A stretch of DNA of 64,000 nt from Mytilus trossulus (Eukaryota): contig NC_086373.1 of NCBI RefSeq assembly GCF_036588685.1, forward strand, positions 88,288,001 to 88,352,000. The letters run 5' to 3'. Below the pieces are notes generated by a model. That model worked only from the letters and a program-made list of their open reading frames with translations, did not search any database and was not told where the DNA came from. Every line of letters starts with the position of its first letter. Positions within the stretch are counted from its first letter, which is position 1. Below, piece by piece: positions 1 to 64,000 of this stretch. The position numbers and the translations under genes were made by a program.

Positions 1-109
1 CCATTGCAAACAAACATTAATTATTAATGGACTACCAAAATACCAATCCGTGCGCGACCGTGCTAGGTGGTATATTGAACATGCATTTCTAAATAAATGT
101 GATTGTTAC

Positions 110-331
110 CTTGACTAATTCGTTCATATTAGTGGGATCTCTGTCATACAGATTAATCCGAACATTTTTCGGTTCTCTTGATGGTGGAGTATTCTGGTAT
201 ATTATTTCCGGTGGTGGTTGTTCATCAGGTTGTACTTTTGGTTCATCTTCAGGAAGATTTAACGGTATTTCTGTTTCACCATTTGATGCATCCTCATGAA
301 AGGAACCGGCTTTAGATCCCCTGTCAGACAT
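110..331 (-). CDS. CAV: Caveolin-family protein, N-terminal coding exon (74 codons; rest of gene beyond left edge)
   Basis: ATG at 331; translation ends ...VRINLYDRDPTNMNELVK followed by GT donor (109-108, GTAAC). DRDPxxxNxxVK is the caveolin motif preceding the FEDVIAEP signature, and the phase-0 intron after VK matches vertebrate caveolins. Confidence 0.8.
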
Positions 332-1129
332 TTTTGAATATTTTAGTCCGAACTTAAATAATTTCTGCAATGGTCCTGTGCAAAATGTATGGTTATGAAT
401 GTAATCTACTGGTATGCTAATCCCATGTTATAATAATGTATATAAGTTAACGGTATCTACATCTTTATGATTAGATTAATAGTACAATGGAATGTCTAAC
501 GTCCTTTTCGTTTGTGGATATGCGAGATAAATGACTGATGTAAACGTACCTAAGGTCAAACTCTATCAAAAGCAATATAGCACGCGTCTCCGCCTCGTCA
601 TGCCCTGAAGATAATACCTATGTAACTGTCGGATTACATATTTTTTATCTGTCAAGCTGTCGAATATTATTTATAACATACTAGTATAAAGACATATACC
701 AAGTATCTATTATAGTTCAATAGTAAATTTATATAGAATTATAATCATTATGATTTGATACATTGTCAACTGTTTTGTTTTTTGCTTTTAGCAAAAAAAA
801 TGTATACATGAATGTATTCAGAATCAAAAATAATTTTACTTAAAAATACAAACACCACTTGTTTAACCAAGAAATCTTGTCAATACATGTGTATTAATGT
901 TTTAATGTTTTTTTCAAGCCTTTAATTAACATCTTACTTTACTTTCTGCTATAAAGATGATGTCTGTTATTGAATAATCCAATGTGTGGTGACCTTGCTA
1001 AATGCTTACATGCGTCATCCAATGAACAAGGAAATAGACGGTTTCCATTATATTTAACAAAATTCCAGCTCCTACATGTAAATGCACATATCTCCAAGTA
1101 ATCCAAGTTGATAATATATAGTTGTTCTT

Positions 1130-1745
1130 GGACTATCTTTTTAATCAGGAAGTCCAAAATGGTAAATTCAATGTCGTCCCTACGAAAGTTTTTCGGAGAC
1201 TATCATGATTTGGTTGACCTTCATGGAATATCTGTATAACAGTGACCACGAATATGTTTAACAAAAGTAAGAGTTTTAGCGCTATAAAACCATGTTCAAA
1301 CCACCATTTTCTACATATGAAAATTTCTGTTCCAAGTCAGGAATATGACAGTTGTTGTCCATTCGTTTGACGTGTTTTGTCATTTGATTTTGCCATGCGA
1401 TTAGGGACTCTCCGATAGAACTTTTCCTCGGAGTTCCGAGTATTTTTGTGATTTTACTTTTTTCCCTACTTGTCGTAACCACAATCCAGTCTGTTTTTCC
1501 CCCATCTTAACATTACCGAATTCCACCTATCATCGTATTTAACTTGAAATGATAAGTAAGACGACTGATACCACCAGTGAGTGATCAGATATTGCTTAAC
1601 CTTCCTGAGCACCTTGCTTCATCTAGTTTTATATGTTCTTGTTTCTCAATCCGTGTTATCTGTTTTGTTTCTGTTGTGTATGTTGTTTCTTTATTAGTCG
1701 CTTTTCTTTTTAACCATGGTGTAGTCTGTTTTACTGGACTTAAGA
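1130..1745 (+). mobile_element. Decayed 3' end of a Penelope-like retroelement, interrupted by a second short repeat (about 1261-1462)
   Basis: 1177-1260 reads as degenerate SSLRKFFGDYHDLVDLHGISV, the RT-thumb tail type also seen at 26005-26356 and (minus) near 62460-62575; the element resumes after an inserted AAGTCAGGAATATGACAGTTG-family repeat. Confidence 0.55.
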
Positions 1746-2160
1746 TTTTTCCCCCTACATATAATATATATTTGTTATTTTACCACTGCTTTACGAAAAA
1801 TTGAATTGCTTGCGCATCATTTTGCAGAAGAAGAAAAAACATGTTTCAACTGTACTGCACATTTTTAAGAATTAAGGATTGTGACACGATCTATATTTTC
1901 TGACTATCGTCTATTTAAGACCTTTCATATTTGGAATTGGTATTACTGACAACATTTAGGTTTCATTTCAACTAAACCGAAATAAATTTGATGTATAGAA
2001 TAAGTTGTGTCAAATCATCTTTATGTCATCTTTGCTTGAATGACTTGCATGTTAAAATGCACAGGAACACTAAAGTTGACCTCCGGTGAATAATAAGAAT
2101 CCAAGGTCATATAAGGCAACACAAATTCTTGTTGCATTTCAAATTAAATTTAAAACAAAA

Positions 2161-2615
2161 CGTCGCTGGGCTTCTAAAATTTCGTATATGACTTTTTTGG
2201 CTAAAAATACTTTTTGAAACCAATGGTATGGACGGGCGGAAATCTTTGGTATTACAAAACAGCATGCAGTTAGGCCAATCAAAATGAGTGAAATAAGACA
2301 TATTACAAAATTGCCAATGTCAGTTGTTTGTAAAGTTTGCTTCCAAAATGTTGTATGAAAACTTGAAAATCGTTGTAGAATAGCTTTGAGCAAAACAAAT
2401 TGTACATTTCTTCATTTCTGTGAAAATAATTTAAGTTCTTGGATAATCCAGAAATGTCAAAAGTTTTTATTTCACTGCTATTTACAAAAATGTTCAAGTT
2501 CACATTCAACATTTTGGAAGCATGATTGTATTTGCCAAAATTTTCAAAGCCTGTTTGTGAGATATTTTTTTCTTGAAAAATGTGTAATGTACAACATTTT
2601 AGAAGCCCAGCGACC
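2161..2615. mobile_element. MITE with 19-bp perfect terminal inverted repeats, possibly Mutator-like
   Basis: GTCGCTGGGCTTCTAAAAT (2162-2180) and ATTTTAGAAGCCCAGCGAC (2596-2614); flanks TAAAACAAAA (2151-2160) and AAAAACAAAA (2616-2625) look like a 9-10 bp TSD. Confidence 0.65.
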
Positions 2616-2931
2616 AAAAACAAAAATGTGAGAGCAACGGAAGTGACAAAAAAGTCCAATTATTCCTTCCATTGATTACTGGAGCACCATCGTAATGTTC
2701 AGACCACTCGCCTATAGTATGTCTTCTCATTTCAATCTATTTTCCATCCAGTTATGAATGCCCAAGAATGTGACGTTTAAGCATAACAGATGCTTGGAAA
2801 ATAAACTCCTATTAATCTTGTTTTCTGTGTTTCTTTTTTTTAATTTTCAACCTATTTTAATTAATTTAATCTTTTCATGCTCTTATTCGTTATGAGAAAT
2901 CATGCATGTTTGAAATTAAAGGAAAACAATT

Positions 2932-2941
2932 GGGGTTTTCC
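2932..2941 (+). promoter_or_regulatory. Candidate NF-kappaB site (distal)
   Basis: GGGGTTTTCC matches GGGRNWYYCC; identical to the site at 4227-4236. Confidence 0.3.
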
Positions 2942-3349
2942 AAAATTTGATAAACTATCTCCTTGGTGGATTCTTCTGAGATCAGTGCTAATTGAAATGA
3001 GTTATAATTAGTCAAAATCAGCAAGTGTCAGAGTATTACAAGATGACAATTCTTAAAAGGCTTTTACCGTTTAAATCTAGAAAAATAACCAATCTTTGAG
3101 GGGGAAAAAACACTATAGGATGTACATTATTATATTTGCAATGTTTTATACCGTTAAGCTGTACATAGTGTTAACACTATCACTATCAAGTGTTATACAA
3201 ATCTGTCTTGCTTAAAATTCCTTTTTCAAATCTCCGTAGTGAGTAAGGACCAGACACTGACTTTCCGAAAACGAAATGGATGCATTAAACCAGATATTTT
3301 ATAAATAGAATATTTATATATATCATTTCTTACATATGAGAAACTATTG

Positions 3350-3765
3350 ATAAAATTAAGAATGGAAATGGGGAATGTGTCAAAGAGACAACCACCCGAC
3401 CATAGAGCAGACAACAACCGAATGCCATCAATAGGTCTGAATGCAGCGAGAAACTCCCGCACCCGGAGGCGACCTTCCGCTGGCTCCCAAACAAATATGT
3501 ATACTAGTTCAGTGATAATGGACTTCATACTAAAGTACTCCGAATTATACACAAGAAACTAAAATTAAAAACCATTCAAGACTCACAAAGGCCAGAAGCT
3601 CCTGTCTTGAGACAGGCACAAAAATACGCGGGGTTAAACATGTTTTTTTTAGATCTCAACTCTCCCCAATACCTCTAGTTAAATTAATGTAGAAAAAACA
3701 ATTGCACAACAGTAGGCACAGTAAAAACCGAGTCCGATGTGAGAAAAGGTAACAAAATAAAATAA
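3350..3765 (-). mobile_element. 5'-truncated copy of the Penelope-like element 3' region
   Basis: Colinear reverse complement of about 26570-26996 (GAATGGAAATGGGGAATGTGTCAAAGAGACAAC ... CCCGGAGGCG ... GGGGTTAAACATGTTT). Confidence 0.8.
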
Positions 3766-4226
3766 AAATATATATACATGTGATTCACAAATATATAATA
3801 TTGACATGTAAATAACCATTACATATGATTATAAGCCCAAATGTCGACTTACCCTTGGCCCAAACTGACTGGGTATATTATACTGTTAGTACATACAAGG
3901 ATTTGTATAGTAAGATCTTACTATACAAATCCTTGGTATATAATATTTCCAGTCCGAACGTTACATGTATATTTTAACTCAAATGTTACTAACCAATATA
4001 TAAGCCCAAACAAGCAATCTCACGTACAATTAAACTATTCACCAAAATGAAAATGACAATAAACTATAGTTCGGTCCGCTGTTGTATTCAAACTTGAAGT
4101 CAAGTCTTCTTTTTTAAACAAAATCAACATAGGCGTTGATTGAGTACGAGTTACGAAAGGTACGAGTTTGTGCAAATTCTTTGTATGTATACAAAATTAT
4201 CTCCCTTGTTCTATATTAAGTAACAA

Positions 4227-4236
4227 GGGGTTTTCC
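4227..4236 (+). promoter_or_regulatory. Candidate NF-kappaB site (proximal)
   Basis: GGGGTTTTCC 25 nt upstream of the kinase ATG. Confidence 0.4.
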
Positions 4237-4261
4237 AGAAATACGAAATCCAAAAGCAAAG

Positions 4262-7200
4262 ATGGAACACAAAAAGGTTTTCCTCGACACAGAAAATCAT
4301 GTATATTCATTGGAAGATTTGATAGGTCGTGGAGCCCAGGGTAACATATACAAAGGAATACATAAGGTATTGAAATGATACATTTTTTTGTAAAAGAATA
4401 ACTACTTTACATGACTAACACGCAGTTGTCATTACTGGAGATTTGAAAATTTTCAGTTGAAGGTTTGGTAACAGCAAATAATATTATAGTAAAACCATAC
4501 AAATCCTTGGTAACAGCTTGAGATTTTGTTTTGGCGTTCATTTTGTCAATTAAAATACAAATTTACCTTTTGTAACTTTATAATCCTTATAAATTAAGCG
4601 TTCATCAATATTCATTTTTTTTATGACGGTATTAAACTGTTAAATCTGTCACTTCAATTATCTTCTGTTGTAAGTTATAAATGTAAGTTGTAAAATGATC
4701 ATCACAAATGTACTTTCACTTTAAAAAATAATCATATACAAAATTGACTGAAAATGTCAATAAAAATTGTATAATCAGGCATGCAATTGGTAAAAAAAAT
4801 TATGGATTTTTTCAACAATATGTTAAAGACCAACGTAAGTAAGTAAGAAAGTAAGTAAGTAAATTTTATTTAGAGTCAGCATATATATACATAATAACAG
4901 AGAAAACATGAGCTCTGGTGAGCTCTTTAACTGACCAACAATTGTCAAAGGAATTTTTGTTAATTTTGGTCATAGTTATGTCTTCATGTGATTTTGTTTT
5001 CACTAGTACTTGATGTGAACACATGCAATATATTTTACAGTTTAAAATGGTTGAATATATAGCAAATGTCTGGACAGAAAATAATAGTTGTGTTTATCTT
5101 GTGAGAAATTTAAAATGAAGACCTTGAAGAGAGTGTTAAAGGATTATTTTTGTGCAACATGTTTTGTCATTTTTATTTCACATGCTGCCGTGAAAAAAAT
5201 CCATTTTTATAAAATAAACCAGATTCACTAGCCTGTCAACACTGAGATTGTGAGTTCCAATCCAGTACATCACATGGCAAGAGCACTTGACTCCAATCTT
5301 TTTTTTCTAAGATTGTCAGTTTTTCTTCCAAAGGTCAGTGGCTTTCTTCAGGCACTCTTGACTTCCTCCACCAATAAAAACCGAATACAGAGAAATAGAA
5401 CAGAAGTGCTGAATATGATGTTTAGTATGAAACAGATTAAGTTCAGTCATGGATATATAAGTATTAACAAAAGAAAAATGTGTAATGTAATTCTTATCAT
5501 GTTTTACATCTTCACAGATGACATCTTTTCTATAATATCAGAATCACGATTTGAGTCTGAATATATTGAAAAATATGAAGTTACAAATATCAGACTTTTG
5601 GCTCTGCTAATGATTGAAAAATATTGTTACATTGTGTACCTTAATTAATCTTATAAATACTATCTAATTTCAGTCGAGCGGAGAGGTTCATGCCTTGAAG
5701 ATGTTTGAGAAATATAATTTGCAGACACAAAGAGAAATGGATGCACTAAGTAAACTGCAGCATCCAAATATTGTCATGTTTTATAAATGTGAAAAAGATG
5801 TGAGTAATTATATTAAGTAGATTTATATAAATTAGGCATTTGATTTTCTATTTAGAATCATTTCATTTCATACAATGTCATATCAAGGTAGTGCTGGACA
5901 TGCGTGGCTGTAAATTTAAAGCAACCAATAATCAATCAGTCAGTATACATTTTAAACATAGATTACAATACAGTCAAAACAGTATGGGTGTTGTTCAATG
6001 TTCAAGATGATATTGTGACTTATGCTTGTTTAAATCTCTGTTGGATACTGTAAATTCAGAAATTATATCGAGGTTTTTATTATTGCAAAACATGTGACTA
6101 AGTTGTAAACGCAACAATTTAAACCCACATTTTGAAATATTTCACAGGAATAAAACAAAATCGTAAAAATTGAATTCGCATTTAAGTCTAAAATGACAAA
6201 ATCACAATAACAAATGCATGCAATAATTTCTGAATTTACAGTAGATGACTCATTGAAAGTCGTACCATTTTCCCTTATTATGGTATATCATGATATAGAG
6301 AATAGATGTTTTGAAGCACAATGATACAAGTATATATATGAAGAACCATATATGAACAAATATAAGACTAACAGGCAAATATTCTAACAACTACTGTCAT
6401 AATTTGTCAGACAACTTCATTGTAAAGTAAGTGAGCATTCCAAAATGAAGACAACATAGAGCATATTTAAATATTAGATAATAAAGCAGGAAATATTAAG
6501 TGAATAAGGTGGATAATTTAGATCGATTACAAACAGTTTTGGTAAATACAACATTGAAAATATGGTTGTACATTATAAACACAAGAAGAGATATGCTTCA
6601 ACTATAAAAACACAAGTAAATACAATTAACAAAGAAAAGGAAACTTTCGTTTGCTTCAACACAGACTAAAGACTTTTTAGCTCACCTGGCCCGAAGGGCC
6701 AAGTGAGCTTTTCTCATCACTTGGCGTCCGTCGTCCGGCGTTGTCCGTCGTCGTCGTTAACTTTTACAAAAATCTTCTCCTCTGAAACTACTGGGCCAAA
6801 TTAAACCAAACTTGGCCACAATCATCATTGGGGTATCTAGTTTAAAAAATGTGTGGCGTGACCCCCCAAACCAACCAAGATGGCCGCCATGGCTAAAAAT
6901 AGAACATAGGGTAAAAATGCAGTTTTCGGCTTATAACTCAAAAACCAAAGCATTTAGAGCAAATCTGACTAGGTAAAATTGTTTATCAGGTCAAGATCTA
7001 TCTGCCCTGAAATTTTCAGATGAATCAGAAAACCCATTGTTGGGTTGCTGCCCCTAAATTGGTAATTTTAAGGAAATTTTACTGTTGTTGGTTATTATCT
7101 TGAATATTATTATAGATGGAGATAAACTGTAAATAGCAATAATGTTCAGCAAAGTAAGATTTACAAATAAGTCAACATGACCAAAATGGTCAGTTGACCC

Positions 7201-10200
7201 CTTTAGGAGTTATTGCCCTTTAAAGTCTATTTTTAACCATTTTTCGTAAATTTTATATATCTTTTACAAAAATCTTCTATGAAACTGCTGGGCCAAATTA
7301 ATCCGAACTTGGCCACAATTATCTTTGGGGTATCTTGTTTAAAAAATGTGTGGCGTGACCCGCCAAACCAACCAAGATGGCGGCCATGACTAAAAATAGA
7401 ACATAAGGGTAAAATGCAGTTTTCGGCTTATAACTCAAAAACCAAAGCATTTAGAGCAAATCTGACTAGGTAAAATTGTTTATCAGGTCAAGATCTATCT
7501 GCCCTGAAATTTTCAGATGAATCAGAAAACCCATTGTTGGGTTGCTGCCCCTAAATTGGTAATTTTAAGGAAATTTTACTGTTGTTGGTTATTATCTTGA
7601 ATATTATTATAGATGGAGATAAACTGTAAATAGCAATAATGTTCAGCAAAGTAAGATTTACAAATAAGTCAACATGACCAAAATGGTCAGTTGACCCCTT
7701 TAGGAGTTATTGCCCTTTAAAGTCTATTTTTAACCATTTTTCGTAAATTTTATATATCTTTTACAAAAATCTTCTATGAAACTGCTGGGCCAAATTAATC
7801 CGAACTTGGCCACAATTATCTTTGGGGTATCTTGTTTAAAAAATGTGTGGCGTGACCCGCCAAACCAACCAAGATGGCGGCCATGACTAAAAATAGAACA
7901 CAAGGGTAAAATGCAGTTTTTGGCTTATAACTCAAAAAACAAAGCATTTAGGGCGAATCTGACTAGGGTAAAATTGTTTATCAGGTCATGATCTATCTGC
8001 CCTGAAATTTTCAGATGAATCGGACAACCTGTTGTTAGGTTGCTGTCCCTGAATTGGTAATTTTAAGGAAATTTTGCTGTTTTTTGGGTTATTATCTTGA
8101 ATATTATTATAGATAGAGATAAACTGTAAACATCAAAAATGTTCAGCAAAGTAAGATTTACAAATAAGTCAACATGACCAAAATAGTCAGATGACCCCCT
8201 AAGGAGTTATTGTCCTTTATAGTCCATTTTTAACCATTTTTCATAAAATTTGTAAATTTTTAATACCAGTAACATTTTCCAGAGAAACTACTGGGCCAAG
8301 TTCATTATAGATAGTGATAATTGTAAGCAGCAAGAATGTTCACTAAAGTGAGATGAACAAACATGTCACCTTCATCAAAACACAATTTTGTCATGAATCC
8401 ATCTGCTTCCTCTGTTTAATATTCACATAGACCAAGGTGAGCGACACAGGCTCTTTGGAGCCTCTAGTTTTGTCAATGTAATGGAAAATATGTATCTGGT
8501 GTTAGTATTAGTTTATGATACAAAATCCCTATATGCACATGATAAAATTTGTTTTGATGTTTTATATCTTGGTTTTACAGTATAAAAAGAAGGAGGTAAT
8601 AGTTATGGAGTTATGTGAGGGAGGAAGTTTACTAGATTCAATAAGGAAACCAGAAAATATTACAGGACTAGAAGAAGAAGAATTCCTCAGAGTTTTTTCA
8701 CATTTAGGTAGGTGATAATAGGGTATCTACAGGGCTCTTCCTTTCACAATACTAATGGACCAAAACACTTTTTTCAAGTTATATGTTCAATTCATTTTTT
8801 AAACTGACCACCCTTGTCATGACCAGCTTATGAAAATCATTGCTGTAGAAAGGTTTTGAGAACAGCCTATAAAATAGTTCACTGTTATGAAAATAATTTA
8901 ACCATCCATTTAAAAACAGTAATCTCTGATTCATAAAAACCTTATAAAATCAGACACATCGGTATGTAGCTAAAAAATACTTCTGTTATGGATGCCACGA
9001 TATTAGTAAGTTGATCTAAACAGATCATGGACACACATTTTAACCTCTTTATGGATGCTATCTTTGTTATTTTAGTCCAAATTCCTTAACTTGTCAGTCT
9101 CCAAAAAAAGATATATCTTTCTCAGAAACAGCATGATCACTTCAATTATTTAAAAAAATCCACATTATATTCTGACAGAGTGGCTGCTATTTATAGTAGC
9201 TGTAATTGACACATAGGCCTCACTTAAATCACACATTTTATCATCTCTCCTGCTACCATCATTCCATTCATTATCAGAATTCGCATAGAAATAGCATGAA
9301 AGCTTATTATATAACACATTCTGTTTTGTTCTAATCCTATTGAAAAATATGGCCACCAATTACACTTGTTTTTTAATGACTGAGTAGACTTCTACATAAC
9401 ATTCTCAAACTTTGTAACTTTTCAAGGAATAATTATTTTTTAAGTTGATTGATCTCAGCTTTACAAAAGAGATTTTTAGAATAATTTAGTTGAGAGTTAA
9501 ATGATAGATATTATTTTTGTTTTCAGTTTCTGGCATGAAACATCTAAGGAAGCATGGATTTTCACATAGAGACATTAAACCTGGAAACATTCTTGTTTGT
9601 ATAGGGGAAGATAGCAGGTAGTCATATTTTTATTGTAAGAGTGACATGCTAATAGATGATGCATTGATTGGTGTCTGCTTATTAACCAGTGGCAAACATT
9701 TCTTGTTAAAGATGAAATCAAGTTAGTAAACATGTAAATAACTAGTCCAAACAATTGTGACGTCTGGAAAGGCTATTTTAGGCGTCCCAGAAAACAAATA
9801 GCCTTAATTTGGACTAGTAAATAACATAAAGTCATGAAAGTGGTTAACCTCATTTAAATGGGAGATAACTAAATGACAAAAGTGTAAAGTGCAATGGAAA
9901 GATGTGTGAATTTGATTTAAGCTCATATATTTCTATCCCAGAAGCATGAGCATAAGTTCAAATTTCAATGAGGGAAGAACATTAATTTGCAGCAGCATTC
10001 ATTCTGCACCTCACCATTACTCACATCACAGTCATCTCTCATAAGGTACATCATAGATTTAAAGTTTATATAGTTGGAAAATTTAGCCATTATCAAGTTT
10101 GCACCATTAAGTTCAAGCAAATATTGAATGTAAAATGTCAAGATAAACATATCTTACTGAAAGGTTACTATTACAGGCTCAGGATTAAATAACATGTTTT

Positions 10201-13200
10201 TCATTAATTATTGTTGATAATTGGATTTTATTTTTTCTTCAGAAATATCTACAAATTATCAGATTTTGGTACTGCTAAACCTCTCAACGACAATGATTTC
10301 TTTGTGTCACTAGTTGGAACAGATGAATACCTTGTAAGTTAATGGTTATTGAAATACATGTATTGAGGTTTTGTAATTATTTTTCAATACACTTTCTCAC
10401 CCTACTATTAAGGTATTATTTCGGACACAGACCGTTTTTTAACACAAACAAATATATTAGCTAATTCATAACCATGCATTGAAAGAAGATATTGAGGTTC
10501 CCTTAAGACATAATATTATGCATTGAAAAGTAATTGTTTTAATTCTAGTTACAAGAAGATATGTGTATGGAGTTTACTGAACATAAAATATTTCTATAAT
10601 TAATGATAAGCAACCTTTAAAAGATTACAGCAGCATGATGTGATTTAAAAGTAATCATATAGATATACTGCATTTTTACTATCAAAAGAGTTCTTTATTG
10701 AATAGTTATTATGAATATGGATTTTATTTCATGCAATAGTCAGCCATAAAAGGCCTTGAAATGACAAACTTAAAACAATTCAAACGAAAAAACTTTCAGC
10801 CTAATTTAAAGTCTAACACTGTTGAAGGCTGTACTTTAACCTATAATGGTTTACTTTTTAAATTGTTATTTGGATGGAGAGTTGTCTCATTGGCACTCAC
10901 ACCACATCTTCCTATATCTAACACTGATTTCTTTGAAATGCTAATTCTGATCCTGATCTGATTATACCAGCATCCAGATATTTATAAAGCTGCCTTCATA
11001 GACAGAAGACGAGGTGGAGGATCATTCACTATATCAGCTGACTTATGGAGTCTTGGAGCCACACTTTATCACACAGTTACAGGCAAAGTGCCTTTCTCTC
11101 CATACATTGGACGGGATGATAAAAATGTTATGTATGTTCTACTTTGATCCATTGTTTTAACAGGAAAAATTAGGTTTTGTCACAAGTTCTTTTATTAAAT
11201 CTATTAAAATCCAAGTTATAGTTATCATGAATTTCCTCATTCATTAACAAAGCACACATTTTCATATAAAAACTAAAGATAGATTTTCCAATTCGACAAC
11301 ACAATAATATTCCTTAACTGAAATTTTTAAAAATTGTTTCGTTTTTTTCCAAATTGATTTAGGTGGAAGATCAAGAGTAAGCTGTAAGAAGTTTTAAAAA
11401 TTGCCTAAATTTTTTTATACTTCACTTTAAGAGGTTAAATTTAATAGTTTCTTGTATGATAAGCTATAATCATGCCATTAATATTTTCAGGTTTGAGATG
11501 ATTTCAGAGAAAGAATCTGGTGTTATATCAGGGGACCAGATGTTTGCTGGTGGAAGTATTCACTGGAGTAAAAATCTCCCCAAAACATGCAGACTGTCAA
11601 AGTAACGTAGTTTTCTACTTTTTCATCAAATGATAAATTTTGTAAAAAGATTCTCAGTTAGATATTGGACTTGAAAAGTAACCTGTAAAATTCATGACAC
11701 AATACTTCCTTATTTATCCATCCTAGAACATGAATAGGTTTTAAAAATCTCTGACATATTGAAATTTGAATTGATTAGAATGATACTTCAATGAAACAAA
11801 CACTAGGCTAATAGTCACATGTGATTAGAGGAAGATCCACACTGATATTGAGGTCAGCACCTCTAATGTTAAAGCTACAGATACTGAACATAAAATGAAA
11901 TTATATCCCCACTCTAGGAGGAAAGGCCATATTGCATTTGCTTTGTTTGTCATTTGTCCAACATCTATTTTTGCCACATTATTCTTGTGTAGTACTGAAC
12001 AGAATGACAAATCCAGTTGGAATTTCATTTACTAGTAGATAATTATGTTTCTCAGAAATGTAATATCAATCCATTTGAACACATAGAATCTTAATGTTGT
12101 GAAAAAAACCTTTTTCAAACATTTTCATTGTTGGTTTCATTTTAAGGTTAGATGGTTTTTAGGTGTCTTCTTCATTCATTTGAATGGCAGAGATTAAATT
12201 GTAATCACTTTTAAAATCTATCATTTGAGACTTGCTTTTATTATGTTTTCAGATCTATGAACACTTGTATAAAAACCATTCTTATAAATCTACTGGAAAG
12301 TGACAAAACAAAAATTTGGAGTTTTGAAGATTTTTTTGATGCTGCAGATGAACTATTAAGCAGGAAACCAGTTCATGTGTTTTATCCAAATACCTGTACA
12401 AGAAACATATTATATGTAAAACAAGAAACAAAGTAAGATTTCAAGCAATTTCCATAAATAGTGTAACTAGATTTAAGAGGGGGATATGCTGTTGGGTAAG
12501 TATTGTACAGTATGGGTAGGTGTAAATTATCATGATGTAAAATGCATGCAGGTCTCTAAAAGAATGCTTTCCATATTTTTGAATAAGGGTAAACATTGTA
12601 TAAGTCTAAAATCCAAATAATAGGATTGTTACCAAATAAATAAAAACATGTAAACAACAAAACAATAGACAGAAAACAATGTGGTATTGAAAAAAATAAA
12701 ATTATTAATAATAGATAATTTTCAAATGAAGCACTTTTAGTAAGATATAAAAAAGAAGATGTGGTATGATTGCCAATGAGACAACTATCCACAAAAGACC
12801 AAAATGACACAAACATTAACAACTGTAGGTCACCGTACGGCCTTCAACAATGAGAAAATCCCATACCGCATAGTCAGCTATAAAAGGCCCCGATAAGACA
12901 ATGTAAAACAATTCAAAGGAGAAAACTAACGGCCTTATTTATGTGAAAAAATGAACGAAAAACAAATATGTAACACATAAACAAACGACAGCCATTGAAT
13001 TACAGGCTCCTGACTTGGGACAGGCACATACATAAATAATATGGCAGGGTTAAACATATTAGCGGGATCCCAACCCTCCCCTAACCTGGGACAGTGGTAT
13101 AACAGTACAACATAAGAACGAACTATAAAAATCATTTGAAAAAGGCTTAACTCATCAGATAGACAAAAAATACAAGTGGACATGGCCGAGTACTTATACA

Positions 13201-16200
13201 TCCCAACACAAAAAGACATTATGAACAGATCTGAGAGTACTCACAGTTATCTGACAGCTAGTTCAAAGCCACTAACAGCTAATAAAAAAATCATGCCTCT
13301 AAGACTAAACACTCAATCCGTACACATCCAACATTCAATGGAGTTATTTTATCTTGCTATTATGTTGAAGTCAAGTGGAGATTTTTTCAAAAATGAATCA
13401 AATTCAACTGGTCATACTGACCACACAACTAAAAAATTGTATTCTGACCAATTTTGTTTGTTCGGGACTACTATGATTCATCACTACAATTTAAGCAAGG
13501 ATTTCTTCTAGAAATTGCTTGTACCAAATGTTTTAACTGGGAAAGTCAAACATAAAAATCAATCAATTTATCCTCCAACATTGGTAAATATATTAAAGAA
13601 ATAAATCCATATCAAATGATATATATCAATGAAAATCTATCTTTTTGAATTTATAAAGTGAAATAAAGGTACAGGAGCCAAAAGTAACCTTAATTCTAAA
13701 CAGAATAGTCTACAGTCTTTAAATGTTAGTTTTGTTTTAGTTTCAGGGAACTTAAGGATATGATTTCATCAGAGACAGATATTACCCATGCTAACCAGTT
13801 TGTATTATATTCAGACAATCATTTGAACAATATTTTATCAGAAACTGACTGTGTTTTTCAAAATATTTCCACTGACTACGAGAATCCAGTCATTATATTA
13901 GATGTATCTATTAAAGATGAAATAGCCAGCATTAGTTATGAACCTTGGGAACATGCTGTGTTTGGTATGTTTTTAGTTACTGTAAATTCAGAAATTATTG
14001 CATGCATTTATTATTGTGATTTTGTCATTGTAGACTAAATGAGATTTTTAAAATGTTTGTGATATTGAGAAAAAAACCTGTTCAATTCATGTAAAAAAAA
14101 ATCAAAATGCAAGTTTTTGAGATTATAACCCTGTCACATTTTTGGCAACAATAAAATAATCTCTGAATTTACAATACTCAGTATTTAAGATATATTTTTT
14201 GAATTGTAAGTAATAAGATATTCTATAGCAGATTTTTTGTGGAAGGTTTTAAGTTTGATTGTTAAGGAATTTTGTGGGGAACCAATATTACACAGAACTT
14301 CTTACAATTTGCGTATTAGAGGCTGAAATATGAAAATAGTTATATTGTCAACTCATATTCATAATACTAAAAATGTGCTGCTTAAAATTATGTCTATACA
14401 CAAATATGACACAGTCCAAAGTAAACTGAATATAGCATAGAACAGTTATAATTTAGAAAGTGTTTGATAATTTCAGATGAGCCTATGCCATGTTTTGAAC
14501 TTACAGAACGAACAGTGTATGATATAAACAGAGATTATCAAGTTGCCAAAATATATTGTGCAAAAATGTTTTTAATGGAGAAGATAATAAAGAAACTGGA
14601 ATTGTTTAAAAAGTTGTTGCAGCAAACTGTTGGTGTCAGCAGGTAACTTTAACATTTTATTGTAGGATTAGTTAATAAAATCACTGATATCTAATAAATT
14701 TTGATATAATATATATTGCTCAAATGAATAAGATTAGCAGTAAAATCTTAAATTTTAATTTGGGACTATTTTTCTTGAAAATTGTATTTTTTTAAAATAT
14801 CTTGTGTTGATTAAGTGGGATGTAGAGTATGGGATCGATATTTTCATTTGGAATCAAGATGAAATTCAATAAAAATTCAAACAGCTAGAAATGCCATGAT
14901 GATTTTTAAATTTCCCTTTACCAGTGCATTGATCAGGTTTCTGTTATAATTCATAATGGTTTTATTTAAAAAGAAAGCATAATGAACAGAAGTTGGAAGT
15001 CTTCTCAAGAGAGTTAAGTTTCCTACGACAAAGACTTGGTGATATCAGCAGTCTAACAGAACATTCCAAGAAAGAGAAATTTACTGCTATAACTAGAGAA
15101 GGGGATGAAGCTGAGGATGATACAACTATGGTATGTATAAACAGAAATACACTGATTGGAAACATAACATTAAAGTTGTGACTACTGTGTTAGATTCTGA
15201 TTGCAGATTTGTCCATGTCTTTTAATTCATTTATTTTCAAATTTGAAAATCTGATTAAAATATGTTTCCTCTGTACAAGCTTTCCTTACAAGGAAAAGAC
15301 AACTCTCCTTCTACATTCTGTTCTGATCTTTATTAAATCAGACAAATTCCTGTCTACAAACATTTGAAAATATTAAATGTAATTATGTGAATAAATGGAG
15401 ATGTGTGTTATACATCAATAAGACAGTACTGTGGATTCATTATTATTTGTTGGATATCAATTTTCATGGGTTTTGTGGGTATGGGTGAACCACAGAATTA
15501 AATGTTCAATGAATGGCAAATTTTGTAAAGGCTTTTATAAACATGATAAAGACTTCGGCAAATACCAGGAAATTAAATGTCAACGAATATGCAAGTTTTC
15601 CTTCAGCCACTAAAATTGGTGCCCAGGAAAACAGTTGAATTCACAGTAATCCAACAGTACAAACAAAAATAAAGATGTCAACAATGAATGGCTTTCAACA
15701 GTAGACATGTGTTTAAACAAGCTATAAAGCATCCAGAGTATAGAAAATAATAAACTCAACATTCATGTTTAAAAAATCTGCCATATTTTTAAATACAAAA
15801 ATTGAAAACTTAAACCAAATGTAATAATAATAGTAAAAACTTGTACTGTAGATTTCTCCTTTAAGTTATTGGTTTTCACACATTATTTTTTTCTGTATTA
15901 AAAATCTTCTTTAAGATATAGATTTCTTTTCTGAAATACATATATTGGAAATTTTGCTTCAATTTATCAAAATTGATTTGTTTTTAATATTTTTAGACAA
16001 AAGCCAGAGTACAGAAATGTGAGAAGGTATTGTCAGAAATATCTGGATTATATACAGAAGAGAGAAAACTATTTCCAGGACAGAAACCATGTGCAAACTG
16101 TCTACAAAATAACACAGATAGGTATGGATAGTTAATATGTTTTATTTTCATAAGAAAGAAAGGACAGGAAAGGAAATAATTTTCAGCCGATATATGCAAT

Positions 16201-19068
16201 ATTAGGAGTAGAACATGTAAAAAGTCTATTTATAAACCATATATGTAGCTCCATATGGGGGGAGGCAATTAAAGTAAAGCCAGTACAGTAATAAAGCATT
16301 TAGCCTTAAGCTATGAAGTAAAAGAACATTCCTTAACATAATAATTCAGCTGGGTTTTTTCTAAACTTTTCACAATGACAGAAGAAAATTTACAAGGATT
16401 TTTTTTCCTAGTGAGAGAAAAGTAAGGAGACATATTGTACAGTCAGAAGAATTACTGAAGAAATTTGCTGAGAGACGGAGTCAACGTATGACTGTACATA
16501 TAGAATATATGCATAATTTTGACAGGTTAGTTTGTAAGAATTTCTAATCAAATTTTTCATATGTTTATTGGTAAAGTGTGTCTTTATTTCTGTATCTTTG
16601 ATAAAAGAGGGACAAACATTTGTGTTATAGTCTGTAATTTGTGGTTTTACACTTGACCCATTACTAAGCAAAGGATTTTTTCTTATTTTGTTTGGTTTTT
16701 AAAACATTTTAGTTTTGATAGATAATATTTATAATTTTTGTAGGAAAAACATTCTGGAACATTCCAAAGAAATACAAAAGATGATGACAATCAGTAAAAC
16801 AGAATTGGAGAAAGAACATTCAGATTTCATTGTATGGAATAGGTAATGCTGTAATTATATTTTACCCAAACACTTAGGATGTGTATACAGGAATATGATG
16901 ATTGATCTACATTCAATTCTTAAAGTGGAGATAATTAAAAAAAATATTTCAATACTGCCATATGTGGTACATTGTAATAGTCTCTTTAAATCACCAGGAC
17001 ATCTAATAACTTGAACAGATATTGCTGAAATTTATAACAGTTGTAGAACACCATATGAAAATGTGCAGAAGGGATATTATCCCTGTCTTTTAGTGTAGAA
17101 GACTAAATTCATTTTTGGTTCATTTTCCTTTTTTGTCAAATTTTTTTTAGACTTAATAATTTAAATTGAGATATGCAAAAACTATCACGGAATAGAATTT
17201 CCTGCCTAATATACATTATATGAACTGCAGGGCTTTTGTGTTTTTAAATAAGTTCACTCACAGTTTTAGGTTTTTATTTATTTTAAATAAAAAAGCATGA
17301 TTGAATAAAAGTTTTGTATTGTTAATGGAAAAACAAGCAACTGCTGTTTAAAGTAAATAAATAAAATATTTTTTTATTCTCAATCATGTCAATATTGTAT
17401 TTTGAAACTAGTTAAAACATTGAAATTTTGTTGTATAAAAAAATACAGGAATATGGTTTATATATTTGTAGATATTTTAAACAAGGAAAGAAAAAGAGCT
17501 CAGAATTGGATGTTTATATTAGTGAAGCTGGTTCTTCTATTGGTGATCTTGTACAGACATTTAAGGTCAGAATTGTTACAGTGTGGTGACACAATATATA
17601 TTTACACAAAACATATTTATAGGTTTCATATTTACAACTCCTAAAGTTTTTTCAAAGCCCTTTGAACAATGATTAATTCTTTGATGACAAATATTTCATA
17701 CAAGACATGATAATTAAGACAATTTTAGTTTAATATATGGTCTGCTTAAAACAAAACTTTGAATACTGTATTAAGCAAAGATCATAAAAGATGTTTTCAT
17801 GTTAATCTTTAACTGTATTTTCATTTTTGTGCCAGGAACTAAGTACACAAGAACCACCATTACCAGCCATAGGAGAAAAGACTCTTAAAAGAAAACAGTT
17901 TATCACAGATGTTCATTTAAGGTAATGTTTGTTTTCAAAAAGGGTCATACTAGATAGATCTGCTGACAAATTTTCTCTTTCTCGTACATTTTTTTCATAG
18001 AACCTTTTTTGTTTCTTTGGATAGAAAAAAGGTTAAGTAAATGAACTTAGTAAAAAACTGATTAGAAATTTCAAATACAGAATAATTGTCTTAGATTTAT
18101 ATTTTAATGAAAAAGATTAGAAAAAAAACATACTTTTCCATTTTCCAAAATAAATTCAACCAAGACTGGGATAGAAATACCTAATGTGATCTTTAAATGC
18201 TGATTTAGATTTTCTCTTTCTTTAGAGTTGAAGATATACAGAGGAATGTCATGGAATCCAAATTGATAGCAGTTCAGTCAAGGGAACAGTTAGATAGGTA
18301 AGTTCATACTCTCTGTAACTGATTGTCCTGAAATAAGATAAAAGATCAGATGGGGTAAAAGGGGGTTCCCCATTACATGTCATTCTACATTAAAGATGGC
18401 AGACATAAGTTCAAAGTATAAATTGTTTATCTTATTTGAGCTTACTGGTGGAGACATGAGGTGTTTTGTAGATTGTCTTCCTATTTTGTGAAATGTTGTT
18501 TGATAAGTGTCTTTTGATCCTTGAACTTGTCAGTCACTCTTTCCAATGGAGGTTCCGTAAAGAGTCTTGATATGCTTTTTAAAATTAAACAAAAATTATA
18601 GAATAATACAATGTATTCTGAAAAACTTTTCTCTTGGTTCTACTCTAGTCAACTTTCTATTTGAAGTAAAAAAAAACACTGCACTTTTCATTAATTGCGC
18701 AATCTTCTATTACTTTTATATCAGACGTGATATGGAATGTAACTGAACAATTGCTAGTTTATTCAGAGTTTATTCTCATTATTATAATCCAGGTCCAACA
18801 AGCTTATATTAAGTTTAAGGCATATTTCGTGTTTATACTTATTAACTCATAAAGTTTTGCTTACAAATTTTAAGTATTTTGTAATAATAAAAATACTTTG
18901 TCTTTCTCTTTCAGTTTGTCATCCTTAATGAGTGATTTCCCATCCCTTGAGGATGTTGACTATACCTCATTGACCAACAAATCTGATACTTCATTGACCA
19001 ATGGAGTAGATACAACCCTTGAAAAGGACATGTCAATTTTAGAGGACTTGGTTGATTGCAAAAGATGA
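4262..19068 (+). CDS. TBK1: TBK1/IKK-epsilon-family Ser/Thr kinase, 18 coding exons, about 760 aa
   Basis: Exons (all GT-AG, phases consistent, 2283 nt, no internal stop): 4262-4366, 5674-5799, 8581-8707, 9527-9617, 10243-10333, 10971-11131, 11491-11601, 12253-12432, 13741-13964, 14477-14642, 14974-15130, 15997-16121, 16412-16525, 16744-16842, 17472-17565, 17836-17921, 18226-18297, 18915-19068. Motifs: [76 protein letters not shown], then ubiquitin-like and coiled-coil regions (EYMHNFDR resembles TBK1 EEQIHKFDK). TBK1 versus IKBKE orthology is not resolved; 3' exons are less certain than kinase exons. Confidence 0.92.
4835..4930 (-). repeat. (TTAC)n-tailed 3' stub of a non-LTR retroelement
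   Basis: Minus strand reads GAGCTC..GAGCTC hairpin, AATAAA, then TTACTTAC repeats (plus strand GTAA repeats at 4835-4862). Confidence 0.4.
5230..5425 (+). mobile_element. Degenerate tRNA-derived SINE
   Basis: B-box-like GTGAGTTCCAATCC followed by core GTGGCTTTCTTCAGGCACTC..ACTTCCTCCACCAATAAAAAC resembling mollusc V/Meta-type SINE cores. Confidence 0.5.
6048..6241. mobile_element. Tc1/mariner-type MITE (TA TSD)
   Basis: TIRs CTGTAAATTCAGAAATTA / TAATTTCTGAATTTACAG flanked by TA on both sides; sister copy at 13980-14174. Confidence 0.8.
6674..8471 (+). mobile_element. Helentron-associated non-autonomous element (HINE/DINE-1-like) with three internal ~500-bp tandem repeats
   Basis: 5' T-run + AGCTCACCTGG..CCAAGTGAGCT hairpin, (CGTC)-rich tract, units starting 6761, 7261, 7758, 3' subterminal IR CCAAGGTGAGC, stem-loop AGGCTC-TTTG-GAGCCT and CTAGTTTT end. 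Confidence 0.85.
10738..10920. mobile_element. Two oppositely oriented fragments of the short dispersed repeat family ending ..CACCACATCTTCC
   Basis: 10821-10920 matches 29070-29172 and the reverse complement of 53400-53500; 10738-10795 matches the family in the other orientation. Confidence 0.65.
12745..13341 (-). mobile_element. Dispersed repeat, probable Penelope-derived 3' region
   Basis: Shares GCCTGTCCCAAGTCAGGAGCC and the GTTGTCTCATTGGCA..CCACATCTTC end with many other copies in the window (21355, 22170, 24130-24350, 28090-28290, 57050). Confidence 0.75.
13980..14174. mobile_element. Tc1/mariner-type MITE, same family as 6048-6241
   Basis: TA-CTGTAAATTCAGAAATTATTGC ... TCTGAATTTACAA-TA; inserted 15 nt after the exon 9 donor. 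Confidence 0.75.
15429..15646. mobile_element. TA-flanked MITE, second family
   Basis: TA-CTGTGGATTCA ... TGAATTCACAG-TA. Confidence 0.65.
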
Positions 19069-19069
19069 A

Positions 19070-19075
19070 AATAAA
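19070..19075 (+). terminator. Candidate polyadenylation signal of the kinase gene
   Basis: AATAAA directly after the TGA; further AATAAA hexamers lie downstream, so the used site is unknown. Confidence 0.25.
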
Positions 19076-22000
19076 ATGTAGCTGTTGCTTTAGTTACTGC
19101 AAAGCACATTATTTCTGTGATATGAATATAGAGAACACATGATGTAATTGGTGAAAAGTAATTCTATGCATATTTCTGATGTTGTTTGATTGGATAATTG
19201 GTGTTTTAAAGAAGTGTTATTAATTGGTACAAAAATACCAAATAATTCATCTATCATTGCTAACTTATATAGTATTCATTAGAACCAGATTGAATTTTGA
19301 TATATATTGATATATTTAAGCATTTTTATATCAGAAATGTCTGAATGATAAATTTATACTATTAACCGGGTCTTAATCTAATCTTGAACATGCCTGTTTT
19401 TGATAGACTATAGAACAATAATGTCATCGGTGTTCCTTAACCATATCAATCATGTAATTATTGCATTAATTTAATTGATATCAATATGAATACTAAATAG
19501 AACATAGTGAAATCCAGCATCCATATTAATCCCAGGCTACAAAATGATTCAAATATTTCAGTTTATACTAATTAAAAACAGTTTTTTTCAAATAATCACA
19601 CATCTTTTTAAAATGAGTAAAATAAGATTTATACACATTTTTTTTGTAACAAGCTGTTCAAGCTTTGCAAAACTATCTTAAATATATTGAAGATATCTTG
19701 CAGTCTTTGAGTTCCTGACTCATTCTAGTATATGGGATGGATAAAAATTCAGGTAAATTTTCTAAAAGGAAAAGATAAAAGGAAGAGATTCCTTGAAACT
19801 TCTAGTCACTGAAATTCCTTCTGTTTTTATTTCAATAAACTATATACACATTATTCTATTTAGGGTTGTTAATTAAGTGTTACTTTAGATTACTTATTTA
19901 AATTATGTAGATTTATTTTATGATTTTATTGTTACAGTTATTGCCTGCTCTAAACAGCCAAACTCCTATATCCCCACAATATTTCTCAGTCCCAATTTTT
20001 CTTATTGATATTAAAATTCCAATGAAAAGCCATATTAAAATATTACCAATAATTGAATGATGTTATAAACTAATAGGTCATAAGCAGTGAAGTTATCCTC
20101 TCTTTGAATGTTAATAACTTTTATAGTATTTTAAACAATAAGTGTTAATACTTGGGCATCTAAATGTCTACATCAGAAATAAAAATCAATTATAAGTGAA
20201 CTGATTAATGATGATTGGTATGTTGAATACTGATAATGTAGCCAACAAAATAACTTTTGACATAGTTCAGTCAAGTGCATGCAGGGATAAAACTTGTTTG
20301 CTTAAAAGAAGTAGTTTTTTTCTAATTTTCTTCAGAAAGGTATTTCAAGATGTATTATCTATTGGAAAAAAGTGAGTGTTATACAAATCATGCATTTGTT
20401 TTAATACATGTACAAATATACACTTAATCTTTGCAGTTCAGTAGTGTTTGTTTTATCAACTAACCACTCATTCATAGATCTTTTGTATATAAAAACAAAT
20501 TCTAGATATTCCGCCACTCTTGCATATCGACAAAAAGGTGGCAGTATCCCAAGAAATGTAAACAATTTTGTTTTGGAAATAATGCAAAACTTTATAAAAT
20601 CAAGTACAAAACCAAAGATTGTGTTTATGCAAACTTATTATGTGCTGAATATTTTTTTTATAAAATAATTATTAATATGTGTTTTATTTTTTTCATTTAT
20701 TGGAATTTCCACTGATATATATTCAGAAAACTATGAAAAGCCAACTTTTGTTTTTTTTCATACATGTTCTTTACCAAGGAAAGTCAGGTGCATGTTATTC
20801 AATGGTCATGTTTGTTGGTTTCTGTATATTTGTTATTTCTTTATGTTTTTAGCATAAATCAGGTTGTTGTTTTTCTTTTGAATTATTCAACCAATTTACA
20901 GATTTAACTTTAATACAACATAAGAATTGACAACAGAAAGCAAATTTTTGACATTCTAGAGTTACTGTATTTTGACCCTTAGATTCGATTCAAGTTTTCA
21001 AAAAGTGTGCTTCACTAGCTTTAGTGGAACTGACTTCAAACAAACTTTACATAGTTGTTGATATTAATGAGGAAACTCAGTTGTGTTTAATTAATTTTCT
21101 GGTTTGTCATTCTAGGGTTATGAAACTTAAACTGTTACATTTCATGCAATTTTTCACAAAATACACATTGGCTTTAGTATTCCAAGGGTTGATTTCCCCC
21201 AAACTTTACATTATTTTTATTGATTGAGTGGAAAATGTACAAAAATTTGTAAACATGATTAAATGCTTTCGAATTATCCCATTTTTTTCTTGCAACAATT
21301 TCAATATGTATGCACAATAAGTGCCTCTCACTCCCTCTTTCATTCTGTATACATCTGTCCCAAGTCCGGAGCCTGTAATTCAGTGGTTGTTGTTTGCTGT
21401 TGTATGTCATATTTGTTGTTTGTTTATTGTTTAATACATAAAGACATAATTATTACAAATAGTAATATGAAGGCTGCTTCTAACCAAAACCAAAATATTA
21501 GTGGCTATGAAGCTATAGTTAGACTTTCTGATTCAAATGAATTCATGTGGTCTAATGCAAGATTTCAAAAACATGCACTTTTTGTCATTTTGAGTAAAGG
21601 ACAATGAATGACACTGAATTATATTTTGATTTAATTGATATTGTAAACTTTTGTGAAAAGTTATCAAAGGTACCAGGATTAATATAATCTTTAAAAAGAA
21701 GTATTTTGACTAAGGTTCATAAAATATTTTGATGCACAAGTCTGATTACATTTTGCATATATACCATATACAGTTCTTTTGCCTCATGGTGAGAATTCTC
21801 AGATCTGTGCTTTATGTATTGTGTATCTCTGTTAGCTATTGTTGTGCTTTGTATTGATCGGATGAGTTTAGTCCTTTTGAACTAATTTTTATAGTTTGTT
21901 CTTATGTTGTCCTGTTACACCACTATTCCAGGTTAAGGATAGACTTGGCCACCTGTAACTGTGGTTAACAATGTATGATCATTGTTGTTTTTTGCTGTAT

Positions 22001-22958
22001 ATTATAATTGTTTTTGTTTTTTGTTTATTGTATATTCAGTAGTTTCTCTTTTATATAGTTTTAATTTGTCATCTCAGGCCTTTAATGGCTTGCTGTGCAG
22101 TATGGCCATTTGTCAAAGGCTTTACAGTTCAGTATTATTGCTGACCTTCCTCATCATTTGGTGCAGTGTTGACTCATTGGCAATCATACCTCATCTTATT
22201 ATTACATGTAGTAATATTTGATTTTTTTGGTTTTAAATTTTATCATTTTTCAGATCATTTAAAACTAATAGCAGAATCTATTTGCATATTTAACCCATTC
22301 TTTTAGTAAACAGGCAGAAACACTATAAAGTTTTGACTGATACTAGCATGCCATTTGTAAAGTCAATTTTTGGGCAATATCATCCATTGGAATTGCATGT
22401 CTTATGATGAATGGGATGAAGAAGTTTTTCCTATGAATGCACATATCTGTTTCCATTTGGATTTCATGCAATTTTACTGTATTTTTGCCTGTATATTTGT
22501 AACTTTTCCTTATTTATTTGAACTAATCCCCATTTAAATGATTACCAAAAGTATGAATTGCTTGCAGCAAAACAAAAACCAAAGACTTGATAATCAATAT
22601 ATTGTAATAACTCTTTTTACTTTGGAAATGATAGAAAACATACTTTGTAGAACATAATTTTATTGATGGTGTTTTGATTATAACAACTTGAATTTATGTA
22701 TGTAAACCTACACCAGAGTGAATCTGTGATACATTTATATATTAAATTGTTATGTTTGTTTCATTGAAGAATTTACAGAAAATAAAAAAAATATATATTT
22801 AACCTTAATTTTTTTCCAAAAAAATCAAAACCATGTTTCATAAGATTTAAAAAAAAATTGTTATTTTTAACAGAGGGATTCTTTTAGTCTCCACAAGTTA
22901 CCAAATGACAAGAATTACCAACTATAATACTTTGCCTTCCATAATGAACAAAGCCCAT

Positions 22959-24119
22959 ACATACTTACTTTTACTTACTGCCCTTGTACGCCATTGGCGT
23001 GTAGGGCAGTAACGAAGATTTTCCACTTTTGTCTGTCGTTGGCAGTTTTCTGTAGTGTGCCCCATGTCTGTTGATATTTACTAGCCTCTGCCTCTACAGT
23101 TCTTCTCCATGTCATTTTGGGTCTTCCTCTCTTTCTTTTACCTACTGGGGTCCAGTGGAGTGCTGTCTTTGTGATATCCTCTTGGTCTTTCCGCAGGACA
23201 TGCCCAATCCACATCCAGAGTCTTCTCATTATTGTTGTGGCTATATCTTGTTGTTGGCATCTGATGTATAGGTCCTCGTTTGAAATTTTATGTGGCCAAA
23301 AGATTCGCAGAATCCTTCTTAGACTTTTAGTATGGAATACTGACAGCTTGTTTTGGTCTTGTTCTGTCATCCTCCAACATTCTGAACCATACAAAAGTAC
23401 AGGCAAGACACAGCTGCTGTAAAGTTTGAGTTTGGTCCGGATGGTATATTGACCAGATCTCCATACAGCCTGCAGGTTGTAAAGAGCTGACCTTGCCTTT
23501 GATAGTCGTCTTTTGATGTCACATTCTGCGCCGCCATTGGTAGTAACAGTGCTGCTAAGGTATGTGAAGGTATCAACATGTGGTAATGTTTTTCCATCCA
23601 GCAATACTGACCCTGGGTTGTTTACATTAAGTGTCATGACTTCAGTTTTCTTTATGTTGATTTTTAGCTCCATCTGTCCTGAATATTTTTCTAACTCTGA
23701 GGTCCTATCTTGAATATGTTGGTATGTGTGAGACATTAATGCTAAGTCATCAGCAAAATCTAGGTCTTCCAGAGTGGTAAAAGTGCCCCATCTTATGCCT
23801 CTTGGTGTATTAGCTGTTGTTTGTCTCATTATCCAGTCGATGACTATAATGAAGAGTGTCGATGACATGATACATCCTTCCCTTACTCCTGATTTTACTT
23901 GGAAGTATATATTACTGTATCCAACCCTGCACTGAAATCTCTCGTAGAATGCTTTTATGAGGTTGATGAGATGTTGTGGAATGCCATATGATTGCAATAT
24001 TTTCGAAAGACTTTCCCTGTGGATGCTGTCAAATGCTTTTTCAAAGTCAACAAAGTTTATATATAGCTGCCGCTGCCATTCTGTGCATTGTTCTGTAATA
24101 TTTCTTAACGTAAATATTT
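22959..24119 (-). mobile_element. 5'-truncated RTE-clade LINE (RT domain and C-terminus)
   Basis: Open frame 24117-22975 (381 codons incl. stop): FVDFEKAFDS, GVREGCIMS, LDFADDL, INIKKTEVM, VLLYGSECW, WIGHVLR, GKRKRGRP; (GTAA/GTAT)n tail; 9-bp TSD AAAGCCCAT at 22950-22958 and 24120-24128. Confidence 0.92.
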
Positions 24120-26004
24120 AAAGCCCATCATATCAGCTATAAAAGGTCTAGAAATGACAAATGTAAAACAATTGAAATGACATAATTAACAGTCAAATAT
24201 ATGTATAAAAATGAACGACAAGCAAATTCTACACAGCAACAAACACCAACTACTGAATATCAGACTTCTGATTGTGGACAGGCACATACAGAACGTGGCA
24301 GTGTTAAACTAAGTTGTCGCCAACCCCCCTCCCAATGGGACAGTGTTGTGTTATATATCTGTGGCACATCACAATAATTCATGTTACAAAACAATAAACA
24401 TAAAAAATATGAAAAACAGCAAAAAATAACGACACTCAATTACTGGCTCCTATTTTAAGTACATATAGAATGTGATTAGATTAAAGTCGTTTAATTGATT
24501 AGTATATTTGGTATTGTAATGTTGATTGCTCCTCGAGATGGTGTGGTATAAGTAACACTGTATTTTGTTTTTTGAACAATAAAAACAGTTGTATGTGGTA
24601 CAATTGGTCATCTCATGTAGACATGGTTTGTCTTTGGCCAGTCTAGAATCATTGTATGAACAGGAAGATCCATGCCTATATTAGTCTGTGTATACATACA
24701 GTGTAGATCTTATAAAAGTTCATATGAAGATACCAAGATCTTGTTGATTAGTAACCCGTATAATTCACGATGGTCTTAAATTATAAATTCGGGGTACTGA
24801 CGCTGTTAATAATCGTTGTTACAGTATTTGTCTTTGAAATTAATTTATTTACTCTTTTGTTATATTTGGTTATATCCCTTTGATGTGGCTCGGTACTCAT
24901 CCATCCCGTTATTGTGCTATGGTGAATTTTGGTATTCTTGTCTTTCGATTTTACTGATGTGCTTTGTCTATATAACGTGTTGCTTTCTTTGATGTCATAC
25001 TTCTTTGTTATTATAATGATTAAGATTATAACACAATGTTTGACTGTGGTATCTCTTCTTTTGACATTTTTACCTATAATGTCTGTTTGCTTTGTTTACT
25101 CGTTGTGGTCAATAGAATGGAACTGTTTGTTACTGTCATATAAGTGAAAGGTTTGGCTGACTTTTAGGTCAAGCTTGGTTCAACATATGAAAATGCCTGT
25201 AAAAAGTCAGGAATATGACAGCTGGTATCCATTCGTTGGATGTGTTGGTTGTTTTCATTTTGTTATTTATCATGAACATCCCATTTAGGATTGTCCTCGT
25301 GTTTTAGTATTTTTTGTCATGATAGTTTTCAGTATATATATTCGGTACAGAATATACTTCTATAGACAAGAATCCTAATGTTAACGCTGTCATACCAGGG
25401 TTGGAGTGGTCTTTTATCAAATTCTTCCCAATTAGCACGATATAGTTTGTCTTTTATTTGTTTAGAATCGATGTTTGAATCGTTACATGCTTCATTCATG
25501 TTATAATCGGGATAAAAGATCCAGAGTAGGAAGAACGAACTAAAGCTTAATGCGACCCAACTACCATAGGTAATAAATTCATTGTTAAATTTATAATTTT
25601 ATTTTGTTTAACGATACAGTCATATCATATTTAGCTAGCTACAAAACCAGCTCTTCATCAGAAAACCCTGAACCAAGTCAGGAATATGACAGTTGTTTGA
25701 TTTGTTTGATTTGCCATTTGATTAGGTATTTTCCGTTTTGAATTTTCCTCGTAGTTCATTTTTTTTGGTGATTTTTACTTTTTATTTACAGGTCTATTAA
25801 CTTACTAAAGTACCGTCCACCTTCATTATCATTGTTAACTAATTGGAACCAATAATCATTGTTAACTATTTAGAACCAATAGCCATATATTACAAAATTT
25901 TGTTTGAATTAATATTTACTAAAATATACGTATTATGACTACTTCAAATTCATAAATTATTGTGTGTTTTTATTATAGCGATTGTTTAAGAATGGGCTAA
26001 CATG

Positions 26005-26996
26005 CAATTTTAACGAGAGAAATTTATGTATTACTGAAAAATTATTACACCAGGGTTTTCGATATCACAAACTAGTCAAAACATTTACTAAATTTTATCA
26101 TCGGTATAAAGACATCATTCGTAAATATAGCTCAACATGCAGACTTCTTATACGTTCAGGTATTTCACATCCAATTTTTTATGGAAATATTCTTTATAAA
26201 GCACAAAGGTGTCAGTATTCACCTCAGAAACTTACAAAACCTTTGAATAGACTTATTAAGAAGGCATATAATTACGATACTGTTGTCAAGTCATTAAAGA
26301 TTGCATATTTTGGCGTTAATATTGAGTCACTGATAAGGTCTTTGCGTCTGAACTAAACACATTTATTCTAAAAACAGTTGTTGGCATGACACGGGTTATG
26401 GTCTTCTCATATATGTTATGATAGTATGATACTAAACCCCTAACGGGAAGGATTGTGCCTGATGTTCATATGATGAAATCATAATCTTTCAGTCAGCTTA
26501 ATTGAAGTCTGGAGCTGGCATGTCAGTTAACTGCTAGTAGTCTGTTGTTATTTATGTATTATTGTCATTTTGTTTATTTTCTTTGGTTATATCTTCTGAC
26601 ATCAGACTCGGACTTCTCTTGAACTGAATTTTAATGTGCGTATTGTTATGCGTTTACTTTTCTACATTGGTTAGAGGTATAGGGGGAGGGTTGAGATCTC
26701 ACAAACATGTTTAACCCCGCCGCATTTTTGCGCCTGTCCCAAGTCAGGAGCCTCTGGCCTTTGTTAGTCTTGTATTATTTTAATTTTTAGTTTCTTGTGT
26801 ACAATTTGGAAATTAGTATGGCGTTCATTATCACTGAACTAGTATATATTTGTTTAGGGGCCAGCTGAAGGACGCCTCCGGGTGCGTGAATTTTTCGCTA
26901 CATTGAAGACCTGTTGGTGACCTTCTGCTGTTGTTTTTTTTATATGGTCGGGTTGTTGTCTCTTTGACACATTCCCCATTTCCATTCTCAATTTTA
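26005..26996 (+). mobile_element. 5'-truncated Penelope-like retroelement: RT thumb/C-terminus plus ~640-bp 3' region
   Basis: FNERNLCITEKLLHQGFRYHKLVKTFTKFYHRYKDIIRKY resembles the PLE RT C-terminal helix region; stop at 26356; downstream part is repeated at 3350-3765. Confidence 0.75.
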
Positions 26997-27599
26997 TTTA
27001 AGGTTAATTATTGCAATTTCAGGAAACTCTGCATAATGAAATAAGTATCAGACATCGAAATGTGAGTTCTTATTGTTGCGAACTTCATCCATTCGTATTA
27101 TTCGCATCAATATAAACATCGCAATAATTTCTGATTTTTCAGTATATCACGCAAATATTAAGATAACAATAAAGTACCGAAAACAAGTAGTTCTTTATAA
27201 ATTGGCAGAGTCAAAAGCTCAAACACATCTAACGAGTGAAAAAACATATGTCATATTCCTAACTTGGTACAGGAATTTCCTAATGTAGAAAACGGTGAAT
27301 TAGACCTCTAGTTATGGGACAAAACAGGGGACCTGTAACACGTAATTAAGATCATAAATATTGTGAGTACCTAGAATCTATATTTCAAGACCTTTATGTA
27401 TTATTTTTGTAAAGTGAATACGGAATTTTTATCAATAAGGTCTTAGTATCTTACAATAATTACATTTGATGTATGTTTCATTATAATACTTTATTTGATT
27501 GGCTAACTGCACATCACGTCAATACTTAAAATATATCTAAGTTCTTGGGCTTGTGACTTCTTTAATCCTTACTTGTTGTCAACATTGGGATATTTTGGC

Positions 27600-27992
27600 T
27601 AAGGAAAAGCGCGTGTCTCGCGTAAATAACAAAAATCAATCCTAAACTGATATTTATGATGAGTTTATTTTCGACCACTGAGTCGATGCCACTGCTGGTG
27701 CAGCTTTAATTCCCATTCGTTAATTATCATTGATATGTTAATAATATTAAAGATCATTAAATAAACTGTTAACAAAACTTTGAATTTTTTTAAATACTAC
27801 GGCCTTTTTTACCTCAGGAAAAGATAACCTTAGCTGTAGGATTTTTTGGTCCTCAATGCTCTTCAGCTTCGTAGTTTATTTGGTTTTTAACATTTTTTTA
27901 TCCGAGCGTCACTGATAAGTCTTTTGTATACGAAACGTTTGTCTGACGTAAGTAAACAAAATCAATACTTATGTCTATGATGACTTTATTTG
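27600..27992 (+). mobile_element. Decayed retrozyme copy with mutated hammerhead (27906-27949)
   Basis: Colinear with 42905-43312 (CCACTG.GTCGATGCCACTGCTGGTG, AGATAACCTTAGC, CCTCAATGCTCTTCA); core reads CTGATAA instead of CTGATGA and loop-III palindrome is lost. Confidence 0.8.
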
Positions 27993-28661
27993 AAAAATAT
28001 CATACTCGTAGTAAAGAAAACTCAGATGTGTCTTACGCATAAGTTATATTTCTAACGTCATTTCTTACATATAATAATATACAAATAAGATTATTGATAT
28101 GATTTCCGATGAGAAAACTATCCATTATGGGCTTATAATGACGTAGTTATAAATAACTACAGGTTGCCAATGAGCAAAGCTCACTGCACCATGCCGTAAA
28201 GTCAGACTTGAAAACCCGTAATATAACAAAATGTGAAGCAATTTAAACGATAAAATCCAACAGTCTGATTTAAAACAAAACAATAAACAAACGAAAATAT
28301 GACACCGAATAACTCTGAAATAGACAAGTGAACAGTTACAGAGACCTCACGAGTGTGTACAGTGGAATAGTTTGTGTTGCTTTGATCTAATGTCATATTT
28401 TGTTTGTTTGTATTATTGGAAATCCGTTTTTGTTTGTATAAATTTAAAGTATTTGAGAGTTAAAAACATTGCCTACATGAAATAATTGAAGTTACTGGAA
28501 AAATTCTTCTTTAATATGAAAAGCAATAGATGACATGTTAAACATATATTCGTTAGCGAAACATACAATATAAAACAGTCTTTTCATCTATTAGTTAAGT
28601 ATGAAACAGTTGGTCGAACATTCAAACACACATACATTATTATTCAAACAAAAGTACACTA

Positions 28662-31600
28662 TCAAGCGTTTTGCAAACCTTCTAATCTAAAGACCCATGC
28701 CCAATGACATGGCATTTTGTTATACGGTATATACGGAAGAGTTATATTGATTCCTCCTTGTGGCGGAGATGTCCACTCAAGTTGACCTTCTGTTCCGAGG
28801 AAATATACAAATGTCTGGTCTTGGACTGGAATTGGAGACTGGAGATATAAATATTTGTCTGGCCAATTTAAAGATATAGCATAAACGGCTTTGTTGGTCT
28901 TTATTCGCTGTTCAGTATACCTGTTATAAATAAAATGACGCTGTTAAATATATATTTTTTTTTATATATATGTATAGATTAGACCGTTGTTTTTACCCGT
29001 TTGAATGGTTTTATACTAGTAATTTTGGGGCCCTTTATATCTTGTTGTTCGGTGTGAGCCAAGGCTCCGTGTTGAAGACCGTACATTGACCTATAATGGT
29101 TTACTTTTTTTAAATTGTTATTTGGATGGAGAGTTGTCTCATTAGCACTCACACCATATCTTCCTATATCTATGGAAAGTTATTATAATCATCGTCAGTT
29201 GGTCTCTATGTCTTTATTGTCATATGAGAAAGTGTTAAGTCAACTTCCCATATTTGTTTCACTGAAGGCATCAATGTGTTGGATGGTTTATTTGTGACTA
29301 GGATTTAGGTGTCTTAGATGCAATGAGATATCCTCAAACGTTTCTGTTGGACATTGACTCCTGACTTGCATAAATGAGTCATAAGGCCCTAATTTCTCAG
29401 TACATACGAAAAGTATAACGTTGCAACATGTATACTTAATACAATTAGGTAGATAACAATTTTCACGAGTCTCCTAGACCGATATATATATCATGTATCC
29501 CTAAAATAAGGAGATGTTTTCATCAGTTATGTAGACCCCCCCCCCCCCCCCCCCCCCAATCTACAAATACATCGTTTAAATAAAACACTACTTACCAAAC
29601 TCGAGGAGTGAAGGTATCATTTTGATGTGTCCATGGGTGGGATCCGTATATAGCCTCAGAATTGACCTGCAGCCAACTACCCATCTGTTTCAATCTTTCT
29701 TGGAACAAAGGCTGTATAGTACCATCGTATGATGGAGCTACATTAATTAAGATATTGCCACCACAACTAAAACAAACAAAAGTATTCTCAATTCGTATGA
29801 TGGAGCTACATTAATTAAGATATTGCTACCACAACTAAAACAATCAAAAGTGTTATCAATCCTGGCAAATAAACTTTTGTTCAGATCTAAGTTGAAAAGA
29901 AACGATTTTATTTTAATAAAAAATCAGATTTCATTGAACTTTTTGATCTATTTAACTATTCAACTTATTTTCTTTTTAAAAAAATCGTCTTGAGTCAGAA
30001 TTTGAACTAAAAGTTTAATATGTGATTTTAGTAGGACTTGATATTGTGCAAATAAGAAAATTAAGCTGAAGACTTTACATGTTTTTTTAGTTGAATCATG
30101 AACATTGATGAACATTTACTTAAATAGCAGCTAATATGATAAGAACAACTTTTTATTTAAAACATACACACCTTATGGTTGAAACAATGGACGCAATAAG
30201 TTCTTCTATAGTGAGGAATTCGTCTAACTTTGCATTCCTTCGAAATCCCCAGGATACTTTATCAATGGTCATGGCATTCTCCCACTTTTTATTCTGAAGT
30301 TTTCCTACATTGAAAATTCTACATTGAAAATCTAAACTCATACTTTTTTTTATTGATTTGCCTTCTTGATATTGCAAAAACAAAAAATGTTTTGATTGGT
30401 GTATTGCTTCGAAAAATATGAACTTGTCATTGCGTTATTTGAAGGAATTAAAGAAATCTATTTCTTTGTTGGTTTTATAATAATAAAACACAGAAGATTG
30501 TAATATAGTCATATGTATTGATCTTTAATTTGTTTATTGAAGTGAAATAAAAGAAAAAAATACGTAAATTCCGTTGATTTATCTTGTAATAAAAAAAATA
30601 ATCGTTTGAGAAGTATATTTCAAATGATTTTTTTTTCTGAAAGATGAGCTGTATTTTATATGAAAGCTGTATCTCCAATACATGTTTTCACCTTGTTTGC
30701 TTGATGTGAAAATCTTGTACATTGAAGTGAAATAAAAGAAAAAAGTATTAAAATGCCGTTGATTTATCTTGTAATAAAAAAATCAATCGTTTGATTAGTA
30801 TATTTCAAATGATTTTTTTCTGAAAGATGAGCTGTATTTTATGTGAAAGCTGTATCTTCAATACATGTTTTCACCTGTTTGCTTGATGATAAAATATTTT
30901 AAGTTTGGATGTAACACGTCTTCTGATTGGCCGACGTTATTTTGTTATGAGCCCATAGACATAATTTAGTCATGTGACCGTGACGTCATCAACGTTTTTT
31001 CATGTTTTTTTACGGTTTAAAATGGAATTTAGAATTAAATTATAAGAAATGACTGTAATATTTTTTCTGTCTACTCGAAATAACCTAAAAAAAAAGTGGT
31101 GCACACTGTTAAATAACCCGCTACGCAGGTTATTCAGTGTGCACCAAATTTTTTATGTTATTTCTTCATAGACAGAAAAAATATTACAGTCATTCCTTAA
31201 ATGTTTAACAGGGCGATAAATTCATCTTTTTCCAAGTTTTCATTTTCTCTCATAGATTAATTGCAATATGTTCGAAGTGTTTTCTTCCAAAATGTGAATT
31301 TGAAAACACAAGTCGAAGGACACATTTATTTGTGTGGAAACGATTCCTGCTATTTAAATATACTACCTGGATTAAACCTATCTGAACAAGTCAGAAATCC
31401 TCCATGTTTGCACATAGTATCAGTGCCCCATCTGTCGTTAGTAACAATTTCATCTCTAACTGGACTTTAAATTCAAAAAAAGAAGAAGAAATAATCGGTA
31501 AAATAGACATTAGTACAAATAAAATGAAAACCTACTTCGCCATTTTCAGGAAAACAATATAAATAGTTAATATTGCATAATGCAATCCGGCATTTGGATA

Positions 31601-34600
31601 TATCGACATGTTGAATCATTAGCATATACTTTATTAGGATAACTCTCAGCATGAGGACATGTCACTCCATCCAGACACATTATGCTGACTGTGACTAGAC
31701 TTTAGATTTAAATGCTTTCTGTAATGCAGGGTTTTCTGTAAGTAAATTCGGTCGGGAAAGAAGACAGAAATAGATGTTCTTATGAAAAAGGAATAGAAGA
31801 AAAAAGCAGCTAAATAATGTATATTAATTTTATATTTGAAAAATTAAAACATAATTTAATATACATTGCTATATAAGTATAGTTTTTCTACATCCTGCCG
31901 ACAGTGTTTATTTTGGCATTGCACAATGTCATGCGTGTCTCATGCTGTTTATGGTGTCTTTAAACTTAACCCGATGGATGTGTTCGTTCTGATTGAGATT
32001 TTAGTTTGAGAGAGTACCACTATGATTTATTTTTTAGTTGTAATTTGCAAGAACTAGTTTCCCCTCACTGTGAATACTCTTAGTAATTTTGGAGCGTTTT
32101 TATCTACCTTTTTTTTGTGATCGTTGTTTAAATGTACTGTACTGTTCTGTTCTGTTATGTTGGGCCAATTACAACTGATTTTAAGTGTGTTCTGTTATGC
32201 TGTAACTCATCTGTATCATGTTATGGTAAGGATTAAGCGCGCACACACATATTTAACAAACTTTTATTCTGTATGTGCCTGTCCCAAGTCATATGTCCTT
32301 ATTATAGTTGTTGTAGTTCAGGTTTTATATGCTTTATATATGAATAGGCCGTAAGTTTTATCGTTTTGCCTGTTTCGTATTTTTCTTGCCGTGGCCTTTT
32401 TTAGCCGACTATAAGTACGGTATGGGTATTTCATTGTTAGAGCAAGAAGGTTGCCTCTAATTTTCTTTCTACAACTTTTTTTTAATCACTGCTAGCTATA
32501 TAAGTATTTAATGTAAAGATGTCTTTAACAGTCAGTCGAAAACATGATAGTGAGCAGTGCCAAAATGTAGATATCGAAAGAATGTACTATGTAGAACGTG
32601 AAAGTTCAAAACTGTTTAGAAATAATATTTAATTCCTTGATGATAAAAAAGCAAAGTTTATAAAGATAAACACATCATTCAAAGCCTATTTACAGTGTAC
32701 AATTGGTTTCATTTTAAAATAAGTCTATTTTAAGTTAATTAATGGCTTATAAGAAAACTAAAGAATAAGCAATGTGATCCCCACCAAAAAAGCAAGGGTT
32801 GAATTCAAGTTCTCCTTGAGCAAAATCTATTCCGACTTCACCAGTTGCACCCATTGTGTTAATCAAGACATGTAGAAATTCGAGGATAACATATGTATGT
32901 TATGAATTGGACTAATTCAAAAGTTAACTTCTTTCTTTGTAAATGACGCTACACAGTCTATGGAATTGGGTGTTGGCCAATGTTCAAAACCAGGCAATTT
33001 CTTTATTGCAAAAAAAGGTATTCTTTGTGCTACTCCAATTACCTCTTACAAGTGGCACCTGCATGAAAATGCAGTGGCAACTGCATGAAAATGCAAATAT
33101 CACTTGTACAATATGTGGTGTTTAAAACGCTTATCTGTAAATTTACATGTACCTGTAGTTATACAACCAAGCAATAAATTCTGTAGAATTCCAATATGAG
33201 GACGGTGCTGGGCTTCCATCAGACCATATTAAATCAGGTTTGTAATTATTAACTAACTCATAAAGTTCAGGCATAGTTTTAGTCTGAAATTAAGGAAATA
33301 AAAAGTTAAATTTTAAAAATACTTATCTGCAAGGAAAATTCAAAATGGAAAGTTCCTAATCAAATGGAAAAAATCAAAAGCTCAAATACTTCAAACGAAT
33401 GGAAAACAAAAATTGCTCTTGTTAAGTAAGATGTATGTCATGTTCCTTGTAATTAATCGACGTTCACATTTTCATATAATTTTTTAAAGAGAGTGGTTTT
33501 TTTTTTCTGTTACATGTATAATTTTTGTAAACGGTATAGAATTATGACAAACATCTTTGCACACAGTTATACACATATGGAAATATCTATCTCAAAAATT
33601 GACAGTGCTCGTATGACTTAACCATTTGAAAGCCACGTGGTATATATCTAATAACACAGGTAAACTAAGATTTTATAGTAAAATGTGCTCATCATTTGAG
33701 CATACTTAAGATTTGATATTAAGAAATACACTGCTAACAAAAATTAGAATAAGTGCACATTCACTTGCAATTGAAACCGGGAGGTATAGCAAACCAAACA
33801 TTTTAGCAAGTGAAAGATACTGCAAACTTTGTAAGGATAAAGTGGAAGATAAAGTTCATTTTCTTTTATATTGTCCTCTATATAAAGACCTTCGAGAGAA
33901 GTTTGATATTTTCAAAAACCTTAATAATGATGATGATATTAAATCAACGATTTATTTACTTAACCTAACATCTAATGTCAGTTGGTCTACCGTAAGTATA
34001 ATACTGTGTAATACTGTGATATCATATATATAATTAGTACTTGAAATGTTGTCTTTATGTTGTATTTGCATAAGTTGTCATGTTTAATGTGTTTGAATCT
34101 TGGAATAGGCATTGTATCATATGTGCTTTGTCCAATAAAATATTTGAATTTGAATATACGTGGATACGTGAGGTGCTATATGGCCATAGCACGTAGGATC
34201 AGAAAGCTATGCCGCGGTAGCTGATTTCTAGCTTTTAAGAAATGACAATTATTGTCTAGAATTTCAGTTTTAAACTTATGACTTTAACCGAGAGTTATAC
34301 TGCATAAAGAGTTACCTGCGCCTTTCTCTTTAATATTTATGTTTGTTGTTGTGTATAAACCCAATAAGTAACTCTAAAAGCCAATTTTAAAGGTTGGTGA
34401 AACACAGTGTGATTTTGAGAATAGTTTTATGAATATAAAAATTTAATGAGTGTCCTACATTTGAAACAATCGCATTAAAACATTCAATGTTTTATCTATG
34501 TATATATAATAGTAAAACCAAAATGAGATGAACATAAAATATAAAAGGATAGTTTACTTACTGTCACAAATTCTTGCGTCGTAAAATTATTTGCTTTATC

Positions 34601-37294
34601 TTGAAGAAACAGTGGATTAAACCATTCAAACAAAGAATGGTAAAGTCCAACTCTGAGGTCTTTTTTACGTAGTGATGTAACAAGTTCTCCTTAAAAAGTA
34701 TAAGATACTTTTAAACATCAAAGCATAGAATTGTCTCAGTATATTCACGATTTGGCAATATGAACCGAATTCAATTCGCATCAAAGGAACAAAAGGTGTT
34801 TCTTTCATTTTTCCTTAGATTTGTTTTGTTCAAAAGATTCTTTAATGAGAGGTACTGACACCGCTATATATATGTGTGTATCGAATAGTTATCAAATGTA
34901 CCAGGATTATAATTTTAATTTTAATAATTTTTATCGTAAAACATAGAAAAGTCCGTTTCTTGGTATAAGAAATAAAAAAGTATAAAAACTTGATGCTTTT
35001 TGTTTTAGTCATCAACGCCAAACAAATAATCAGCAAGCATGTGTATTAAATTATTAATATTCAAATATTTTGTTTCGATATCTTTTTGTAAAGCTGAAAC
35101 GAACGTACCTACGATATCCCTTTTTGGACCGACTGCCATAGAATTCCAATTAAAAGAGTGGTTAGAAGGCCACATTGTAAAACCTTCATGATGTTTAGTC
35201 GTAAATACCACATACCTGCAAATAAAAATACAAAATATCGTTTGCAATAACATTATAGTATTTTTCACAAAAGTTTTTAAAGTAGACAAAATTCAGTAAT
35301 GACCAACTAGAGTATAATGACGCAAGAATTTTTTTCTTAATTTGTCTACAAACAAGAGTGCACACACTGAAATATCTCGCCTTCTTTACTTGTTATTGAT
35401 ATTATGTTGATAGTCCTAAATATAAAGCTTTATTACAACTGTCACATAAACTTAAAATTAACCAATAAAACTAAACATTGACCAATCAACCATGAAAATG
35501 ATGTCAAGGTCAGATGAACCATGCCAGACAGACATGTACAGCTAAAAATTCTTCCATACAAAAAATATAGTTGACCTATTGCTTATAGTTTAAGAAAAAC
35601 AAACCATAACACAAAAACTTAACAATGAGCAATGCACTGTGAAAATGAAGTCAAGTTCAAATAAAACCTGCGCGACTTACATATATATCATAAAGTATTT
35701 CCATACGCCAAATATAGTTGACCTAATGTATTTAGTATTAAAAAAAAAAGCAAAACTCAAAATCATAACTTTTGACCACTGAACCATGAAAATGAGATCA
35801 AGGTCAGATGACACCTCCAGCTAGACATGCACATCTAACATTCACCCATAAACCAAATATAGTAAACCAATTGCATACAGTATAAGGAAAACAGATCAAA
35901 ACACAAAAACTTAACTTCAACCACTGAACCATGAATATGAGCTGAAGGTCAGATGACAAATGTCAGTTGGACATGCTCACCTTACAGTCCTTCCATATAG
36001 TGACGAAGAATGAAATCAAATGTGCACTTGGAGGTATAAAGTAATAACGAATTCTTAAAGAACAAGTTTCATACAGTCCTTCCATACACCGAATATACAA
36101 GATATATTGCTTATACCATCTGATATATGAACTTGACCACCAAAACTTAACCTTGTTCATAGATCCATGAAATGAGGTCGAGGTCATGACGGACATGAGG
36201 ACCTTGCAAGGTATGCACATATCAAATATAGTTATCCTATTACTTATAATAAGAGAGAATTAAATTAATCTTATTTTTTTTCCAAGTAGTCATTGAACCG
36301 TGAAAATGAGGTCAAGGACATTGGACATGTGACTGACGGAAACTTCGTTACATGAGGCATTCCATATACAAAGTATGAAGCATCCAGATATGCCACAAAA
36401 TATGCAGGCTCGACAAAAACTGGTTACCATTGATCATATAAAAACTTACATAAGACACAAATCAATTTACATTTAAAAATATTTTCCTTCCGCCTTTATT
36501 GATACAGTATCACGATACCATTCAAATGTTTATTTAATAGTTTGTTAGTTTCAGAAGGTTATTGATTTTTAAACACGGAAACATGCAGTCCAAATATAGA
36601 AGAAACATCAATATTTTATGATTTTACAGCTTGCCAATAACAACCATAGATACATAAGAGGTAGCAATTGTTACAAACGTATTTTTAGAGGGGTCCTCAC
36701 TCAATGACATTATATTGTCTTTAAAGGAGTATTTTTTTTACATGCATATCAAATATGTCAAATTATGTACCTTATTCGCAAAATAACGAATAGCAAATTA
36801 TTGTGAGTAATGTTTTTACATACAACAGAAGTTACACATTATCCGGCTTGATAAAGTTGTGTATCTACTTACTCTGCACCGGATGATTTAAATAGTGATG
36901 CCCATTCATCCGTATCTAAAAACTCAGCTGTTAACATGGGAGCAAAGTCTGGGTACGTGAAACCGGGTCTGTAGTTTTTCTTCATGAACTCTACATATTT
37001 TGGGATCTTATCTCTCTTCCAGAAACACCAAAACCATTCGTCATACACACTAGGAACAGAGTAGACTCCCCAGACAACAAATATTCCTATTTTAGCACTG
37101 TCATACCAAACTGGTAGAGGCCTTTTGTCTAAAGCTTCCCAGTTTGGAGGATACAGTTTATCGCCTTTGTTCCATTGTTTTACGATGTTAAATTCCTCCA
37201 CTATATTCTGACTTTGACTGCTAAGTTCAACTGTGTATGGACATAACAATATCAATATCCACGGTATAATACTAACGTCTTTAGTGGTCAACAT
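28662..37294 (-). CDS. FUCA: Alpha-L-fucosidase (GH29) paralog A, 8 exons, 482 aa, divergent active-site pocket
   Basis: Exons 37294-36873, 35215-35109, 34689-34562, 33283-33153, 31464-31367, 30304-30172, 29766-29596, 28920-28662 (1449 nt, GT-AG, in frame). Signal peptide, [37 protein letters not shown] nucleophile, [22 protein letters not shown]. Confidence 0.93.
28975..29172 (+). mobile_element. Short dispersed repeat (same subfamily as 53398-53590)
   Basis: GGTGTGAGCCAAGGCTCCGTGTTGAAG..CCTATAATGGTTTACTTTT..GGATGGAGAGTTGTCTC; near-identical inverted copy at 53398-53590. Confidence 0.75.
29725..29860. repeat. 68-bp tandem duplication spanning the exon 7 acceptor of fucosidase A
   Basis: Units 29725-29792 and 29793-29860 differ at four positions. 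Confidence 0.9.
30536..30888. repeat. Local ~185-bp tandem duplication
   Basis: ATTGAAGTGAAATAAAAGAAAAAA..GTTTGCTTGATG at 30536 and again at 30721. Confidence 0.85.
30899..31200. mobile_element. Non-autonomous element with a ~157-bp palindrome (31043-31199)
   Basis: Arms AATGACTGTAATATTTTTTCTGTCTA / TAGACAGAAAAAATATTACAGTCATT and GGTGCACACTG / CAGTGTGCACC around AATAACC..GGTTATT. Confidence 0.6.
33655..34155 (+). mobile_element. 3' fragment of a non-LTR retrotransposon (RTEX-like)
   Basis: [37 protein letters not shown] Cys/His C-terminal motif; AATAAA then TTTGAATTTGAAT tail at 34135-34155. Clade call is tentative. Confidence 0.7.
35350..36419 (-). mobile_element. HINE-type element with ~145-150-bp internal tandem units
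   Basis: Recurrent AACCATGAAAATGAGGTCAAGGTCAGATGA units; minus-strand 5' end TTTTTGTCGAGCCTGC and 3' end GGCGAGA..GTGTGTGCAC-TCTTGTTT. Confidence 0.7.
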
Positions 37295-39487
37295 TTTCTA
37301 ACAAAAGTATATTCCACACTCTTCTTAACTTTACATGTTTGTTATTACAAAATATCGATATAAATAAAAGGGAAATAATTGAAATACACTCAAGCTTCAA
37401 TATGATACTGAAAATAACTCAGGTATAACTTGTCAAGGTAGAAAATAAAATTGTTCATCCGTAAACGAAATTTAACTTTAAAATAAATTTTATATTTAGA
37501 CATGCGTGCGAAAAAATGACCTTTCTATAGTTAGTTCGTTCGTAAGTTAGTTTGAACAAAAGACGTTAATCATTATTCAGAAATTTCGTTGCATGATTGA
37601 CATTTTTCAACTTTAAACTATATAACAAGTGTACAATAACTTCCTTGTAAAAGAACATATTTTGTATATTCAAAATCTGTATGACCCCTTTATGAATGTA
37701 CTTCTTTTGTGTTATTGTCTTTCCGTACACTTATTCGCCGATAGCCTGGCCTGAACTTTGGCCACCGCACAGCGCAAGAGTGAACGGAAAACAGTGATGA
37801 AGAATGAAATCAAATGTGCACTTGGAGGTATAAAGTAATAACGAATTCTTAAAGAAATTTTCATACAGAAAATAAGGTTAAATTGACAAATAAGAACGCA
37901 CAGAAAAAATGTCATGGCTCTATCTATTTACGATTTTCTCGTGCTCTGTGTAAGTGTTGATATAATATTCAGTATGTCGTCAAAAAAAAACGCATGGGTA
38001 TAAGGACAGTTATTGAGAACAATGTCTGTTTAAAAGATTGCCGATTTTCTTATACTAGCCGAGCTAGACAGTTGATTTTGAACGTTACAAAACTAAGAAC
38101 TGTATGTGTCTGCCTCCATTCGTCAATCCTTGGTAGAATCCGATACTCTCCGTCTATCCGTTAGATGATGGTACGGAATCGGATGAGTTGTGACGAATAT
38201 GCCTAGTTTATGTCAGAAGGCTGTTATTCAGTGGTTTTCGTTTGTTGCTGTCAATTTTGTTTTTCGTTAATTGTCTAATCTCACATTAGGTCGTTAGTTT
38301 TCTAGTTTGAGTTGTTTTTCATTTTATCGGCTCCCTTTATAACTTATTATTCCGTATGAGTGTTACAAGTAGTGATTGATGACCTATTATAGTAGCATTT
38401 GTTAATATCCACGTCCTCTGATCTCTAGTAGATAGTTGTTTCATTGGCAGTCATGCAATTTCTCCCTATTTTTATATTACAGACAAGGTTCGAGTTTGGT
38501 ATTGAAGAATATCAGCCATAAGTCCATGACGGAGCAGTACTTGTAAATACGTTTTGTCTCCCTGCGACAAAAGTAGTGGAAAGCGAGACAAAGGGATTGC
38601 TTCTCCGGCGACGACTCCGGCGTAACAAATGTTAAGTTTTCCTAGGCAAGTCAATTTGATAAGAACTTCTTGTAATATATCAATGACATTTTGTATAAAG
38701 TTACATTGCTATCCGAACATATCAGTTTGAAGACTAATTAAAGCCCTGTTCCTATATCAGGGACCAGTGACTTTGAATTAATCAGCAATTTTCAACGTTT
38801 AAGTTTTCTGTTTTAGTTATACATGGATAGGAACTACTCAGAATAAGTAGGTACATTTTCTGTAATAATAAATGTTACATTACCATTTAAACGTCGAGTC
38901 GATCAAGCCCGGGTCAGGGTACAGTGACCGAATTAATAAGCAATGTTGTTGTCCATCATATTGTCTTTTTCTGAATTCTATGCCGATAGTCGAGACATAA
39001 TATGCTTGTAGATTATTTTATACATAAATCTGTTATAACACATACAGATCGATTTGAACACTTTGTTCAGGTCAACTACTTTTTTGTCAAGGTAGGTGGG
39101 TGTTCGTGTCGAACCGACATAAGCTCAAAGTGCTGTGAAAGAGCACAAACAATATTTTACCATATTTTCATCTTCCATCAGTTAATGTAACGTCTTACCA
39201 TCAGATACAATCAATACAGGATAAACTTTTCAGAGGTTGTTTCTTGTTTAAATGAGCGGTCAATAGTTTTGTTAACTGTTAATACAAGTCAGTGCAACTT
39301 AGTGTAAGATTTCTGGTTTCTGAAAATCACGCTAAATATGTTGTCATGTAATTTTGTATAATACACAAATTAGGTAGAACATTTCTAGATAACGTCGCTC
39401 CCAACAGGAAAATTGCATTATTTTTTATACACAAATGAGGTAGAACATTTCTAGATGATGTTGCACACAACAGGAAAACAAGAAGTA

Positions 39488-42400
39488 ATTGTAACAGGAT
39501 GCTGTTACGAAGTCTCCCAAACAAAGCTCCCATAACTCCCCATTCATATGGTCCCATGTTCATTTGATTTGATTTTTTGTCCCATACAAGAATATATATG
39601 GCTTACGAGTAGGGATCTCCACCATTTACAAGTTTTCAAACAGTAGAGGGGGGGGTGACCCACAGGGACTTGACCTACATTTCATTTCATTTGTTTTATT
39701 GTCCCCTACGAGAATATATATGGTTTAGGGGTGGAGATGGTGACCGTTTACAAGTTTTCAAACACGAGGGAGTGGGGTGACCCCCAGTGGACTTCCCTTT
39801 TATTTCATTTCATTTGTTTTATTGTACCCTACAAGAGTAAATATGGTTTAGGGGTGGGAATGTTGACCATATACAAGTTTTCAAACAAGAGGGGGTGGGT
39901 TGACCCCATAGGGACTTCCCTTTTATTTTATTTCATTTGTTTTATTGTCCCCTACAATAATATCTATGGTTTGGGGGTGGGGATCTGGACCGTTTACAAG
40001 ATAATAGCACATTCTCAATTGAACGGGATGGGGATGACCCCCGGGGACCTCCCTTTAATTTGATTTGATTTGTTTTATCGTCCCATTCAAAAAGGTTTAG
40101 GGGTGGGGATCTGGACCGTTTACAATATAATAGTACATTCTCAAATCGAACGGGGTGGGGATGACCCACAGGGACTTCCCTTTTATTTCATGTCATTTAG
40201 TTTATTGTCCCCTACAATAATATTTATGGTTTGGGGTGGGGATCTGGACCGTTTACAAGATAATAGCACATTCTCAAATTGAACGGGGTGGGGATGACCC
40301 CCGGGGACCTCCGTTTAATTTGATTTTATTTGTTTTGTCTTCCCATTCAAGAATATATATGGTTTAGGGGTGGGGATCTGGACCATTTAAAAGATAAAAG
40401 CATATTCTCAAATTGAAGGGGGTGGGGATGACCCCCAAGGACTCCCCCTATATTTTATGTGATTTGTTTTTCTGTCCTACAATCATTTATGAAGACTGCT
40501 TGTATCTATTACTTACAGTTTTCAAGTTATATTCATTTGAAAAATTTTGGAAAACAAAATCCCATAGGGTTCTATAGTTAACCCCTCCCTCCTTTCTATC
40601 CCCCAAAATACCCCTGAAATGACCCCAATGCACAAACGAAAGGTTGATGGCTCACCTAGACATATTAGTCTACCATTTTATGAAATCCTAAGTCAATCTG
40701 ACAAGCGGTTTTGGAGAAACGCTGCAGACAAGTTCATGTTTTAAAGTGGCGGAAGAGGAAGAAGAAGAACTAGATTTGCGATTGCAAGCAATAGCGGATG
40801 GCACCCTTCCTCTATTGCCAGGTGAGCGGTAGCCATGGTAACGGCGGCCATTTTGGAAATTCCAAACTCAAAAGTCAAGTCTACATTAGCTGAGCAACAT
40901 TTGTTATAAGTTTCAATAAATTTGAAGCATTTTGAAGTTTTTTGTATTTTTGCTGTTTTCATGGTAACGGCGGCCATTTTGAATATTCCAAAGTCTAACC
41001 CCCGCTGCAATTTTTTCCCTCCACAATCATATACCATTTAATGTCTCTAGAATAAATTAAACATTGATGTTCTAGAATGTTCTGTGAAAATTCAAAGTTT
41101 TGACCTTTTTGCATTGTTTCCATGGTAACAACAGCGATTTTGGAAATTCCAACGCCAAATTCCACATCGTCCAATGTTGCTCATCGTTACTGTGAAGTTT
41201 CATTAAGTTTGGAACATTTTGAGAATTTTGAAATTTTTGGTGTAGTTTCCATGGCAACATAGTAGTTCCAATGATCACCAAAATCATCCAACACCTGTAT
41301 ATAGTGGGCACCTACATTGTATCAAAATATAATGATTCTAAGATAAAGCATATTGCTTCGTGCACAACTTGATCTGGGGGTCCTCACTATAGTAGAGATC
41401 CATCAATATTGGTCCATTGGATTTCGAGAAATCGCCTGGACAAAAATGTGTGGAAGAAAAATAAGAAAAAAAAGAAACGTAGAATAACAATATGTCACCC
41501 CAACTCCGTTGAGGGTGCCATAATAATAACTAGAATTGCCATTGCAAGCAATAGCGGATGTCACCCTTCCCCTATTGCCACTAAGCATCAGCCATTTGAA
41601 AACAATTTAACATTGCAATATATCTTTCTGTAAATTTTCAGCACATTTTGAGCATTGTCAAAAGTTTCACATTTCTTCTGTTTCCATGGCAACGACAGCC
41701 ATTTTGAAAATTCCCAAGTCAAAAGTCATTTCTTCTGTTTCCATGGCAACGACAGCCATTTTGAAAATTCCCAAGTCTAAAGTCTGATCTATACATGCCA
41801 GTTAACAATAATATTAAGTTTCATTAAGTTTTGAGCATTTTGAAAATATTTGACATTTCTGCAGTTTCCATGGTAACATTGGCCATTTTGGAAATTCCAA
41901 CTTCAAAAGTCTCATGCAGACTTGACAGTCAAGAAATATATAAAGTTTCATCTATTTTGGAGCATTTTGAAATTTTTGAAATTTTTTACATTTTGGCTGG
42001 TTTCTATGGTAACAGATACCATTCTAAATTTCTAATGGCAGATACCACATTGGTTCTTGGGAGGGAACATACCATCAAAGTTTCAATGGATTTGACCTAC
42101 CATTTTAAGAAAGTAAATGCCACTTTAAGTTTTTTGAAGCATTTTGACCATTTTTGACTTGTTTCCATGGTAACGGCAGACATTTTTGAAATTCCAACGC
42201 AAAGTTTCACATCTTCCAATGTTGCTCATCGTTACTGTGGAGTTTTTTAAAATTTGGAGCATTTTGATATTTTGGAAATTTTTTGTGTAGTTTCCATGGC
42301 AACATGATAGTTCCAATGATTGCCAAAATCATCCAAAACCAGTTTATGCCCGGCACCTACATTGTATCAAAATATAATGATTCTAAGTTGAAGAAACTCC

Positions 42401-42703
42401 AAATAATTCATTAAAACCAAAAAACTTGAATTTTTCACAATTGTTCCGTTTCCATGGTAACGGAATCCATTTTTATGGTCTTAAGACCTACAGCAACCCG
42501 AAATTTTGTGTTCCTCATTACAGTTAACTATCATTAAGATTGGTTCCATTGTCTCCGAGAAAACTGCCGGACAAAATAGGTGGCAGAATAATAATAGAAG
42601 AAAAGCAATATGTCACCCGACATTGTCGATCGGGTTACATAATAAAAATAATAAGAACTGAGCAAAAACAATAAGTCTCCAAACTTTGTTTGGGAGACTT
42701 AAT
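39488..42703 (-). mobile_element. Composite HINE: outer element with ~120-bp tandem units hosting two nested copies of a second HINE family
   Basis: 17-bp subterminal IRs AAGTCTCCCAAACAAAG (39510-39526) / CTTTGTTTGGGAGACTT (42684-42700); 3' hairpin GTAACAG-GATG-CTGTTAC; nested copies about 40768-41527 and 41528-42642, each bounded by AACTAGA..ATTGCAAGCAATAGCGGATG.CACCC and ATGTCACCC..GGGT..CAT. Confidence 0.8.
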
Positions 42704-42878
42704 TAAACAGTTTTTTCTACACAAATGAGGCTAAAACTCGTGCAGATGATGTAGCACACAACAGGAAAATTAAACAATTTCCTATACATGAATGAGGTTA
42801 AATCACACAACTTGAAATTTAGATTGTTTTCTATTTATTTTTATGTATTTATTTGGCTTTTTAACTATTTTGATCTGA

Positions 42879-42922
42879 GCGTCACTGATGAGTCTTATGT
42901 AGACGAAACGCGCGTCTGGCGT
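42879..42922 (+). ncRNA. Minimal type-I hammerhead ribozyme (copy 1)
   Basis: GCGUCA-CUGAUGA-GUCU(UAUGU)AGAC-GAAA-C(GCGC)G-UC^UGGCGU: full catalytic core, stems I and II, palindromic stem-loop III; predicted cut after C42916. Confidence 0.9.
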
Positions 42923-43233
42923 ATAAAATTAAAATCCTGGTACTTTTGATAACTATTTACACCACTGGGTCGATGCCACTGCTGGTGGACGTTTCGTCCC
43001 CGAGGGTATCACCAGCCCAGTAGTCAGCACTTCGGTGTTGACATGAATATCAATTATATGGTCATTTTTATAAATTTTCTGTTCACAAAACCTTGAATTT
43101 TTCGAAAAACTAAGGATTTTTTTACCCCAGGAGTAGATAACCTTAGCCGTATTTGGCACAACTTTTTGTAATTTTGGTTCCTCAATGCTCTTCAACTTTG
43201 TATTTATTTGGCTTTTTAACTATTTTGATCTGA

Positions 43234-43277
43234 GCGTCACTGATGAGTCTTATGTAGACGAAACGCGCGTCTGGCGT
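43234..43277 (+). ncRNA. Minimal type-I hammerhead ribozyme (copy 2)
   Basis: Identical to copy 1; predicted cut after C43271. Confidence 0.9.
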
Positions 43278-43384
43278 ATAAAATTAAAATCCTGGTACTT
43301 TTGATAACTATTCTTCATACAAATGAGGTAGATCATTTCTAGATGTTGAAGTCCACAACAGGAAAATAACAATGAACGAGGTTG

Positions 43385-43750
43385 TTAAATTTGATATATA
43401 CCTTTTTGTGCTTCTTTGTTTCATATTTGTTTGTTTTAACAGTATAACACCATTTTAACTGTTGTTCCTCTATATTTTACGTTTTTATCCATCATGTCAG
43501 TCTGTTTTGTTCGCACAACATTGCCAATATAATGGAATTTGATGCGATTATTGTACAAGAGAGAGGTTTATCCAGCTATAAAACCAGGTTCAATCCACCA
43601 TTTTCTGTAAGAAAAAAGTGCCAGTACCAAGTCAGAAATGCGACAGTTGTTATCCATTCGTTTGCTGTAAAAGCTTTTGATTTAACACTTTGATAAGGGA
43701 CTTTCCGTTTTGAATTTTCCTTGTAGTTCAGTATTTTTGTGATTTTTTTT
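43385..43750 (+). mobile_element. Dispersed repeat of the AAGTCAGGAATATGACAGTTG family
   Basis: Homologous to 1275-1460, 24950-25330, 25635-25785, 48905-49020, 50210-50510, 63050-63175. Confidence 0.7.
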
Positions 43751-44722
43751 TTTTTCTATACACAAATGGGGTTGAACTTAAATGAATGATGTCGCACACA
43801 ACAGAAAAGTTATATTGTTTCTATACAAGAAAATATCTTAAAGATGTCGCAGATACCGGTAAATTTTATTGTTTTCTATAATACACAAATGAGGTTAAAA
43901 GTCCTGTGATGATGTGGCACACAATATAATAATATTGTTTTCTTTACAAAAATGAGTAACAAACATATATCATGATGTCGCACACACCAGGATAATTATA
44001 TTGTTATTGTCTTTTATTAACACAAATGAGGTTAGAACTCATGTAGGTGACGTTGGATAAAACTGGAAAGTAATATTATTATTTTTCTATACACACATGA
44101 GGTTAGAACTCATGTAGATGATGTAGCACATAACAGGAGAAAACTAGAGTTTCTATACACAAATGAGTTTAGAATATCCCAATGGTGTCGCACTCAACAG
44201 TAAAATATTGTTTTCGATACACAAATAAAGATAAAACATATCTTGATGATGTTGCACACAACAATAAAATTATATTTTATTCGATACACTAATGGGGTCA
44301 TCCAACTACAAAGGTTTGATTAAATAAAACGTGTAGGTGTTTGTGTTCTCCCGGCTTACATTTTACATAATGCTATTTATAATTTGAGGTAATAATGACA
44401 TGCAGTACCAAGCATTAGTTTGTTTTGAATAATCAAAATGACTAAAAATGTTGCAAATGATATGTAATCAAAATCTTATATATATCATCATATTTTGTAA
44501 AGAGAGGCGAAAGATACCAAAGAGACAACGTCATAAGTCGAAAAAAACCAGACAACAACATTGCTAAAATAGAAATAGGCAAACAACAATTCAACAAAAA
44601 CAACATAGAAAGCTAAAATCTGAGCTGCATGTACTCCACCCAAAACTGGGGTTGATTTCAGGTGCTCAGACAGGGTACGTAGATCCTGATCTATATGTGA
44701 AGTTATGATTTTAAAAGCTTGA

Positions 44723-46909
44723 GATTGATCTGGATGTCTAACGAATATAAGATTGATCTGGATTTCTAACGAATATAAGATTGATCTGGATTTCTGACGA
44801 ATATAAGATTGATCTGGATATCTAACGAATATAAGATTGATCTGGATTTCTAACGAATATAAGATTGATCTGGATGTCTAACGAATATAAGATTGAACTG
44901 GATGTCTAACGAATAAAAGATTGATCTGGATGTCTAACGAATATAAGATTGATCTGGATGTCTAACGAATATAAGATTGATCTGGATGTCTAACGAATAT
45001 AAGACTGATCTGGATGTCTAACGAATTTAAGATTGATCTGGATGTCTAACGAATATAAGATTGATCTGGATGTCTAACGAATATGAGATTGATCTGGATT
45101 TCTAACGAATATAAGATTGATCTGGATTTCTAACGAATATAAGATTGATCTGGATTTCTAACGAATATAAGATTAATCTGGATGTCTAACGAATATAAGA
45201 TTGATCTGGTTGTCTAACGAATATAAGATTGATCTGGATGTCTAACGAATATACGATTGATCTGGATGTCTAACGAATATAAGATTGATCTGGATGTCTA
45301 ACGAATATAAGACTGATCTGAATGTCTAACGAATATAAGATTGATCTGGATGTCTTACGAATATAAGATTGATCTGGATTTGAAACGAATATAAGATTGA
45401 TCTGGATTTCTAACGAATATAAGATTGATCTGGATTTCTAACGAATATTAGATTGATCTGGATTTCTAACGAATATAAGATTGATCTGGATTTCTAACGA
45501 ATAAAAGATTGATCTGGATTTCTAACGAATATAAGATTGATCTGGATGTCTAACGAATATAAGATTGATCTGGATGTCTAACGAATATAAGATTGATCTG
45601 GATGTCTAACGAATATAAGATTGATCTGGATGTCTAACGAATATAAAGATTGATCTGAATGTCTAACGAATATAAGATTAATCTGGATGTCTAACGAATA
45701 TAAGATTGATCTGGATGTCTAACGAATATAAGATTGATCTGGATGTCTAACGAATATAAGATTGATATGGATGTCTAACGAATATAAGATTGATCTGGAT
45801 GTCTAACGAATATAAGACTGATCTGGATGTCTAACGAATATAAGATTGATCTGGATGTCTTACGTATATAAGATTGATCTGGATTTCTAACGAATATAAG
45901 ATTGATCTGGATTTCTAACGAATATAAGATTGATCTGGATTTCTAACGAATATAAGATTGATCTGGATTTCTAACGAATATAAGATTGATCTGGATTTCT
46001 AACGAAAATAAGATTGATCTGGATGTCCAACGAATATAAGATTGATCTGGATGTCTAACGAATATAAGATTGATCTGGATGTCTAACGAATATAAGATTG
46101 ATCTGGATGTCTAACGAATATAAGATTGATCTGGATGTCTAACGAATATAAGATTGATCTGGATTTCTAACGAATATAAGATTGATCTGGATTTCTAACG
46201 AATATAAGATTGATCTGGATGTCTAACGAATATAAGATTGATCTGGATGTCTTACGAATATAAGATTGATCTGGATTTCTAACGAATATAAGATTGATCT
46301 GGATTTCTAACGAATATAAGATTGATCTGGATTTCTAACGAATATAAGATTGATCTGGATTTCTAACGAATATAAGATTGATCTGGATTTCTAACGAATA
46401 TAAGATTGATCTGGATGTCCAACGAATATGAGACTGATCTGGATGTCTAACGAATATAAGATTGATCTGGATGTCTAACGAATATAAGATTGATCTGGAT
46501 GTCTAACGAATATAAGATTGATATGGATGTCTAACGAATATAAGATTGATCTGGATGTCTAACGAATATAAGATTGATCTGGATGTCTAACGAATATAAG
46601 ATTGATCTGGATGTCTTACGAATATAAGATTGATCTGGATTTCTAACGAATATAAGATTGATCTGGATTTCTAACGAATATAAGATTGATCTGGATTTCT
46701 AACGAATATAAGATTGATCTGAATTTCTAACGAATATAAGATTGATCTGGATGTCCAACGAATATAAGATTGATCTGGATGTCTAACGAATATCAGATTG
46801 ATCTGGATGTCTAACGAATATAAGATTGATCTGGATGTCTAACGAATATAAGATTGATCTGGATTTCTAACGAATATAAGATTGATCTGGATGTCTAACG
46901 AATATAAGA
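44723..46909 (+). repeat. 28-bp tandem satellite, about 78 copies
   Basis: Unit GATTGATCTGGAT(G/T)TCTAACGAATATAA head-to-tail with no spacers. Confidence 0.97.
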
Positions 46910-47581
46910 AAATCAATCGAAAAGATTGTTACCATAATGCGAGGTTGATGAAGATAATTCGATATATAGAAGTTACTTTTATGATGAGGTATCCTGATTT
47001 TGCATATATTAAAACTACACACGATGCTCTTTCTTTTCTATGCCCTTGAATTATAAAAGACAAACTATTGGTATTCCTTCCAAACTTTTTTTAATTCCAG
47101 GTAAATCAAAAACATATGTAATCAATATCAATACAAAAATAGATTGCTACAAGACTTTACTTGAGGATACCTTGTTTTCATAAAATTTCATTTATGGAAT
47201 GCAAAACAAATCTAAAAAAATAGTTTCATCTTAATATATACAAATCAATATACACGTGTATTTTCACTAAGTTCTAAAAAATAATTGATAAAATCAAATT
47301 GATCTGAATTGGTAGTGTGTGTATACTTTGTGTCTTATGAACAGAGAGCTTTATACATGAGTATCGTTTACAGTTATATACACAAAACTAGACTAAGTGT
47401 TTGTAACTGGTTTTTTTTCAAGTAAAGTACCTAATTAAACATTGGTAATCCTAATCTTTGTTTAGGTGTGCATATAAAAAGTTCAGGTAAAGAGGAAAAG
47501 ATAAACATAAATAAATAAGGGTCTTTCTTATTTACCCCTGAGTATTTGATTTAATGAAATTTGAAATACTGCTCGACTTTA

Positions 47582-50500
47582 TTATGAATTGAGGAGATTT
47601 GAAATTTTAAATGTCCATGCCCATTTACAAGGCATCTGATTGTATGGTATTGAGGGAATGTTTATTAGCATGCCTCTAGAAGGTCCTTTAGCCCATGTGA
47701 AAGACATGTCTGAACCTAGCATTTGAACAGTCGTGTCCTTAGAAGGTACAGGAGCTCCGAGTAGTAAGGTATCTTTTTCTGGCCACTGTAACACTATTGC
47801 ATAAACTGTCTTTACTGAGTCTATAATACGTTCTGTGTACCTGTAAAACATTATCTGGTTTTAGTTAAGCTGTAACTGTTATGTCAGTTTCTATTTTCTG
47901 ACAATTTTCAAATGGTAATCAGATGTAAGTTGTCAATTGATTTCTTTAATCTGTTTTAATATAAAATCCCCCCCCCCCTCTTATTTGGTTGTGTCTGCGA
48001 CTAACAACAAAAGTAGGCGAGACACTGGGTTCGGCGGAACCCTTACGAGTTTTATTGAAATTGCAATAAAAAAATGTTTATCATTTTTAAACTGTATTTT
48101 TTTTTAATTGCAATCAGAGAAATGTTTTGTTATGAAGTCAACTTTTATAATATACAGTACATAACTCTTCTATTAATTGTTATCCTTTCGTTGATACAGT
48201 TTACTGCTAAATGCATTGGTCATGAAACACGAAAAGAGATAGTAGTTTTGCAGTTTTGATATCTTTAAAATAGTGAAATTGGACTCACCATACTTTTGGG
48301 GTTAAAGTGTCATTTTGAAATTTCCATGGTACAGTAGAATATATTGCTTCGCCATTTACTTTTAGCCATTCTCCCATTTGACTGAGTCTCTCTTGAAAGA
48401 TCGGCTTTATTACGCCATCATGAGAGGGTCCAACATTCACAAGAATGTTTCCTCCACAACTAAAACAATATCATTATATGTTTAATCCTCAAACAGTATA
48501 CTTGAAACGTGAGTACTCAATGTTCATCAATCAAAAACAGCGAAAGCAATACATTTGTTTATTAACTTGGTTTCAGTAACAGTTTTGTAAATTGCCAATA
48601 ATATGATTCCGCAATCTGTATATGATTTTTTTCTTCTTATTCATCGAATAAATTTAAGTCATTAAAATACTCTTTGTTTTTTTCTTATAACATTATTTTC
48701 AAGAACAACACATTTTGAAAACGATGAAATTTTGAAAGAAGAATTATTATAGCATGCTTCAATTAGTGATAAATTTTCAGATCTATTGCTCTGTAACTTC
48801 CTGTTACCCGAATATTCATAATCAGGGTATCAATAGCTTGATAATGAAAATAGTAGAATCATATTACAATATCATACCAGCTATCACTAGAATTTTGTAA
48901 CATCGATAAGTCAGGAATATGACAGGTTTTTTTTACATTTGTTTGATGTGGTTGAGCTTTTGAAATTGTCATTTGATAAAAAGACTTTCATTTTGAATTT
49001 TCCTTAAGAGTTCGGTATTTTTCTACACAGAAACTCTTTGGATTGGATAGATTATTACATCATAACACGTATTACCTGACAGTTTCTACAATAGTATCAA
49101 TCAGTTGTTCAATAGATAGATAGTCACTTAGGTTAGCATTTCTTCTGTATCCCCAGGACTGGGAATCTATTGTCATTGCATTTTCCCATTTTCGGCTTTG
49201 TAATTTACCTGAAATCATTAAATTCTGGATTAAGTCATCTATGCATCTGATGTAAAGGTTTGTGAATAAACAATTTTGCAACATAATAAAACTTTTGAAA
49301 TTCTCTTTCATGATTGCTAAAAAAAGACCAGCAAAACAAATATTCAGTTACTCTTGATTTGGCAAAAGTTTTAGGAATTTTGGTCCTCAATGCTCTTCAA
49401 CTTCGTACTTTGTTTGGCCTTTTAAACTTTTTTGGATTCGAGCGACACTGATGAGTCTTTTGTAGACGAAACGCGCGTCTGTATACAAAATTTAGTCCTG
49501 GTATCTATGATGAGTTTATGGATACCGAAAAACCTTTTTAAATGAAAGTAAATGCTATTGACTGTAATTACCTGGATTGTATCTGTCACTACATGTAAAG
49601 TATCCCCCATGTTTACACATAACACCACTGCCCCATCTGTCATTAGTGACAATACTGTCTTTCACAGGACTTTAAAATAGTAGAAAGAAAACATTAAGTC
49701 ATTTATATAGTATAGTGTACATGTAAAAGGCATGTTATGTTATAGTCAGATGGAACTTTTGACACTGCCCGAGTGAAATATATTTGAACTCTGTAAAATT
49801 ATGATGGTAATCTTGCTCTAAGTGGTATATTCTTATTATACTCTCTGTATGCACTCCAATTATCAGTTTATATACACACCTGTCGTTGTAGAGCCATGCT
49901 ATAAACTCTGTGGAATTCCAGTAAGTGTCTAAAGCTTCCCAGTCACCGTCAGACCATATAACATCTGGTTTGTAAGTATTTACAAGCTCGTATAATTCTG
50001 GCAGGGTTTTACTCTATAAGAACCAATAGTACAGTGTAATCTTATGCACATCAATCTTCTTTTCGATACATCAACATTACATTCTGATCAAAAGTACTGT
50101 TAAAAAAAGAGGGACTGATGAAGTCCTCAAATTCTGTACTTCTTTTGTCGGTACCTGATCGATTAACACCTCACCAAAATATGAATGTACAATATCAATT
50201 ACGGCTATGACTACAATATGACTGTTGCACCCCTATTTTTGACATCTTTACCTATTATTATGTCTGCGTGTTTTGTTCACACATCGTGTAAGTGTAATGG
50301 AATTTAATACAACCGTCATACAAGTGAGAGGTTTAGCTTGCTATAAAACCAGCAATTATATACAGAGGAAAATGCTTGAACAATTTCAGGAATATGACAG
50401 TTGTTATCCATTCGTTTGAGGTGTTTGACATTTTGACTGTGCCATTTGTTTAGGGAATTTTCGATTTGAATTTTCCTCGGAGTTAAGTTTTTTTGTGATT

Positions 50501-53500
50501 TTATTTTTTTAGGTGAATACTATACACATTTTGTTGGTAAAATGTGCATTTAACCTTCATCTAGTACATTCGAAACTAACCGAGTCTAATTGCTGGGTTG
50601 CACATAATATTGATTAATAATGAAAATGTGTCTACACGTATAGGAACGTTTAAATATATGGAAACATAAACTGAAAATTACGGAGTTCCGATGGCAGAAA
50701 AATCAGGAACAATTTCCTAATAAATAGCTGGTGATATTCTACGATTCGGGTACAATATTTCTTGTAGAATCAAGCTTCTAAGTTTTGAATTGTAACAAGA
50801 GTTGATGACACAAAATAGCGACCATTCTTTGTAAAATTAGCAACAGAATTACTATATTTCCTAATCTGAAAAAAAAATACGTCACATCTAACAATTCGAT
50901 AATAGCAGGTCCTCAGATTCCCATATACGAGCAATCTATTTGTAAGGTTTTAATCATTATTGATAGATATCTATAGGAGTTCATTTACCAAAATGACGTT
51001 CCAAAGTCTTAGAGTATGAGGGGAATCCATTATTCCATAATAGTGTCCCCGCATGTCAAACAAATCCATACTATAAGGGGTCTATTAAAACGTAGCAGTG
51101 ATATTCGCCTGGGATCAAGCTTTGCTTGCATCATCTGCAAATTCAATGTTCAATATATCATTGAGCTTCGAAAATCTTGAACGTCAAATGGATTAACATA
51201 ATTTTTCGTAGGGGCGAAACACAGAAAGCTAAAACAAAGGTGAAAGTTACTAAGGGGACATTGAAAAACGCATACGTCGAAGTAAAACTGGCAACACAAT
51301 GACAAAAACACTGCAGTGACAAGATTGCCTTAAACTATTCACTGTGTTTCATCGCATTTACTCTGATTCCTTCAAATGTTTAGGTCTGGGCGTTTTGATG
51401 AAGCCGGTAAATCCAGAAATGAGCTACGGACAAACGAAATTTATCAAGTGTTCATTTCATTTGCATGTATTTCCCATGTATCTTAAGACATAGAGTATTT
51501 ATATATATGTGATATTCTAAATACGTCAATAAATTATACCTTCACGAATTGTTGTGTTCGGAATTTGTTTTCTTTGTCTTGTAAATACAGAGGATGAAAC
51601 CACTCAAATAAAGAATGGTATAATCCAACATGTAGATTTCTTTTACGAAGTGCTGTACTCAACTCACCTGAAAGATATATAAATCTCTCAGTCACATCAC
51701 AACTTTTTTTCTGGTGACAATTTAATGGACAGTTAATTTTTGATTAATAAATGAGAGATATGAATCTAACGTGCCACCCAAAGCAGTGGAAGGACTTGCA
51801 TCATATTTGTTTCATTCACAGGAGTTGTCTTGATTTTACATTTACCGAATTAATCTGTCCAATACTTACTCACTTTAACAATCAAAAGGTAATTTTACCC
51901 TTGATAATTTGTAAAAATATATATAAATAATAAAAACTTTATGTGTTTTCTTTGCATTAAAGAATATAAATCAATCTAAATTCTGATAAGCACTAAAGTC
52001 TATCGATTCAATCATTTTGCAGAGCATTATTTTGCAGAGGGAACTGAAAATTAAACATTGCATTGTATTTAGCAATGGAAGGCAATTATTTGGACTGGAT
52101 TTAGAGCTGGTACATTTCGTTGCTATATTTAGAACAGTCTGATACATTCTATACTACTTTTGTTATTTTCAGTGAAATAGTTTCCTTAACAACTGTTGTT
52201 ATATACACAATTTTTAAACTCGAATATCTGAGTGATGTAACATTGAAAAATTGTTTAATATATAAGATAGATGTAAAGATTACTCATCTTAATGAACTAT
52301 GTTTTGTGTTTTCAAAAGTAGTGACAATCCTTACCCCCAAAACATATTAATTTGTTACTAAATGACAATACTGTTCTACCTATGGGCTATCTTTTTGATT
52401 TAAAATATCATTCCTATATGTATATAATCTCTCTTAAGACTATTAAGAATTTTTTGTCCAGAATTTGATAAAATATTGAAACTGCAGTAATGAGGGGGGA
52501 TAGGACCTTTATCGGGACTCGAGATCTGTGTTTTTAAGCTGGGGATTTCGGGATTGACACCTTCGGAATTTGGGAATTCCTTTTCGAATATCGGGATGTC
52601 GGGAGTTAAATTTATTTAAATTCCGGACCTCAGGATTTCGTGTTTTTAAGCCCGGGATTTCGGGATCAGGACCCCCTCCTATCCCCCCTCAGTATTAAGT
52701 AATTTTAAAAAGCGTTCAAACATTTAAAATTTTATGAAATTCAATTGTTCACAGGTTAAATTAAAAGGCCCATGAATGAAGCAGCATATATACATAATGT
52801 AACATATGGTACCATAAATCTAGGTTTACACTTCAGGAAAATGACTCAGTTTGTAAAATAAATATGTGGAAACTGGCCCTACGTATTTTAAGAAAGTTGC
52901 TTAGAGTTAGTAATACATATTTCCAATGTGAACATATTGAGAATTCACTCAGTGCACTATTGATGCATTGACCATACTGAACATTGGTATATATAACATT
53001 AACAGTACACTTTTTAGTACACCAGCAGCACAATTTAACAATAAATATTCAGTGATGCTGGAGGCCAAAATATTAGAAATCAACAACCTATATGTCTAAT
53101 GTTGATGAACTGATCAATCTTAAAGATTGGAAAAATCCTGACAATGAATCAGAGCTTTGCATAAGGAGATATCTTCCTTAATTTAAAATTATTTACAAAT
53201 TTCAATAACAGCTAATTACAATCAAAAAATATCATTACTTTTTTGCCAGAACCAAAGTACTAGCTACTGAGCTAGTGATACCCTAGGGAACAGCCCATCA
53301 ACTGTGGAAGCAGTGGTCATAATAAAATGTGTGTACTAAGTTTTTGAAGTTTTTAAAATACATGTCATCTAATTTCAATATAAGTTACAACTTTTTAGTA
53401 GATATAGGAAGATGTGGTTTTAGTGCCAACGAGACAACTCTCCATCCAAATAACAATTTATAAAAGTAAACCATTATAGTTTAATGTACGGCCTTCAACA

Positions 53501-55308
53501 CGGAGCCTTGGCTCACACCAAACAGCCAGCTATAAAGTTACTAGTGTAAAACCATTCAAACAAGAAAACCAACGACCTAATCTATATGAAAAATGAGACA
53601 TGAGACATATATATTCATGTACTCCTTTTCCTCTCTGAATCAAAACATTGTCTTTCTGAATCACAACTTACCAACAATGTCTCTCTTTGGTCCAACAGCC
53701 ATTGAATTCCAATTAAAAGAATAATTAGATGGCCAGTTAGTATATCCTTCATGATGTTTAGATGTGAAGACAACATATCTGTGTGTAAATAGAAATAACA
53801 TAATAATCATGATAATACTCAATTGTAATACACTAAAAAAATTCCAGTGTACACAAAATGAAAATTGTACATTAAAACAATGTTTGAAGTAAAATCTGTT
53901 AATCAGCTTACATGTAGCTCTTTTTTCTACAACTTACACAAATGTACATGTATATGGGTGGGTTTTTTTTAACAAATAAAGGAGGATAATTCTAAAATGA
54001 TGATAAACAGAGATTCCATATTTTTACAAGATGGTTTTTAAAGGGGATGAATTTACATTTACATCTTCATGATGCTTGTGCAAAGTAGATGATGAAATTT
54101 TAGTCTTAATTTTTTTTTTATAAAATTGATAAATTATTTCCACCCTTATGTTACATTAATATCAATCACAAAAAACAACAATTAAATAATGGTCTTTCAT
54201 GATAAAAATATTTGAAGGTTCAATATTTTATTAAAGTTTCACTACTTTGAAATAATACCTATGATTAACCAGATTGATGTGTCAATGCAGAAAAATAATA
54301 ATAGTCATTTTAAACAATCGTCATTATTTTCACTGCCACCAATTTAGTACAAAATAACAAAAACAATTCTGCACCACACAGTATAGGTAACAAAAGTGTC
54401 CCACAAAAATATAGAAGATGACAAAAATAGTATACATGTAGTATGGTAGTCATCCTATATGACACAAAATCTTTCAATATGACAGGTACAGAGTTTGTCT
54501 ATATGGTATGAAATATTATACACATTTAAAAACAAATAGGGTGAGGGGTTACTGAGTGCCCTAAAACCTGCTCCAGTCATGCTTCAGTGATTCCCTTAAT
54601 AAATAACCAAATTTTCCCCACAAAAGGTTGGGCCAGAATGCCTCTATGATATGGCTATGATATGTAGGATACAAAATGGTCTATCTGTAGCACAACTAGG
54701 CAATGTTACAAAACAGTTAAGTGGGTAAATAACACTTGTGTAAACATGTACACTCCTTTAATATGTAACTTATGCACTTACATGTAGATAACTATAACTA
54801 ACCTTGCACCAGACGTGTTGAATATATCTGCCCATTGATCTGCATTAAAAAATTCTGCTGTAAACTTTGGAGCAAAATCTGCATATGTAAAACCAGGTCT
54901 GTAGTTTTTCTTCATAAAGTCTACAGTATCATTGTATTTTGCCCCTTGCCAATCCCACCAAAACCATTCTGATCGAAAACTTGGGACTGAAAACACTCCC
55001 CAGTGGATAAATATTCCTATTTTGGCCTCATCATACCACGTTGGTAAGGGTCTTTTGTCTAAATCATCCCAGTTAGGTTTATAGATTGCATAACTATCAT
55101 CTTTTGGTTTTTGTTGATTGAACTGCAATGGAGAACTGACCTTTGGATTTGAGTCCTTTGGTTTTATTTTAAAGTCAATATTCGAAATGACAGCTTCCTG
55201 TTCCACTACATAATCAGTTTTTATACTATTATAAATGCCCTGTGCATGGAAAGAAGTTACATATGAAGTGAAACATGTGAAAAGAATAACTTTAACATGT
55301 ACACTCAT
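47582..55308 (-). CDS. FUCA: Alpha-L-fucosidase (GH29) paralog B, 8 exons, 511 aa
   Basis: Exons 55308-54803, 53778-53672, 51667-51540, 50013-49880, 49669-49572, 49208-49076, 48459-48289, 47840-47582 (1536 nt). Canonical [64 protein letters not shown]. Confidence 0.95.
49442..49482 (+). ncRNA. Solo minimal hammerhead ribozyme within a retrozyme fragment (about 49358-49519) in fucosidase B intron 5
   Basis: ACA-CUGAUGA-GUCU(UUUGU)AGAC-GAAA-CGCGCG-UC^UGU; core intact, stem I only 3 bp; antisense to the host gene. Confidence 0.75.
52492..52690. mobile_element. MITE with GAGGGGGGATAGGA terminal inverted repeats
   Basis: GAGGGGGGATAGGA ... TCCTATCCCCCCTC; internal GGGATTTCGGGA repeats. Confidence 0.75.
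53398..53590 (-). mobile_element. Short dispersed repeat, inverted copy of 28975-29172
   Basis: TAGATATAGGAAGATGTGG..GAGACAACTCTCCATCCAAATAACAATTT..CACGGAGCCTTGGCTCACACC. Confidence 0.75.
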
Positions 55309-57251
55309 TTTTCAATTCTTTTGTTTACATAAGTTAGTTACTTCCCCTTTCGTGAAAGATGTAAAATGTGTACATCTCAATCCCGTAAACATAGCAATTG
55401 ATCAGAGTTTTTTTTCATTATTTCGTTAACTATTTTAAATAAAACAAGTTAATATTGACTAAAAAGTATTTAGAAAATTAATATAGAATTTGAACTATTT
55501 ATAAGCATTAGCTAGATCTCTTCCATTTCAATGTCCTTCAATTTCACTATTTTAAAAAATCCCGCGGCGGTGAGGCTTGTCGGCAATAAATTTAGATTTT
55601 TAAAAACTTGATTGCAGTTTTCAGTCGCATTCTAACGTTCAGTAGCGAATATTTCATAAATATTTGAGAAAAACGCAGAAATACAGAAGATAGACAAAGC
55701 GGTTAACCGAGATGACACTCGGATGTGGCAATTTCGAATCAGTTTTTTTACCTGATTAAACCATCAGAATGGCACCGACTATAAGAAGAAGACATATTAG
55801 ACAAAAAGCAGGTTTATAAATTCTTCTTTTTAACCCATTGAACTATATTCCGGCTTGTTTTATTGTTCCGTTTCCGGCAAGTTTGCCACTGCATGTTTGC
55901 TCAGAACGTCCAATGGCAAATATTTTATGCACATTACAGATGAACGACCCTTGAGTTCGAATATAAATCGATACCACCCTTCGTGTCTTGTCAAATAATA
56001 GAACCGTTGCTTACTTTTTTGGTTTCATTTTGTGTAATTTCTTAACAATAAATTCAATACTTGTGAAACTGCAGAAAGAGCCTTTCTTACCTGGAGAAGG
56101 TGAAACCTAAGTTTCTAAAAAATCAACAATAAAAATAAAAGTCATTACGTATTTAGTTTTAGAAAGGTATGCTATCTATAAATGCTGTTGGTACCAAGCA
56201 CTGACATTAATAATACTGAGCTGGTTATTGCGTTGGAGAATAGCAGTCCATCAGCCGTGAGAGGTATCGATTCCGAGCTAGAAGACTAAAACAACACTAT
56301 TTAAAAAGTGCATCAAAAGGTATTTACCGTAACCAAGAAACCCCGAACGATAAAAGCCAAGGATGAAAGGTACTTGAATAAGTCATAAAATACGTATGTC
56401 ATCCAGTTTATGACAAAAATGACGTGTATTTTTTTTAATTATTTCAATTTGTCAGCACTAGTAATATAATCCCGATGACAATAAATAAAAACAAGTACAG
56501 GCATCCTCATAGTGATTTCACGTATAAACAAAGCTGTTAGTAAGTTACAGGTTTTACTGTAGCCAACATTTGGTAAATCGTAATTATGACACAATTCCTC
56601 AACCTTCTGAAGTGACATTTCAACTCTGAAATAATGTTCAACATTGCCCGATGAAAATGTTACCTGTTCTGTCTTGTCGCTTTTTACTTGATGAAATTTT
56701 ACAAATATTTGAAGGGTTATGCAGACATAGCGGAAATAATTTCCTTATTCGCACATGGGTTTCAATGATATACCCCAACTACCGTGACCTCGTGTAAATC
56801 CATTTTCCCTGCCATCTTTTTCTGTTTTAATATTAGTTGTAACAGTTATTTGCTCTAAACTTGGTGTTAGTAACTGCGATGATACTCTGAGATCTATACA
56901 TTAATTAGGCCGTTGGTTTGAATGTTTTACAATTTGTGATTGCTGGGCAGTGTATTGCTGACTAGTATGTGGTATGGGCTTTGTTCATTGTTGAAGCCCT
57001 TACGGCGAACTATAGTCGTTAATACCTGCGTCATTTGGTTTCTTGTGGAGAGATGTCTCATTGGTTATCTTACCACATCTTTCTATTATATACCTACAAT
57101 TGTCCTGCACATTCATGTTCTACTCTTATTTGTTTTACCATCACTTCTCATTTACATGCACATGTAATTCGAGCAACGAACCTAGGTTGAAGCAAAACCA
57201 AAGCTATCACGATATCATACATCTATATTCTACTCTTATTTATTGTTGATA

Positions 57252-57475
57252 GAGAGCCGTGGTGTAGTGGTTGACACCATTTGCGAGTGTGGTATTGAGG
57301 AAACGATGATTGTCTGTCGGAAGGGTACGATAAATGGCTGAATGACCCGTGTGAAGAGAGAGCTATATCTCTTGTACGTAAAATAGTAGGCTAATGCCGC
57401 TGCAAGGCAGCACTTGCAACCGCAAAGTGGAAAGGGATTAATATTTTAAGTTGCAAAACTTGTTTTCCAATCCAT
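57252..57475 (+). mobile_element. Probable tRNA-headed SINE remnant
   Basis: GC-rich island starting GAGCCGTGGTGTAGTGGTT (Pol III A-box); no B-box visible; GTCGGAAGGG..AAATGGCTG core-like segment. Confidence 0.45.
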
Positions 57476-58785
57476 TATTATAATACATTGAAGAATGCCA
57501 GTGGATAATAATTCACATAGAAATATTTAAAAACATTTGATTATTTTACTCCATTATTATAATAAAAAACCCAACGCAAAATATAAATGAATTATCTTTC
57601 ACAAAAACATGTATATGACAGAGTCATTATGTAGGTACGATATCAACGATCATATTGACCAAACTTTGATTGTCCGAGACACCAATATTAACATACATTT
57701 GACAAAATGAAACTAAATGTATTAAATATGGATAAAAAATATCAAACGAAAAGAGTTTTAGAATAGTATCATTTCATAAATAGATATTTCTGTGTTTTAT
57801 ACATATTGTCATTAAAATTAATACCTAAACAAAAGGAGAAGTAAAGATACCAAAGGGACATTCAAAACTCATTAATCGAAAGTAAATCAACGCCAAGACA
57901 AAAATATAAATACATATAAAAATATATTTTACATTTTTGCAAGTAAAATAATCACTTTTGAAAAAAAACAAAAAAATGTATAATATACATTTAAATATGG
58001 TTGTTCTCATTTTGTTTTTGTTTTTACAATGAAGAGCCTTTGTATTGTAAAGCCATCTGAAATGTCTGAATAAACAAACAGCTACTTTCGTTATCATAAG
58101 CAGCTTTTTCAGAACATTTATATTGCAGATGATTATATATTTGTCTTCTAGTGAAGATGTAGACGTTTGGAAATTCCAGTAAAAATGCTTTTTCTTATTA
58201 TAATTGGCACATTGCAGTTGAAAATCAATTATATCGTAATACAACATTGTTAAAACGATTTTTGTTTGTTATGTGTGCAAAACTACAAAATGAGACAGCT
58301 ATTGGCTTAAACAATAGGTAATTATAAAATTATTCCAACACAAGTTTCCACAGTTTACATCTGTGTATGCAAAAAGCATTCTTCTCTAGTTCATTCAAAG
58401 ACAAATACATGATTATGGCACTAAAATTGCAGTAAATAGAAATAAATAAGATCATAAAAACACATAATATAAAAAAAAACAACAACATCATATAACAATA
58501 CATTATGAACATACTAGATAGAAAATCAAATACCACCAACTAGTAGGATTTATCTCAAGTGATCTGAAAGTTTAAGTAGATCCTGTTGATGATCAGATAA
58601 TGGCAAATCCAGATCATTTCAAATGCATATATTGAAGCTGCCTTGATATTGGAACAAAATATCAAAATCAAAGATTCTCAGAATAAAAGAAACTATACCA
58701 CACTATCCTATCCATGTAAATAAGAAAAATCATGTATATTACATAAATAAGTTTGTGAGGAGAAAACGCTGCATCGATATCAAAC

Positions 58786-61700
58786 CTAAGAATTTGTAAG
58801 ACCTGTCATTTTAAAAACCCATGCCCATTTACAAGGCATTTCTTTGTATGATATAAATGGAATGTCAATATGTATTCCTCCAGAGGGATCAGCAGTCCAT
58901 TTCATTGGTGTGTTATAACCAAGCATAGTAACATTTGTTTTATCTCCAGTAATAGGCCCAGCTAATTGTAGCTTGTTATTATGTGGCCATTTTGTTGCAA
59001 TAGCATAAACTGATGTTTTTTCGTCAATGTTTCGTTTGGTGTACCTACAATAACACCACAAAAAGGCATTAAAATGTATCTTCAAACAAAATGTTTGTCA
59101 TTTCTAATTAATTTCATTTATGTTATCTTAATATTTTTATTATCAGGTGGAAAGTTAGAAAATAAAAACTAGTTACTGAAGTGAAACAATATAATAGCAG
59201 TGTTACATCTCAATACTTATCTGAAGCAATTGTATGTTACCTTAAACTTAATGCCAAACTTCAACGATCACCTTTCTATGTTTACAAAACTGAAAAATCT
59301 TTGCCAAAACTCTATTGGCATATATCGATAACCCACTTCATGATTTTCAAACTTTTAAGTTTCAAATTGATGTAACCACAAACTATTCTCAACCAAAGCG
59401 TTCGGTTGAGAATTGTTTAAACTTTAATATTTATTTACTAAAACCAAAACTTTTACCTGCATGAAGAACAGTATAAAACCTAGGATTTATAAAATTAAAG
59501 TATGATATTATAAATACAACTTTTCTTTTAACAAAGAATAGAATAAATACGCCTTGTGTATTTATTCGTTTTCGTATCATGTTTAAAATTTACGCTGATC
59601 ATACATGGCAATTGTTGTGCCATACTATCTTAATATTTGTGTATTTCCAAATAGGGAACCTTTACTACAAGTGGATTCAGGCTATTACGGTTGGAATTTT
59701 TTTACCGCACACTCTTTTCTTAAGCACCTTGATCAACGGACTTCTTTTATAACACATATCAGCATCACCGCAAAGAAAGTTCTTATAAAAAAATCATGCT
59801 GACGTCATCTACGACCTTATATAACCTTAGTCTTAATTTCCGTAGAATCTAAAAAGAAATCCGTATTAATTAAGTCCTAGAATATTTTAGGAAGTTTTAC
59901 AACCACAAGATCGTTGCCACTACGTGGACGTTTTGTCTAAGAAGATATCACAATCCAAGTAGTCTGTAATTTTGTATTGACATGGCATATCATTGCATTT
60001 ATCATTTACTGTCAATTAACTGTGAATGAATTGTTGAATAAATCGAAACTCCGAAATGTGTCTACCCCATGTATTGTATTGCCATATATAGCCGTGTCTG
60101 ACACAATTTTTTCGGAATTTTGTTTTTTAATGCACTTCAGTCTGTTGTTTTGTTTGACATTCCTAATGATTTGGTTCTAGGACGACCATTGAGTCTGATG
60201 TAGTTGAACCGAGATTCTGATATAAGCCTTTTGTCGATATTTATAATAAGTTACAAATTTCATAAAACTAACAAGATTTTTACTAAAAGGAGAGGTTTAC
60301 TTTATTTTACAATAGCTGTACTGCTTAAGATAGTGATATGTATTGATCAATCAATGTCAAATTTTATTTTATTATTTTATTTATTCCAACAGTACTTATA
60401 TAAACGTAACATACCAAACATGTTCATTCACAGCATCATTCTGGAAGTTCCATGGAATAGAAAAATAAATCGCTTCGCCATTTACTTTCAACCATTCTCC
60501 CATCTGCCTTAATCTTTCTAAATACACAGCAGCAATAGTGCCATCATGAGCTGGACCAATGTTTATTAAAATATTACCTCCGCAACTGAATAATGAATTA
60601 TGTAAATTTCATGTGTTTTTAAGAGTACTTTTTATGTTGTAGTTACTACCAAAAAAAAGAGGTTAGTATGATGAGAATTTCTTCCGTTTATACAAAATGT
60701 CTTGCAGGGTATTTGTCAACGGAGTAGAATTATTGCAATACAGTCTTTTATGTGTTGAGGATGAAAGCATTTGTCTGTTGGCATGCTACGTTTATTCAGA
60801 TTTAAGATATGAACAATAAAGCTGGTTATATTTCTGATACTTGTAACGATAAACAAGACTTATTGTTTTATTAACTTCATTGGATATGTAAAACATATCA
60901 GAACGAAACTTGGCTACTACATTTCATATAGGAAACCATGATACAACTGTTTTCCTCTACAGTAAGTTTGTGTGCTATTTACACCATTATGTTGCCAAAT
61001 ATGTCATTTTACCACAAAGAAAATTCGGTGTCGTCAAAGTTAATTCAAGGCTGCAAAACTTTATAACTGTTTCAAATCACTGGCGAAATGACTTTTCGGT
61101 CTTTATTCCTTCGATACCAGAAGAGTCAACGGATCTGTAACTTGACCTATTGTGACGCATTCATTTAACTGACCGTGGATTCGTATTCCAGAAGAGTCGA
61201 CGGATCTGTAACTTTACCTATTGTGACGTATTCATTTAACTGAGCGTGGATTCGTATTGCAGGTAATGAATGCTACGTATGTATGTGACCTTGATTTGTA
61301 TCTTCTTAATCGATTAGTGGAGAATTAAACAACTGTAAACTGTTGTTGCCTTAAGTTATGGGAAAAAAAACTTTCACTGGATCATAATCGAACAGCTTTT
61401 CAAACGTAAACGTTTAAATTAGTCAGTTCTGAAGTCAATTTTCTAACATGAATAAAAGTTAGTTACAATGTAACACGCTTTAACCGTTAAACGAAAATAA
61501 TTTAAGAAAGAAAGTATACAAACATTACTGTTAGTTGCTGAAGGTAACGAAATACGAATTTATCATTTGAACAGATTAGCAGTATTACCTACTGGGAAAA
61601 TGAAGACTAACCCAACAAAAAATCATCAATAAAAAAGCTACAAACTGAGTAAAAAATGGATATGAACGTTTTACTTACTGCTACTAGTATATTGTAAATG

Positions 61701-63341
61701 CACGATGTAACCGACGGAACGAATCTTAAGGGCATCTTAACATTTCTGTATAAAATTCACATATATTATTACCTTACAGTTTCCACTATTGTCTGCAAAA
61801 GTTTTTCTATCGTAAGATAATCATTAAGATTAGCCTCACGTCTGAATCCCCATGATTTTTCGTCAATCGTCATACAATTTTCCCATTTTCTCTTTTGAAG
61901 AATACCTAAAAAAAGATCAAATTCTAAAGTCTCATATAACATAACCATTATCAAATACGTTGAACAAACCTGAGTGACAAGAAGATCCTTTCTTTTTATA
62001 TAACGACCAAAGAAACCGCTAAAAAACATGATTCATCTAAGTTTTTGTTGTTCTCAATGTTAACATCTAAATTACGACAAATACACCCACCACATCAAAA
62101 CCAGGAAAGCGATTGGAATTCCCCTGAATATCAATTACTAAAAGGGAAAAGAGAGGTGAAAGATTCTATAGGAACATTCAAAGTCAGAATTCGGTGGAAA
62201 TGACAATACCACGGCAGAAAACTAAAAACGATTAAAAGAAAAACAACATTATACGAAACACAAGATAGAAACCCAAGGAACAAACAACACTAACCCTACC
62301 AAACCAAAAAGCGGGTGGTGATCTCATGTATCCGGAAGGGTAAGCTAATTCTGTTCCACATAGGGCATTTGTCGTGTTGTTTGCTTTAGTACACACCATG
62401 TACTAAGTTATATTCGATATGTCATTTTCGAAATAGAGAGGACGTGATTGTAGTCACAACAACTGGAACATATTCATCATCATCTGCGAAACATATACTA
62501 GTATTCCATAACGGTCAAACAATTCGTGATCGGTTTCGTATAATTTTTCAAGGAATAATTTAAACTTCATTACTTAGAATGTTTGAAAATATTTGATTCA
62601 ATTAAGGAAAACTGCATAAACTCAACACCGAATTTAAATACACAAGACCCCACCCACATTTTATTGTATTTATCCTACGCCCTTAAAAACTATATCCTAC
62701 CTGGATTATATCTATCATTACACCCAAGAAATCCTCCATGTTTACATCTTACAGATTTTCCCCACCGATCATTGGTTACCACAGTGTTTTTTACAGGACT
62801 GAAATATAGAAAAAGAGTTACGCTTTCAACAATACCTTCTTGAAAATGACAAGAGCAGATGATTAATATACGTCAATGAGATATGAACATCCTAAACAAG
62901 TTGAATATGCAGATCAACGTACTGAATATTGTAACAATATATGTGTTTGATTTGAATATTGTATGCTTATATTTGTAATTTTGTGCAAAACGTTTTGGAC
63001 AGAAAACATTTAAAGAAACGCGGAATCAGAAACTTGTTAAACCAACTTAGACAGAAGTCAGAAATATGACAGTTGCTGTCCATTCATTTGATGTGTTTTA
63101 ACTTTTGAGTTTGCCATTTGATAAGGAACTTTCCGTTTATAATTTTCCTCGGAATTCAGTATTTTTGTGATTTACCTTGTATGTTCAATATTTTTAATTA
63201 TGCTAACCTGTCATTATAAAGCCATGCGATAAACTCAGTAGAATTCCAATAAGTATCTTCTGCTTCCCACTCGCCATCAGACCAAATTATGTCAGGTTTA
63301 TATACATTTACAAGTTCATATAACTCGGGCATAGTTTTTGC
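58786..63341 (-). CDS. FUCA: Alpha-L-fucosidase (GH29) paralog C, exons 4-8 (exons 1-3 beyond the window)
   Basis: Exons 63341-63208, 62798-62701, 61905-61773, 60585-60415, 59044-58786; lengths 134/98/133/171/259 identical to paralog B; [45 protein letters not shown]. Confidence 0.93.
59895..60215 (+). mobile_element. Heavily decayed retrozyme copy
   Basis: TGCCACTACGTGGACGTTTTGTC..ATATCAC..AGTAGTC..TTGACATG and TAGCCGTGTCTGACACAATTTTT align with 42975-43170. Confidence 0.55.
61110..61258. repeat. ~71-bp tandem duplication
   Basis: CCAGAAGAGTC.ACGGATCTGTAACTT.ACCTATTGTGACG at 61117 and 61188. Confidence 0.85.
62140..62580 (-). mobile_element. Decayed Penelope-like 3' end
   Basis: Minus strand gives degenerate [15 protein letters not shown] followed by GCTTACCCTTCCGGA, homologous to 1177-1620 and 44500-44695. 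Confidence 0.5.
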
Positions 63342-64000
63342 CTGAAATAAATAGTTTCATAATGATTCTATTCGAAAGTATCTATCACAACAGGTTCACT
63401 ATCATGAATTGCTTAACCCGATAAAAGAGTTCATTAAAATCATGAGTCCGAAACGCTCATTTTAAATTATTTCTTAATGAACACTTAAAACTAAAATATT
63501 TGAAAGCATGTGATGTATAACGTAGGGAGCTATTTGACCAAATGTTACATAACAAGAAGAAAATAACAAATTCAGCAATGTCAACTTTGCATGCGTGAGA
63601 TAAAACCTTTAACCTATTTAGTTCATTAGTACTTTCTTAATTTATCAACGTGAATTTTGTAATTAATCATTTCAGTAGTGGAGCACTGACTACTGGGCTA
63701 ATGATTCCATTTGTGACTAACAGTCTACCACTGTCATATTGACCTCGTGCTAGTACTTAAATTATAAAAAAAAAATGGACATTCCGAAGCAGTTTTGTGG
63801 TTTTCCTCAAATAAAACGCAGTTTGACTATCAATTAATCAATCGAAGACTAGCAGTAACTGTGCATGTCGTAGAATTGGTCGAGTTATGACTTGCAATAA
63901 ATTCAGTGGAAAAAGATGGGAATGATCCTTCATAAAGTCATATATGAGGAGAGAACAGAGTTCACCACCCTTATAAGTCTGTCCCAAATCAGGGAGCTTC

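What the first reader, a model, noticed from the sequence alone, without database searches (positions are those of the whole stretch)
42844..43312. Intact double-hammerhead retrozyme predicted to release a 355-nt circular RNA
Seen: two identical 114-bp direct repeats 355 bp apart, each with a complete hammerhead core (CUGAUGA, GAAA, GUC cut site), 6-bp stem I (GCGUCA/UGGCGU), 4-bp stem II and a tiny stem III whose sequence ACGCGCGU is self-complementary. Known: minimal type-I hammerheads with palindromic loop III occur in Penelope-like elements and metazoan non-LTR retrozymes, cleave best as dimers, and give viroid-like circRNAs; mussel retrozymes of similar size have been reported as far as I recall, so the class is not new but this locus would be invisible to gene annotation. 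Inference: one transcript provides both halves of the dimer, cuts at 42916 and 43271, and perfect repeat identity means a recent RNA-templated insertion.
Basis: partly seen in the sequence, partly recalled or inferred. Interest (0 to 1): 0.9.

Follow-up and report, generated by a model that had tools for sequence, protein, structure and literature searches.

The report
Known mussel hammerhead retrozyme copy
This is one intact 469-base, 1.3-unit copy of an already published and extremely abundant mussel mobile element whose RNA cuts itself with a hammerhead ribozyme and circularises; it is ordinary for this genome, and this copy shows no sign of being transcribed.

Summary
Two perfect 114-nt direct repeats lie 355 nt apart. 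Each holds a complete type-I hammerhead (Rfam RF00163, 33.0 bits, E 2.8e-6), with cuts predicted after 42916 and 43271.

It is not new. The element belongs to the Mytilus retrozyme superfamily of Cervera & de la Peña 2020. The published clone Mg353 has the same ribozyme apart from one loop base. The exact 32-nt ribozyme occurs 11,823 times in this 1.3-Gb genome, in arrays of up to about 70 units. This scan has also flagged the family many times on other DNA of this genome.

Family RNA is abundant, mostly of the ribozyme strand, and reads run across the cut site. No read enters this copy's flanks, and its marker bases appear in at most about 1-3% of reads. This locus is therefore probably silent.

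Across about 50 insertions the 3' end is fixed about 41 nt past the cut, while 5' ends vary. One class stops at stem III, leaving 44-nt mini-insertions. No target duplications were found. The last 27 nt are shared with a hammerhead-less Naiad Penelope-like element, a candidate mobiliser, but in the Naiad this block is internal.

Verdict: already known, low interest.

The parts
42844..43312 (+). Whole retrozyme insertion: 1.32 units (unit positions 283-355, then 1-355, then 1-41, counting from the first base after the cut)
   Evidence: flanks are unrelated to the unit
42844..42957 (+). Direct repeat, copy 1 (114 nt)
   Evidence: 100% identical to copy 2
43199..43312 (+). Direct repeat, copy 2 (114 nt)
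42879..42922 (+). Hammerhead ribozyme 1 (type I); predicted cut between 42916 and 42917
   Evidence: Rfam RF00163, 33.0 bits, E 2.8e-6; all 12 pairs standard
43234..43277 (+). Hammerhead ribozyme 2 (type I); predicted cut between 43271 and 43272
42864..42941 (+). Hammerhead 1 with its extended stem I: distal helix 42864-42874 paired with 42928-42941, across an internal loop
   Evidence: constrained fold
42917..43271 (+). 355-nt unit that double self-cleavage would release; 38% G+C, no ORF of note
43272..43312 (+). 41-nt 'tail': the first 41 nt of the next unit, ending at the family's fixed insertion 3' terminus
   Evidence: 3' ends at +39 to +46 in nearly all independent loci; solo tails exist
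43286..43312 (+). 27-nt terminal block (+15 to +41), shared at 25-26 of 27 with a Naiad-type Penelope-like element; also present at 42931-42957
49357..49515 (+). 5'-truncated solo copy of the sister retrozyme family (the type of the published clone Mg353). Hammerhead core at 49448-49479, stem I reduced to 3 bp; it ends about 36-40 nt past its cut site

Best explanation
The locus is a non-autonomous, non-coding retroelement of the metazoan 'non-LTR retrozyme' class. It is a member of the published Mytilus family. Shown: it is a 1.32-unit copy whose two identical hammerheads bracket a 355-nt unit. Inferred from family architecture: the copy was made by reverse transcription of a circular or multimeric retrozyme RNA. 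Synthesis began at a fixed internal site about 41 nt downstream of the ribozyme cut, ran once round the unit across an intact (uncleaved or ligated) cut site, and stopped at unit position 283 (5' truncation). The 114-nt repeat is simply the overlap of 1.32 turns, so its two copies were identical at birth. From the literature on the family: transcripts spanning two ribozymes self-cleave after GUC, and a host RtcB-type ligase circularises the monomer. These circles can reach about 1% of total mussel RNA. For this particular copy the evidence points to a silent 'fossil' and not to a source locus. The most likely mobiliser is a Penelope-like element reverse transcriptase, and a young Naiad-type family that shares the terminal 27 nt is the best candidate. 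That last step is inference.
For: Ribozymes and repeats. Family: 130 scored matches at 94-100% identity from 3,234 candidates; 11,823 exact copies of the 32-nt ribozyme, with arrays at 354-355-nt spacing of up to about 70 units. Published identity: M. galloprovincialis has about 5,000 type-I hammerheads in two families, repeats of 350-390 bp, circRNA up to 1% of RNA, and kobs about 0.1 per min (PMC7229834); clone Mg353 shares the ribozyme and the central domain. Insertion polarity: in about 22 independent loci the 3' ends lie at +39 to +46 and the 5' ends at 18, 27, 38, 52, 91, 116 ... 323, with 1 to more than 9 units. Eighteen further loci start at position 353 with lengths of 44-53 + n x 355 (n = 0 in 12, 1 in 3, 2 in 2, 3 in 1). 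Seven start exactly at +1, two of them bare 41-nt tails. The window copy's 7 minority bases are shared with 3-25 of 52 other units, one of them inside both repeats, so they were in the template. RNA: depth of 100-950 across 42872-43279, zero in 42736-42837 and 43348-43381; the strand bias fits ribozyme-sense RNA; reads cross the cut site without a pile-up of ends. Partner: the GIY-YIG search gives 615 candidates, about 20 with intact 1056-aa frames. The L066/L067/L071 family has the Naiad hallmarks and carries the 27-nt block. L033 is a Naiad-derived junction holding the retrozyme's +1 to +41 at 41 of 41. A 2026 preprint shows retrozyme-pLTR homology in Xenopus.
Against: Self-cleavage and circularity were not tested for this sequence. 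RNA-seq cannot tell circles from multimers when arrays of 70 units exist. The Rfam score is one bit under the gathering cut-off. The 355-nt circle folds no better than shuffled sequence (z -1.18). No target-site duplications were found, so there is no classical insertion signature at the flanks. In the Naiad the shared block is internal: more than 90% of about 480 genomic copies run on into at least 30 nt of Naiad sequence. It is therefore not a shared extreme 3' end, and it could be a captured retrozyme fragment and not a recognition signal. The RNA runs come from other individuals of the same species label.
Confidence: 0.88

Rival explanations
1. One reading: this locus is itself an active source that is transcribed across both ribozymes and releases a 355-nt circular RNA.
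For: Both ribozymes are intact and identical. Family RNA is abundant. 203-309 reads per run are at least 99% alike to the locus.
Against: Depth is zero in both flanks in three RNA runs. Reads reaching 43312 continue as unit sequence, not as flank. At 42932/43287, 43084, 43092, 43121 and 43169, 97-100% of reads differ from this copy, and its alleles are shared with other genomic units anyway. Only 35 nt lie upstream of the first ribozyme inside the element, so a promoter internal to the unit would not include both ribozymes.
Confidence: 0.07
2. The 1.32-unit structure is not an insertion. It is a remnant of a longer tandem (satellite) array reduced by unequal crossing-over or deletion, or a local duplication.
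For: Long arrays of the same unit exist. No target-site duplication was found. The locus lies in repeat-rich DNA.
Against: The 3' end falls at the same nucleotide as in more than 40 other loci on different chromosomes with unrelated flanks. The same ~70-nt host repeat lies on both sides, as expected for an insertion into it. Random array erosion would not give a fixed end.
Confidence: 0.04
3. It is the terminal repeat (pLTR) of an autonomous Penelope-like element and not a separate non-autonomous element.
For: PLE pLTRs carry type-I hammerheads, and PLEs insert as partial tandems with a 30-40-bp tail. A diverged Naiad 5'-region relic starts 63 nt downstream, at 43375-43758.
Against: There is no RT or GIY-YIG coding sequence in the window. 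The unit forms pure 355-nt arrays genome-wide. The Naiad family that shares the block has no hammerhead in the loci examined, in line with Craig et al. 2021. The host ~70-nt repeats lie on both sides of the insertion, and the Naiad-like segment is common, at 7 per 64 kb.
Confidence: 0.02

Closest known systems
Mytilus galloprovincialis non-LTR retrozymes (Cervera & de la Peña, NAR 2020, PMC7229834; clone Mg353, hammerhead families A and B)
   Same: Same ribozyme: stem I, core, stem III and cut site are identical, with one loop-2 base different from Mg353. The central domain is shared, the unit size is 350-390 nt, G+C is low, copies occur as tandems or dimers, and the RNA is abundant.
   Different: The window copy belongs to the sister family of the cloned Mg353; the Mg353 type is the solo copy at 49357-49515. 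This chromosome-level assembly holds about 11,800 exact ribozyme copies, against about 5,000 motifs reported from the 2016 draft.
Amphibian satellite-2 and axolotl retrozymes
   Same: Type-I hammerhead in ~330-350-nt tandem units. A short stem III with a palindromic loop allows a double hammerhead.
   Different: The amphibian ribozymes need the dimer for good activity. The mussel ribozyme has a 2-bp stem III plus tetraloop and cleaves as a single motif in the published assay.
Penelope-like elements, in particular Naiad-type (Craig et al., MBE 2021, PMC8557442)
   Same: Partial-tandem insertions, frequent 5' truncation, a 30-40-bp tail, and target duplications that are often not discernible. 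A 27-nt terminal block is shared with a resident Naiad family.
   Different: The retrozyme has no ORF. Naiads lack canonical hammerheads. In the Naiad the shared block is internal and not the insertion end.
Xenopus retrozymes as non-autonomous PLE derivatives (Li, Clavereau & Pollet, bioRxiv 2026, 10.64898/2026.07.22.740005)
   Same: Retrozyme sequence is similar to PLE terminal regions, and the two co-occur.
   Different: That work concerns vertebrates and Neptune/Poseidon PLEs and does not cover mussels. Here the similarity is only 27-41 nt, and it is to a Naiad.
Plant LTR retrozymes
   Same: Non-autonomous retroelements whose RNA is released by two hammerheads and circularised.
   Different: The plant elements have type-III ribozymes inside LTRs, a PBS and a PPT, 4-bp target duplications, high G+C, and Gypsy mobilisation. 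None of these apply here.

Membership tests
Metazoan non-LTR retrozyme | Type-I hammerhead with the conserved catalytic core and a GUC-type cut site | tested here: met
   RF00163 full-length match, 33.0 bits, E 2.8e-6, found twice; 12 of 12 helix pairs are standard. One bit below Rfam's gathering score.
Metazoan non-LTR retrozyme | Ribozyme-bearing units of 150-450 bp in direct or tandem repeats, from dimers to long multimers | tested here: met
   355-nt spacing here; family arrays of 1 to about 70 units.
Metazoan non-LTR retrozyme | No LTR, PBS, PPT or coding capacity; low G+C (below 45-50%) | tested here: met
   38% G+C. The longest ORF is 80 aa with a TTG start on the opposite strand. PBS and PPT were not searched for specifically.
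Metazoan non-LTR retrozyme | Expressed as unit-length linear and circular RNA | tested here: inconclusive
   Family RNA is abundant and reads cross the cut site, but short reads cannot separate circles from multimers, and this locus itself shows no transcription. Circles are shown by northern blot and RT-PCR in the literature.
Metazoan non-LTR retrozyme | Self-cleavage of the ribozyme | not testable with these tools
   Published for clone Mg353, which has the same core and helices.
Published Mytilus retrozyme superfamily | Sequence homology to the cloned M. galloprovincialis element | tested here: met
   Compared by eye with the Mg353 sequence printed in the supplement: the ribozyme differs in one loop-2 base and the central domain is shared.
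Minimal (PLE/Terminon-type) hammerhead | Very short helices without an extended stem I or loop 1 | tested here: not met
   Stem I is 6 bp, followed by an internal loop and a further 8-11-bp helix. The 2020 paper separates the type-I hammerheads of retrozyme repeats from the atypical minimal variants of PLEs.
Autonomous Penelope-like element | ORF with reverse transcriptase and GIY-YIG endonuclease | tested here: not met
   No ORF in the element; the Naiad protein finds nothing in the window.
Naiad clade (for the candidate partner L066/L067/L071, not for the finding itself) | N-terminal GIY-YIG, CxC motif, GxKF motif, DKG changed to DKA, no canonical hammerhead | tested here: met
   Pfam GIY-YIG at E 5.7e-8 near the N-terminal end of the frame. 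The CDC, GPKF and DKA motifs are in the translation, read against the criteria of PMC8557442. No hammerhead in those loci. The RT domain is cut off by the locus end, so it was seen only in part.

The most novel reading that the evidence does not exclude
Mussel hammerhead retrozymes are copied by the reverse transcriptase of hammerhead-less Naiad Penelope-like elements. The enzyme would start at one fixed internal site (+41) of a circular or multimeric RNA, next to a 27-nt block shared with the Naiad. The GC-rich stem III of the ribozyme would act as a strong stop that leaves quantised insertions of 44 + n x 355 nt. The two kinds of Naiad junction that carry retrozyme pieces ending exactly at +41 (the 27-nt block, and +1 to +41 in L033) would be template-switch scars of that enzyme.
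Probability: 0.35. Interest if true: 0.5.

Novelty: already known. Interest (0 to 1): 0.15.

Why it matters
For the finding itself, very little. It is one of thousands of copies of a published element, and it is probably silent. It is a useful reminder that gene annotation and Rfam's default threshold both miss the family, since the score is 33 bits against a cut-off of 34. The family-level by-products have some value for specialists, because how animal retrozymes are reverse-transcribed and by which enzyme is still only hypothesised. Three observations bear on this: a fixed internal 3' end, 5' ends that pile up at the ribozyme's stem III with the template continuous across the cut site, and a terminal block shared with a young Naiad element. 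Together they give concrete, testable handles on that mechanism. Earlier follow-ups of this scan reached similar conclusions on other copies in this genome.

Tried and rejected
(1) Rfam at gathering thresholds on the whole window gave nothing. This is explained by 33.0 bits against a cut-off of 34.
(2) I tested whether insertion 5' ends spike exactly at the cut site (+1), using junction patterns. The counts were 8 at +1 and 19 at position 353, against 15 at a control position. Two other controls were swamped by related families that share those segments (396 and 58). Several control hits also look like 1-nt deletion variants. Enrichment is therefore unproven. What stands is that 7 of the 8 and 18 of the 19 are genuine ends.
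(3) A target-site duplication search found 2 of 21 loci with at least 5 nt, the same as mismatched-pair controls.
(4) I first read the shared block as the Naiad's extreme 3' terminus, in the manner of a SINE/LINE pair. This is rejected: more than 90% of about 480 genomic copies continue into Naiad sequence for at least 30-49 nt.
(5) Physical association of retrozymes with PLEs: 4 of 30 PLE loci hold retrozyme pieces (naive P 1.7e-4). The reciprocal test is confounded by a very abundant Naiad-leader-like repeat, so no claim is made.
(6) I considered the window's retrozyme as a chimera with the Naiad relic at 43375-43758. This is rejected, because the host ~70-nt repeats lie on both sides.
(7) L033 as an intact partner is rejected: it has no ORF longer than 61 aa.
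(8) The circular fold is not more stable than shuffles (z -1.18).
(9) The hammerhead is not exceptionally conserved within the family (rank 89 of 355 windows).
Hairpins are predicted at that place in both the retrozyme and the Naiad leader, but they are no more stable than shuffles (z -0.01 and -0.89), and there is none in L033.

Full report
**1. The observation**

There is one family of two 114-nt direct repeats, 42844-42957 and 43199-43312, 100% identical and 355 nt apart. A 32-nt hammerhead pattern matches at 42885-42916 and 43240-43271, and once more at 49448-49479, with none expected in 100 shuffles.

Rfam at curated thresholds is blank for the whole window. A local permissive search gives Hammerhead_1 (RF00163) over the full model at 42879-42922 and 43234-43277, at 33.0 bits against a gathering score of 34, E 2.8e-6.

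All twelve helix pairs are standard. Stem I has 6 bp including two G-U pairs, stem II has 4 bp, and stem III has 2 bp closed by GCGC, so the 8-nt stretch ACGCGCGU is a palindrome. Cleavage after GUC falls after 42916 and 43271, which gives a 355-nt unit, 42917-43271.

Stem I runs on through an internal loop into a further 8-11-bp helix. This is a canonical type-I hammerhead, not a minimal one.

**2. What it is**

The 355-nt unit is a high-copy repeat of this 1.3-Gb genome. A search gave 3,234 first-look candidates, and the 130 scored matches were 94-100% identical, occurring as single units and as tandem arrays. The exact 32-nt ribozyme occurs 11,823 times, including arrays of about 15 and about 70 units at 354-355-nt spacing.

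The literature settles the identity. Cervera & de la Peña (NAR 2020, PMC7229834) described about 5,000 type-I hammerheads in two families in Mytilus galloprovincialis. These lie within 350-390-bp repeats and are expressed as circular RNAs at up to 1% of total RNA. A cloned genomic copy self-cleaves at about 0.1 per min.

The clone Mg353, printed in their supplement, has the same ribozyme except for one loop-2 base, and it shares the central domain of the unit. Mg353 is of the sister family, the type represented in the window by the 5'-truncated solo copy at 49357-49515.

The element has no ORF of note and 38% G+C. It is therefore a member of a known family in what is evidently a Mytilus genome. 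The scan's own notebook holds 287 notes on hammerhead retrozymes in this genome.

**3. Is this copy active?**

I laid raw reads from three RNA-seq runs of the same species label on 42600-43600. The results were:

- Depth is 100-950 across 42872-43279.
- Depth is exactly zero in 42736-42837 and 43348-43381.
- Reads that reach 43312 continue as the next bases of the unit, not as the flank.
- The strand bias in the two stranded runs is 4- to 9-fold, and under the usual library convention it corresponds to RNA of the ribozyme strand.
- No pile-up of read ends is seen at the cut sites. This fits circles or multimers, but it cannot tell them apart.
- Most reads are only 95-99% alike to this copy.
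- At 42932/43287, 43084, 43092, 43121 and 43169, 97-100% of reads carry the other base.

Those minority bases are shared by 3-25 of 52 other genomic units. They are subfamily markers that were already present in the template, and one of them lies inside both repeats.

The family is therefore strongly expressed, while this locus shows no transcription of its own. Only 35 nt of element lie upstream of the first ribozyme, so a promoter inside the unit could not place both ribozymes on one transcript.

**4. How the copy arose**

In about 22 independent loci from the first search, the 3' end lies at +39 to +46 after the cut, mostly at +41 and ending in GATAACTATT. The 5' end lies anywhere in the unit (18, 27, 38, 52, 91, 116 ... 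323), and there are 1 to more than 9 units. The window copy fits this pattern: 5' end at unit position 283, one full unit, and 3' end at +41.

Eighteen further loci begin at position 353, three bases before the cut and at the foot of the GC-rich stem III. Their lengths are 44-53 + n x 355. Twelve have n = 0, three have n = 1, two have n = 2 and one has n = 3. Seven loci begin exactly at +1, and two of these are bare 41-nt tails. The window has another solo tail at 34884-34917.

I read this as reverse transcription that starts at a fixed internal site. It often crosses an intact cut site, so the template was circular or an uncleaved multimer. It ends at random, at stem III, or, when the template was cleaved, at +1. 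Whether 353 and +1 are enriched over other positions could not be proven, because the pattern controls were noisy.

No target-site duplications were found beyond mismatched-pair controls. This matches what Craig et al. 2021 report for Naiads.

The 114-nt repeat is the overlap of 1.32 turns, so its identity at birth is expected. Zero differences now bound divergence between the repeats only below about 2.6% at 95%.

**5. Who copies it**

The 2020 paper suggested Penelope-like elements, and a 2026 preprint shows retrozyme-pLTR homology in Xenopus.

This genome has at least 615 GIY-YIG candidates, about 20 of them with intact 1056-aa frames. One family (L066, L067, L071; copies 99% alike) has the Naiad hallmarks, judged by the criteria of Craig et al.: an N-terminal GIY-YIG domain and the CxC, GxKF and DKA motifs.

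At the junction between its upstream partial copy and its body, this family carries a 27-nt block that is 25-26 of 27 identical to the retrozyme's +15 to +41, and the similarity ends at the retrozyme's terminus. Two older mini-units in L066 lack the block. L033, a degenerate Naiad-derived junction, holds the retrozyme's whole +1 to +41 at 41 of 41 at the same place.

My first reading, that both elements share an extreme 3' end, is wrong. More than 90% of about 480 genomic copies of the block run on into Naiad leader sequence for at least 30-49 nt. The block may be a shared recognition signal, or it may be a retrozyme fragment captured by template switching and then spread with the Naiad. Either reading links the two elements, but neither is proven.

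**6. Ribozyme mechanics**

The monomeric hammerhead fold is weak: -9.6 kcal/mol when enforced, against -12.9 for the unconstrained minimum. Two ribozyme segments pair into a double hammerhead with an 8-bp stem III at -29.5, against 2 x -9.2 for two separate monomers.

It is not required, since the single-ribozyme clone Mg353 cleaves. The 355-nt circle is 60% paired but no more stable than shuffles (z -1.18).

**7. Surroundings**

The copy sits inside a stretch of ~70-nt repeats that lie on both sides of it (42711-42843 and 43313-44174). A 74-77% relic of a Naiad 5' region lies at 43375-43758. That segment is common, at 7 per 64 kb, so the adjacency carries no weight.

**8. Verdict**

The element is already known, and the scan has met it many times on other DNA of this genome. 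Earlier follow-ups there reached the same reading.

Noticed in passing
window 49357-49515 (+): A 5'-truncated solo copy of the sister retrozyme family (the type of the published clone Mg353). Its hammerhead core is intact, but stem I is reduced to about 3 bp (GCGACA against TGTATA). It ends about 36-40 nt past its cut site, the same architecture as the main family. RNA reads of this family also appear as loose ends.
   Followed up: partly
window 34884-34917 (-): A 'solo tail': only +8 to +41 of the retrozyme (94% identity), ending at the usual CTATT terminus next to a (TA)n-like tract. It lies inside the region another note calls a fucosidase paralog, so it is probably intronic.
   Followed up: partly
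window 27666-27937 (+), 59896-60211 (+), 21652-21680 (-), 53251-53291 (-): Older, diverged retrozyme fragments (67-91% identity). Together with the other copies, the window holds about seven retrozyme-derived pieces in 64 kb.
   Followed up: no
window 42711-42843 and 43313-44174: An array of ~70-nt degenerate repeats (60-90% alike) on both sides of the retrozyme. Within it, 43375-43758 is 74-77% similar to the 5' region of Naiad elements (L067 705-994, L079). It is probably an old Naiad-derived non-autonomous element into which the retrozyme inserted.
   Followed up: partly
window 44722-45500: A 28-nt tandem repeat, 27.8 copies, 95% matches, running to the end of the stretch examined.
   Followed up: no
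window 42600-42700: A short transcribed repeat on the opposite strand to the retrozyme RNA (depth 60-150). Many reads continue into (AGA)n-like sequence not present here. It contains a perfect-looking hairpin (AAGTCTCC...GGGAGACTT), part of which also appears in the flank of L006.
   Followed up: no
L066 1-578, L071 1-578; genome-wide: Hammerhead-less tandem mini-units of 263-305 nt, built from the Naiad 5' leader and its 3' region. The leader word occurs about 1,700 times in the genome, often at 263-290-nt spacing. This is a retrozyme-like tandem non-autonomous element without a ribozyme. The leader holds a TATA-like box and a palindromic TGACGTCA site.
   Followed up: partly
L055 around 1490-1510: A retrozyme copy with a 12-nt internal deletion that removes the 3' half of the hammerhead core (the sequence jumps from loop 2 to GTC). 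This is a dead ribozyme in an otherwise typical copy.
   Followed up: no
genome: About 20 GIY-YIG/PLE copies have identical-length intact 1056-aa frames on many chromosomes. Some are in pairs about 4.3 kb apart or in head-to-head pairs, which suggests very recent PLE activity.
   Followed up: no
genome: A third context for the retrozyme's central domain: about 396 copies in which the conserved 24-mer at unit position 81 is preceded by ATT and not TCG. They have unit spacings of 337, 364-368 and about 1,100-1,470 nt, so the retrozyme families are mosaics that share modules.
   Followed up: no
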